A DNA stretch of 64,000 nt from Massalongia carnosa (taxonomy: Eukaryota). The first letter of the stretch is position 1. Every line of letters begins with the position of its first letter. Of the stretch, positions 1 to 64,000 are shown piece after piece. The notes beneath the pieces were generated by a model. It saw nothing but the letters and a program-made list of their open reading frames with translations, did no database searches and was not told the DNA's origin. The stretch spans positions 3,162,001 through 3,226,000 of the forward strand of contig OZ287067.1 in the NCBI GenBank assembly GCA_965645245.1. Reading direction: 5' to 3'. A program made the translations under genes and the position numbers.

Positions 1-1154
1 AAGCCCCCCCCCTCCCTAAAGATCCGGATTTTTAGATCAACCCCTCTACCTATATATATTTGCACAGAACGGTATTGGTGTAGAGAAGAACCGTTTGATG
101 AGTTGATCGGAGAGAAAATAGGATGTTCAACGACATGTCTCTCTTCTCAATCTACAGAGTATGTGTTGCGGAGGCTACGGATTATAGGGGTGGAAGTAGG
201 AAACAACAGCAAAAAGTACGTGCGATGATCAAGCTGATCCAATGGCAGGCTACTAATGATTGATTGAAAATGACTGAGGCTATCTATGGGGGCATATAGC
301 CCATTATATACCGCTGCCTGCCTTGAGCACGATTCTCCCACTTTCTATGTGATCGGTCAGTCAAATGCTGATATGTAAGCTCGTCTTTGTCGGAGTTCCA
401 AAGCTGACATATTTGCCTCATTATCAATCCACTGTAGAATGTTCGAATGTCTCCTAGAATATCAGACGCGGGATGTTGATGATAAATCCCAAGGTGGCCA
501 ATCCAAATACTTCCAATAGCTAGTGCGCATTGGGGTTAGTGCCATTTTCTATAAGCAGACATCTCGGCTATCCTCAACAGTATGCGTCCAGTTACCCGCT
601 AGTTACTTCACACGTAGGTATAAGACTCGGGCATCACGCATACATCTCCTGCCAGTTCGTGTGCGCGCCGTTCCTCGACACTGCCTTTGCAGCTTGCGAC
701 AGAGGCACGATAACTAGGGGTAGACCCCCAGGCAGCTACGTACTTAATAGACCCCCATGACGAGCCTACGGTCAACTGGCATAACGTGGCCTAAAGGGTA
801 AAAGGACAGATCACGCTCTTTGCTCGGGATCGCTCGAATCCAATCATCACGTTCAGCAAACGCGTTCAAGGATTTACAGAGAATCGTAAAGGCAACAACT
901 TCCCAGAACGCCGTGCAACGCTAAATACGGGGTTCGCTGTGTAGTTCATAAGCGTGAGAAAATGAAGGCGTTGGGAGGGTCGTAGGCATGACGCTGTCTC
1001 CAGCTCACACATCGCATTGTGGGCTTGAGGGGTAAGTTCCAGCTACCTGGCCGAGGCCTCGATTCGCTTTTCCGCCTATGTACATAGGGTAAGAATTAGG
1101 TGTCCAGGGGATGGTGAGCGAGCGTTGCCGCCTAACTGTTTGTTGCTTTCTCGC

Positions 1155-3737
1155 TTAGGATTGCACAGAGTTTGGAGAAGCTGTTGGATCGAGCGACACT
1201 AGAGAATCTGTGGGACTATTCGGCTCTAGAGAGGCGGTCGTGCCGTCTGGGGGCAGCATGGCAATCGAGCCGTCGGATGGGAGTGTCACTTTGGTAGGAT
1301 CGCCTGACTGCGAAGACGCCGTTGGGTCCCATGCTACCTGGGATCCTGCTAGATCTGCCGGCTGTAGTGAAGCTTTTGGGTCCGGTTCGGCTGCTGAAAC
1401 CCCGTCACCTTCTAGGGGAAGAAAAGCGGTGTCGTCTCCCGGTGGTGAAGTATACGTCACGGGTTTTTCGGGCTGAAAGTAATCAGTTCCTACAAGGCAA
1501 GCGTCACTCTCTTTGGTTTGGTCATCAAAAGGCTTCGTGTTTGGAGCCTTTTCTGGTCCAAAACGGGGAATGGTTTAGGGGCAGGGGCCGCTGGTGCTCC
1601 TGGTGGTTTGCTACCGGTTATGAGTGTTTTGCCTTCTTCGAAGATTAGGGTATCTATGGCCCAGCATTCCAATGAGCGAGGCTTACCCTAGTTGGGCTAT
1701 TAGGGTTAGCATATTTTTAGGCACTGAGTCGGTGTTGGGAGCGCATGACATACTGACATGAGCTCTATGCCGATGGGATGATCGATTCCCCAAGCTCTCC
1801 GTAGGCCGCCAAGTTTAAGCTGGATTTTGTGTCTAGTCTCAATGATGACACCTGTCTTAATGCCCTTTGCCTTGCACAACCCTCCTTGAGCTAAAAATAT
1901 ACTCCTATGCGTCAGGATCAACAACCTCCGGAGAGAAGAACAAAGAGTATTTCTGACCTTTTGTCGATCTAATAGAAACCGAACATTCTGGCATAGACAT
2001 GACCGCCCGTGCTTCAACCTTCCAACTGGGCGTTTGGATTCCCCATGAAAGAACCGCCTGACTGCAAAGGTTGATCGCTATGGGCCCCTCAATCTTTCCC
2101 AAGACAAACTGAGGCTTTGCATACTTCGATTGGTCGAAATTGACAGTTTTGTCGCTGTGATAGATTAGAGCGATGAGTAGGAATGCACCAGTAATAATCT
2201 TAGCGCGATTGGCACCAGTCCTTATAATCGATAGGGTGCCTTGAGCCTTCAAGTTGGACGTATCGATGGCCAGAGTGCCTGTCATCATGACACCATACCT
2301 TTTCTTTGCTAGAAAAAATGTCAACCTTTAGGATCAAGGTGAACTAGGATGTACATTTTCGGTAGCTTACCGAAAGCTTTGCAGAGAATGCAAAAGACCC
2401 GTGCACGACGCAGTTGGTGCAGAAAGCACCCATATCCCCTCTAAACACGGCATGCTTGGTCGTTTCCTTATTTCACTTTGATATTTGCGACCTACTTGAT
2501 GTTTCTGCCAAACTTAAATTTCTTGTCTTTGACCGCTTCTGCTGGTGTGATATCGATAGTCAGCGGTGCCCCTATATCGGTCCATCCCTAATGCCAACTT
2601 GAAGGCTCGCCCAAGGCAGCCGAAAGGTCTGCTGCAATTTCCAGCGAGATGTCTTGCGTATTTGCAGGTCCGCTGAGCGCAGCAATGGCAGGGGGAGCGT
2701 CCCATAGTGTCTGCCGCACCTTGGTAAAAAAAACCCTGGATTTGCTTCAAGTAGCTCTCCCCCAACATGTCATTGCCCTGCGGTTCATCGCTACTCGAGT
2801 TGTAGTAAGTGTCATGTTTGATACAAATGACGTGCCTGTTTGTTATGGAGTATACATACCTAGGGTTTGAGCTTGCCGCGGGACTCTTTGTTACTTGGTC
2901 CTAAAAGTCCTGCGCTTTCGTCCACCACGAACTATCAGTCTTTCCACTTCTGTCAACCTGGTCGTTGGGTGACGGTGGCCCATAAGATTCATCCTTGTTG
3001 TTATTTTTATCCACACCATTGAGTACGCTAATTCTTACTGGAGATTGGTCGCTGCCATGGGAGTTTTTGGTGGCTGTTGGAGGAAGCTCCTCTTACCCTC
3101 GGGCACGGAGGGGTGGTTGATGTTGTTGGAATTACCCCTAGCTCATGTCGAAATCGTCCGAAACATCGGGGAACTGCACTGGCTGAAAAGCTAGGTGCGT
3201 GGTTAGAAAACCTGGATCTTCTCGAACTTTGATCACGCTATATTGGTGTTAGTCGGGATATTTGAAACGAATGCGTGGTAATGTTTAAATGTGAAGTTCC
3301 CTTTGATCGTTTGGACTGCAGCCATCATGATTGGTGATCAACAAGAATGTGTGCTCTTCATGATGGTTGACGAAGCCCCATGCAGCCAAAGCGCGTTGGA
3401 GTGCATCTCCTGATTTGAAAGCTACGGCCATTCGTCCATCACCTCCGCTACAATCAACATGTTCAATTAGAGGGTCCAATCGCTCCAAAAGAACGAATGG
3501 TAGTCCACCAGGGGCGTGGAGGGTGATGTTTCCAAAATGAACCTTGTCTTCGCCATCATCAAGACCATATACCAGCTCTGCCTGTCCTTGGGGGAAGAAA
3601 TCTAACGCAGGTTCGTAATCACAGCAGTGAAGCCCAACAGCAGCTTCGAATTGGGTTATGTGAATAAGTATCAACCTCTGTGCACAAAGAGGGAAAGCGA
3701 CCAGGAAGATAGCTATAAGGTAGGCAACATGACGCAT
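1155..3737 (-). pseudogene. Decayed multi-exon gene for a secreted/cell-surface protein (N-terminal domain resembles fungal DUF7029-type proteins; Pro/Ser/Asp-rich tail)
   Basis: ATG 3737 opens a signal-peptide-like MRHVAYLIAIFLVAFPLCA, followed by LLERLD...VDCS...MAVAF...AW..VN...FLLITNHDGC. The intron after ~3290 has a branch (GACTAAC) and acceptor (ATATAG) but no GT donor. The next exon reads ...DDFDMS*G*FQQ with two in-frame stops. Further ORF fragments at 1905-2324, 1490-1672 and 1155-1460; the 3' boundary is approximate. Confidence 0.55.
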
Positions 3738-6034
3738 ATCGGGGAAGGATGAGAATCTAATAACAGGTAAAGAAGGAGGATGCAAGGAGAATGGCCATGA
3801 AGTAAAGATAAGAGTTAAAGTAGAGGCCTGCTACTGATGTAGATCTATGAAGACAAGATTGGCTAGGGCCGTCCAGAGACATATCACATGCCATGTGATA
3901 CCTCCGTCCCTGCAGCGTTTTGATGGCATGGTAAGATTATCCCCATCTCTGCCAAACTCGACTCGATGGCCGTACAATCCACGAAGTCTATAGAATTCAC
4001 CAACGAGTCGCCTTTTTAAAAAAAAAAAAATCATGTCTGCTGATCGGGGGAAATGGGTCTTGTGGACTGCGACGACAGACAGCTACAAGAGAAACAATCG
4101 AGATAAGTTTGGAAGATTTGAACGAGTCGCAAGGATACAAATCAATGAGAAGCTAATCGTATCTTGCTCTTGACTAGATTTCACGTAGAAGACCAGTATT
4201 GCACCGAAGCTAGAGCTCGAGGCAAGTTGAGCATTTCAATGCTCATCTGACAGCGCAAGTGGCCACAATAAGCGTAGATTAGATTTAGTAATAAGAACAA
4301 CTCGAAATAGCGACTTCATAGAATTGAAATATGACTTAGACCCTCTTCGATGTACCTTGTGTGCAACGCTCATTTATGGGAATAGGTCAGGGAGAGAGGA
4401 AGGAAACGCCAAAGCCAAAAGCCTCATGCTGCATGCCGCCACCATCGTGGTACCTGGGAGGGTCTTCCTGCGCACCTGACGCCTTCTCCAAATCTATCAC
4501 CGGGCCCTCTCGACCGCTTGTAATCCACAGGCCATTACCTCACCAGAGAATTGGAAGAAGCGCATGAGACATGAAATGCCGTTAGAACGCGTTTCGGAAC
4601 ACACCGGCTCCAGCAACTTTGCACATTGACGATCATCCGAGGACCACATGATATGAGCTCAGGATGGAGAGAGAAGGTTAACATGTCGCTGGATCCTTAA
4701 GCTCCTCCGAGCGCCCATACTTTCGGAACCTTACTGCACGACGGCTCGGAGGAGGAGACGAAGCAGAAAGATGTGATATAAAAAGATGAAAACCGGGTAC
4801 GGGGCGTGAATGGATGTATGATGTTGTGTGGTCCGTTTCCCACCAAATTCGATGGAGAAGTCAGAAACAGTGATGTTACCACGAGACAGGCAGATTTTTC
4901 GATGGGTCACGGGACTTTACGATACTTGCTTGGCTGCTACATGCAAGCATGACGATATGAAGGGGCGTGGGTCACTTTCAAACTTTGCATGGATGCGTGA
5001 ATGCTGGGATGCATGGGATATCCTGTAAACGTGGCGACAGCACTAACAGCTGTTTGATAGTGTCGACAGCGTCGATGAATGTCCATAGTCTTCGAACTTC
5101 AAACATGCCGCCATCGGCAAGATGTTTCGAGGTCTTGAGTCATGCTCGAAGAACTCGACCGTTGCTGTGCATGCCTCGGAATGCGCCTAATCTCGGCTTA
5201 TCAAGAACCTCGATTGGTCGTGATGGTCAACGTGCGTCGAGGATGACATTTCACTCGATACTTTCCTTTCTGTATAGAAAAAGGAATCATCTCCAAGGGC
5301 ATCATGGTAATACCCAGTGACCGTGGTCTCGGGAATCGAATGAAGTAAAAGTCCAGGTCACAGGCTATATGAAAGAACTACTGTCAACCGCCGAGAAAAC
5401 GACACTATCGCAACATTGAATAAGCAATATGAATTCTCCAAACTTCTCCAAAAGCACGTTTCGTGATGGCTCTCTCGTTCCATTCTTGGATCTTAGACGT
5501 TTCAACAACGTTTACGCTGTTCCAAGCAGACGCGAAGTCGATGCGAAGTGTGCGTCGAGGCTGACGCAACTTAGGGTTCGAGGAAGTAGTGCCGGGTACG
5601 AGAGACCAATCGGTGAAACGAACTCTCCGAGAAATCGGAACTAAGGCAAGGTAAGCAAGGCAGGCAAGGGTATGTACAAGGTAGGTACTTACTAACTAGA
5701 CGGGGCTAAGCCAGGGTGAGCTTACAAGTCGTGATCTTACGTAATCCTAATAGAGATGGATGTGAGAGTGACACTGGAAAGAAAAAGGTGTGAGGTCGTG
5801 CGAGACTAGCAAAAGGTTGGGAGACATGTACCTATACAGACGCTCTTTGCATCATGCTGTTGTCACTGCCGTGCGATCACGATTAGTACGTACATCCCAT
5901 CACGACCGGGCTAGGCTTGGACTAATCTAGAGAGAGCAGAGTGGAATATAAAATATATCGAACATACGAAAAATTCCAAAGTCTTCTCGTTTTCTGGTTG
6001 GCGCTACTGGAGTTTTGGGAGCAGAGCTATCAAA

Positions 6035-7980
6035 ATGGGACCGGAAAACATAGGGGATGCTGAGATAGGCTACCGTGACGACGATGGCCCTGAGGCATCC
6101 GCAAACACAAGTCCCCATATGCACATACGATCTGGCTCGGCTAACCTGGAATATGGGCAACTTCCGTTGCCGGTGTGGTATCGCGAGTCGTCAAGTTCAT
6201 TCCATTGGAGGTGGATCCCCTATCGCCTTCGACAGATGGCTCGATCCGTCGCAACGTGGACCAAAGGCCCGGATCCCCCACAAATCCAAAAAATCACTCC
6301 ATTCTTCCCCAAGATCCAGCGATCCCCGGTGGACCTGATGGAGAAATACCTGCCGAAGAAACGACACAAGGCGGCCTTGCTGGCGTTTTTCTACTTCGGT
6401 TGGACCCTGACTTTTTCGCTGGTTTTGAATCATTCGGCTTCGGCCGGGAACATCAAAGGGTATGGGAGGCCAGAATCGATTTGGTGTGGAGCAAGCTATT
6501 GGTAAGGAGAAATGCTGCCAGACCTAGAAAGAATATTGACAGCAGTTGCAGGTCTCCCAACAACGCTTGCGGTCTTGACGGCAACAGTTGTCGTCCGTTC
6601 AACAACGCTACGTTTGCGTTCCGATGCCCTGCCAACTGTGCTCGTGTCATGGTGCTCAATCCCCGTGCTGTAGGCGACCAAGAAATCAATTATAAATCAT
6701 TCGTGATCGGCGGCCCCCCAACCGACGAGGGCGGAGCTCATCCGGCCGATCCGATTTACCGCGCCGACTCCTTTATATGCCAGGCTGCCCTCCACGCCGG
6801 CGTGATCAACAATCAACGAGGAGGCTGTGGCGTTGTCGCTCTCACTGGCGAGCGGAGAGATTTTGCGGCCTCGCGACAGAATGGGGTCAATAGTATCGGG
6901 TTTGATTCATCGTTCCCAAAATCATATACCTTCCTTTCCGGATTGTCCTCGGATTGCATCACCGATCTCCGATGGCCCCTCCTCGCCGTCACCTTGACCT
7001 TTACTACTCTCTTATCTCTATGCACCACCTCTCCTGTAGTGTTTTTCGGCTCCATCTTCCCCATGCTCTTTTTCCACGTCGGCCTTGTGTCCGACCCACC
7101 CATCAACACTGCTCTACCATCTCTCGCCTCCCTCATCATCGGTCGCTTCTTGCCCGCCGCCCTAGCCTCGACCATCATATACCGTTACAGCGTTCGCCCT
7201 CAACTCACCGGTCTCAAGGCCCATGTCGAAAAAACCATTCTGTGGCTGGGTGGGGCGTGGGTGGGTTCGCTGAACAACTACACCTTCGATTTTATCCCCA
7301 TCGAGCGCCTCACCCCACACGACCTGCAAGTGCAACCCGGCGCTCGCCTCGCACTCGCGCTCATCGTCCTCCTCCTCCTTTCCATCGCCGCCGGCCAGGT
7401 GTACTACCTCCGCCTGGAGGGCCGCCTCCCACGCTACCTAGCCGTCTACGGCCTCTTCGTGACTTTTCTCCTCGTCTGCGTCATCGCGCCGCCGCTGAAC
7501 CTGCGCATTCACCACTACTTCCTCGCCCTCCTCCTTCTGCCGGGAACGCGCCTCCAGACCCGGCCCAGCCTGCTCTATCAGGGCATCTTGGTGGGGCTCT
7601 TCATCAACGGGACAGCGCGCTGGGGGTTCGATTCCATCCTGCAGACCACCGAAGCCCTCCGCGGTGACGGCCAGCTGGACTCGCTCCTGCCGAACATCAC
7701 CGCCCCTGTCGCCGTCAGCGTCTCCAACATTTCCTTTTCGTGGGGCACGCCGCCCAAGGGCTACGACGGTGTCAGCGTACTTGTCAACGACGTTGAGCGT
7801 CATCGATGGTACGTGGGCGAGGGGGCTGGGGAGCAGACTTTCGTCCGTCGCTGGGACGACGAGAAGGAGTATTTCCGCTTCGGCTACATGAGCGGCAGCG
7901 AAGCGGCCGATTACACGCAAGCGGGCGTGTGGACCACGGATGGCGCATGGGCGGTGATGAGGCCTGGGCCGAGTTTTTGA
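6035..7980 (+). CDS. LCCL-domain multi-pass membrane protein; exons 6035-6501, 6552-7980
   Basis: A 50-nt GTAAGG...TGCAG intron (6502-6551) joins ORF 6035 to ORF 6175 in frame (ASYW/SPNNACG). LCCL motif YRADSFICQAALHAGVI...GGCG, followed by several hydrophobic helices. Confidence 0.9.
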
Positions 7981-8321
7981 TTGGAATCGGGGGACGATGC
8001 TTCAAAGAAGGGAGGTTGTTCATGGTGCGTTTTTCGTTCTAGCGCTTTCTGTACAGGTTGTGGCTTGGGGGGGGGGGGGGGGGGGGGTCTGTTGCTTTGT
8101 GGATCATGGGAAGTGGGTGGATGGACGGATAGATGGGTGGATAGATGTGCAGTCTGATCTGATCTAATAGGAGAAGAACCCCTTTGTTGATATCTCGGAC
8201 GCCGCTATTTGTTTCTCTGTCCAACCATCGATGTACTACCTATCTATCTACCAACCTACCTACTTACCTACCACCTCCCTTCTCGGGGGGGGGTTTATTT
8301 AGAGTTGCCGAGATATATAAG

Positions 8322-8555
8322 AAAAGAAGGAAAGAAGGAAAGAAAGGAAATACTTAGATAATTAGATAATTAGATAATTAGATAGATAGATTAGATAATT
8401 GGGGGGGAGTGGTTTCCTTTTGTTATAATTTATCCTATCATCCCCTATCATCATTACTCCAAGGCGGGGGGGGCCAAAGAACATGATCCGAATCTTTCCC
8501 TTCGTTATTCCCATCAATCCAACCCGGTTCCACTTCCGTTATCTATCCAACCCCC

Positions 8556-8587
<32 letters not shown>

Positions 8588-8790
8588 TCTAGTTATCACG
8601 CCATGTTTTCCCTTCCTAAGCTTTTGTGTGTGTGTTGTGCAGTTCAGGAGTTCTGGAGCTTTGCGGATGTTGGGACTTGGATGGACCTTTTCGGATGGGG
8701 GAGGGAGATTATGTACATACATAGCGCGGATAAAGGGGTTGGGGGATGATTGGGTGGGTGGGGTGTGGGATGGGATGGGATGGGATGGGA
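8322..8790. repeat. Simple-sequence repeat cluster between convergent genes
   Basis: (AAAGAAGG)n, (TTAGATAA)n, (CCAG)n and (GGGAT)n tracts, with G-runs nearby. Confidence 0.8.
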
Positions 8791-9132
8791 TTTTGGCGAG
8801 AGGAGGGAAGGGTATATATAATAGGGGAGGTCGCGAGAGGAAGAACTACTTGAGTGAGTGTTAGGTAGGTGATGAGAAGGGGATAAACAAGGTAACGAGA
8901 CGGTTGGAAAGGGAAAGCACGTAGCGAGCGAACGAAAGTGTGCTTTGCTTGTCAGTCGGGGAAGAGTTGTTTGGGTGGAAGATGGTTGAGATTACAGTTC
9001 TGGCCAAGGGGAAAGGAGGGGCCAGAGCGAGAAGGTTTGTACAACAAGGTTGCATTGATTTTGACGGGTTTTGACTAATTACATGAACCGACCCCAAAAG
9101 AAAGCTGGAGCAGCGCAGACGCATTAGGTATA

Positions 9133-10334
9133 TTAACAGCACGCTTGCGGAATGACTGGCATTTCCGTTTCATGGCCATTTCCCTGCGAAGGCCGAAATC
9201 GAAACTCCCTCAAATACCGATAGTCGGGCATTGCCAACCTCGCATACTTTTCTAGCGCAGCTCCAACCTCGCTGCTAAACTCTTCGGCCCAGGACATAGC
9301 TTCTTTTTCGATATCAATTTCCCCGTTCCCGCCGTTGCTCCGGATAATCCCCGTGGAGTTGTTCAACGTGTCAAAAAACCTTACGTCCAGTGCGCTTTGG
9401 CGGCGGTGTTGATCAACAGAAATCTTCTTCCACAAGAATTTCACATGAAGCGGGTCTAGACGTAATGCTTCGCAGAGCTTTAGAATCACACGCTCGTCGT
9501 TGATAACATCGTCAGTATCAAGCACGATCGGCCATGATCCATTAGCATTGCGGAGGATTTCAGGACCCATTTCTGTGGGCAGAGAGCAGACTCCTCCAGG
9601 CGCTTGACCAGCGTACCAATTAAACATAAGCCTCGTCCAATGAAGACTGGTATACAACGGGAAGTCTTCATCATTGATGCCAACAACCATATTGGTTTCC
9701 CTAGCAGCGCGATAGAACGAGGGGATCATCCGGGCTGGGTGGCGTATGAGCATAATGGGCGTCATCGACACTAGGAAGGAGCGAGGCAACAGGGTGGGAT
9801 TGCGCAGGGTCGCGGCATATACAGCAGGTGGCTCCAGTCCTGTGGCTCCTGAGATACAGACGTAGCTACTTTCTGATCGATTATGATAGGTATATGCCCC
9901 ACTGTACGAGAAGGCATATTCGCAGCTATTATCTCCGGATCCATGATGAAGGCTAAATGTTCCTTGATCAAAGGTGATTTGCCCTGAAAATTTATGATGA
10001 GCATTGGAGTTGGAAAGGGGGGTCTCGTGCATACCTGCGCTTTGGCTAGTGACATGAAATCCTAAAGTTGATCAAGAGCACTTTGATATGAAGGTCCCTG
10101 ACTAGCATCCCCAGAACGCCAAGCTTCACCACCTTCCCCTTTAGTATTTCGCATTAACTTATCCGGACCAGTCGCAAATGCATCAAAAAATGGATAAGAG
10201 GTCGTAGAAAGCTGATGGTGCTTGGCAAAGAGCCGCAAGACGAGGTTGGATGCACTTCTGGGTTGAGAAAATAGATATATCCCCTGTGGAGGAGTTTCTG
10301 GCTTGAAGCTAGAACTATCTCGAGCGTCCGCCAT
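9133..10334 (-). pseudogene. Sulfotransferase-like P-loop protein, probably pseudogenised
   Basis: N-terminal motif LFSQPRSASNL, then IKEH, LIRHPARMIPSFYRA and IVLDTDD. In-frame TAG at 10062-10064 with coding continuing in frame (DFMSLAKAQ). Intron 9984-10034. A frame change near 9800-9900 is either a frameshift or a weak GTACAG...CTCAG intron. Confidence 0.65.
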
Positions 10335-10995
10335 TGTTCTTACATGTATTTGTGGTAGTCGATAAGGTTGGACTTTTCACTTTTCACTGTAATAAGCTAA
10401 TTCAAGTTGTTTATTCATATACCCATGGTGCGCTGGGCAGGTCAAATCAGAACTGTGCTAGCCGGAGGGGGTTCGTTTGGGGTCTTAGCATGCAGCCATT
10501 TTCCTTAGCCCCACAAAGTCTGCGCAAATGAAGTTGCTTGTCTAAGGTTTGTTATTCGAAAGCTAACAAGCACACGATGAACAGTTTCCGAGACCGGAAG
10601 AACTCCTACCGTACTCAGAGGTTCGGGAGCCCTGCTTGGTAATCGATTTTATTTCAACCGATAGACTCGCTACCCAGTATAAGTACACTCTTCCCCGTCG
10701 AAAACTGGGTTGTAAAATGCTTGGAGTCATCGCATGCAGCCGATATTTCAGTATTGTCTTTCATGCTTTTTGACTTGGCTTCCTCTGCACTGCATGTAAG
10801 CTAGAACGACATAGTTTGTACAGTTTTGTGAGTTATTCCCGGGTTTCAACGGTCGTAACCGCAACGACCTTACCAATCAGGGGTTAGATCATATATGTCT
10901 ATGTGAAGTCTTAAAGGGTCAGGAAAGCAGCCATAGATTTGCGGAGCTTTTTCTTCCAGCATGTACCGAGCATGGCGCTTGCAACCTGTTCTCCT

Positions 10996-13755
10996 TCAGT
11001 TAAAAGTCCGCAGATAGCGTTTCTCTGTCGCGGTCCTAATAATCAAGCTGTCGGCCAGAGTCTCCCAGCAGGCCTCTCCATCTACTCGATGAACTCCACG
11101 TAATCCAGCAACCACAAAATCGAGAAGTTTAGTGAAAGCGACATGCATGTTCCGCAGGCTTTCTGCATATGGCGTTTCTGCGAACGATATGTAGCTCACA
11201 TTAGCCGTGCCATCCTGGGAATCGGCTTCATCATCATCGGATGAGTCGAAAGTTGTATCGCCACTTTTGCCCGCATATCTTGAGTCGTGTCGATGGCTAG
11301 GGGGAAACACCAAAGAGCCTGGTTGACCCGTATATGAAGCATGTGTATCGGAGAAGAGAATGACAAGGTCCAGAAGAGATATGATGGCTTGATGGATCGG
11401 CGCTAGTCTTTTCGCAATCATGCATTGCTTTTCTAGCCTAGATATAAAAGTTGCGTGGACTGCAATCATCCCGTCTACGTCTTCTGCTGCAGCCATGTTA
11501 GCCCTTAAGTCGGCAGTGGCCCTAGCTATCACTAGGTTTGTTATATACGTCAAAAGGGTATTGGAGAACCAAAGAAGCCGATGACGAAGAGAGTACACAA
11601 GGTGATTTTCTCCATCTTCGTTGTCCGACGCTGGTAGCGCACTTTTCAGCAAACGCTGCCGCTCGAGCAAATGCTTTGCTCTCTGTATTTGGGTCAAGAA
11701 AACGAAAATTTGTTGATAGGTTTGCATGGATTGGGGCTTAATAATATTCGCTACCTGCCAAGGCAGCTGGTACCACACGCACAGACTGCCGAATACCTTC
11801 ATGGACCGTCTCTTGCTTTGGATATCCCGGTACGAACCCACGGAGCGGCGAACGGCAAGGCGCCTGACATCAATGCATGGAATTTCTCCAAAACCCTCCT
11901 GAAACAGCTCGGTCAAAACAAATCCGTCGTTCCATGTTTCAATGCCACGGTCCATTTGATCGAAGATGGTTGTTATAATATTAATGCTCAATGCTCCATT
12001 TCGAGAGAAATACAAAAAATCCAACGCATCGAACGACTTTCCTAAACCATATTGCGACTCAAGGTGTTGCCGAAGGATTTGGGAAGAAGAACGATGCTTA
12101 TTAGTGATCCACTCATCAAGGGCTAGGTCAAAAAGCTCCGCAAAGGGGCTTAATACATCCAGGCCTTCCTTTGCGCACACACTTTTGTAATCCAATGCCG
12201 GCTCACTTGCTGCCTCAAGATGTGATTTCCCAACAGTTAGCCCGAACAGCTTCAGGAAGTGAACACTTTTTCCAGTGGTGAAGATTTTCTGTGCGGCAAC
12301 GTGCAGGAACTTAGGAGCATACAACTGGTTTTTCTCGTCCTGAATGAGATGGTGCTGTTGCTGCCACACAAAATCTAGAGGGACCTGGTCTTCATTCGCT
12401 GACACAAAGAAACCATGATCATGATCGCTCAGTTCGCCATTCTCCATCCAAACTTTGACAGGCTTCAGATATGTATGGAAACAATCGAAAAAGAATGAGC
12501 CCATAAATTCATAACCTTCCACATCTCCGGTACTCTGAGTTGCGCATGTAGCGTCGTAAAGAAATTCAAGTAACTTAAAAGGTACTTGATCCTTGGCCAA
12601 GGACTGTGCTTGGGTTAATATCTTGGCTACCTGGAGCATAAATCGAGATGTATAGTTTGACTCGTTCAGAAGGCTTAAGAGGCTAGATGTAAAGGACCTG
12701 GAAGGGTCTGTGATCCGCGCCTGTGTGATGGCGAATGAGCTATCAACTACTCTCATTCGCAGAGCAAGTGCAGCCTGAAAAGTTTGTAGCAGAGGAACCT
12801 TTTCATCCCGTCTCAGCCAGCCACGGATTGTTCCTAGGTGGTGGCCCAGCCTCGCGAATTTCTGAAGTAGTTGTATTACTGAGTCATGAGACAAATGGCT
12901 AATATTAGAGAGGGGCGACAGCGTTATAAATCCATCCGGGTTGAGTATGTATATTGATGTCGGCATACCAAGAAGCATGAAGATGACTTCCCGTACCATT
13001 TGGGTTTCGGTCAACAGAAGCTTGGGACGCATTGGCGATCGCATGTCCTTAGCTAAGTTTTCTCGGGGCTTGCGGTCTCTCCAAAACTGTGAATTCGCAA
13101 TCTCCTGAAACTTAGCAGCATTGGGAGGTATGATCAGGGCGCCGTCATTATTAGCAGCTTCATCAAGCTCGGTGCCTAAGTCTAACGCACAGTCAGCGGA
13201 CCTAGAACCGTCCAAATTAATGTCATCATCTTCGTCGGAGCCATCAGCAGCAAAATCCACTACATCCCAAATTCCGTCGCTGTTGTCTAACGGATCGTCT
13301 GCGATGATGTCGGACCATGTTAACGGTACAGATAAGGGCTGTGGCTTGATCGCGTCGAGGTCCTCGATCTTGGACTTTTGGGCTGGCTGGTCGGAGAGCT
13401 GCAATAGCAGCGAGAGAACATCAGGAGTCCATTTGTTTGATCTTTGTGACAACTCCTCTAAGCGTACTTGGAGAGCATCCGCTACCTCATCGTTGTTGAG
13501 GACTCTCAGTTTCTCGTCCAAACCGATCAACCGAGCGTAGGCTTCGAAAGGGTTTGTACGTGCGGGACGGGGATCTGCAATGACATGGAGGACAACCGAC
13601 TTTTGTTGAGTTTGGCGCGTTGCGTCCTGTTGAACTGAGGGATCAACGGCCTACACAAGGAAAGTCCATATGATTGGACTTACATTGGGAGAGGAGATGT
13701 TGAACGTTTCAATAAGTCGATCAATGAGGTTGTCAATTGCCGCATCATGCGCCAT
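10996..13755 (-). CDS. GCP5: Gamma-tubulin complex component (Spc97/Spc98 family, GCP5/Mod21-like); exons 13755-13684, 13626-10996
   Basis: 844-aa ORF extended by a 24-codon first exon across a GTAAGT...CAG intron (13627-13683). This gives RTNPFE..ARL.GL.EKL, ETQMVREVIFMLLG, PKFLH..AQKIFTTGKS..FL and YQLPW...II....YQQIF.FL, typical of GRIP1/GRIP2 domains. Confidence 0.88.
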
Positions 13756-14227
13756 GTAAGGGATGTTTGTATTCTGCAGAGATGGAGAGGCTCATTTGCG
13801 TTACCTACCTTCACTGTATGGAGTAGCTATGACGTAATCATATTACGGGAATACATAGGTCCTCAATCGGTTAGTTACTTTGTACTCTGTACGAGGTAAG
13901 GCACGCGCAAATGGTTATTACCTATTCCGTACAGAGTACCCCTATTAAGTATACTTCATTTTCTTCGTCCAATCATAACTCGGAAATACTCATCGCAGAT
14001 CTTTGCATATGCCTAACCCTAACTGGATGGATTGTATGGACGGACTCCTTACAAGGCTTGAGCTCCAAATCAGTTTATCACCACAGAGTATCTTTCCCTC
14101 TCTCCTGAAACAACCTAACCTCGGTGACGACGACTCCAGGCAATGAGTCAATCGCATCTCCCTTTTTCCTGCATGTCAAGGTGATCGACTCTGTGAATGA
14201 GCACTGTACATAGGCATTATCTCCACC

Positions 14228-15635
14228 ATGGCCTTTCCAAAATCCATGCGCGCCTTGGCCCTACTATCGGGCGTTCTATTTCTCTATTATCTCGTCCAAG
14301 TCCTTAAACCTCTCGTTTCATCGTATGGCCCTATGGTAAAATCATTAGACATGACCCGCGACCCCAACTTAGATGGCAAGATGCCCGATCCTTTGATAGA
14401 GCCTCTCAAACTCACAGCATCGCAGTTACACATGAGCCCGAAGGCCATTTATGGCGGAAAGATGAATACGCTGCCGATAACTCTAATTCGCCGAGGATCA
14501 ACGCAACATTGCTTGCTTTGGTGCGGAACTCGGAGGTGGATGGGATGGTTCAGTCAATGAAGGATCTGGAAAGAACGTGGAACGGCAAATTCAATTACCC
14601 CTGGACCTTTTTCAATGATGAGCCATTCGACGAGGAGTTCAAGAAAAGGACCCAAGCGGAAACAAAAGCCAGATGCTATTATGGTGCTACCTCCCTCATC
14701 ATGTCCGCCTCTTAGTATCACGCCGCAGAAACTAACATCGCATGCCTAGAAACGATCCCAAAAGAACATTGGGCCGTCCCCTCGTGGATTAACAAAGACC
14801 TCTTCGCCGAATCCGCTAAAATCCTCAAGGAGCAAGGCATCCAATACGCTGATCTCGTCTCCTATCACCAAATGTGCCGCTGGAACTCGGGCCTCTTCTA
14901 CCGCCACCCCGCCCTCGCCAACGTGCGCTACTACTGGCGCGTCGAGCCTAAGGTGCACTTTTTCTGCGACGTCGACTACGACGTCTTCCGCTACATGGCC
15001 GACCGTAACAAAACCTACGGCTTCACCATCAACCTCTACGATGCCCCACAAAGCATCCCTACCCTTTGGCCCGAGACGCTGAAGTTCCTCGCCGCTCACC
15101 CGGAACACGAGCATAAGCACAATGCGCGTGGATGGCTTGAGGATAGTGCGCGGAGGCCGGAGCATAACATCAAGGCAAACGGATATTCAACCTGTCATTT
15201 TTGGAGTAATTTCGAGATCGCCGATATGGCGTTTTGGCGCAGCAAGGCGTACGAAGATTATTTCGAGCACTTGGATCGTGCGGGCGGGTTCTTTTACGAG
15301 CGCTGGGGGGACGCCCCCGTGCACTCGATCGCGCTGGGCTTATTCGAGGACACGAGCAAAATCCATTGGTTGGTCCCCGTCCTCCCCCTTTTTTTTCTCC
15401 TCCTTTCCTCTGCGCTCTTCCCCTCCCCCACTCTCAACCCCCCGCCCGCTAAATCCCCCTCCCTTTCCCCAATCACAGGTTCCGCGACATCGGCTACCAA
15501 CACGTTCCCTACTTCAACTGCCCCAACTCGCCCAAGTGCCGCGGCTGCAAAACGGGCCGCTTCACCGACGGCGAAAAGTTCCTGTTCAAGGAGGATTGCC
15601 GCCCAAATTGGTTCCGGTTTGTGGGCATGGATTGA
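14228..15635 (+). CDS. Alpha-1,2-mannosyltransferase, glycosyltransferase family 15 (KRE2/MNT1/KTR family); exons 14228-14375, 14426-14683, 14750-15368, 15479-15635
   Basis: Type II membrane anchor plus the motifs NATLLALVRN, YPWTFFND, YHQMCRWNSG, YYWRVEP, CHFWSNFEI, FFYERWGDAPVHSI and IHWFRDIGY. Three introns restore the frame; the first has a GC donor. Confidence 0.93.
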
Positions 15636-16432
15636 TGTTGGGAAAAGGGGGTAGAGGGGGGGGGCTTTTTCCCATTTGGGGTTCGGGAAATCTAAAAAAT
15701 ATCAGCCCGCTATATCCATCTATTCATCGTTATAAAGTATATAAGTTTCATTCCCCCTCATACCAAAAACTCCATCCTCCACCCTTGCACTGAAAGAAGA
15801 AAAAATCCACCTATCAATACATACCCCACCTCCCCCCCCCAACCTTCCGTTTCCGTTTACGCCTCCCTAACCCGGCTACTAGCTAGCCAGCCGGCCAGAC
15901 AAACCGGCAGGAAGAAAACAACCGCAAAACAACCGCAAACCAACGCTATGGAAGAATGATTGCGAAAAGGTAACGAGGTAAGCAAGTGGGTAGGAACGTA
16001 GAAACCATTCCAAACATATAAAATTAAATAAACTAAAAAGTAATAGAAACCCCGAAGAAGGTTGATCGTGGTTCAGAGAGTAAGTAGGTAGGTACCTGCT
16101 CCGTGTACTGGACTGTTTTGCTATCCTAGGTAGGTATCTAGCTAGGTACGTATTTATGCTAAGAAAAAATAATCGATCCAGCGAAGTTAGGCGATGCTCC
16201 CATCTCCCCAATTTCGAAAAACCCCTGTTGGCGTCAACCAACGCAGCGCCGAAACTTTTCCTTTTCCCTTCCTCATGCTCAAACCCTCAGAACGCCTACT
16301 GATTGCTTCACGTCATCAATTTTTCCGTTCTTTTGGTGTCAGCGCCCGCGCTTGATGTTAATGAAAGTGAACCGGACCCCACCCTCCCCCCAAAAACCTT
16401 CTGCACTCAGCTAGCAAATACCATTCATTACT

Positions 16433-17586
16433 TCATCCCTCTACCATCCACCTCATTCCATTTGCCGCCTCTTCTACTGGAAATACCTCCCTTGCGTACT
16501 CCTCTATGCCCCTCCATCCCTCCCACAGGCCTCGCGCCTCGCCGGGTGCCGATATCTCCGGTCCAAAGTAGGGCGCATTGTGATGGCCAAAAAGGAGCTC
16601 GACGCCCTCGAGTTGAGCACGGTAGCCGGCGGGAATGGGCACGCTAATGTCGATGGTGGGCGAATGCATGTAGCGCACGGGGCGGCGGAGGGCTTTGGCG
16701 AAGGCGGCGCAGACTTGGGTGGGGGTTAAAATCTCGAAAGCTAACGCGATACTATTGGCCAGTGTAAAGGTGAGGACGAGATTAGCAATGGTGAATTGGG
16801 GTAGAACAAAGAATTAAAGGATCAGGAGGGATTGAAGAAGCGATAAGATAACATACCGATGTCCAGACCATTTCCGTACCCCGTCTTTGAATATCTGGAG
16901 CACAGCGGGACCGACGTCATGTTCTGCGTCGAGCCATGGAAGAGGATGATTGGGGTGGAAGGGGGCGGTCCAGAGGAAACTACCGTCTGGCTGGAGTTTC
17001 ATGCAGAAGAGCGGGTAGGGGAAACTAGTGAAATTGTTGTTATAGATACCTGCGTAAACGAAGGTGGCCGGGATACCAATCTGTTTGCAGTGGGTCAAAA
17101 ATCGCTCAAAAGCACCGAAATTTTGCGGTGTGGTTTCCGTCTTCCGCTACCAACAAAGAAGGAATGAAATCTATTTACCTGGCGGATATAATTCTCCACC
17201 GTAAACTTAACGCTCCACAATGGCAATCCAGGCCATCCATGCCCATATATACTATGATCCGGCATACTGCTGTAAATATAATGCTGCACGCCTGCTTTTT
17301 TTGCCGCGTCGGCCAAGGCAGTGCCTATAGCAACCTCATCGCCCCAAGAAATGGTGTTGATATAGGCTCGATGAGCGCCAGCGAAAAGCTTTGCCACGAG
17401 CTGACGGTCCTCCAGCGAACCTTCGATGAGGGTAACATTCTCCAAGTCATCGAGCTCTTGTGCGACCACCCCATCCTTGGAGTTGACGTGCGCCCGAACG
17501 TGATCCCCTACCGCGGCTGCCACTCGCGCAACGGACGCTGCTTGCCGGCCTGAGGAATTGACAATGGCGATGATTTTGTTGGGCAT
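16433..17586 (-). CDS. nmrA: Nitrogen metabolite repression regulator NmrA; exons 17586-17179, 17080-16857, 16751-16433
   Basis: IAIVNSSGRQAASVARVAAAVG, HYIYSSMPDHS, KFTVENYIRQ, FVYAGIYNNNFTSFPYP, PWLDAEHDVGPAVLQIFKDG and LWEGWRGIEEYAREVFPVEE match the NmrA/NMR1 family. Two canonical introns. Confidence 0.93.
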
Positions 17587-17770
17587 GTGAAATTTCAACA
17601 CCGCAGTTCTGGAGTAGCAGAGTGTGGTAGCACGCACGAGTCCAGGGCTACAAGCGGTAGTACAGTAACACCGACGAGAAGCTTGAATGAATCAATCACC
17701 ATGGAGATGAGGTAGAGGAAAACGAAGGTCATATAGGTTGAACGGGGAAATTCAAGGTCTTGGAGAAATG

Positions 17771-18248
17771 CTTATCGTAGCTCCAAGCTACCCACCCTGA
17801 AAACTGAAACTATTTGACCCGTCTGAGGCTTCCTCGTGTAACGAGAGTGTCAGATGTTTAGAAGCTTTAGCTATCTGAATATCCGGGGTAGCTTCGCACT
17901 AGGACATACGGCTGCAGGCAGATTATCAGCCTGCCGGCCAAGGAAATGAAGGCGCGAGTGACGGCGGTCGATAAGGAAACGACTCATGCTCGTCATCTAC
18001 ATCAGCTAGGTTGTGATGGTGTCGTTGTGTGAGGTGGCTCTCCTCAGCATAATAATGGCCAGCCATAACCGGTAAGACGAGGGATATATGTGAGGCAACA
18101 AGTGCAGCAAGACTTGGCCAACGTGAGGCTTAAATTAGTCGCAGGTTTTTGGAAGAAAGTTCGATGAGGTCGAGACGTCGCGATGATGGATGATGACGTG
18201 ACAACTGGGACGAAGGACGGACGATAAACGACAAACGTGACAGGATAA
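17771..18248. promoter_or_regulatory. Cluster of GATA cores upstream of nmrA (candidate AreA/NIT2-type sites)
   Basis: CTTATC 17771, CTATCT 17871, TTATCA 17923, CGATAA 17969, CGATAA ~18222 and GGATAA ~18243 lie within 700 bp of the nmrA ATG. The motif is short, so chance occurrence is possible. Confidence 0.3.
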
Positions 18249-18941
18249 CACGTGACCAAGCCGGTTTGAATGGAAGGAGGGGTTCGCAACTAGCCGCACA
18301 ACGTCGATCTAGGGTGACGATCATTGCTTCCTAGAGTTTAGCCCAAGGAGTACCCCGGATTCTCGATTCCGCTCTTCTCGTCGCCCTAGTTAGTCGGATA
18401 GGCTCCCCCGCTTCTCGCCTCCCCTTCCCTTGTCCCTCGTGACTCGTGATCCAAGCCAAGGAACTTGCGGACCGAATGGCAGCGACGCTAGGCACCATAC
18501 TGACAGCAACGGAAAAAAATGCGGAAGCAAAAGAACTCACGGCGTCTTGCTGCTTGCTTCTTCCACCATTCTCCAACTCATCCTCCGTCCTGTGATGAGA
18601 TGTTACTTTATCGTATTTGCTTTACGTAGTGTCATTAGTCATCCATGTTACTAGGCCCAGGCTTCATCTCCCACCAGCCGGCCACGTTTTATCCCCTCAA
18701 ACGTGTAGCCTATCAGCGTTCAGGGCATCAGACAAGAAAAAATCGGCCCAGGTCGTGTCACCGCGTCGAGCATATCCGTTTTCTGCTGTACCCAATACCT
18801 TGCAGACTTCCTTAGGAGACACGAGACACTGATAATGAAAGCTAACGATCCATCATGAGTGAATCCATAGAAGCGTGAATCACAACGCGCTTATGTTGAT
18901 CCGGTCCGGTCAACTGATCGTTTGACAGCGGAAATAGATTA

Positions 18942-20875
18942 ATCGTGCCAAAACACTAAACCCCAACCGAGTCAGGGTCTAGTGCCCGACGGTCTACTGA
19001 CGCATACAGTCTACTGACGCACTTTTCCCATTTTCACTACCATTTTCACCACGTCGTTCATCTACCACCACCATGCCTAACTCATATTCTAATAAGGAGG
19101 ATCAAATTGTCGATGCTATAAACGCGTGGAACACGGGTGAATTTCTAAGTATAAGCGCAGTAGCCATTTGATTTCGATGTCGACATTCGTACGCTTCAAA
19201 GACGACTTGCTGGAGGGGGTTCGCGCATCGGTCGATCTGGCCCCAACAAGGCCTTATCTGATGAACAAGAATTGGCCCTTTGTGAATATATTGTGATGCT
19301 CGATCAAGCCGAACAATCAGCCAGGTTTTCAATGGTTCGGGGGGCTGCTAATTATCTACTAAGAGAAGCTCATTTAGACGCCTCCATCCCCCCCCCTCAC
19401 GTCAGCGAGGCCTGGACCAAACCTTTCCTCAATCGTCATCCTCAATTTTTCAAGCGAAAACACAAACCTCTGGCCGCTGAGCGAAAACACGCGCACAATG
19501 CAAAGGACAGGCTCGAGTATTTTGAAGCATATCGAACTGCGCGAAAGACGCGGGTAATAGCGGACGAGGACTTTTGGAACATGGATGAAATGGGCTTTCG
19601 AATTGGCTGTGACAGGGCTCATTGGGTTATATCAACTCACTCCAGAAAGCCCTTGCTATTGACAGATCCAGATAATAGAGAATATGTCACCTCGTGTGAG
19701 TGTATTAGTGCTGGGGGGCGAAACATTCCCCCCATGGTGATTATAGCGGGGGTTTTGATTCTCGAAAAGTGGACACAACAAAACGATCTGAATGACGATG
19801 TTTTGTTGACTACTAGTCCTACCGGCTATTCCAATGATGATTTGGCTATTGATTGGTTGAAACATTTCGATAAACACAGTCGAAAGGGTCAGGTAGGGGC
19901 CTGGCGTATGTTGATCATGGACGGGTATGGATCTCATATGACATATGAGTTTTTTACATATGCCAAACGAAATCACATTGAATTGTTTCGTTTGCCTCCT
20001 CATTCAACACATCTCACTCAGCCATTGGATGTAGGATGTTTTCAGCCGTTCAAACATTATCATTCCGAAGGCATTGACGAGATGGTGCGACTCGGAGGGG
20101 CAGATTTCGACAAACTGGATTTTTTGTCCATTTTTCAGCGCATGCGAAATCAAACATTCACCTCATCTACCATATTATCGTCATTCAGAAACACGGGTCT
20201 GGTGCCTTATAACCCCAATGTGGTAATTCGAAAGCTGGAGGAAATTCAAACTCGGAGACCTGCTACCCCGCCCCCACCTTTGTCAGCCTCTGCTCGCCAG
20301 AACGCCCCGTACGACTAAAGAGGTGGTTGAATATGGCTTACACCTTCGAATGAGTTTGAAGAAATACAACGTGCTGGACAATGAATGGGATTGTCATGTG
20401 AATCGATTTGTGAAGAGCTCTATTTCCAATGCGCATGCACGTCAGATTATTGAGCGGGACCTTCGAGCCAGTCAACAACAGTCCATCGCGAAGGCGGCCT
20501 GTAGAAAATTGGATGGTAAGGTCGCCCAGAAGGGAGGGGTCATAACTGTAGGAGATGTACGGGCCAAAACCTCGAAACGTTGTCAGAACGAGGTGGAAAA
20601 GACCAGACTGGCCTATGAACGTGCCACACTAGCTGCTGAAAAGAAGCAGATTGCCCTGGACAAAAGGTATAAAAGAATCGCCAGATCGATGCCCAGACAA
20701 GCGAAGCTATTTTACCAGCGTCATAATCAATCAGTTTCTGCATAACCGTTGTTGTCCTCGATTTGTAGCAGAAATGGTAGTGAAAATGGGAAAAGTGCGT
20801 CAGTAGACTGTATGCGTCAGTAGACCGTCGGGCACTAGACCTTGACTCGGTTGGGGTTTAGTGTTTTGGCACGAT
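18942..20875 (+). mobile_element. pogo/Fot1-type DNA transposon, defective, 1934 bp
   Basis: 104-bp TIRs (18942-19045 and 20772-20875, 1 mismatch) start ATCGTGCC and are flanked by TA on both sides. Each TIR carries a doubled GTCTACTGACGCA repeat. The element encodes a DDE_1 transposase. Confidence 0.95.
19073..20745 (+). pseudogene. Disrupted pogo/Fot1 transposase (HTH + DDE_1)
   Basis: WNMDEMGF, LIMDGYGSH and HLTQPLDVGCF catalytic motifs. In-frame TGA at 19169 after ATG 19073, plus frame breaks before 19272 and near 20300. Confidence 0.9.
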
Positions 20876-21111
20876 TAACCCATCGTTGAATCATCCGTCC
20901 TCGGCTTCGAGACGTATGGCTACAGAGCTTCCGGCTCAGGGCTTCAGCCTGGATACCTCGGTAAAAGAGTAGAACCAATTCTCAGTCTCATGACTTGAAG
21001 CAGAGAGGAAAACTGGTTTTCGAGAAGTTGCTTCTTCTATTGCCTCTCCTCGCCTGTCGCTTAATGCTTACTCTCACCGCTGGCCATCGTGTTGTCGATG
21101 TATTTTTGTCT

Positions 21112-22817
21112 TTACTGTGGGATGCCGTTCATACAGCCTGCAGCGCGCCATATAGCTGGATGATTTTGAGCGTGCAACTTTGCAGTCTCCATCTCGTCAG
21201 CATGGAGATGGGCGCCCGATTCTCGGAGCAACGAGACATGGTTCCCAAGTCCAGCATTTGCCGCCAGGAAGAGAGGCGTCCGGCCGGTCTTATTACGCAA
21301 ATGAACTGACGCTCCTTTCAAAAGCAGGACCCGTAGAACATCATGGCTGGGCCCAGTGGCCGCAATATGCTTGAAGGTACCATCAGCACGATCAATATCG
21401 ATGGAAGCAGAATATTCTCACCAAAGGGGTGTTACCAGAGTAATCAGCCTCGTTTAGTAACCACTCCAGGTCGCCTTTAAGGACATCCATCAACTCGTCA
21501 GAGTTCCCTCTGGAAATTGCATAACCTAAGGCTGAAAGGGTTGATAGATGCTCCGGGAGAAAACCGCTGGGGTGCGCAAATGCTACGTTGGTTTGTTCAG
21601 TGAGTTCTCCGCGCAAGGATATTGACATCTGTAGGATGACGTCTTCAATAGATAGGTCCGGCAGGGCAAGCAGGTAAGAAAGTTTTGCCAATGCTGCTTC
21701 CGATGTTAAATCATACCCCGGAACCACACCTGCGCGCTTCAACAGCATTGCGGGCTCATAGAGTGGACTGACAGTGCCATTCATGCCTAGCAATTTAGCA
21801 TGGCTCGCCAAGTTTCAGTCAGGACAACTCACACTGCGTCACATTTACAATGATCGTCCCTCTCTTAATAGCGTCGGCGAAGATCCGAGTCAGAACCCCG
21901 TCTGGGCCTCCAGGGGCATTGCCAGCGCCAAACGTCTCCAAAACTAAACCCTTCAGATCAGGAACTTTCAGTACCGCATCTACCATCTCAGGTTTGATCC
22001 CCGGAAAGATCCTTAGACAAGCCACATGGTTAATTGCCCGGTTGGTCTGGATGCTAAACGGCATGATGTGAGTTGGTCTATAAATTAGCTCCCACGAAAC
22101 ATGTGTCTTCAGCGACGTAATACTCGCCAAAGGCGGGAAGTTTGGTGATGCAAACGCTGCAAAGTCACTACTTGACACCTTGGTCGTTCGGTTACCGCGA
22201 AAAAGCTTATAATTGAAGAACAGGCACACCTCCGGAATCATAAAGTGGCCCGCTACGATCAGCGAGCTAAGCAGATTGTCAGTAGCGTCGTTCTGTAGCT
22301 CCAGCATGGGTGCCTGCGAGCCTGTCAGCACAACCGGCTTGCCCAAATTTTGGAGCATGAAGCTCAGGGCTGAGCACGTATATGCTAGGCTATCAGTGCC
22401 GTGCAGCACGACGAAGCCGTCATAAAGCCGGTAGTTTCGGAAAATAGCTTCGGCAATCTGAGTCCATCCCGCCGCGTCAATCGAGCTACTGTCAAGCAGT
22501 TCTCCAAATTCAAGTACCGCGTAGCGCACGTGTTTTTGGTAAGCGCTCACAGGTGTGCGCAGACTGCGAAGGAATGTCGAGGTCGTGTCTGCAGAGGTCG
22601 TGTCGCTGGCAACAGGATCCGCGGAGATAATGGCTGGGATCTCCCTTGGAGGTGAACCGTCATTGAATGAAGGTCTGGGTGCGAGGCATGAGTTCAGGAA
22701 CCCTCTGGCAGGTGCGTAGCCGTCCGGCCCGCGCTGCATGCAGATAGTGCCGCCGGTCATGATGATAAGTACACGGGACTCGGGCGCTACAGCGGAGGCG
22801 AAAGCGTGAGGATTCAT
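21112..22817 (-). CDS. Type I L-asparaginase / 60-kDa lysophospholipase with C-terminal ankyrin repeats; exons 22817-21833, 21786-21422, 21369-21112
   Basis: Asparaginase active-site motifs IMTGGTI, DSSSI, HGTDSLAY and TGSQ. Ankyrin motifs DYSGNTPLHIAA and GRTPLFLAA. Introns 21787-21832 and 21370-21421 restore the frame. Confidence 0.93.
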
Positions 22818-24099
22818 TTCGTTTTATTGATTTTTTTCTTCCCTTAAAGACCAGGATGATTTCTCATATAGATGGGATTTGACTTGTATGTGTATATTTG
22901 TAGTATACGTACACCTTCAGGCTTCAGAAGGGAAGCATGATCACTTGTCAAGAAAGCATCGAGGGAGCAGGCAATAATATCAAGAAGATCAGAAGGCACT
23001 GAGACGGTCCTTACAGGTCAGGCATAGGTGGCTTAACTTCTTATGTATTCGAAAGAACGGAATTGATTTGCTGTGACTTGTTGGGCCTATGAAATAGTTT
23101 AGTGGGTAAATCTAGTTGCGTCATTATCCGCCGTTTTTGAACCATCACATTTGTTGTATCGAAAATCGAAAAAATAATTCTGTGTTCTGTAATCGAACCT
23201 GTTTACCGTACCGTAACGTACCTTAAAAGGAGCTGCTGAGAGATCTATGGATTTTCTGTGTGACTATATAATTGTGCCTTCTCAACCTTCAATATTTTGA
23301 AGAATGTTACTTCTTGTACGTTGAGAACCCATCATAGTGATAGAAGTATATATATATTTTTTTAAACCCGCTTTCGGAGAATTTCTCATGTCGAACTGCC
23401 TTATGCCCTTCTGGTCTGATTTAATTTTCTTTTTAAAGAGATCCAAGTTGTGTTTCCAAAATACATGTATTTTATGTCAATATGTGTTCTAAAGAGGTAG
23501 ATTTGGAATATCTTATCGAGGCTAGAATTTCATGCTTGTACTTGGTATTATGCATTAATGTGAGCTGCTCTGCTGCCAACTTTAATCTTATTTAACCGCC
23601 ATTGGAACAGCAATAGGGGAAACATTATTAATCGGAAACTAGTTTTAGGAGGATGGCCTTAAAATTCTCCATGTGGGCGTTGAAATAAACATCTTTCACA
23701 GGATGTTAAAGCTTTCCAAGTGGAGACTGGCTTTGCTCTCGTCATTCTAATTTCACCCGTCAACAACTCTAGTTTTCTTTATTGGGAAACAAAGATCATA
23801 GAAATGTGAAAGAAGATCATTGAATTATTTAAGGGTCTCGTTGTTACGGTTGGAACTCAAGATGCCTACAGCCATGCAAGCCATATAAATCCATACGTAC
23901 ACAAATATACCAACACCCTATTATATGAACCCTTTCCCTACAGTCCTATTTCATTCGCTTCAAATAGCTTCAAATAGCTTCAAATAGTGTCTCTCGTCAA
24001 AATATCCCTCTCAACCTTGTCTCTCTATTCCTGGCGGCTTTCTCGAAACCAACCCCTGAACTACGGTGCAAAACCTGGTGCTACCCTATGCCCGACCTG

Positions 24100-24330
24100 C
24101 GAGCGGAATACTATACAGATAAAAATCAGATATTGGCTATATTCGGACCTACCTAACCGACTCGTAGCCCTGCAGACTTGCCGCCATCTCTATAAGGAGC
24201 TTTCGATAGAACTATATCGCCGTGAGTTATATTTTGCAATGATCCAAGTATACCGAGGTAGAGAATAAGGGACCTTCTTGGGTCCTTTCCTGAGAACTGG
24301 AAGCATGCGCCATTAAATGCATTTGACGAA
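24100..24330 (+). pseudogene. Degenerate inverted paralog fragment of the 27801-28754 F-box-like gene
   Basis: SDLPNRLVALQTCRHLYKELSIELYRRELYF versus RDSPNRLAIMQTSHRLHDEVAAELYRREIRF (16/31 identical by eye), surrounded by stops. Confidence 0.65.
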
Positions 24331-27300
24331 CCACCTTTAAGATTCAGGGCCTCTAAAAAAAAGGGTTCAGGGCAGCTGATCTTGGGGACAGATTGAGTCA
24401 TTTAGGTGATTACGCTGATAAGGGAGCTTCAAAACAAGCAGGATTAGTTACCAAATTCCCTTATTTCTGCGTACCTACCTGAGATAGTCACAAGTTTCTT
24501 TGATAGTAGCTCCGCGATGTGGCATAAGGATGGTCGTTGGAACATCACCCATTTCAGAGGCTTCAAAACCACAAAAATGACATAAGAGACTTCGATTATT
24601 CCTTGCGCCTTTTTTCCTTCTGAGAACGATCCGCTGCATCAATATCTTGGTTCGAGAAGAAATCAAGAACTTCAGGTAAACTTAGCACTCGACTTCACCT
24701 TCCGCATTACATTGAGTCTTTCAAGGATTCTAATGATGAGTCTAAGTTACAAGACCAGAATTCCTATTCTACAAATTTCGAGTTGTTCTTACGCTGCTCA
24801 AGGGCAAGAAACCCAGTGTTTTGAATTCGCGAATAAATTAAATCCGTTCAAACAAAAAACCACCACCAGCAAGGTTTCATATGCAACTCATTGGCCACGA
24901 CACCTTTCTGGCGGAGTTAGACCATTTTTTTGTCGACGGCCGACTAATCTGTTGGTGCACCTACCGAAGGAGATGAGCTTAAGCGAAGATGATTTGAATG
25001 AGCAAAGTGTTCAGGGTGGAGAGGAGTTGGTTTGAGAGAGCTAGAGTTGAAATGGTGGGGAATAAAGGACAATTTGCTAGGTTTGAGGCTCCCTTGCCCC
25101 GGTCGAAGCGCCTACTAACCTGAGCTTAGGAATGATTGGGAAAAATCTAGATTACTTTCCATCAATTTCAGGCCTGTTTGTCCAGAGAGACAGATAATGT
25201 ATCAAATGCCTGCAAGGCTTCCTTGCCGTGATTCAAAGCTCCTACTAGCCTAGGATTAAGGAATTATTAGGATACTCCAAGCTATTCTCGATAGCGTCAA
25301 CCCTCCTTATAAAGCTAAAAAACGCATTCAGTGTTTGCGAGCCTTTGTTTCACCCTGTTCGAAGATTCTGCCAATCCAACATTCAGCGAAGCTAGGAAGC
25401 ACTCCAGCTATTCTCCAACTGTGTCAAACCCTCCTAAACCATATAGACAGTTGCATCAAATGCTTGTAAGGCTTTTTTCATTCATAATAAACCATGTATT
25501 AACCTTGCATTACCTAGTTTTCAAGCTCCATTCTAGGGACAGATTGGGTAATCAAATATCAGCAACACCATTGCCTAGCCCCCTTGATTACAGCCGCCTA
25601 ACTATTTGGGGTATCATTATGGAGGTATTATCCCCCAAGCTGTGTGGGTGCTTTAGTAGTAATGTGGTCAGCCGCAGGACTAAGTTCTGTGATGTGGTGA
25701 TTAGGGGTGGGGTGGCTTGAGACATGGTAGAGAAGCTGATATGGGTTTTGTAACTGTCTTTGAGAAACGTCCTGTTTTTGTTGTCTTGCTCCTTTCTCGA
25801 TGAGATCTAGTTAACAGCTTGATTCTGTTTTCTGTTTCGTCCTCTGCCTGTTTCGCGTTTTCACCATTTCGCTCTTTCAATGTTTTTCTGCTCTAACTGT
25901 TGCGTGGTATCTGTTCTACACCTAGTCTTTGCTAGTGCTACTCTATTTTCTTTCTATGTGTTTTATATTCTGTCGGTTTTGCGACTTCACTGGACAGTGG
26001 GATACACATTTCGTTCAGCAAGAGCGTTCCGGACCCTTATAATAGCTGGTCCCAACTGCTTCTACTAGTTATGCTGAACCCAACATCTGCTTTATCTCTC
26101 ACTCCACTTGGAATAAAAATACTCTTTAACAGCTACTATGGTTTTTCTAACTTTGCCATTGTTGCGAATGCCAAGCCAGCTGGATCATATCTGACGTAAT
26201 ATGCGAATGCCTTCGCGTATTTTACTGACATGGGAATAGCTACATCTGAGAATTTCTGGTATCTTCGATGCTTAGAAATTCAGGTCTATAGACATTCGAG
26301 GAGAATCTCGAATGTTGTGTGATCAATATGTATATAGCATCACTCCTACGCATAGTATAGAGATTAGTCGCAATAATCTGAAGTATTTCATTCATAGAAG
26401 TTCTGTACTATCCAGAGACTTCTGGCACTCTGCCACCTATTTTCTGTGCATTGGGTCCCTCATTCTCTATCCATCCCTCCTATTTTAAACAGCCATCACC
26501 CAAACCATCCCCACGTTTTATAAGGCAATATCTCCTATTTCTATCCCTGTGGCATGTAGGAATTCTGCTAAACATTGCACAGCCTCGTCAGTTACATCAT
26601 TCGACGTATTCACAGTCCATTCGATTTCTACAAATTGAACATGCCCAACTTAGCCGTAACTTCGTCGGTCTTTGTTGACTTTATGCGTCTAGAACGTGGG
26701 CTAGGCCCTCTTCAGTCTCTTAGTCTGTTCATCAGGGAGACTCAAAGCACCAGCTGAGAGATTGGAGCAAATGCCAAAACACCAGGAAACATTGCATCAA
26801 CACCGGGAGTATATATGGAACTTGGTCAATAACCTAAAGGGAGGTAATAGCGGCCGTCTCTCATTATAGACATCTGTGGAAGTTTTTATACGGGATATCA
26901 TTGAGGCGGAGGAGCATCAAAGGCTTCCAGGATCGTCTTGTCTCGTCCCGGCATTTTGACATTGTTAGAGAAACAGGCATCTACACTTGCGAAAGCATCC
27001 CTGCCCGTAGATCCAGTCTAGTAAAGTTTGCTATACGCGGAGAGAAATCACCTATGCCACTCTAACGTAATGTTTTTGAACAAGGTAGACATCTTGAACA
27101 GCTAAACAACCTTCTCATTCACAATCTTAACGCTCTTCCGGGAGGCTTTCCTGACAACAATCTAGCAGAAGCAGAGAGTTATAGGAAACCAATTACCTAT
27201 TATTAAGAGAGGCCATTGGAGTAGAGCTTAGCGACAAGTGAATGGAATGTAAGATTTGCTGCCCCCCTGGAGCCTTCTAACGTTTTCTGTGCCCAACGAG

Positions 27301-27800
27301 CACTCTTTGGGGATGGATGGGGGTGGGCTGGAAATGGTGGAGTGTGAGAACTTTAGAAAATTTACGTATGAATCACAGCGAACTGCTTCAGGATATTTGC
27401 GAAAAACAAGAGAGCGCCACATCAAAAAATTTAGAGGCTGCTATCGTATCGGCAAGGTAAAGGCTCAAGGACGTAAAGATGGCTACAGAAGAGCAGCAGC
27501 GGAAGACCATAAAGCTGAGATTTAACGCTAACATGAACGAAAGGAATGCGCTGAAGCAAGGGATGGCAGTGGCTGACATTCATTAAAGCCAACTCTGTAT
27601 AGGCTTTTGAGGCTTGCCAGAAGCAATGGGGTTTTCAATTTTGGCTGTGGCTGTGAAGCAGCGAAACCGTGCATATAAGAAACCGCTTGGTTTGTTTATT
27701 TGGTTTTCATTGTATTTCTGGCTGGGTTACGTATGCTTAGTGCTACTCATAAGGCTTCAACACTGAAGTCGGGATATCCGTCCGAACCCAGTTAATCGAC

Positions 27801-28754
27801 CTACCTATTGAACATCAACTCATAAAAGACAGGCGATGCGCCATTATAAATAGAGCAAGCATTCTTCAAAGTCCCTCTCAAGAACTCCTCATCCTCCAAA
27901 ATACCAGCGTCATCCAAGTCTACGTCGCGCTCGAAAACATGTGTGTTGTGAAGCCGAGTGCCAAATTTATCCGTTAGCAACATGCTCGTCTTTATTTCTC
28001 GAACGACCCAATCAAGAAAGTAATCATCTTCCTTCATACTTGGCGGCGCTAGTACCTCTACGCAGCGGATCTGTCGCAGCAGCCGGAATGGCCCCAGTAT
28101 GTAAGCCATATCGTCCAGGCAATGTAAAATAGGTTTTTGGTCCTTCCCATTGCGATACCACTTAGCTGCTTTGTTTTCCACCAGTTTGATCTCGATCTTA
28201 GGTAAGTAGGCACCTGCCGCCGGAACCCCTCGTCGCTCCTGTTTCCGCTGAAACCCTAGCAGCAGACCAAGAATGCTCTCGACCATCTCCCTCGCCCGTG
28301 CAAGCTGTCTTACGTTTTCTCCATTCGGTGGCAAAAGTTCAACCGCAATGCTCTTAAACCTTTCAAACGGTGTAAAAATGAAATCCTGCTCCAAAGCTCC
28401 AGGTAATTCTTTCACACTCCACCGCGCCCACCGGGGACAAATGGAAAACCGAATTTCGCGCCGATATAACTCTGCCGCCACCTCGTCGTGTAGACGATGG
28501 CTAGTTTGCATAATAGCGAGCCGGTTGGGTGAGTCGCGGTATCCTGCGGGCCACATCTCGTCTGGATTTTGCCAGCCGAGGGGCTTGATGTCAGCGTTGA
28601 GGCTGCGATAAGAGGGATCAAGATAGTGCCAGACGTTGAAACGGATTTCAGGAGGGAGGATTGAAAAGGCGCCTAGGGGTGTGCCCCTGCCTAGCCGGAT
28701 AGAATCGTCATTTTCGCTGGCGGAGGATTGGGAGGAGGAGAAAAAGGAGGGCAT
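27801..28754 (-). CDS. Hypothetical protein with N-terminal F-box-like motif
   Basis: Uninterrupted ORF from the first ATG at 28754, with the F-box-like signature FSILPPEIRFNVWHYL. Confidence 0.7.
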   Translation of the reverse strand: MPSFFSSSQSSASENDDSIRLGRGTPLGAFSILPPEIRFNVWHYLDPSYRSLNADIKPLGWQNPDEMWPAGYRDSPNRLAIMQTSHRLHDEVAAELYRREIRFSICPRWARWSVKELPGALEQDFIFTPFERFKSIAVELLPPNGENVRQLARAREMVESILGLLLGFQRKQERRGVPAAGAYLPKIEIKLVENKAAKWYRNGKDQKPILHCLDDMAYILGPFRLLRQIRCVEVLAPPSMKEDDYFLDWVVREIKTSMLLTDKFGTRLHNTHVFERDVDLDDAGILEDEEFLRGTLKNACSIYNGASPVFYELMFNR

Positions 28755-31412
28755 TTTGAGTGGGTGATGGGGATTCTTGAAGCTGATGGATGGTGCGTTT
28801 ATGGGCAAGTTATTTACAGTGAAATGGATTGCTTGTTATTGTTTTCTATCCACTGACTTGCGCAAGCTAAGCTAAGCCAACAAAGCCCGATATGACCAAA
28901 GCCGTTATCAATCCGCTCTTCCTCCCTTCCTTCGGCTTTGTCTTGGTTGTTGCACTTATCTCCTTGTTTCCTTTGTACGAGTACCATTCCCCCATTACTT
29001 GTGGATAACCAAGAAGCACCGGAACTTCTGTTTATCCCTTTCCCGCTCCGTCTTATCGATAATCCATTCCCTGGGCACGCCGATCTCCATAATCGTTGTT
29101 CTCCCACTGGGCCTTTTGGGGGGTTTCATTTATTTCTTACCTCTTTCCTCTCCTACACTCCTTCAAACCGACAAACCATCCCTTTACAACACCCCCCCCC
29201 CTCTCTACCGATCTAATTGTGCTCCTCTAGCGCGATCTTCAGAATATGCGCCATTTCGCGATTTGACCCATTTCAGATTGATCCAATCTAAATCTACCCA
29301 GCTAATTTCTACCATTAGGCTTTTTTGAAGTTTGCTAGACTTCGTTCACTAGGGGTTCGGTATATATAGCTGGGGGGGGTTCGAAAAAATAGAAATGGAG
29401 GCGGATTTTTTTATCTCTCTCCCGGGAGGGGGGGTTCTCTTCACGGTGAAGGCGAGCGGATTTGGATAGGTTTAAATAAGCATCTAATAAGGGAATTTTG
29501 CTCGTTAAGGTGCTGATTTGAAAGACAGGTTTGATTTGAATTATACAGTACGGGCAGGAATCATGGGTCAGTCAGGGATTGCGTGGGAAGTACATAGTAA
29601 AGATTGAGAAGATGTAGGGGGGGGAGGGAAGGAAAGTATTTCGGGCCTAAATGGATTCTCTTCGTCATCTTCTTCTTCTTCTTCTTCTCATTCGCTTCTT
29701 TTACGTTTGTTGCTAGCTTTTATATGTATTCATTTAAATATAATTCTTGATCCCATCGTTTTCACTTTTCCCCAACCCGTTCCATTTTCCCTTTCCCTTC
29801 CACTCTTCTTCCTATCATCGACCTCATCTATCCATCCATCCATCCCATCTTTCTTTTCTTTCTTTCCTTCCTTCCTAACCTTCTTTTCTTCACACACACA
29901 CTTCCTATCGTCTAGGTATTCACTAAAATACCTCCATGCTGCGCGTCGCTGTTGGATCTTGAAATATAGTTTTTCGGAGATTTGGGTTGGAAAAAGGTCA
30001 TTTTCTTCCGATGATTTTTTCTATGGTGCGATTCTATTCAAAACCTCAACCCCGTAAGTACCCATTCCATTCCCCCTTCAACCTCTTCCTTTGTTCCTTC
30101 ATTGACTTCTTTCTTCCCTTCCTCCTTCACTCCTGTTCCTTTCTCTCCTCGTCAGTAGATTTACTTCCAACCCTCCCTCCCCCAACGACACCATACCATA
30201 CCTTCCTATCCGCTAAAAGAAAAATCTTGAATCGTCATTTATTTACCCATCAGGCATAGATACGGAAAAATTTTTCTTCTCCAAAAGTCGTTGAAGATAT
30301 GAGAGCTTTAGAAGAAGCAAGAGATGGGGTGGGGATTAATTAAGGGAGCTCACTGTTTCTCTTGGGAATGGGAGAAACAAATAAGAAAATCCGGCTATTT
30401 TGTAGCAATGGCGGGAAACCAAACGGGCAATCTTCATACATCCTTCCAAAAAAAAAAAGTCAGTAAGCAACGATGCAACAAAAACCACCTAGAGAGGGGG
30501 AGGTAGTCTAAAAACCGTTAAACTTCCACTGTTGTTCTCGTTCCGCATCTCTTGCTTTTCCTCCCCCTTGTCTTTCCTCGCTTCCCTCCTCCTTTTCGCG
30601 CTCTGCTTTACCGATTCATCTAAACTAGCCCTGTACTCCGTGCCCATCCAATAAATAAGAAAAGGAGAGGACGGGACGGGACTGGACTGGATAGAAAGGT
30701 CATGGCTAGCTGACGTAGTAGAAGGATATATCGGGTATGGAGGAGGATAACTATGGGAAACGTGGGGAAAAAATACTGATATAAAGTAAAAGAGGAACGG
30801 GATCCCGAGCAAGGGGGGTTCCTGGTCCCGTGACTAGTCGTCATGCGAAAAAAGTTTTTTACCTAATGCCCGATATGGGCATGCAAAGCATGTTATGTAA
30901 CCCGACGTACTCTGTACATGTACAACGGTTGATGTAGATGGAAAAAACTTAATGGTTGAAAACGATTCTTCTTCTATCATCCAAAGTCTCATCATGTTCA
31001 TGACTACATGTTTAAAGATTAACGAAAATGCTAAAGAGCGTGAGTGGGTATCATCCCGCCAAAAAAACAAAAAACAATAAAACCAGCTGCCATTCGTTAC
31101 GAAGCCTTCCGTGGAAAGAAAAAAAAAAAAAACGAAGCACGCCGTCGAAACCCGCTTCCCGCGTCCCCTTCTCGACCCCACCATCGGGCCAAAGAAAAAC
31201 AAGCCATGCGTTTCGGAGTTACCGTGAACGAGCACAGTCCAGCCCCTTAATCCATTCCCGTGTTCGGGACCCACGCGCCCACATGGGGGAAAAATATTCC
31301 AGCCGTACACCGCTTCCTCGTTCATGCAAGACTCGGTAACCTTAAATTGCACGTGTACTGGACAGAAATCCACAGGGTAACGCGATAGGTGGAATCAGTC
31401 GGGTCTGCAACG

Positions 31413-32480
31413 CTACGAGGCCACGCTCACCCCGTCCTCGAAGGGAAAGGGCGGGATCACCGGTGAGTCTTCCCGCTCGTTGGCTCCGCGAGGGATCATT
31501 TTGGGCTTCTTGCTTGCTTGCTGCAGAGGCGGTTGCCCGCTGTGTCTCTTGACCAGACTGAGGGAGCGCGTGAGACCCTTCCAGCTTGTGGAAGCGGTAG
31601 GCGAATGATAGATCGGACTTGATGGCGTGTGAATGCTATCACCAACGTCGAACACGCGCGTGCTGAAATGATGATGGCTCCTAGTGGACGAACGCGGGGT
31701 GCTGGGGAGGAAAGGTTCGTATTCATTAAAGCGATGGCTCGCTGTCGGTCGGCCGGTCAGGCTGGGGAAGTAATGCTCGTCTTCTGCCTCGGCCAGGGGG
31801 TCTTCTGGCAACCAGGAGTCCGGTGCAGGCACGGACAAGCTTTCCTTTCGCTTCAGCTGCTGCCTGGAGCTGGGTGCAGGAGTGATGGCACCCATGTTTT
31901 CTCTGACCGAATGCGGGCGGTTTTCGTCGACAGTCGATGGAGCTGATATTGGTGCTGGGGCTGCTGCGCGAATTGGGACATTATTCTTAGCTACGAGCGG
32001 GAGGAGAGCCTTAGCGGGACGCTTGCGTTTATGCATGGGGGCAAGATTGGTGATATCGATCAGTTTCGGGCGTGCAAATGCAAGAATCGGCATTGCGACA
32101 GCGACTTCAGCTTTGAATTCTTCGACCGAAAAATCCGGAGTGTTATCCACGAAGATATCGACGAGATTCTGCTTGAGCTGGTCGTCGTCGTCACGTCCGC
32201 TGTCCTCTGGGCTGGGTGATGGTTCTTCTTCGCTGGAGAGATAGCGATCATGCAGCTCTTGCTTGGTATAGGTGTTGATTCGAAGGGTATGGCGAGTTGG
32301 CTTGGACGGCGTTTTGCCCAGCTTCGCCGAGGAAAAATCCATCTCTTTTTGAGGCTTCTCGTAATCTTCATCCACGATCCACAACTGCTCCTTCATGCCC
32401 TCGCTACTTTCGGTGCTGTTCCTGGCGCTTCCGCCTTGCCTGGGAGCCAGTACGTGACGACGACGATTAAGCACTGGCAT
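31413..32480 (-). CDS. Hypothetical Pro/Ser-rich fungal protein
   Basis: Single-exon ORF of ~355 aa from ATG 32480 with conserved-looking blocks YLSSEEEPSP, RPKLIDITNLAPMHKR and KPKMIPRGANERE..PVIPPFP. No family recognised. Confidence 0.75.
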   Translation of the reverse strand: MPVLNRRRHVLAPRQGGSARNSTESSEGMKEQLWIVDEDYEKPQKEMDFSSAKLGKTPSKPTRHTLRINTYTKQELHDRYLSSEEEPSPSPEDSGRDDDDQLKQNLVDIFVDNTPDFSVEEFKAEVAVAMPILAFARPKLIDITNLAPMHKRKRPAKALLPLVAKNNVPIRAAAPAPISAPSTVDENRPHSVRENMGAITPAPSSRQQLKRKESLSVPAPDSWLPEDPLAEAEDEHYFPSLTGRPTASHRFNEYEPFLPSTPRSSTRSHHHFSTRVFDVGDSIHTPSSPIYHSPTASTSWKGLTRSLSLVKRHSGQPPLQQASKKPKMIPRGANEREDSPVIPPFPFEDGVSVAS

Positions 32481-33990
32481 TGCAAGTTCAAGTTCCACCA
32501 AGTATGGAATTATCGATATATGACGAGGTGCAAGAGGTAAGAGTAGGGTTCGTAAGGGTAATGAGAAGGAAGAGGTGGAAATCCAACGAGTTACAATGAT
32601 TCATGTCACGTCGAGTCGGCTGCGGAAGCTCGGACACGGATTAGGCAGAGGATCACCAGAGCATATTGACTTTTGCTGACAGCAGAGGGTGAAAGCGAGA
32701 AGGACAAAAGCCGAGCGGATCGCTCGGGGTTCTATAGCCCTTCGGCGGCCGCATGGTTTGGGGTATTTTTAATGGGAGCTTATCATCATTTTATTCACCA
32801 TGTATTTATTCACGCTAAGGTGGCACCGTTACGGCCCTCACAAGCAGATCATCGGGTCTGCATGACGAATCTAGCTTGCCAGGGTGTAAGACTAGATCTC
32901 GCAAGCATAACGCCAATCCCACTGGTGGGTACCTGTTGAGGCAACGGGGCGCCGTTGGTGTGTGGGAAGTCGAAAGTACAACTAGTGAGAAGGAGAGCGA
33001 GCGTTTTTCGAGCGGGCGGGGAGGGGGCCGGTTGTGGTGTGCGGGTTTCAGCCTTTTCGATTGGTGTTGGCGGCGGGATCAGAGCACCATTCGGCTGCAT
33101 ATGGAGACAACCGCATCTGGAGTTACTATCCGTTTTGACGAGGAAGGTCATTTTCCCAGGGTCAGGTGGATCAAGGACCGTACTCTGTATGAAGTCAACG
33201 ACTAGCTTGGCACTGACTACTTTGGCACTGACTACTTATCCGTGCCAGTGTGCAACATAACTAACCGTCGCTGCGCACTGCGCATCTTCTCAGCTTCCCG
33301 CATCCTGTTCCGACCGCATTTCAGCCAAGTACTCTATACTTTGCCAGGCTGCCAAGTCCAACGACTTTCATGAATGCTTTGTATGAAGTACGCTGAAGGA
33401 GAATGATGCGAGGGGTTCCGACAGACAGCGTACTCGGTACAGAGTCGACAGCCTCAGCTCTCGTATTCATCTGACTAGCGAATGCAAGTCAGCCAGCCTC
33501 GTCAATCTACAGAGTACTCTGTAATCTGACAATGCGTGGAGCTATCATTCTCCGTCATCTGAAGTTTTTGCGTACACAGTCATCAGGGTCCAACCCAAGC
33601 CTGGAACATGGGCATTTGTTATTGATTGATTCCACGAGGTAACTAGTCGCCAAGAACAGAGTACCGAGTTCGGAGTTGCACTTACTCCGTACGGAGTACT
33701 TCATTCAGGTTCTAGGTCGGTACAATTCGAGGCGTAAAGTTTGTTTCGGCTTTTGACTCCTTTTTCACCCTATCGATACTTTGTAGAGACGCATCGACAA
33801 CAAGGATATCAATGCATAATGCCGGAAGTCGTAAAGTTTGTGACCGCCGCTTCGTGATAATGAAAAGAAAATCCTCTGTAATCTTCAGTACATGCCATTA
33901 TCATTCAGCCGCGAGTTCGTCCGAGAAAAGTAAAATACAATCATGAAACGAGGGCCGCTAGCTTAGACGTTGTTGAATACTTGTTAGTTA

Positions 33991-34033
33991 CCGTTTGCCG
34001 TTTGCCGTTTGCCGTTTGCCGTTTGCAGTTTGC
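33991..34033. repeat. (CCGTTTG)n heptanucleotide microsatellite
   Basis: About 6 consecutive copies. Confidence 0.85.
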
Positions 34034-36319
34034 ATTCCCACTCTAAGCCACATTTGGTTTCACACTCTCCGTTCAACAGCCTGTCGGTATTTAGATATTT
34101 GACTAGTCTCATTCCTGAGTCAAGGAAAGCATGATGGAAGTTGACGAAAGATCAAACCGAAAAAGGATAGTCATCACGGCAATGCATCCATCGCCACAAG
34201 AGTGTAGGTACTCCACACGGAGTAACTACTCCGTACCCGGTAGATAATCTCATCCTCCATCAGATTCTACTGTGTCTTCAATGGATCGTGTCGCAACGCA
34301 AATCTCAAACATTTACACTTCCTGCAACAATTGCGACATATGTACTCGGAAAGAAAGAAGAAGGTTTCGTGCTACGGATCTGCATTTAAGGTCTCATTCG
34401 CTTCGTCGCTGCATGGCAAATCGGTTCGCTCTTGACGGACTGCTGCGGTTAAGCAAGTCGAGAATAGAAGAAAGATGGCATTTCCGATTCCTCCCCTCGT
34501 CGGATCGTTTCTCTTAAAACTACGAATTATGACTCGTTGACGGTTCCTCCATCCGTTTCTGCGTGTATGTACATACAACGTGATCTTGATATATGTAAAT
34601 GATCGCCTGGCAAGAATCTCGGGGAATTCATCTCGGGAGCTGTGGCCCTAAGCTACATACATCAATGGTACCCAAAGAGCGAACCTCGCCAGCCTTCTTC
34701 ACAGCAGAGCCCCCAATCCAGAGAGCCGAATCTGGCTGCCTATATCCAAGGACCCCCCCGACCATGCTCAGCTAAAAATGTACAAAATAGGTAATTAATG
34801 AGTACTAACGACGCCTCTCTCTCCATGCCCTAATCTAGCTCTCATCACATCCGGCAGTCTTCGCTTCATTCATCTCAAACGCACACTCCACCATCGCCCC
34901 AGATTCTTCAATCTTAGCAGTCACCATGTTGGTCCAAGGCACAGCAAACTCCCCTCCTTGATTAGGAACCGTATAGCTATGTCGACATAACCATTCACAA
35001 CGATCACCTGCGTGCCTCGTTTCTAATCCTACCTAGACCTCGCCGCATACAGAACTGAATATGATATTCATCCTAGAAGGGTAGCAACCCCGGCTTCAAA
35101 CTCCAAGAAACAGCCCAAGCGGGATTGACGACTCTATTTTCCGAAGGCGCAGCAGACCCTCGTCAAGCTTGGACAATCCAACAACCACAATCGCGAAACC
35201 TTTAATCATCTCTAGACTTCGCTTTCGCTTTTGCTTCATTCCAACAATCGTCTAATCTCGCTCCATTCAGGAATCGTCAGGATATTGGTTCCTTGGACCT
35301 TTCCCTACGAAACGAGGCAACAAAACTATCCCGGTGTCTCTGAGGCACAGCAAATTCACCTCGAACATTACTATCCTGTGCTCACGACTCGAAATATACA
35401 AGGTCTTCTGACCTTGGTTGTTTTCTTCGCAGGCCCATAGATGTCAAAAACCTTATAAAAACTTGAACTGTCACAACACCCATCTAGCAAGTCAATCAAC
35501 CGGGGCGACAACCTTTTGCATTTCAAACTAGAAATCGTAAATGAAAGCTTGGAAGCCTAGTTTCAAGCCATATTGATCTTCCAGGCCGCGGCATACACGT
35601 ATTCCTGATAATTTTTCAAAATCAATTTTTCTTCTCTTTCTCAACTTTGCTCAAAATTCGACAGATTTATAAACTTCGAGATACTCACGGCAAGAATCCA
35701 CGTAATCCTAGGTCATGCAAATGCGCAACTCGAACAAGATGATCCCCGCAGTACCGAAAATGTGACTTGTATGGATCTCCCAAGTACAATACCTTTACCA
35801 CAGACCCCATTTATGCATTCATGCATTCATGTATTTATGCATTCAAGCAATCATGCACTACCAACTTCAAGCACACCTCTCGCAACCGTAACTGCATATG
35901 GGAGTTTTCCATTTTCGGTTCTTCGCCTCCTTAATTCAATTCCATTTCCCTATCTACTCACGCCCGACAGACCACATTCGTCTTGTATCTACACGTTTTA
36001 CGCCTTCACGCTTTTACGCCACATCGACTTCTGTCCCAAACCCATATTTAGCTACGGATTACCCGAAAACGGAAAACTCCATGTTCCTTCAGTCACACCC
36101 AATCCTGTTGGGGTAACAATAAACTATGTTCTCTTTTCTTGGTTTCCTGATTGTTCTATTTTGCTACGTGAAACAGACCCAATCCACTCGTCCCAACCGC
36201 GCTATTCTCCTGACCCCCAATCCACGGTGTAACTTAAATCTTATCCCTCTCTTCCAGTCAGAGACCCCACACCAGCTTACGCTTACTAATTCAAAATCTC
36301 GCAGCAATCTAAAATTCAT

Positions 36320-37420
36320 ATATTGAGCCCCTTATCTATATCCAACTTCGTCGTGGGTGGCTACACCTATTGTAAGTTCCGAACCATTTTTGGGTAATGC
36401 ATTTTCACCTTGATCCATGCCTTCAGTCTAGAATTTCCCTTCTTCCCCATTTCTTCGCCATCACACCGTCAACCCCCAATTCAGGACTTACATAACTCAA
36501 CCGTACCACATCTTTCATCCACCAACTCAACCCCTTAAAACCCCCAAGCTCATCCTTTCTCTTCCCTATCCACTTCCAAACCCCTCCCCTAAATCCTGCT
36601 CCTAGCCCCCCTTCCTGCCCACCCTCTCATCTCCTTTCCTTCCCTATTCACTCCCACCACTCCAAAATGAAACACTCACATTCGCCCCCCACAATATCTC
36701 AAGAACCCCAATCTCTTTAAAAACTTCTCAGCATCACTTTTCCCAGGCAGTAACAACAACCTCCAGTCCATCCCCATATAAAACTCTCTGCCATACCATA
36801 ACATCAGTTTCCATCCCCCGTCCCAACTCTCATCTAAAGCAATCCGCTTTTCACACCGCCTTCCAATCCGTTCTTGAACGATATACCTAGCAGCTCTTTG
36901 TAAGCTCTACCCGCCTTAACTGTTTCCTAGCAAGCAAGCACATCATTAGCTCCACCCCTTCGTGTAAATACACTCTTCATTCCTAAACCCAGATTTCCAG
37001 AATTGGTATTGCCATGTAACTAGAAAGGGGGGGGGGGAATAGCCATTTTCCCCTTTCCTTGAATCAATACTCTAGAGGTACCGCGACAACGAATTTTAAT
37101 CCTTCCGTGTTAAACCCCGTTTGTCTGCGAAGATTGATCATCGTCAATGCCGCAGGAGGAGACTCAACTAGTGTTTTTTTGGGTTTTGAGGTTCTTTTCG
37201 TTCCGTTCTTTCTTCGCTCTTTCCCGAAGGATGTGTTTGATGAATTGATGGTTTGTTCGTCTCCAAAGAAAGATACCGCACCCGAGAACGCGCAGTCTCG
37301 GAATTCGACAGGGTATCTCACCATCCTCATCACCGTTACTATTATTTCGGCAGATAGACTCTCTCTCCCTCTCAACCCCTTCACGGGATCTCGTATATTA
37401 CCGCTGGACTCACCCAAGCA
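36320..37420 (-). pseudogene. Heavily decayed gene of unknown family
   Basis: After a polypyrimidine...CTAG acceptor (~37020) one frame reads as protein-like for ~230 codons (YMAIPILEIWV*E*RVYLHEGVELMMCLL...) punctuated mostly by TAG/TGA. An upstream ORF lies at 37064-37417. Confidence 0.35.
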
Positions 37421-39004
37421 CTTTTTCCTTCCACTCGAGGAGACAAACCCACCTTTCTTCCCCCGCAGGTTCTTTTCCGGGAAGGGGGTTGCTTTTTTCT
37501 CCGCTTCATATTAGCCAACAACCCCCTAATGTTATACAGCGAAATATCACACCAACCCATTTAACCCAATAGAACCCGTTTTTTAGTTTGCCCCGGTTTG
37601 CTATTTACGTTTTGTGCGGTGGTAGATATATAGATACTTGCATGAATAGAGAGGGAGATTGTTGGATGATGATGATTCTTCTTCGTTCGGATTTTTGGTA
37701 GTAGCGAAATAGTAGTGATTGATTCTTCGTTCCTTGATATTGCGCCCCACCCCTTCCGGTGCTTTCTCTTCTTCTTTCATAGTATAGATTCGAGAATCAT
37801 CTCTCTCTCCACCTACTATTTAGGTCATATAATTAAATTAGACTCGAGTGCTCCTGGAGTTTCTCTATAAGGCATAATCTCCTTTTTTCTTCGTTCCGGA
37901 TCTCGACTTTTCCGGAATGTCGGTTCTTTGGATGCTCGTCTGGGTCGCTCAGCTCATTTTCTCGTTCGGTTTCACTTTATCACTTTGTTCTTCCTTTCTG
38001 CTTTTTCCTGTTCATTCATGAACTTCTTCACCCATCTTGTTCTTTCTATAGCTCTTTCTATCCTCCCCCCTCTCTAGACATAGATTTCGATGAGGGGTTG
38101 ATCCCCCCATCGAACGTAAACCTTATGGAAGAACGCTTCACCACCGTCCTAGAGACGGCTTGCATTACTTTTACTGCCCGGACCGAGGAAAGCACCAGGA
38201 TTCGGCCTAATCTGTTGAGTAGTGCAATAGGTGTCTCTATCTTTGTGCCCTCGATTCCCAACGACGCCATTTTAGACTAGCTAAGGTACCGTACCACGCA
38301 TGCTGAGGATTTTCAAACGAAGATGGGCAACCGTCCGGGGTACCATTTACGCAATTTCGTCAGGTACTTGTATCTGGAAAGGCAACCACAACGGGCATTA
38401 CTACTGCCTCTTTTGACAGAGCGAAACCGGGCGGAAATGGAGCGAATAATCAAGCGGAAGACGCTTGCTACGATTAAGGAGAGTATGAGAACAGAGTCAG
38501 TTTTAACATTACTACAGTAAGAGTCTAGATAAATCATAGCAATAGGAAGTGAGGTAATTTATTTATCGATTTCTTTACTTGTCTAGACTTTCACTGTAGG
38601 TTGAAACTATATGGAGTATATTCTCATGGATAGTCCTCATTCAACGAAAAATACAAAGCAATCCCGCTCGTGACAAAAAATGTGGCATTGAAATTCGATT
38701 ACAGGCTGAATTTAATCAGAATGTTCAAGGTGGCACCTTCCTATCCATGCATGTTTACCAAGTTAATCGTTCCTTCCAGCTGTGACAATGAAAAGTAACC
38801 ACATTCGACCAGGCGATGGCTGTTTTGGTTACATGTCTTTCTCACCACTCCCCACCATTTGCTTAACTACAGGTCCCTCTCATCACCTCCCACCGCCACG
38901 TACCTTGAACCAGAATTGAAAACTTCCGGCCTCTTTAAGACCTTATCTTTCTGCAGTTACTGCCGCTGTTGTTGTTACTGACGTTGTCACCACTACCTCG
39001 CGCA

Positions 39005-39546
39005 ATGCCAGACATTGGCCCGGGTCAAAAGGCCGCCTTGTTGGAGACATACGCTGCAAGCATCTCATTGCTGCCGTTCTCGCTGCGTGCCGAGTTCCTC
39101 GTCATCCTCGGTAGTAAACGAGAGACTGAAGATGTTGATTTTGCTATCACTTTCGCCGCCCTGTTTGCATTCGAGGAGGCCGCATACAACAACCCTTGCT
39201 TCTTCCAAGGATATGGAGGATTTTGGCTTTTTGCTGGACAAGATGGAGGAGGGGGTGGAGTTAGAGGAGAACCCTCAACTCCTCCTATCAACAAAGCTTC
39301 CCGATTACCCCCGCCATAGTGGCCATGGTCATTATTATCATGTGGCCCAAGTATCTGTCGCCCGCATCTTCAGCGACAGCCCATCATCCCAGATCTTTTT
39401 CTCGCAGTTCAGGGTTGAGATCTATAGTTATAAGAACTCGGGTTTTGGCTCAGTGGCTAGAGAGTATGGAGGCGACAGCGGCGGATTGTGGAGGGAGCCA
39501 TTCGGACCTCTTGAAAGAGCTGTTGAGGAAAGCAGGTCACCAGTAA
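39005..39546 (+). pseudogene. Internally deleted nucleotidyltransferase-fold protein remnant
   Basis: N-terminal motif LGSKRETEDVDFA (GS..R.T.DVD, DxD) is fused out of frame to a C-terminal-type motif KDMEDFGFLLDKME. The middle of the domain appears missing. Confidence 0.5.
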
Positions 39547-40130
39547 GCAAGGGTAAAGGAGATTGATTCTTTGTGAGGGTGCTATCGGGACCGAGCATGA
39601 CAGAAACGCTCAAGGACACTCTTTCGACTTAGACTTCCGCAGCTGTTATCAAGCCATGAGTCGATAAAGCAATAGGTGCAGGTGTGCATTATACGGGGAT
39701 GCTACTATTCAGTACCGCTAGCATAATGAGCAGTCATTAGAGAATAGAAGGCGACCAATACTCTTTTCCAGCCTTTGTTTCCCCCTCCCCTCAATTTTTA
39801 TTACTTGATTGAGCGAAACAAAGTCAGAACCGATGAATAGGGTTGGAAAAAAGGTACAGGTATGGAAATCGATGCAAGGAATCAATGGGCTTAGATGTTG
39901 GGGGATAGGAGAACATATTTGGATTTTCTATGTATGATACAAGGAACTGAGCTGGTCTTGCAGCGAGCTGGGATAAAGGCGAGGTTCCAAAAAACGATGC
40001 AGAAAGGATTTGATTTGGTTAGGAAAGGAGGGTTTGGCAGAGTGCGAAAGGAAGACCATATCCCGGAAAAGGTCATCCCCTCCATTGCCCCCCCCCCCCC
40101 CCCCCCCTACGCACGCTGTTAAGACATCCT

Positions 40131-41400
40131 CTATGCCTTCCTCGACCTCGTGACCGGCCCATTTGCCGTCCTCCCCGAGGCCTTGGCGTTCCCGTTCATG
40201 GTCGCGTGGCCGTTTGCGGTCACGCCGTTCGTGTGGCTCATGGCATACTTGGCCGAATCAACGGTAGGGATTTCCATCTTGCTCATGTCGATCGCGGCTC
40301 TGGTGGCAGTGCCGCTGCGCTTACGGCCTCGTTGGCCGGTCTTTTTGTAGGTGGCGAAGTAAAAGGAGATGAAAAGGAGGAGGTAGGAGGAGAGGATGCC
40401 GATGCCGGCGAAGGCGGCGAATTCTTCACCGGCACATTTCCCGTAACTGGGGAGGTGGGGGAAGTAGGTGGAGGTAAAGTAGGTGTAGGAGGCGAAGTAG
40501 ACGAATCCTGATGGCATTTCTCGGTTAGTTCGGGGGCTTTGGCCTGAGATCGAACTAGGGAAGGCTCACCGAGATCGATGACGAATTGGGCGATTTGCAG
40601 ACGAGTGATCCATTTTTTCCACCAGACGCGGATACCCCGGGCGCTCTGGAAATAGTACCAGTACATGACTACATGGACGAGGAGATTGAGGGTGATGGGG
40701 ACCCAGGATACAGCCGTAATGCCGATCAATTGGGTGTAACATAACAAAGCCGTCGCTCCATGATGATATGTATGTAAAAAGGCTACGTAAAGGCAATTAG
40801 CTTCATTCTTCATTCTCCCATCGGCACGTTGGTTCGCATACTTAGAGGTTTTTTTTTCAAGAACATGAACACAGTGTCGATCAACTCAATATATTTCGTG
40901 AGGTAGTTGAGCTTGGGGAAATTTTAGTTTCGATGAGAGAGCGGCATTGAGAATGTATCGCCCCGGGAAGGAGGAGAACTCACGTAGTACAGAGTGACCA
41001 ATGGCTCCGTCCATCCTCCTCGATGGTCGCAAATGGTAAAAAATACCCCCTTCCTCCACACGGTTGGGAGCAGCTGCTCAATGAACAACGCCAACAGTGT
41101 CCCGCTGATTATCGTCAAGTATAAATTATGTACCATGAACAACCGGTTCAGGTTCAGCGGCGCTCGATTCTTCATCAACTCTCGCCCCGCAAACACTGTG
41201 ATATAGTATGTCGACAGTAGCACTACCGTCGCCGTGAGCGTTGACAATGGCGTTTCGCCGGGAACGAATCGAAAATCTCGAGCTGAGTGGCCCTTCACGT
41301 AGGTGTAGAATTGGTCGAAGAGCGGCCATAACTCCACTCCAAAGGGTCGGTCAATGGAGGGCATGGGAAAAGGAACTGATTTGAGCACGTCTGAAGTCAT
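40131..41400 (-). CDS. Fatty acid elongase, ELO/GNS1/SUR4 family; exons 41400-40984, 40911-40842, 40782-40570, 40507-40131
   Basis: [27 protein letters not shown] (HxxHH box), [17 protein letters not shown] and [11 protein letters not shown]-terminal ...SRKA. Three canonical introns. Confidence 0.95.
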
Positions 41401-43770
41401 TTTGTTCGTGATAATGCGCCGCAACGCCAAAACTCCTTGGCAACAGCGGCACCTTCTGGTAGAGACGTAGATTTCAACGTCTCCGTGGGTGGAAGGGGTT
41501 GCTCAGTGTGGTTTTTCTTGGGTGTTAAAATCCGGGGGGCTGTACAGAGCGAAAATAATTACAATGGTGGAGAAGCGCAAGCGGTATGGGGGAAAAGGAG
41601 TGACAATAAGGGAAGGTGATTGTTTGAGGGGACGACGGCATCAACAGTTGGAATTGTTTTGGAAAAGTTAAAAGGGATTACGCATTCAAGGCACAGAAGG
41701 CTAGCGACATCAAATTAAAAAATTGTCGATGGGTAGATTTCGGTCCTTTTTGCGCAGCCAATCAGACGCTAGAGATTTAGTTTGTGGGCTTCTAAGATAA
41801 TTGAGATGATCACGTCAGCACATACTTACTCTGTACAGAGGTATTGCTGTTTAGAAACAACATTCATGAGATGATATGATCATGCATTCCAATGGAGGTG
41901 TCCAGAGTAGGAGTACAGATTCCTCTTGCTGAGTACGGATAACTACAAATCGCTTGCATGCTACCATTTGAAGCTGGGCTTGTCCTACCTAATTGCTATC
42001 AACCCTATGCTATCGTTCTCTGGATGATATTCTCAGCCTGTCAAAAAGCAGAGAATAGACAAGCGCCATGGACTCCTATTTTTTATTTCCTCGCTCCAAT
42101 CTTTCCAATTCGCGCCACCGATCAGATAGCCGATGTTCTGGTGTCGGCGATGCTTCAAAAATTTGATGAATCGTGTAATGCCGGGATATGCGCCTGAACC
42201 TGCCAGGAATACAGATGTACTCTACGTCAACGTGGGCGTCTTTGAGCAAGTTAAAACGTTTGGCTGTAGACCTGGCATGAGCGCGTACTGGCGCAGGGAT
42301 TTCTCTAAGAATACCAACACTCAACGAAACCGCTTTAGCTGATGATAATGAGGCATTGGGAACATTCTTCATGTCACTAGTGAATTCACTATCGTGTGTG
42401 TGTGCGTAATAGCAACAAGCTAGTAAAATCGCTATGACCGTGCTCTCATATATTTGGAGCAGGGAAGGCTGGTGCCGGATGACTCATGCCATGCACCTAG
42501 ATCGACCCAGCCATTTTGAAGCCTTAGATAGACGATTCGCTGCAAGCCCAGAATTCGAACACTCAAGGTGTTGGGAAAGCCAAGACGTTCAATCACTATC
42601 TTGGGTAGGGTTTATGTATCTAGATCTATTGAGCTCTTCGAAAGCTCAACTTGCACAATAAATGCAGCGCTGTTCAGCCCCTCCACTAGCATGCTTTTAT
42701 GAATACTGAACCATGAAGACCATTTTCATACTGAGAGAATGGCTTAGATATTGGACGCCGTTAGCGAAAAATCGGTCCCACGGACCGAATTGAACAGAGA
42801 TTTAGGTTTGTCCCGAGCTACGATACTTGAAAGATACTATTGATGTTCGGATCTGCGACATTATACTCGTTCGTGAGGATATACCAGAGAGCAGAATGTG
42901 AGATGCCATCTCCGGCCAAACGAGTTTTGCAGGTATGACTTTTGAATAAACGTGGGAAATTAGGCCTTCTTAAGCCTAAACTGAAAAGAGTCCTCAAATA
43001 TGCTGATCGAATCAAGAGTTCATGCACTTTGAAAAGAGCGTCGAGCTATCATGTATACTTCCCAACATTGTCTAAATAAGAAAAGGGCGAAGTCGGTATG
43101 TCTCATTCGTCCCATCCATGTTAACTAGTCAAGAGAATTTCACGAAATGGACACCAATGCCTGTCGACAGTGAAAAACTCACAGCTGCAGCGGAGATGAT
43201 GCGTAAAACAGTCCGAACACCTATCCCCTTATCTAACGTCAAAGTCTAGCCAATATTTTCTTTGAATAATAAGAATGAAGCTGAAACGAAAATTGAAATT
43301 GAATTCATAGAGCTAAATGACCCCCTTGGAAATTTTTGAGTCGATAACATAATTTGTATATAGGAAGCATGACAAAAAGACTAATTGAAGAAAGCTCTCT
43401 CTGTGGAACAGCAGTGAGGATAGTTAAATATCGCCATCTAGCAATATGACAAATAGAAATTATAGATCTGGAATTGTATATATGATGTTTTGACTGATGA
43501 ATATTTCATTCAAGCTCTTCCATCTCGATTTCGCGTGAAGCCGCAAAGCATGAATCAATGGTAAGATCTATTCAAGAGAGGAGCAATTTCTCGCATTTTG
43601 AGAATGCTCCAAGCCTACGCGATTTAATTTTTTGCCAATTTAGGCTTAGTTTAGGCCAAGACCTCGCGCAGGAGTTAACTCCGCCAATCCACTGACGATT
43701 GACATGTCTCTCTGTACCTCCTCTGTAGACAATCACAGCTACCTCACGTCTCAACCTCCATCCCTTCCCG

Positions 43771-44574
43771 ATGTCGTCTCTCAACCTTGCTCGTCTAGTA
43801 TCGCGGACACAGCCAACCCAATTTTTCCGTTCACAGGTTGCGCCAAAACGACCTTCCCTTATAATAGGAGCCCCCACGATAGGATGCGTCAGTGGCTTTA
43901 GCACCAGCCTGAAACGGAGGGAGGATAAAGATGGGCAAGGCCCAAAGGGTGGCTCAGGCCATGACGAAGAGAGCTTTGAGGAGTTTACGGCTAGGTAAGG
44001 GCGCACGGGGCTGTCTCAGCCTAGTAACACTCATATACGGACAATGCTTCCATTTACTGATTGACTGCGTTCGCTGCGCTGTGGAGGCTCAATTGGCTGA
44101 CTCTGAACCTTTACGATGTCTAGGTACGAAAAAGAATTCGATGCAGTGCAAGATGTATTTGAGTTACAAGTAATCCCCCCGTTCGACCTCTAGCAAACCT
44201 TTAACTTACTCTTACCCAGCGCAACTTAAACAATGCCTTCGCCTACGATCTCGTACCATCTACCTCCGTCATTACCGCGGCTGTTAGAGCTGCTCGGAGG
44301 GTCAATGATTTCCCCACCGCTGTGCGGATTTTTGAGGGTACGACACCCCCGTTTGCCATTCCCGCAATCACGGTCATCTCTCCAATGCTTCCCAGCGCAT
44401 CAATACCTTGCACTGCTAATAGAATTCCTCATGCTTCTTTCGATTTTAGGCATCAAAGCAAAAGTGGAGAATAAAGGCCAATACGATGAATACCTCCGCG
44501 ACCTGGAACCTCTGCGGGAAGAACTCGGCGTGAGCTTGAAGGAAGACCTTTACCCGGAGCCTCCCAAACGGTGA
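43771..44574 (+). CDS. COX6: Cytochrome c oxidase subunit Va (fungal Cox6); exons 43771-43994, 44124-44169, 44220-44337, 44450-44574
   Basis: Arg/Ser-rich mitochondrial presequence, then HDEESFEEFTARYEKEFDAVQDVFELQRNLNNAFAYDLVPS...AARRVNDFPTAVRIFEGIKAKVENKGQY..YL..L.PLREELGV. Three GT-AG introns. Confidence 0.95.
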
Positions 44575-45508
44575 AATGTGCTGGGGCATGGTTGGCGGTA
44601 GGAAGGGGCACTGAGGCGAGGAAGCTATGTACGGTTTGGTGAGGACGAGGGAACTTTAACTACGTCTAATTGGGGTATTGGGAACGTGCAGGGAAGCCGG
44701 CTTTCTGCGGGAGAAAAATAAAAAGCAGCAAACGGGGTTAGGGGGGTTAGCGAGATTAACCAAGCAGTAAATGGTGAGAATCGATGAGGGCTAAATTTCA
44801 AGAGTTAGATTTCCTCATTCTTCAAAACACATACTAGTTACTTCATAACCGCATCGTTCCCCCATCATAAAATCAGTATATTCCTCTCAGACTGTACGCT
44901 ACAATGACCCGGCTCTTCCTCTTTCCCTCTAGTTGCACTTACCGTTCCACAATTGGATTATAAGCATGCGTTTTCCAGAACAAGAACTCATTACGCATTT
45001 TTCACCGCAACCCCCATTCCTCCTCTCTAAGATATGGGGAGGGGGGGCCATCCCATCTCCCCCCCTTGAGCTCATATTCTAAAAACCGAGCCCGTTCCTG
45101 GAACCCCCCCCCCTTCCCGCCCTTCCCGCCCTTTGTTTTTTTTAAAAAAATTTCTATCTCGAGTTCTCGTGGCACACCACCAACCAACCACCTGCCTACC
45201 TACCTACCTAGCTGCTTCTCCTTTTCTTTTCAGTTCTTGGACTGCGTAACTTTACCCTCTCTATTCTCCTAGTACCACGATATCGAACGAACGACCAAGG
45301 GCATGCATGTATGGGCTTTGTAGACCTAATTATTACCTACTTACCTACCTACCTATGAATATATTCTGCGGCTAGCTGGCTTATCGTCATTCAAAGCTAG
45401 TTCGAGTGATGAACTCCGTTTCGTGATACCATGCTCTTCTCGTTGCCCAATGCTTGGATTCGTCATTACATCAATCGTCCCGACCAGAAGAAAAAGAAAA
45501 CCACTCTT

Positions 45509-47302
45509 CTAGCTGGAAGCTGTTTTGATCTTTGCCAACCTGGCTTGCAGAAGTTTCTCCTTCCACACGTCAACCTCTTCAAGCGCCCTATAGGGCTCCT
45601 TCTTGCGCGTCAGCAGGAACCCCTGAATTTCGGCTGGAGTGAAGGTGTCTTCCGGCAGCTTTGCGGCGAATCGCGACGCGATTTCCTCGAGATCGGTCGT
45701 ATCCGAGGTCCCAGAGGGAGTATTATGACGAGGGCTTTGCGGAGGGGTAGGTTCGTTGGGGTGGCCGGGAATTCTGGACATGGTTTCTCTGTTCAAAAGG
45801 CCGAGCTTGGAGGTGGGCTCATAAGAGCTGCCGTTTTTGATGCTTATTGAGATCGATCTGGGGGCATCATGAGGAGAGTACATGCGCATAAAAAGCTCGT
45901 GGATTTGAGAGCGGGTGGCCATAGTAAAGCTGATTTTCATATCGATTCGCCCAGGGCGGATGAGAGCATCGTCAAGCTTGTCGGGGAAATTCGTCGTCAT
46001 GAGCAAAACCCTACCCTCGTGCGAGGCCACGCCGTCAATGGCGTTCAGCAGCCCAGAAAGCGAGATTCCTTTGTTGTCACCGTTGCTGCTTTTGAACCTA
46101 TCGTTCTTGTTCTGCACGGATTTGAGCGCCTTGGCGATTTCAGTGCTGATCTTTGCGGTAGCATCTTGATCGTCGGGTTTCTCGGCCTCTTCCGGCTCTT
46201 TTCGGTTGATAAGCCCCGCGCTGTCGATATCCTCCAGAAGCACTACACATCGCCGAGGAAGACTAGTGAACATGAGACCCAGGTCCTCTTCCGTCAACGT
46301 AGGTTCCACAAGAGAGATGCAATAAATATCTAGGCCAAACACCCCGGCAATCGCCCAAGCAAGTGAGCTTTTGCCGGTCCCTGGCGGCCCATGGAAAAGA
46401 TAACCGCGGCGATAGGGAATCCCACGATTTGCATACCATCGGGGAGTCGACGAATGTAGATATTCGTTGATATCAGCGAGAAGTCGGCGCTTCTGAGCGG
46501 GATCGAGCACGACTGTTTCCATGGGTCTGGAGGGCCGAGTTGCCACTTTGTTCCACACGCTGCGACCCCTCCCTCGCTGTTCTTTGGGTGCTGGTCGCCG
46601 CACCACGGTACAAGCCTTTTCTTTCTCTAAATATTTATCGCGGCATTCCTTCAGAAGGTCCTTGATCGGCTGAGTTGTCCGTCCAATGCAGGTTAACCTG
46701 ATTGTCTCGTCCTCTCCAAACACCGTGCTGCCGCCCCATCCGCCGTACATCATCTGTTTAGCTTCCCGCCTGAACTCAAAGTAGGTACCGCGATGGAAAA
46801 ACCGATGGCGACCAAAGTAGGGTTGGAACTTTGGGGGCACTTTGGCGTCCCAGTTGGCAAAATTAACGAGGTTATCCGGGTCCAAATCCTCCTCTTCTTC
46901 ATCCGCATCTTGCAGGTCCCAAGCACTGCCGTAGCTTGTTTTCGCCATCAGGGTCCGTGAGTTTTTGGAGATCTTTTGTTCTTGTAGCCATTCCAGCACG
47001 TGATCGTAGAGATCGTCGTCGGAGTTGATACTGATGAAGCTCATGAAATGCTCTTCGAATTGTTCGTATGCATTGTTCCATAAAAATTTAAGGGACGTAA
47101 AGAGGCCAAACGCCAAGACACATGTCGAGACCACTAAAGTAACGTCGAAGCCAAGGACATCCAATAAGAATTTGGAGATGATGGAGTAGCCCGGAATTAA
47201 GGCTTCCAGGAGATTGGCCGGGAGCTGGGTGAGACGGACGGTTGAGTTGGTGGGAGGGTTCTCAGTGGATTTGATTGCTCTGAAAGCATCGCTTAATGTC
47301 AT
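45509..47302 (-). CDS. BCS1-family mitochondrial AAA+ ATPase (BCS1_N + AAA)
   Basis: Intronless 597-aa ORF with RPSRPMETVVLD, WYANRGIPYRRGYLFHGPPGTGKSS (Walker A), VLLEDID (Walker B), SLSGLLNAIDGVAS.EGR, LDDALIRPGRID and FTPAEIQGFLL. Confidence 0.93.
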   Translation of the reverse strand: MTLSDAFRAIKSTENPPTNSTVRLTQLPANLLEALIPGYSIISKFLLDVLGFDVTLVVSTCVLAFGLFTSLKFLWNNAYEQFEEHFMSFISINSDDDLYDHVLEWLQEQKISKNSRTLMAKTSYGSAWDLQDADEEEEDLDPDNLVNFANWDAKVPPKFQPYFGRHRFFHRGTYFEFRREAKQMMYGGWGGSTVFGEDETIRLTCIGRTTQPIKDLLKECRDKYLEKEKACTVVRRPAPKEQRGRGRSVWNKVATRPSRPMETVVLDPAQKRRLLADINEYLHSSTPRWYANRGIPYRRGYLFHGPPGTGKSSLAWAIAGVFGLDIYCISLVEPTLTEEDLGLMFTSLPRRCVVLLEDIDSAGLINRKEPEEAEKPDDQDATAKISTEIAKALKSVQNKNDRFKSSNGDNKGISLSGLLNAIDGVASHEGRVLLMTTNFPDKLDDALIRPGRIDMKISFTMATRSQIHELFMRMYSPHDAPRSISISIKNGSSYEPTSKLGLLNRETMSRIPGHPNEPTPPQSPRHNTPSGTSDTTDLEEIASRFAAKLPEDTFTPAEIQGFLLTRKKEPYRALEEVDVWKEKLLQARLAKIKTASS

Positions 47303-48070
47303 GATGGGATTCCTCAGGGTGATCAGACTAGAACAAGGCTAAAATTAATACCTAAGGCCTGATGCGATGCCCTTGGGAGATATAGGCTGCTCGTTGTTAA
47401 CGATCGGTGAGACACATTATAATGAAAATCCAGAGTTCTGCATTTAAATCAAAAGTGGCAATATTGCTTCACTGCATCAGAAATTACGCGGATGCGTGAG
47501 TCAAGAAGTTGTTTGGGAAATATGAAAGTGACGGTTTATATATTCAAGTGGATATCAAATCAGACTAGCAAGGAAGTTGAAGACTAGGCAATTGAAGGAG
47601 CGAAAGCTGCTGAGACAGGATTGTGGGGCAGCTACGGGTTTTTGGCATCAGAAACTATTTTTCTTTTGTCTTTTTTTTCGTTTTTCTTCTACAGAGTATC
47701 AGCATGTCAGCGTATCAGGGTATCAACATCAACACCCTCACTAGCGCCGGTCAACGCGGGTTGAAGATATGTGAAGATTCTGTTAGGAAGTACCGAACGA
47801 GGCTGGTGCAGTGTGGCAACGTCTAGTTAGTCTATTTAGTTAGCTAGTCCGCCTCTGCCCCATTTTTTTTTTCAATTCCAGCCTCACATGCGCGAGCTGA
47901 GAATGGTTCTTGCATGAGCTGATTGATTCGTGCTGCAACCGCAACGAAGGGAATGTGGTTCGTGTTGTCACTATAGAAGCATATTCCTTCTCAGGCTCTT
48001 GTTCAACAAGTCCAGGACCTCCAATGCACGAGTAATTGAGTAATATGTAGATTGCGTCTGCTAGCTGAAC

Positions 48071-48596
48071 TGTTATATGGCAAGGCTACCATCAATACAG
48101 GCATCCATCATGAGTCCCACGGGTGCCTAATAGGCAATTATGAGAAGCCTACAGTACGACTGTTTAGGCTCCCGTATGTGACTACGATATGATTGCTATA
48201 TAAGCAGGTATGTATGAAATATAAATTCACTTTGTAGGTATAATAGCATGATTGTCATTGAAGGTAATTATCTATGTGGGCTATAAGTCTGCGTTATATA
48301 GCAGTCACAAATTGTCACATCTAGGAGCCTAAACGGTCAGACTTTGTCCTCCCATATCTGCTTGTTTAGGCACCCTGACGATCAGACCTTCACTCCCATA
48401 TCTGCTTTTTTAGGCACTTTGCAAGGCACCTCCCGAGGCTCATGATGGATGCCCATATTGATGGTGGCCTTATCATCTAACATCTAACATTAGGCACCTC
48501 CCATAGATGCCTGGCAGGCACCCGTGGGACTCACGATGGATGCCTATACTAGTGGTAGTCTGACCATCTAACCGATGGTAGCCTTACCATTTAACA
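48071..48596. repeat. Imperfect fold-back repeat with TGTTA...TAACA ends (inverted LTR-like copies or MITE-like element)
   Basis: The left arm TGTTATATGGCAAGGCTACCATC...GGCATCCATCATGAGTCCCACGGGTGCCT...TTTAGGCTCC...GCTATATAA recurs as a reverse complement in 48290-48596, with internal duplications. No TSD match (TGAAC vs GTAGT). Confidence 0.6.
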
Positions 48597-49049
48597 GTAG
48601 TTAATTGGAATGTGCAATTGATATTTATCTATGATATGAATAATAACAGTTAACGATCGTAAGTTGCGGTCGAGAAGTGTCGCAAAAAGCTGCAAAATAG
48701 TTTCAATTTCAGGATTTGTCCCAGATTCACTCATTTTATCATCTAGGCAGATCGATTGCCTACGCAGACCGCTTTCCCCGACTAGAGGTGCACAGGTGGT
48801 ACACCTCGTATGGAGGCAGCTAAGCGAAGGCCGACGACTATCGAATGTAATCTACGAGGCTGCAAGAGCCACCACTTTTCCTTCGAGCGGATGTCTAATA
48901 ATACTTCTACTAGCCGCTCATGCAAGGAGTCGTTACATTATGAATATGTATTGATTTACGTGTAGGTATAATAGCATGATTATCATTGAAGGTAATTATC
49001 CATGTAGACTACTCATTGATTAATCGAAATATTCATCTTTATTCAATCG

Positions 49050-49321
49050 TGTTGAAATAGGTATATGACTATGGCTATATGGCTATGTAATAATAAAGGT
49101 ATGTATGACCGTGATGTTAAGGATGAAGAGTTGCTATGCAGCAATCTTTTCCTATTACTGGTCACCCTTCTAAGCGAGGTGATCTTATCTTATCTTAGGA
49201 CTAAGCCTAATGCGGCATCTACGGTTTCCGTAGATCATCTGTCAATCTAGGGCAGCCGTAGGTGCTATGTTCATTGAACTGATAGGTGTTCATTGTGCTG
49301 GTAGGAATTGGATATTCAACA
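49050..49321 (-). repeat. 3' LTR of Copia element
   Basis: 272 bp, 3 substitutions versus the other LTR. Preceded on the minus strand by the purine tract GAGGGGGGG (49322-49330). Confidence 0.95.
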
Positions 49322-49389
49322 CCCCCCCTCAAGTCCTACCAGTACTTGTTTCCATCGTAGATTCAACCGTGATTGAACTTCTTAACCTC

Positions 49390-52300
49390 TCATGTCTGTT
49401 TGTCCATGTTGAGCTGTCTGATAAAGGAGAAGAACTTGACGTGCGTAAGGGGTTTTGTCAGTCCATCTGCAAACATGTCTTCGGTCGGAACATAGGTGAG
49501 GTCGATTCTTCCTTCTAGCACCTCGTTTCGTATGAAGTGGTGCTGAATGTCGATATGCTTGGTCCTGGAGTGTAATACGGGATTATTGGCCAGTGCTATG
49601 GCGCTTTGGTTGTCGCCTTTCAATGCAATTGTGCCTTCTCCTCTTAACACGTTTATTGTCGGGGATCCGTCATCAGAAGTCATCAATCCGAGTTCAGTCA
49701 TCAGTAAACGTAGCCATGTAGCCTCCTTTGCTGCTAAGGCGAGTGCATATACTCTGCTTCGGTTGATGACAATGCGACGGTCGTTTGTCTTTTGGAACAC
49801 CAGCTTATTGGTCCATTGTTCAGCATGAACACATAACCCGAGGTGGATTTTCGCTGCTCTTTGTCTCCGGCCCAGTCAGAGTCAGAATATCCTTGTATAC
49901 ATAAATCTCCCCCACCGAAGGTGATGCCTCTATTCTTGGTACCGCTAAGGTATCTGAGAATGTGTTTGGCCGCTTCCATATGTGTTTTGCCTGGATTCTT
50001 TGCATGGCGACTGACTACGGACGTTGCGAAAGCTATGTCTGGCCTGGTTTCTATCATTGCGAACATGATGGATCCAACCATGGTTTGATATTGCTTTATA
50101 TCCTTGTCGGAGGCCTGAGATTCATTGATGAAGAGACAGCCTTCTCGCATGGGAGTGTTTGTTGTCTTTGCGGTTTGCATATGGAATCTTTCCAATACCT
50201 TCTCGATATAGGCTGGTTGAGATAGCTTTATGGTTTTGTTGACTCGATCTCGTTCGACTTTGAGGCCTAAATAGTAGCTGATTGGTCCCATGTCTACCAT
50301 CTTGAAAGCTAGCTTGAGCTGTTTCTTGACTTCGGTGATCATCGGGGAACCCTTTGGGCCTATGATGTTCAAATCGTCAACGAAAGAGGTAACAATGGGT
50401 CCTTTTATCCCTTGAGATGTGACGAAGATGCTATGATCTGCGTGGTGTTTCTCCAGTCCTAATTTGCTCAATAGAAAAGCTGATAGTCGTTCATACCAGA
50501 GACGCGGAGACTGTTTCAAACCGTATAGGGCTTTATTCAGCCTGTACACCATGCCAGCTGTGTCATATCCTTTCGGCATGTGGACATAGATGAGTTGATC
50601 GATGAAACCGTTCAGAAAAGCTGTCACTATATCCAGTTGCTCGATGTCCAGATCATGATGGGCAGCTAACGCGAATAGCAAGCGAAAAGCCATTGGTTTG
50701 ACCACAGATGCAAAGGTTTGATCGAAATCTACTCCGTATTGTTGTAGATATCCTTTGACAACCCATCTGGCTTTAAAGCGAACGATCTTTCCATTTACGT
50801 CCCGTTTCAGGTTGAATACCCATTTGCCACTCAAGACTATATGTCCGGGTTCCATGGACTCGGTGGATAATGTATCCCAGGTGTTTTTCTCCAGCAGACT
50901 TTTGATCTTCTCATCCATTGCCAGACTCCATTCGTTTGCGTATTTGGAGTTCATTGCTTGATGATATGTTTGTGGCTCAGCTGTGTCTGACTGAATGAAC
51001 GCATCGTAGTCGTTCAGGTATGCTGCTCCCTCTATTTCCAGTTCTTTGGCCAGAAGTATGAGTGGGTCTTCTTCGTCTCTATCTGCCAGTGTGGGGATGT
51101 GTTCTGGTTCACTTAATGCCTCATTTGACAGGAGACTCAGCACTTGTGCGACATGGGCGTGTTTTCTGGGTCTACCTCGTCCACGTTTGGGGATTTCACT
51201 TATCTTGGAATTCAACTCTGGTTGGTCTTTTGAAGGAGTGGGACTGATTTCGAGTGTGGTATCTTTCTCGTTTTGAATCATTATGGAATCGTACGTGGGT
51301 AGATCGGTCCCATCTTTGAATGTGGCGTCTTCATGAATCCGTAAGTCCTTGACCCTGATGACCTTGTAGTCTTTTTCCATAAAGACGCGATAGATGGTGC
51401 TTCCGTTATATCCACACAGGATTCCTTTCTGAGCCCTCGGAGAAAATTTAGCATCCTTGCTGTTTAGTCCTTTTCGCTCTTCTTCGTGGATCAACGCATA
51501 GACTGCCAAGGCGTTGGTTGGTCTGACGTTCTTGGTGTGAACCATGGCTAGAACTACTTCTGCCCACAAGTAGTCGGGAATGTCTCCGGCAATGACACTG
51601 CATCTTGTCATGTCCATGATGGTTCTGCCCATTCGTTCCGCGACTCCGTTTTCCTCTTGAGAGTATGGAGCAGCTGGTTCAAACGTTATGCCTTGTTCCA
51701 GGAACCAAACGTCTGACTTGTGACTGCGAAGCTCCGTACCGAAGTCAGTGCGAAAACTACTTATGGGTTTAGCCTTTCCAGATTTGTTTTGGGCCATGCT
51801 GTAGTACGTCAACAAGTGATCAAACCATTCACTCTTCTTGTGTCCGGTATAGACATGAGTGTATCTGCTAGCATCACAGGTGAAAGTGAAGAAGTAAAGT
51901 TCTTCAAGAAGTCCTGCTGGCTTGATTGGTCCCACTAGGTCAGAGTTTATCTTTTGAAAGAGCTCTGTGGCCCTCTCTTGCTGTGTTCGGTTGTATATCT
52001 TTTTGGCTTTTCCCATTTCGCATGCATGGCAAAACCAACCTTGGTTGATATCGTCATCGTACGTTATGTCTAGCGTTTTCAAATATTTTCGACACGTCGG
52101 AATGTTGAGATGACCAAGCCTTGCATGCCATGTAGTGAGTTTTGATTTGACAGATATTTGACAGATAGTGACGTCCAGTCCTTGATAGGTGTCCTCGTCC
52201 ACTTTGCTCAAATGCATCCTCATATCTGGGGTGTCAACGGTCTGTAGCATGAAGTTGTTGTCAACTCTCGGTACGTGCCCTATGACTTTTGCAGTGGATC

Positions 52301-53570
52301 CCATGAACAGTCTCCAGTTTGAATTGTCATAGAAGATATCGTGTTGATTCAGCATTCCCAAACTCACAAGGTTCACCGGACATTGAGGAATGTAGAGAAC
52401 ATTGTTAAGAATCAGTATCGACGAGGGTAAGCCGTCCTCCAAGATCAATGTCTTGTGAATGGTTCCTCTGCCTGGCGACGTTCCTGTGGACGTTGACCCT
52501 GCTAGATCAGTGGAGTAACTCGTATAGTCAGTGAACGAGTATCTGTGGTTGCATACGTGCATATCTGCAGCGCTGTCCAATAACCACGAGTTCTTGTTCA
52601 GATTCGTCATGGTCATGACTTTTTGCAGTCTTGTGGCCATGACCTGTGTGACTCAACTACTCACCGTTGGAATGTTGGGTGATGTATGAGGTAAGTCCGC
52701 CTTCGTTTCTGACGAGGTAGTCTTTTGTTTCTTTGCTCTTCCGGATTCGAGCGAACTTCTATGTCTTTTTAGCTGTGGAAACTTCTGCCAACAGTTATCT
52801 GGCCAGTGACGAGTGTTCTTTCTCTCGACACATTCAGAGAAGGTGCAGGTCCCAAATGGGGCTCGACCTCTCGAGTCAGGTGTGCTGATATGAAGTGCCT
52901 TGGTGTTTTTCATGTTGACAGAATAAGCAACAATGGTCTTCATTGCTTCCGACAGGTTTGTGGTTTCGTGTGTCCAATCTCATCGAAGTTGGGCTATCAA
53001 TGGGGAATAGACGTCTGTGGTGTTACCCAGCATCATTCCCTGAAGCATGAACTCCACGGTATGCACATCCACTTTGGCCTTGTCGTCCAGCATTCCTTTA
53101 ATTTTGTTTAAAGCGCTCTCGTACTCTGCACAGTATAGGCTGGTGGTCTCGAAGTCAGTCATCTTCTTAGAACTAACCTTCAGAATGATGTCGCTGATGC
53201 TCATTGGTGCTATATCTTGGAATCTATCCTTCAGGATTTTCCACATTTCTGCCGCATTCTTGTTGTCGATGAGGCTGTAATGGCACTCCGCAACTAATCC
53301 GTGAATGATTCCTATAGCCTTGGTCATCTCGGCCTTCTGTCTATTCTTCTCGTCACGCAGCTCTTTTACCAAGATGCTGACAGAAAGACCTTTGGCGTCG
53401 AAGCCTGCTTATATTAAACCTTCCTTGATGGTTTCAGCGGTGATTTCTGATTGATTCTCTAGAATGGCTCCTTCGCAGTTATTCTTGAGCAGAATGCCCT
53501 TCGTATAGCTTGCCCATGCCGAATATCTTTCGGCCTTCTCCAAAAGATGTGACGTATCTATGATAGACAT
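49390..53570 (-). pseudogene. Copia gag-pol polyprotein, disrupted
   Basis: gag ATG at 53570. In-frame stops at 53409-53411 (TAA), 52980-52982 (TGA) and 52653-52655 (TGA). PR WLLDSAA, pre-integrase WHARLGH..C..C, IN DLVGP/RTDFGTE/ENGVAER, RT KARWVVKG/YGLKQSPRLW/FVDDL, RH YSDSDWAG/STEAEY. A 1-nt frameshift near 49745 precedes ALALAAKE...TKHIDI. Confidence 0.93.
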
Positions 53571-54067
53571 AATGGGAGAATGGGGAGCAATTGAACAAGG
53601 CGAAGAACTTGTATAAGTAGTGACTGAAAGAATGTGGATCTGTGACCTTTCTTATAGACAAGGAAAAGACTGTCCCTCCTTAGGCAGTGTCCACTCTGAT
53701 GTCTCAACAGAGAAACCTGTTTGCTTAACATGCTTGTTTGCCATGATGAGAATTTCAACTTAGGCTTTTTCAAGGGTCCAATTGACCAAAAGGAAATTGA
53801 GCGCAGGGTTCTTCCAATTTGATTTAACCGGCCTTGGGCCGATTAAATAATAAGTGGCAACTGCCGCACAATCTCACCCAGTGCCTTAATGAGGCATAAT
53901 TGCCAAAAAGAAAGGTCTTTGTGCCTTCGATCGATGAGTTTACTAAGCTCTTTGATGTCCGATGGATTTTGTATTTTTGCGTGTCCAGAATTCAATCGCG
54001 GTTGAAACTGACGCTTTGATGATATTTGTACCAATGGGGCGCTCAGGCCCAGCAATATACTTTTTTG

Positions 54068-54618
54068 CCATCGACCATCGAGCTTAGCGAGCTCTTTTGG
54101 TGTCCGAGGACTTGGGTGCCTTCGACCATCGAGCTTAGCAAGGTCTTTGGTGTCCGAGGACTTGATTGCCTTCGACCATCGAGCTTAGCAAGGTCTTTGG
54201 TGTCCGAGGACTTGGTTGCCTTCGACCATCGAGCTTAGCAAGGTCTTTGGTGTCCGAGGACTTGGTTGCCTTCGACCATCGAGCTTAGCAAGGTCTTTGG
54301 TGTCCGAGGACTTGGTTGCCTTCGACCATCGAGCTTAGCAAGGTCTTTGGTGTCCGAGGACTTGATTGCCTTCGACCATCGAGCTTAGCAAGGTCTTTGG
54401 TGTCCGAGGACTTGATTGCCTTCGACCATCGAGCTTAGCAAGCTCTTTGGTGTCCGAGGACTTGGTTGCCTTCGACCATCGAGCTTAGCAAGCTCTTTGG
54501 TGTCCGAGGACTTGATTGCCTTCGACCATCGAGCTTAGCAAGCTCTTTGGTGTCCGAGGACTTGGGTGCCTTCGACCATCGAGCTTAGCAAGCTCTTTGG
54601 TGTCCGAGGGCTTCGGTG
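54068..54618. repeat. Tandem array, 11 copies of a 50-bp unit, in the 5' leader of the Copia element
   Basis: Unit CCTTCGACCATCGAGCTTAGCAAG(G/C)TCTTTGGTGTCCGAGGACTTG(G/A)(T/G)TG starts at 54068, 54119, 54169 ... 54569. No spacers. Confidence 0.97.
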
Positions 54619-54855
54619 TAGTACGATCAATGTGTTCATGCTCTTTCTAACACGCAATTTTTGTGCTTCTGACAAGAAATCGCTGTGTACAGAAGAGAGA
54701 ACTGATTGATGTGATTTGAGGGATCGTTTCTAAAGACACAGAAAGATTTTAGTCATGTGTCTACGATTCATTGAATAGGAACGATGCTTAGCTGATTGCA
54801 CTGCGATGCTGCGGATTAAAAGCTTCGATTCGTTTTAAATCGATAGCACCCTTCC

Positions 54856-54867
54856 GGGCTCATAACC
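54856..54867 (-). promoter_or_regulatory. Primer-binding site complementary to the anticodon arm of initiator tRNA-Met (half-tRNA priming)
   Basis: GGTTATGAGCCC abuts the LTR and is complementary to GGGCUCAUAACC of fungal tRNA-iMet, as in Ty5/copia-type elements. Confidence 0.85.
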
Positions 54868-55139
54868 TGTTGAAATAGGTATATGACTATGGCTATATGG
54901 CTATGTAATAATAAAGGTATGTATGACCGTGATGTTAAGGATGAAGAGTTGCTATGCAGCAATCTTTTCCTGTTACTGGTCACCCTTCTAAGCGAGGTGA
55001 TCTTATCTTATATTGGGACTAAGCCTAATGCGGCATCTACGGTTTCCGTAGATCATCTGTCAATCTAGGGCAGCCGTAGGTGCTATGTTCATTGAACTGA
55101 TAGGTGTTCATTGTGCTGGTAGGAATTGGATATTCAACA
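54868..55139 (-). repeat. 5' LTR of Copia element
   Basis: 272 bp TG...CA, directly followed on the minus strand by the PBS GGTTATGAGCCC. Confidence 0.95.
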
Positions 55140-55377
55140 AATCGCGATCGCATCAATTGCATGTCTTTTATTTCGTCAATCATTTTCTTTCTATTTCATC
55201 AATCGCTTTTTATTTCAATCATGAATAACAGTAGCGTCATGAATAAGAATCTTATTAAAATCAATAATTTTAATGCAACGCGAGTGCAAAATATTAAGCA
55301 ATTTTTGATAAAAAATCTCAAAGAAGAGTGTGACCATTGCGCCACCTGTCCTTTCCGACCAAAAGGCACAATACTTA

Positions 55378-57902
55378 ATCGTCGGCTCGCTTAGCTCCGT
55401 GGATCCGACTAAAATGCGAAAGCATTTTAGTCGGGGAAAGCGGTGCATCCCGGAAAGCGGTGCATCCAGCCAAAATCATCAAATTTTCATCTTTCACCTT
55501 TTACCCTCAATCATCTGGGTTAATCATTAGCTAACGTCATACAAAGCTTGAAAAACAGTGTCATCATCATAACCATCATCAAAATCATCCCCTCGACCCC
55601 CCTGATCCCTTCGATCCCCCCGATTCTTCCGGTTCCCCCCATAACCCGCATTCTCCTCATCCTCTTCATCCATGAAAGATACGAAATCACTTTGCATCTC
55701 GATGGAGCCCCCGAAATCTCTCTGCACCCATGATTCTTCATCTACTACAATCGCGGTTTCTTCCTCATCAATCGTAGCATTGACACGTGGATTTTTTCTG
55801 GCTTCTTTCTTCGCTTCCTCAGCTATCCACACCTCATTCGTCGCTTTCCATAAGGCCTCGGGGTCAGAAATTGCTTCATACAACTCAATTGGTATGGGAT
55901 TGAGGGTTTTGGTCATTTCTTTTAATCGTTTGACTCGATCCCTTTCTGCTTTTCGAGCAGCCATTCCCTTGACGTGAATTTCGTCTCTTTCCATTCTCCA
56001 TATCTTCATAAACTTATTGTCCACTCGTTTCTTTTCAGCCTTTTTTTCGTGTTGTAGCTTCATGGTTAAGGCATGCTCCGCATCTTCCTTAGTCAGTCCC
56101 AATTTTCCTGATTCAGGTCTCAGTCGTTTGCGAGAAAATTTTCTACTGTTTAACTGTTGCATTCGTGTCTGTTGCCACATTTTCAGCTCCGTTTCCTTGA
56201 GAATCGAGTTCGAAATAACTTCTTTTGCATTGATAACGAATGAGTCAAATTCCTCAGCCCGAATGGGGTCACTCCATTGCATAGATTCCTGAATTTTTGG
56301 TCCCCATTGATGATCCAATCCATATTCTATGTCGGCTATTTCCCTTGGTTGGATTTGACGAGGTAGGGGGGGTAATGGGAGCTGATTATCATTATTCGTC
56401 TCAGTCAGAATCTCAGTCAGATTGTTTGGATTGTTGGGATTGAATGTTTTCAGCTGTTGAATGCATGCTTTTGGATTAACAGGCCACATGCCCGACTTTT
56501 CAAAGGCATGTCGAATAGTGGATGGTTTGAAGGTATTATTCCTGATTTTGACCAAATCCTTCAGGAATTGCGTCAGGGAATACTCAATAAATGACTCCGA
56601 TATAGTCTCTTGAATAGCCACATTATGCCAATGCTTATAGGGTTGAAATACACCCACATCCAATGGCTGCATACAGTGGGTTAAATGCGGAATTAGTGGA
56701 TAAGGACGAATGTGATTTTCATTGGCCAAAGCAACAAATTCAGGAGTAATATGACTGCCGTGATTATCCATAAGCAACAATTTCCAATCCGCATTCGGTC
56801 CTGCATCTGAATTCTTGATAAGATGCTTCAGATATTCAACAGCTATCTTATCAGATGTAAATCCACTGTCCGAAGGCACGATATGCGTGCCCTGTGGCAG
56901 ATCATCCGAAAACCATATGGCCATGATGTCATGACCTTGTATGATGACCATTGGAGGGGGGGGATAGTCGCCGGCAGCATTAATTGTCTCGATAATCGTC
57001 GCCGATCTACGGTTTTCCGGGCTGACCGCGTAGAATTGTTTAATTTCCATGGGAACAAGAATTTCCTGTCCCCTCATGCACCCAATGCGGAAGCTAGCTT
57101 CATCAAAATTCAGAATATTTCGTCTTTTTCGAATATTCAGTGTTTTCAATGCATGCCTATAATCAGCAAACCATCTGGTCACATCCGATTCCTGAGCGGC
57201 TTCAAATCGGATCATGGACAATGGTTTTGTCTTGATTTTATGCAAATTGCTACGCTTCCACCAATCCCGAAACCATCGTCTTGACGGCCCTACATCGAGG
57301 GGATTATGAGCTTTTTTCAAGCTTACAATGGCATTAAAAACGATTTGATGCGTAGGTGGAATTCCATGCACCAACAAAGATTGAATAAAACCATTGATAG
57401 CCTTTGTTTCATGATCTCTCAATATCTGATTTTGTCCTCCATTTTTCACTCCCGAACAACGACGAATGGAAGAAGTCAACGTTTTAACGTTGACATTGAA
57501 AAGTCTAGATGCAGTCATCTTGGTTTCTTTGGGATTTGTCTTCAGAAATTGCTTCGCTTCCTCCATGGGATTGAGAATGGGGGCGTTACTATCCATGGAG
57601 TGGGTTAAGAATGATGGATAAAAAGGATGATTGAGGACGTATAGAAAAGCTGAATATGCGACAATCCGATGAAATAACTAGTTATTTTAGGAATAAATGC
57701 TGGGAAGGCTATAATTATCAATATGAGGTGATTAAATCGTCAATAATCAAGGTAGTTATTCAGATGATTGAGGGTAAAAGGTGAAAAAGATGAAAATTTG
57801 ATGATTTTGGCTGGATGCACCGCTTTCCGGGATGCACCGCTTTCCCCGACTAAAATGCTTTCGCATTTTAGTCGGATCCACGGAGCTAAGCGAGCCGACG
57901 AT
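55378..57902 (-). mobile_element. pogo/Fot1-type DNA transposon, apparently intact, 2525 bp
   Basis: ~140-bp TIRs (55378-55517, 57761-57902; identical apart from a 2-nt indel) start ATCGTCGG. TA on both sides (55376-55377, 57903-57904). Doubled GGAAAGCGGTGCATCC repeat. Confidence 0.96.
55527..57596 (-). CDS. pogo/Fot1 transposase (HTH + DDE_1), uninterrupted 689 aa
   Basis: LNFDEASF, LLLMDNHGSH and HLTHCMQPLDVGVFQPYKH motifs. No stops or frameshifts. Acidic/Gly-Arg low-complexity tail. Confidence 0.93.
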   Translation of the reverse strand: MDSNAPILNPMEEAKQFLKTNPKETKMTASRLFNVNVKTLTSSIRRCSGVKNGGQNQILRDHETKAINGFIQSLLVHGIPPTHQIVFNAIVSLKKAHNPLDVGPSRRWFRDWWKRSNLHKIKTKPLSMIRFEAAQESDVTRWFADYRHALKTLNIRKRRNILNFDEASFRIGCMRGQEILVPMEIKQFYAVSPENRRSATIIETINAAGDYPPPPMVIIQGHDIMAIWFSDDLPQGTHIVPSDSGFTSDKIAVEYLKHLIKNSDAGPNADWKLLLMDNHGSHITPEFVALANENHIRPYPLIPHLTHCMQPLDVGVFQPYKHWHNVAIQETISESFIEYSLTQFLKDLVKIRNNTFKPSTIRHAFEKSGMWPVNPKACIQQLKTFNPNNPNNLTEILTETNNDNQLPLPPLPRQIQPREIADIEYGLDHQWGPKIQESMQWSDPIRAEEFDSFVINAKEVISNSILKETELKMWQQTRMQQLNSRKFSRKRLRPESGKLGLTKEDAEHALTMKLQHEKKAEKKRVDNKFMKIWRMERDEIHVKGMAARKAERDRVKRLKEMTKTLNPIPIELYEAISDPEALWKATNEVWIAEEAKKEARKNPRVNATIDEEETAIVVDEESWVQRDFGGSIEMQSDFVSFMDEEDEENAGYGGNRKNRGDRRDQGGRGDDFDDGYDDDTVFQALYDVS

Positions 57903-57904
57903 TA

Positions 57905-57926
57905 CCATTTAACTGGTTATGAGCCC
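57905..57926 (+). mobile_element. Remnant LTR end + half-tRNA PBS of a second, plus-strand Copia-type element interrupted by the pogo insertion
   Basis: CCATTTAACT followed by GGTTATGAGCCC (57915-57926), the same 12-nt PBS as the intact element. No gag/pol recognisable downstream. Confidence 0.6.
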
Positions 57927-58768
57927 GGGTTAGCATGAGGCTTCCCCTTGTAGGCATGGATAAAGGGAGATGTGTGCGTGTCCGCGGTCAGAGCGCGTGA
58001 TTAATTTACTCTGAATTCCGGCAGCTTTTTACGGTCTCTTTGGTAAGAGAGAATTAGCACTTCGGCAACTGATTACGAGTCTCTTGAGGGTCAAGAGACA
58101 AATCAGGTGAAAACGGCAGCTCGATACGTGTCTTTAGCGGAAGACAAACAAGCCAAACCGGCGACGATGAGAGGTCGCCAAATCAAAATATTCACTCGGC
58201 CATCCAGCGACACAGTTGAACCTACCAACCGCCTCGTCGCTATTCAAACTCGATACAGTTCCCAAAAGACTGCCTTTTCGACTTCAATTATCGATCGGTT
58301 TTAATGAAGGCCTCCAGACGATTTCTTTTCTAACACATCGACTACTAGCTATTTAGCTACTACTATCGATGTCCTTCGTCCAAAACAGTCTCAACCTCAG
58401 TGATCCATTCGCACAAAAACCCACCCACCACCCAATTTATTCGAACTTTATCTCGACCTTCGGTCTTATATTAATTTCAGACCTTTATTCCTTTTTTAGA
58501 GATTACGACCTCCGCCTACACGACATCCTCAGGCAAAATCCCTAACTATCACCATTCTATCTTTCGGATATCGTTTCACCGAATGCCGTGGGGGAGATAG
58601 GGGATATATGAAGGGGGTACCGCAGGGTGCCCGGGACTACTGATATGAGAGAGCAGATAGGCTGCCATCATAGCGGGAGGACTCCGTACAAGGAATAGGA
58701 AACACCCATCGGGTGTAGGAAGAGACCGACTTGAGAAGCAGACAGCTGCTATCATGGAGGGGATAAGG

Positions 58769-58993
58769 GAGTATAACCCGAATGGGGGAGCAGATGCCCT
58801 GCTACCATGAAGGGAGTACAACCCGAATGGGGGAGCAGATGTCCTGCCACCATGAAGGGAGTATAACCCGAATGGGGAAGCAGATGCCCTGCCATCATGA
58901 GGGGAATACAACTCGAATGGGGGAGCAGATATCCTGCCACCATGAAGGAAGTATAACCCAAATGGGGGAGCAGCTGTGCTGTCACCTAAAGGG
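58769..58993. repeat. Tandem array, ~5 diverged copies of a 45-bp unit
   Basis: Unit GAGTATAACCCGAATGGGGGAGCAGATGCCCTGCTACCATGAAGG at 58769, 58814, 58859, 58904 and 58949, with decayed flanking copies. Confidence 0.9.
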
Positions 58994-59256
58994 ATGGGAT
59001 GGAAGGTGCAAAGAGAGGACAACTCGCATGAGGGAGCACATCGCTTGCGATTGCCATCATGGAGGGAAGTGCAGGAAGAACAACCAACTTCATTAGCACC
59101 TGTTCTGTTGGCACGAGGGGGTTTTTTTATTTTTATCTTTCTTTTACATGAGAGAGTGATATTGTCTTCGATCTGTTGCTGTATTTTCATACTGTCTTCA
59201 CCACGGCTACACCGATAAGGGAATTGATCGGAAAGGGGAGTGTTAAATTATCCTCC

Positions 59257-60602
59257 CACGCGGGTGAAAAAAAAAAGGGCAAGGTGAGCCGAAACTCCCC
59301 CACCAAAACTTACCCCTTTTCTTCCCCTTTTTCTTCCTCATCTTCTTCCTCATTCAACATTTCAAATGCCATCCCACTATGATACACCTCAAAAGGCCAA
59401 GGTGCAGGGAGCTTATGAGTTTCTTCTTGCAAAAGGCATTTCCATCGATCCTCGAGAGATTTTTCAGCATTTTGGCATTCGAAGCGAGAGACAGGGCTAT
59501 AAGATCATTCGAAACGGAGCATCTTCTAGAAGAAGACATCATTCAACGCTCGTTGAGACACGCGGTCGCAAATCAAAAGTCACGGAAGCACAAATACAGG
59601 AGGCAGATCACATTCTACAAGATGAGGGGCTACAGTTGGAAGGAAAACGATACACATGGGAACAATTGGCTATGGAGATTGGGGCCGACGTTGTCGGTCG
59701 TACAATGCACAATGTTATGTCGGCTGCTCTAAACTATGAGAAATGTCTGGCCTGCGTCAAGGGATGGCTGGCCGACCCACCTATGGAAAGACGGGTCGAA
59801 TTTGCTCACATGATGCTGACCAGATATCCCAAACCGGAGCAATGGGATCGCGTACGGTTTAGTGATGAGATTCATTTTGGATATGGGCCGGATGGACAGT
59901 TACGAATCATTCGTCAGCCCGGAACACGATATCGTTGGGATTGCATACAGCATCGTGACCCGCCTCCTGAGAAAGATCGAAAACGAAAACATTGCTGGGC
60001 TGCAATTGGCTATAATTTCAAGTCGGATATTATCTTTTATGACGTGCCGGGGAACAGCAATGGTAAAATGACTCATCAGGTGTATATTGAATCTGTTCTT
60101 GACCCCGTCGTCAAGCCCTGGCTGGAGCGCGGGGATGACTTCGTACTTGAAGAAGATGGAGACTCTGGTCATGGCACGGGCAAGACAAGAAATGCCGTCA
60201 AGAAATGGAAGGAAGATCATCATTGAGAGCATTATTTCAATTGTGCCTCATCACCTGATTTTTCCCCTATAGAAAATTGCTGGCAGCCAGCGAAGCAGCA
60301 TGTTCGAAAGTATCCTCATTAGGACGATGTCAGCTTGAAGCAGCTGATTAGGGATGGATGGGAACGGGTGACGCAGGAATTCATCAATGAAAGAGTTCGA
60401 TCAATGCCCAAACGATTGGAAGAGGTAATTAGGGCTGAGGGGACGATGACTGGCTATTGAATAGAATGTATGTAGAATTTCAATGGTCATACGAATTGAA
60501 ATGTTGAATGGGGAAGAAGATGGGGAAGAAAAAAGGGAAGAAAAGGGTAAGTTTTGGTGGGGGAATTTCGGCTCACCTTGCCCTTTTTTTTTCACCCGGG
60601 TG
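59257..60602 (+). mobile_element. Tc1/IS630-like DNA transposon, 1346 bp, with atypical ends
   Basis: ~108-bp TIRs (59257-59365, 60496-60602) starting CAC(G/C)CGGGTGAAAA. CCTCC on both flanks (59252-59256, 60603-60607). Encodes a DDE_3-type transposase. Confidence 0.92.
59366..60460 (+). pseudogene. Tc1-like DDE transposase (364 codons) with two nonsense codons
   Basis: [35 protein letters not shown] and SMPKRL in one frame. Stops at 60224-60226 (TGA) and 60320-60322 (TAG). Confidence 0.9.
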
Positions 60603-60757
60603 CCTCCAACCCCCTTTATAGGTGTAGCGCAGCCCTGCCAGCCTTGGCGCGCTAGGCAGTATATAATAGTCATGGACAGATCTCAATAGAACACACCTTC
60701 ATGCAGTCTTCTCTCCTCCCTACCTGAGAGTCTCCTTTTAACTACTGCTTTAATAAA

Positions 60758-63349
60758 GGGAACGGATAACAGGACACCACTTTGGTTAGATAAACACCAC
60801 CTCCGGTTAGGTAAACACCGCTAGCCCAGGTAGGGTAGATTCCTCGGCCCCACCCGCCTTCTTCCTCTTTTAGGTCTAGCAGTCCACATCCCAACATTGA
60901 CACCTCAAGAAAAAATTCAATTCAGCTTTCAACCATCGATTACTAGACATTGGATTTGTCGATTGGCACTGTCTTCATGAATCGCACCCTTTATTTGAAG
61001 CTTAGTAATGCAAATCAGTTGATTGGAGCCGCATTCGCTGCATCCCCGCCAATTCCATCTGCTGCATCCCCGCCAATCCCGTCTCCCCTTCCTCGACCAG
61101 CTCTGCCTCGACTAGCCCTAGCCCTAGCTCGGCCAGTCCTTGTGTTTGTCTCAGCTCTTTCACCAATCCCCCCTCCCCCTCCTCTCCCTCCCCCTCGTCC
61201 TCGCCCTCGCCCTCGCCCCCGACGTCCTACCCTGCCTGGTGTAGTATTGGCTCGATGAATAGCTCGTTCCACCGGAGCTATTGCATCAGCTGTTTCCATT
61301 TCAACCCGTTCGAATTGAGATGGTAATCGATGAGTGGAATTGTCAAATGCCTCCGCTCGTCTGTTTTCCGCTCCCTGAGGGCGACCACGAGGTCGGGCTA
61401 TCTCCGGTTCCCTCACTAGAAGAAGAGGATTAATCAAAGCAATCGGAGGGGCGCGCTTTTCCAACCTTGAACTGTTGTTAGTAGCTGATCGCTGACCATC
61501 GATCAGATGACAATAACCTACTTCCAATGCGGGTGCACATCTTCCAATTTCAGACTTCCTTCATTCTCGAATAATCGTTGCTGAATCAGATGACTACAAG
61601 GCAAGCCGGTGATGGTAGTGAAGACGTTGGTACAAGCTGGAATAACAGTCGGTCTTCCTGTTAATAACTCGTATTGGTGTAGAATCTTTTTCAGGGCATA
61701 GGGACTGATAAATGCTCTCAGTTGCTGAAAGATAACTTTGCGAAGATGAAGTGGAAAACGTGTTCTGGCTTCTTCAAAAGCAATCAGATGATCATGATAC
61801 TGATTTGTTAGTAGCAGATTAATGCCGTCAACTACCAGCTTCAAATCTCCGGTCGATGATCCTAATTGACGTTTTAATACTGCATGTGCGCCTTTCCCTC
61901 GCGACGTTACCGTTGTCTCAAAATGCAGCACCTTGTTGGTGTAGCATGCCACGAAGCGATCGCGATGATTATCAATGTAGGTGGACTTCAAATATCGAAT
62001 ACAATCTTCATGAGAAGTCATATAGGTAGCAGAAAACTGCTCCCATAGCTTCCAAAATTGAGGCTCGGTTGCTGCATAGATCACTGATTTCCAATCTGAC
62101 AAAAAGATCTTCCATTCCTCATTGTCGAAAGATTTTTTGCACTTTGTCAACACATTCTGATTGATGTGCCAGATGCATAGCAAATGATTGATATTTGGAA
62201 AGACTATGGAAGATGCCAACATTAATCCTTTCTCCATGTCGGACACGAGAATAATCGAATCAGGAAGTTCCAATCGAGAATACACCTCCTTCAATTGCTA
62301 TAAAGCCCAGATGTAGTCCTCTGCTGTCTCCGTGATCAGAAAGCAAAAGGCGACATAAAAGGTAGTATGTAGCGCGGTTTGTCCGCTGATGACGAGAAGA
62401 GGCATTTTGTATCGATTGGTCTTGTACGTGCAATCCATAATGAGAACTTCATGATTATCTATCAGAAGAGTTTGGGAACTGCCCTTGATGAAGAAGAGAT
62501 GCGTAATCTGCTGATGAATGTCTTGTTGAAAGTTGTACACCCAATCCTTTTCGTCAAACTCACGAATCAATGCCTGAATAGGAGTCAATGGTCCCAAGAC
62601 ATCACGTCTCATCTGCGCCTTTAAGTTGTAGATGTCCCGAGGTTTAAACATCGGATTCACAATGATCTCGGCATTGGGATCATGAGGACTGAGATCTGCA
62701 TTCACATCGGGAACACGCAGACTAGACAAAACCTTTGACGCCGACGTTTGTACTGTTAACTGTCTGGTAACGTCATCCTTTACACCGGTCAGAGCGATTT
62801 TTCTCAAGGCAGGATGAGAGCCAGCAAGACTGGACGGATGACTGTGTGTCCCATTTACCACCTCCAAAACCACACCTCGTCGTCCATTTTGGCTGTCAGG
62901 GCAAATGGACAAGCAATTAGTCGACTGCTGGTGTGCCGACGATCCTGACCCTGCGGTTCTCTGACTTTTCCACCTCGGTCGCATTTTAACCAAGCTTTAT
63001 TTCTCACTCCCAGCTTGGTTTTCTTGGTTCGAAGAAGCACCACGGCGTAGCCTTCGGGGGCGGCATGCTCATTGACTCTAAGCAACAGGTCTTCTAGTGA
63101 GGCAAAGGATTGACTATCTTCGGGAGGTCGAAGCGGCATGACGACGTGGCGGCGGCAGGGTGCCTGCAGATCAAATGTGAAATATGAGTGCAAGGATGAG
63201 GTGCAGGTAGAATGTGGGAGTTGCAACCGCTAGACCTAAAAGTGGAAGAGGCGGGCGGGCCGAGGAATCTACCCTACCTGGGCTAGCGGTGTTTACCTAA
63301 CCGGAGGTGGTGTTTATCTAACCAAAGTGGTGTCCTGTTATCCGTTCCC
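60758..63349 (-). mobile_element. Mutator-like (MULE) DNA transposon, 2592 bp, defective
   Basis: ~120-bp TIRs starting GGGAACGGATAACAGGACACC (60758-60880, 63229-63349). Flanks TTAATAAA / TAAATAAA (8-bp TSD with one mismatch). Confidence 0.93.
61015..63139 (-). pseudogene. MULE transposase (FAR1-like DNA-binding + MULE DDE + SWIM-like Cys/His), disrupted
   Basis: GYAVV..RTK, CDRGG, CPF, MDCTYKTNRYKMPL, VSDMEKGL, LCIWHI, ETTVTSR and GLPCSH. Frameshift near 62870, TAG at 62298-62300, and a 50-nt intron at 61472-61521. Confidence 0.9.
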
Positions 63350-63752
63350 TAAATAAAATATTAATCGATTAAGCGATTCGAAAAAAAATTAAACTTAATC
63401 CGGTTCAGTTAAAACAACGATAAAGACTTCGGTAAGTCGCGGCTCCATCGTGTCAGCTGAACATATACATAATTTCTATCTATGTTTGGGCAACTCTCCC
63501 CTCGCTGCTGCCCTGCTGGCGCTCAGTTTTGCTGAGGGCCCCTCCTATAATGGCTTTGTTTTGGCAGCAGTGAGGGGAAAAACTCCATCTACCTATGCGG
63601 CTGATTCAGGGAGTGGGTGGGTGGGCAAAAGACCTTTTGGTGCTGAACTCCGAATCAATGGTGATGATGAGGAGAAGAGTGCCAAAAGGACACCTATTTA
63701 TGCCCTTTCTCTCCCTTGCTTGTCCAACTATTTTGGACATCATCCTCCTTTG

Positions 63753-63860
63753 TCCTTCGGCCTTCGTTGGCTGTTCGCGGCCTGCCTCCACTCGGTCCTT
63801 CGGCTATCCACGGCCTTCAGCCTTCGTCGGCTGTTTCGCGGCCTGCCTCCACTCGGTCCT
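63753..63860. repeat. Short direct duplication (~46 bp, two copies ~60 bp apart)
   Basis: CCTTCGGCCTTCGTTGGCTGTTCGCGGCCTGCCTCCACTCGGTCCT recurs as CCTTCAGCCTTCGTCGGCTGTTTCGCGGCCTGCCTCCACTCGGTCCT. Confidence 0.75.
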
Positions 63861-64000
63861 GGCATTACCTTTCGCCTTAGCCGAACTACTTTTGTCAATA
63901 GTGTCATGACAGAAACTTGAATAAAAATTGAATCAACAGTTGAATTGAGACTAGATTCACTCGCGAGTCTTATACTCGCTCACGTTTAATTTCCTGATTC

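Follow-up and report, generated by a model that had tools for sequence, protein, structure and literature searches.

Textbooks and annotation software define the IS630/Tc1/mariner superfamily in part by the duplication of a TA dinucleotide on insertion. The TA rule is nevertheless broken by some elements in or near the superfamily, such as Tc4 and Tc5 of C. elegans (TNA), TBE1 of Oxytricha (3 bp) and Zator (3 bp). To our knowledge, no member combines a 5-bp duplication with a Tc1-type transposase of the DDE_3 family. Termini that start with CAC and are flanked by 5-bp duplications are typical of Transib-like elements.

According to passages of PMC7325037, Tc1/mariner elements insert into TA with a stagger of 2 bp, and the impala element of Fusarium oxysporum is listed there as DD37E. 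REPCLASS likewise takes TA as the conserved duplication of Tc1/mariner elements (excerpt of PMC2817418). For the mimps, which are miniature derivatives of impala, an extract of PMC3599309 gives the end consensus, written from the outside inward, as CAGTGGGNNGCAA[TA]AA, and reports that TA follows 150 of 158 ends. In the excerpted part of a survey of fungal transposons (PMC5751038), Transib is described as missing from fungi.

Here we analyse an element located in a window of 64,000 nucleotides from contig OZ287067.1 of the Massalongia carnosa assembly (GCA_965645245.1). It is very probably a cut-and-paste transposon of the IS630/Tc1/mariner superfamily, from an ascomycete clade near impala, that duplicates 5 bp and not TA.

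Materials and Methods

Part of the window was found in six public sequencing runs, which derive from a lichen metagenome and three organisms, and four of the six were compared with it over positions 58700-61200. Relatives of the element were collected with a profile of 43 homologues of the window protein, which led to 80 metagenome loci with 41-58% protein identity. Loci that represent the same insertion were merged and the ends were anchored on the conserved terminal motif, resulting in 45 distinct insertions including the window copy. Thirty-six of the 80 loci were left unused: 11 duplicate other loci, five were dropped without flank (L013, L042, L055, L073, L080) and 20 were dropped since their inverted repeats could not be paired convincingly or one end coincided with a contig edge (L001, L010, L021, L024, L027, L038, L040, L047, L048, L050, L051, L053, L054, L057-L060, L063, L064, L069). 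When the ends of L021, L024, L054, L058 and L069 were read by eye, no TA-flanked alternative ends were found.

Seven of the 29 insertions with a perfect repeat (see below) needed end placement beyond the automated symmetric end-shift test. The ends of L003, L017, L029, L044, L045 and L052, and likewise those of L079, among the 29, were set by eye on the terminal motif, and L049 and L068 were added from a regular expression for this motif. The target motif was computed from the 29 reconstructed sites of the perfect-repeat insertions.

Results

Boundaries of the Element and Its Empty Site

The features of the element are listed in Table 1. The initial annotation of this DNA had placed CCTCC outside both ends, with no TA at either junction, and had let the terminal inverted repeat run up to the start codon; these readings are borne out, TA being missing at both junctions and the left arm of the inverted ends, which measure about 109 nt, stopping directly before the ATG at 59366. 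Other copies in the public runs are represented by contigs whose first letter corresponds exactly to 59257 or whose last corresponds exactly to 60602. The terminal 10-mer had also been described as a perfect palindrome, which is correct for the right end; the left end and the ends of most relatives read CACGCGGG... and are not palindromic, and the palindrome is incidental, the product of one mismatch relative to the left end.

Sub-repeats of 12 nt are present in both inverted ends, with three to four copies each. They resemble the repeated transposase-binding sites at the ends of some Tc1-type elements and are possibly binding repeats for the transposase. Searches of the window with end motifs, with 120 homologues (protein versus DNA) and with pairs of terminal motifs found neither a second copy nor miniature derivatives of the element.

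Table 1. Coordinates of the element and its parts in the window.
Feature	Position	Strand	Remarks
Whole element	59257..60602	+	1,346 bp; inactivated Tc1/impala-like cut-and-paste transposon
Left CCTCC, target-site duplication	59252..59256	.	Single CCTCC in empty-site contigs
Right CCTCC, target-site duplication	60603..60607	.	Window letters and empty-site contigs
Left terminal inverted repeat	59257..59365	+	Begins with the 10-mer CACGCGGGTG; reaches the ATG; 94% identity to the right arm
Right terminal inverted repeat	60496..60602	-	Ends with the 10-mer CACCCGGGTG; holds mirrored 12-nt sub-repeats
12-nt sub-repeats within the left inverted repeat	59309..59354	+	3.8 copies
Mirrored 12-nt sub-repeats in the right inverted repeat	60507-60544		
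Transposase pseudogene	59366..60460	+	364 codons; in-frame TGA 60224-60226 and TAG 60320-60322

An empty site of the form TTAT, one CCTCC, AACC had been predicted for this insertion and was found in contigs of three runs. Two contigs of run X3 join position 59251 directly to 60603 and thereby skip 1,351 letters, which corresponds to the 1,346 letters of the element plus five that fit on either side of the joint. One contig of run X4 reads from the left flank through one CCTCC and AA and resumes at 60611, and in four contigs of run X1 the left flank directly adjoins 60603; additional bridged contigs are present in X1, X3 and X4. These joined contigs represent the empty site with a single CCTCC, that is, the sequence before insertion. 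They differ from the flanks of the window copy by a few percent, and because these flanks are repetitive as well, the empty sites may be paralogous rather than orthologous to the window locus. In either case they still represent the pre-insertion sequence. For the family of the window copy, the runs contained a single further flank, on the left side of a copy in run X6 and different from that in the window.

The sequence of both flanks (about 58700-59256 on the left, 60603-60727 on the right) is repeated in many of the run contigs, which indicates that the transposon is nested in another repeated sequence. A 45-bp tandem repeat of 5.1 copies (58765-58994) lies just upstream of the element. Downstream, short tandem repeats occupy 61037-61218, and the region 60950-61527 is of low complexity, with overlapping frames on both strands whose translations abound in proline, arginine and glycine.

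Transposase and Decay of the Window Copy

The frame of the transposase pseudogene is the only long reading frame of the window element and, when translated through its stops, matches the Pfam family DDE_3 (E 8e-10). An intact protein of 349 residues (P0001, from a cluster of 30 sequences) is 98% identical to it. Compared with nearly all contigs of the four runs, the window copy differs at 13 listed positions (about 1%), both stop codons being among them. Every contig of the four runs that covers positions 60225 and 60321 has sense codons there, so that the two stops are confined to the window copy. The changes are of mixed types, unlike the C-to-T pattern of fungal repeat-induced point mutation. 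The stretch 59257-60602 is a mutationally inactivated copy; its family may have been active recently.

DDE_3 was detected in 42 of the 43 relatives and the helix-turn-helix family HTH_Tnp_Tc3_2 in 24 of them; the latter had no Pfam detection in the window copy itself. The profile of the relatives matches the catalytic domain of Sleeping Beauty (5cr4, E 1.1e-18) with the motifs SDE, D-x-D-x-x-H and SPDL-PIEN aligned, and in this alignment the relatives have three extra residues between the second D and the E. Counted on its translation, the window copy has 38 residues in this interval, which agrees with the initial annotation, as does its assignment to the Tc1-like transposases. A regular expression could parse 33 of the 43 proteins, and in these the interval is 37 (15 proteins), 38 (14), 40 (2) or 41 (2) residues, i.e., 37 or 38 in 29 of the 33.

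An AlphaFold model of the transposase (mean pLDDT 81) has helical bundles at residues 9-122 and aligns to Mos1 over its full length. The best Foldseek matches were Mos1 transpososomes, at E 1e-9, and the Sleeping Beauty structure 5cr4, with a TM-score by target length of 0.69. Matches in the Protein Atlas were confined to generic DDE_3 or Tc1-like clusters, and the seven pattern matches in prokaryote genomes included no relative. The protein is a genuine Tc1/mariner transposase. The clade shares with IS630/Tc1/mariner elements a DDE_3 domain with the D, D, E triad, here with 37-38 residues separating its second D from the E, an N-terminal helix-turn-helix and a single gene between inverted repeats, but its insertions lack the duplicated TA target.

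Five-Base-Pair Duplications in Related Insertions

At E <= 0.001 the window protein has 338 homologues, and the named ones stem from ascomycetes (Bimuria, Clathrospora, Pyrenophora, Botrytis, Rutstroemia, Macroventuria and Orbilia). The ends of most relatives start with CACGCGG..., while variants begin with CTC or CAA. Grouping at 80% nucleotide identity resulted in 31 families, and in all of them no long reading frame other than the Tc1-like gene lies between the ends.

With the ends anchored, a perfect direct repeat of exactly 5 bp flanks 29 of the 45 insertions, compared to 9 of 1,892 when left and right ends were paired wrongly as a control. The next base never prolongs the repeat in any of these 29 cases, and none of the 45 insertions is flanked by TA. 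Twenty-one of the 31 families contain at least one perfect 5-bp repeat. The automated end-shift test had yielded identical 5-mers at 22 of 46 loci, a number that counts one insertion three times, versus 48 of 2,070 mismatched left/right pairs. A search that was blind to the duplication and relied on regular expressions for the terminal motif gave equal 5-mers in 17 of 69 motif pairs.

The repeat varies within single families, with CCATC, CGAGT and CCTCC in one and CCAGC and ACAAG in another. Since copies of the same family carry different repeats, the window's CCTCC represents a target-site duplication and is no part of the element; the same pentamer also flanks one relative, L079. A fungal Tc1-like lineage that duplicates 5 bp and not TA had been proposed on the basis of a single insertion. 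It now rests on perfect repeats at 29 of 45 distinct insertions, and the tabulation of flanks suggested at the time, carried out on the relatives, revealed no TA flanks and no constant CCTCC.

The remaining 16 of the 45 insertions, which have no perfect 5-bp repeat, are assumed to be old, mutated or recombined copies. Ten of the 45 insertions are without any repeat. Four of the five bases match in L018, the repeat is shifted by 1-2 nt at one junction in L012, L031 and L065 and by 7 nt in L014, and L066 has a 6-bp repeat. L066 is related to L031 and L065, in which an extra CA (L031:915-935) and GT (L065:1948-1966), respectively, stand between the flanking repeat and the left end. In L014 (2340-2375) the 5-mer after the right end is present a second time, 7 nt before the left end, and the seven letters in between look like the final four letters of an element end with three letters of target; the arrangement may be an excision footprint or the trace of a second event.

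Target-Site Preference

In the 29 reconstructed target sites, A is found two bases before the duplication (position -1) in 22. Within the duplication, the first two positions are C in 23 and 22 sites and the third is A or T (W3) in 25, whereas the mirrored GG occurs in 12 and 11 sites only. Behind the duplication, its second following base is T (T7) and the third A (A8), in 18 sites each. Positions further out in the flanks of these 29 sites have no bias. The two halves agree when mirrored about the centre and form a loose 11-bp palindrome, TA-N-CCWGG-N-TA. The motif is asymmetric with respect to the direction of the transposase gene, the half adjoining the left end of the element being better conserved (C1 versus G5, p = 0.003). 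A palindromic target would fit a two-fold symmetric transposase assembly that joins the ends 5 bp apart.

Discussion

We are highly confident of the sequence observations reported here. In the mechanism that we propose for them, the transposase would bind the inverted ends of about 109 nt and excise the element, and both 3' ends of the element would be joined to target phosphates staggered by 5 bp, preferably within the loose palindrome TA-N-CCWGG-N-TA and one base inside each TA. Repair of the gaps would then leave a 5-bp duplication, CCTCC in the window, in place of the canonical TA, and the 5-bp stagger would be a trait of the whole clade. The 5-bp stagger itself is read from the duplications, and strand transfer would proceed in a two-fold symmetric transposase assembly.

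One might object that this is an ordinary TA-duplicating Tc1/mariner element in which the CCTCC pair is a chance match or the ends have been misplaced. The flanks of the window element are C-rich, and a single 5-mer match, with a chance of about 1 in 1,000, could have been obtained after several registers were tried; moreover, an outer inverted repeat of 16 nt (59206-59221 / 60613-60628) could suggest other ends. Pairs of that size are, however, common (38 in 1.9 kb), and we reject the outer pair both as element ends and as a sign of nesting, as the empty-site contigs are joined exactly at CCTCC. Together with the one CCTCC that these contigs retain and the same geometry in 29 of 45 relatives, compared to 0.5% in controls and with TA at none, this makes such an error extremely unlikely. 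A similar weighing applies to the idea that the five base pairs are element sequence, or a product of recombination or repair rather than of staggered integration. It could draw on the return of CCTCC at L079 and on the sequence bias of the target sites, but it would have to explain why the repeats differ between copies of one family, why the empty site retains one of them, and why their length is 5 bp, no more and no less, in each of the 29 perfect cases, with the next base never extending them; we consider it practically impossible.

It is also conceivable that a transposase of another superfamily, similar to Transib/RAG, mobilises these ends in trans and that the Tc1-like gene is a passenger, as CAC termini and 5-bp duplications recall Transib. 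The initial annotation had pointed out these two features as Transib/RAG hallmarks, and both are indeed present, but the protein is of the DDE_3 type like Sleeping Beauty and Mos1. A search for a RAG1-like domain in the window copy and the 43 relatives returned only DDE_3 and helix-turn-helix families, and the Tc1-like gene is the sole long frame between the ends in all 31 families. Besides, the ends resemble the impala/mimp consensus given in the extract of PMC3599309, as compared with L003, and Transib is reported absent from fungi in the excerpted survey (PMC5751038). Mobilisation in trans is therefore very unlikely, and we keep to duplication of 5 bp by the Tc1-type transposase that the clade itself encodes.

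Whether an ascomycete-wide clade of true Tc1-type elements has moved from a 2-bp stagger at TA to a 5-bp stagger on an 11-bp palindrome is, in our judgement, evenly balanced; in such a shift, the contact that reads A/T may have been kept and relocated to one base outside each cut. If this is correct, the clade amounts to a natural experiment from which the determinants of the stagger in this fold could be learned. We found no Tc1-type lineage with 5-bp duplications in a search of openly available full texts and are moderately confident that the trait is undescribed, although a curated catalogue such as Repbase or Dfam may have an entry for it. Should the trait prove undescribed, the clade would be the first in the IS630/Tc1/mariner superfamily that duplicates 5 bp. 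A widespread fungal clade of this kind implies that the spacing of strand-transfer sites can evolve within this compact fold, and for structural studies of the superfamily it would stand as a contrast to the strand-transfer complex of Mos1. On the practical side, pipelines that demand TA will misclassify or mis-delimit such elements in fungal genomes, and the clade might yield transposon tools with a different spectrum of integration sites.

Comparison with Known Systems

Among the exceptions to the TA rule, Tc4/Tc5, TBE1 and Zator have 3-bp duplications and belong to other branches than the present clade. Transib and RAG share with it the 5-bp duplications and the ends starting with CAC, but their transposase is unrelated, with no RAG1-core domain in the present proteins; the resemblance is superficial and due to convergence.

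Sleeping Beauty, Tc1 and Tc3 (DD34E) as well as Mos1 resemble the clade in catalytic motifs and fold, in the paired helix-turn-helix and in the inverted ends around one gene. The spacing in Sleeping Beauty, Tc1 and Tc3 is 34 residues, compared to 37-38 in the clade, and the ends of the window element are long in comparison with this group and contain 12-nt sub-repeats. These elements use TA with a 2-bp stagger, as passages of PMC7325037 describe it, whereas the present clade duplicates 5 bp.

With impala of Fusarium oxysporum, the classic Tc1-like element among fungi, the clade shares an element size of about 1.3 kb and a single Tc1-type DDE gene coding for about 350 residues. The DD37E given for impala in PMC7325037, as far as excerpted, is close to the 37-38 residues found here. 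Differences lie at the junctions and the outermost bases: impala and the mimps need TA according to the extract of PMC3599309, while the insertions of the clade have 5-bp duplications and in none of 45 cases TA. The impala end of that extract, CAGTGGGNNGCAA[TA]AA followed by TA, does not occur here, the ends starting with CACGC, CTC or CAA, and terminal positions 3-5 are CGC in the clade versus GTG in impala and the mimps (PMC3599309, same extract). Beyond position 5 the ends of the clade are similar to the mimp consensus as it stands in the extract (PMC3599309), and the relative L003 agrees with it at 11 of 14 specified positions, counted by hand. Judged by the DD37E label and the end consensus, as the excerpted sources give them, impala appears to be the closest named element.
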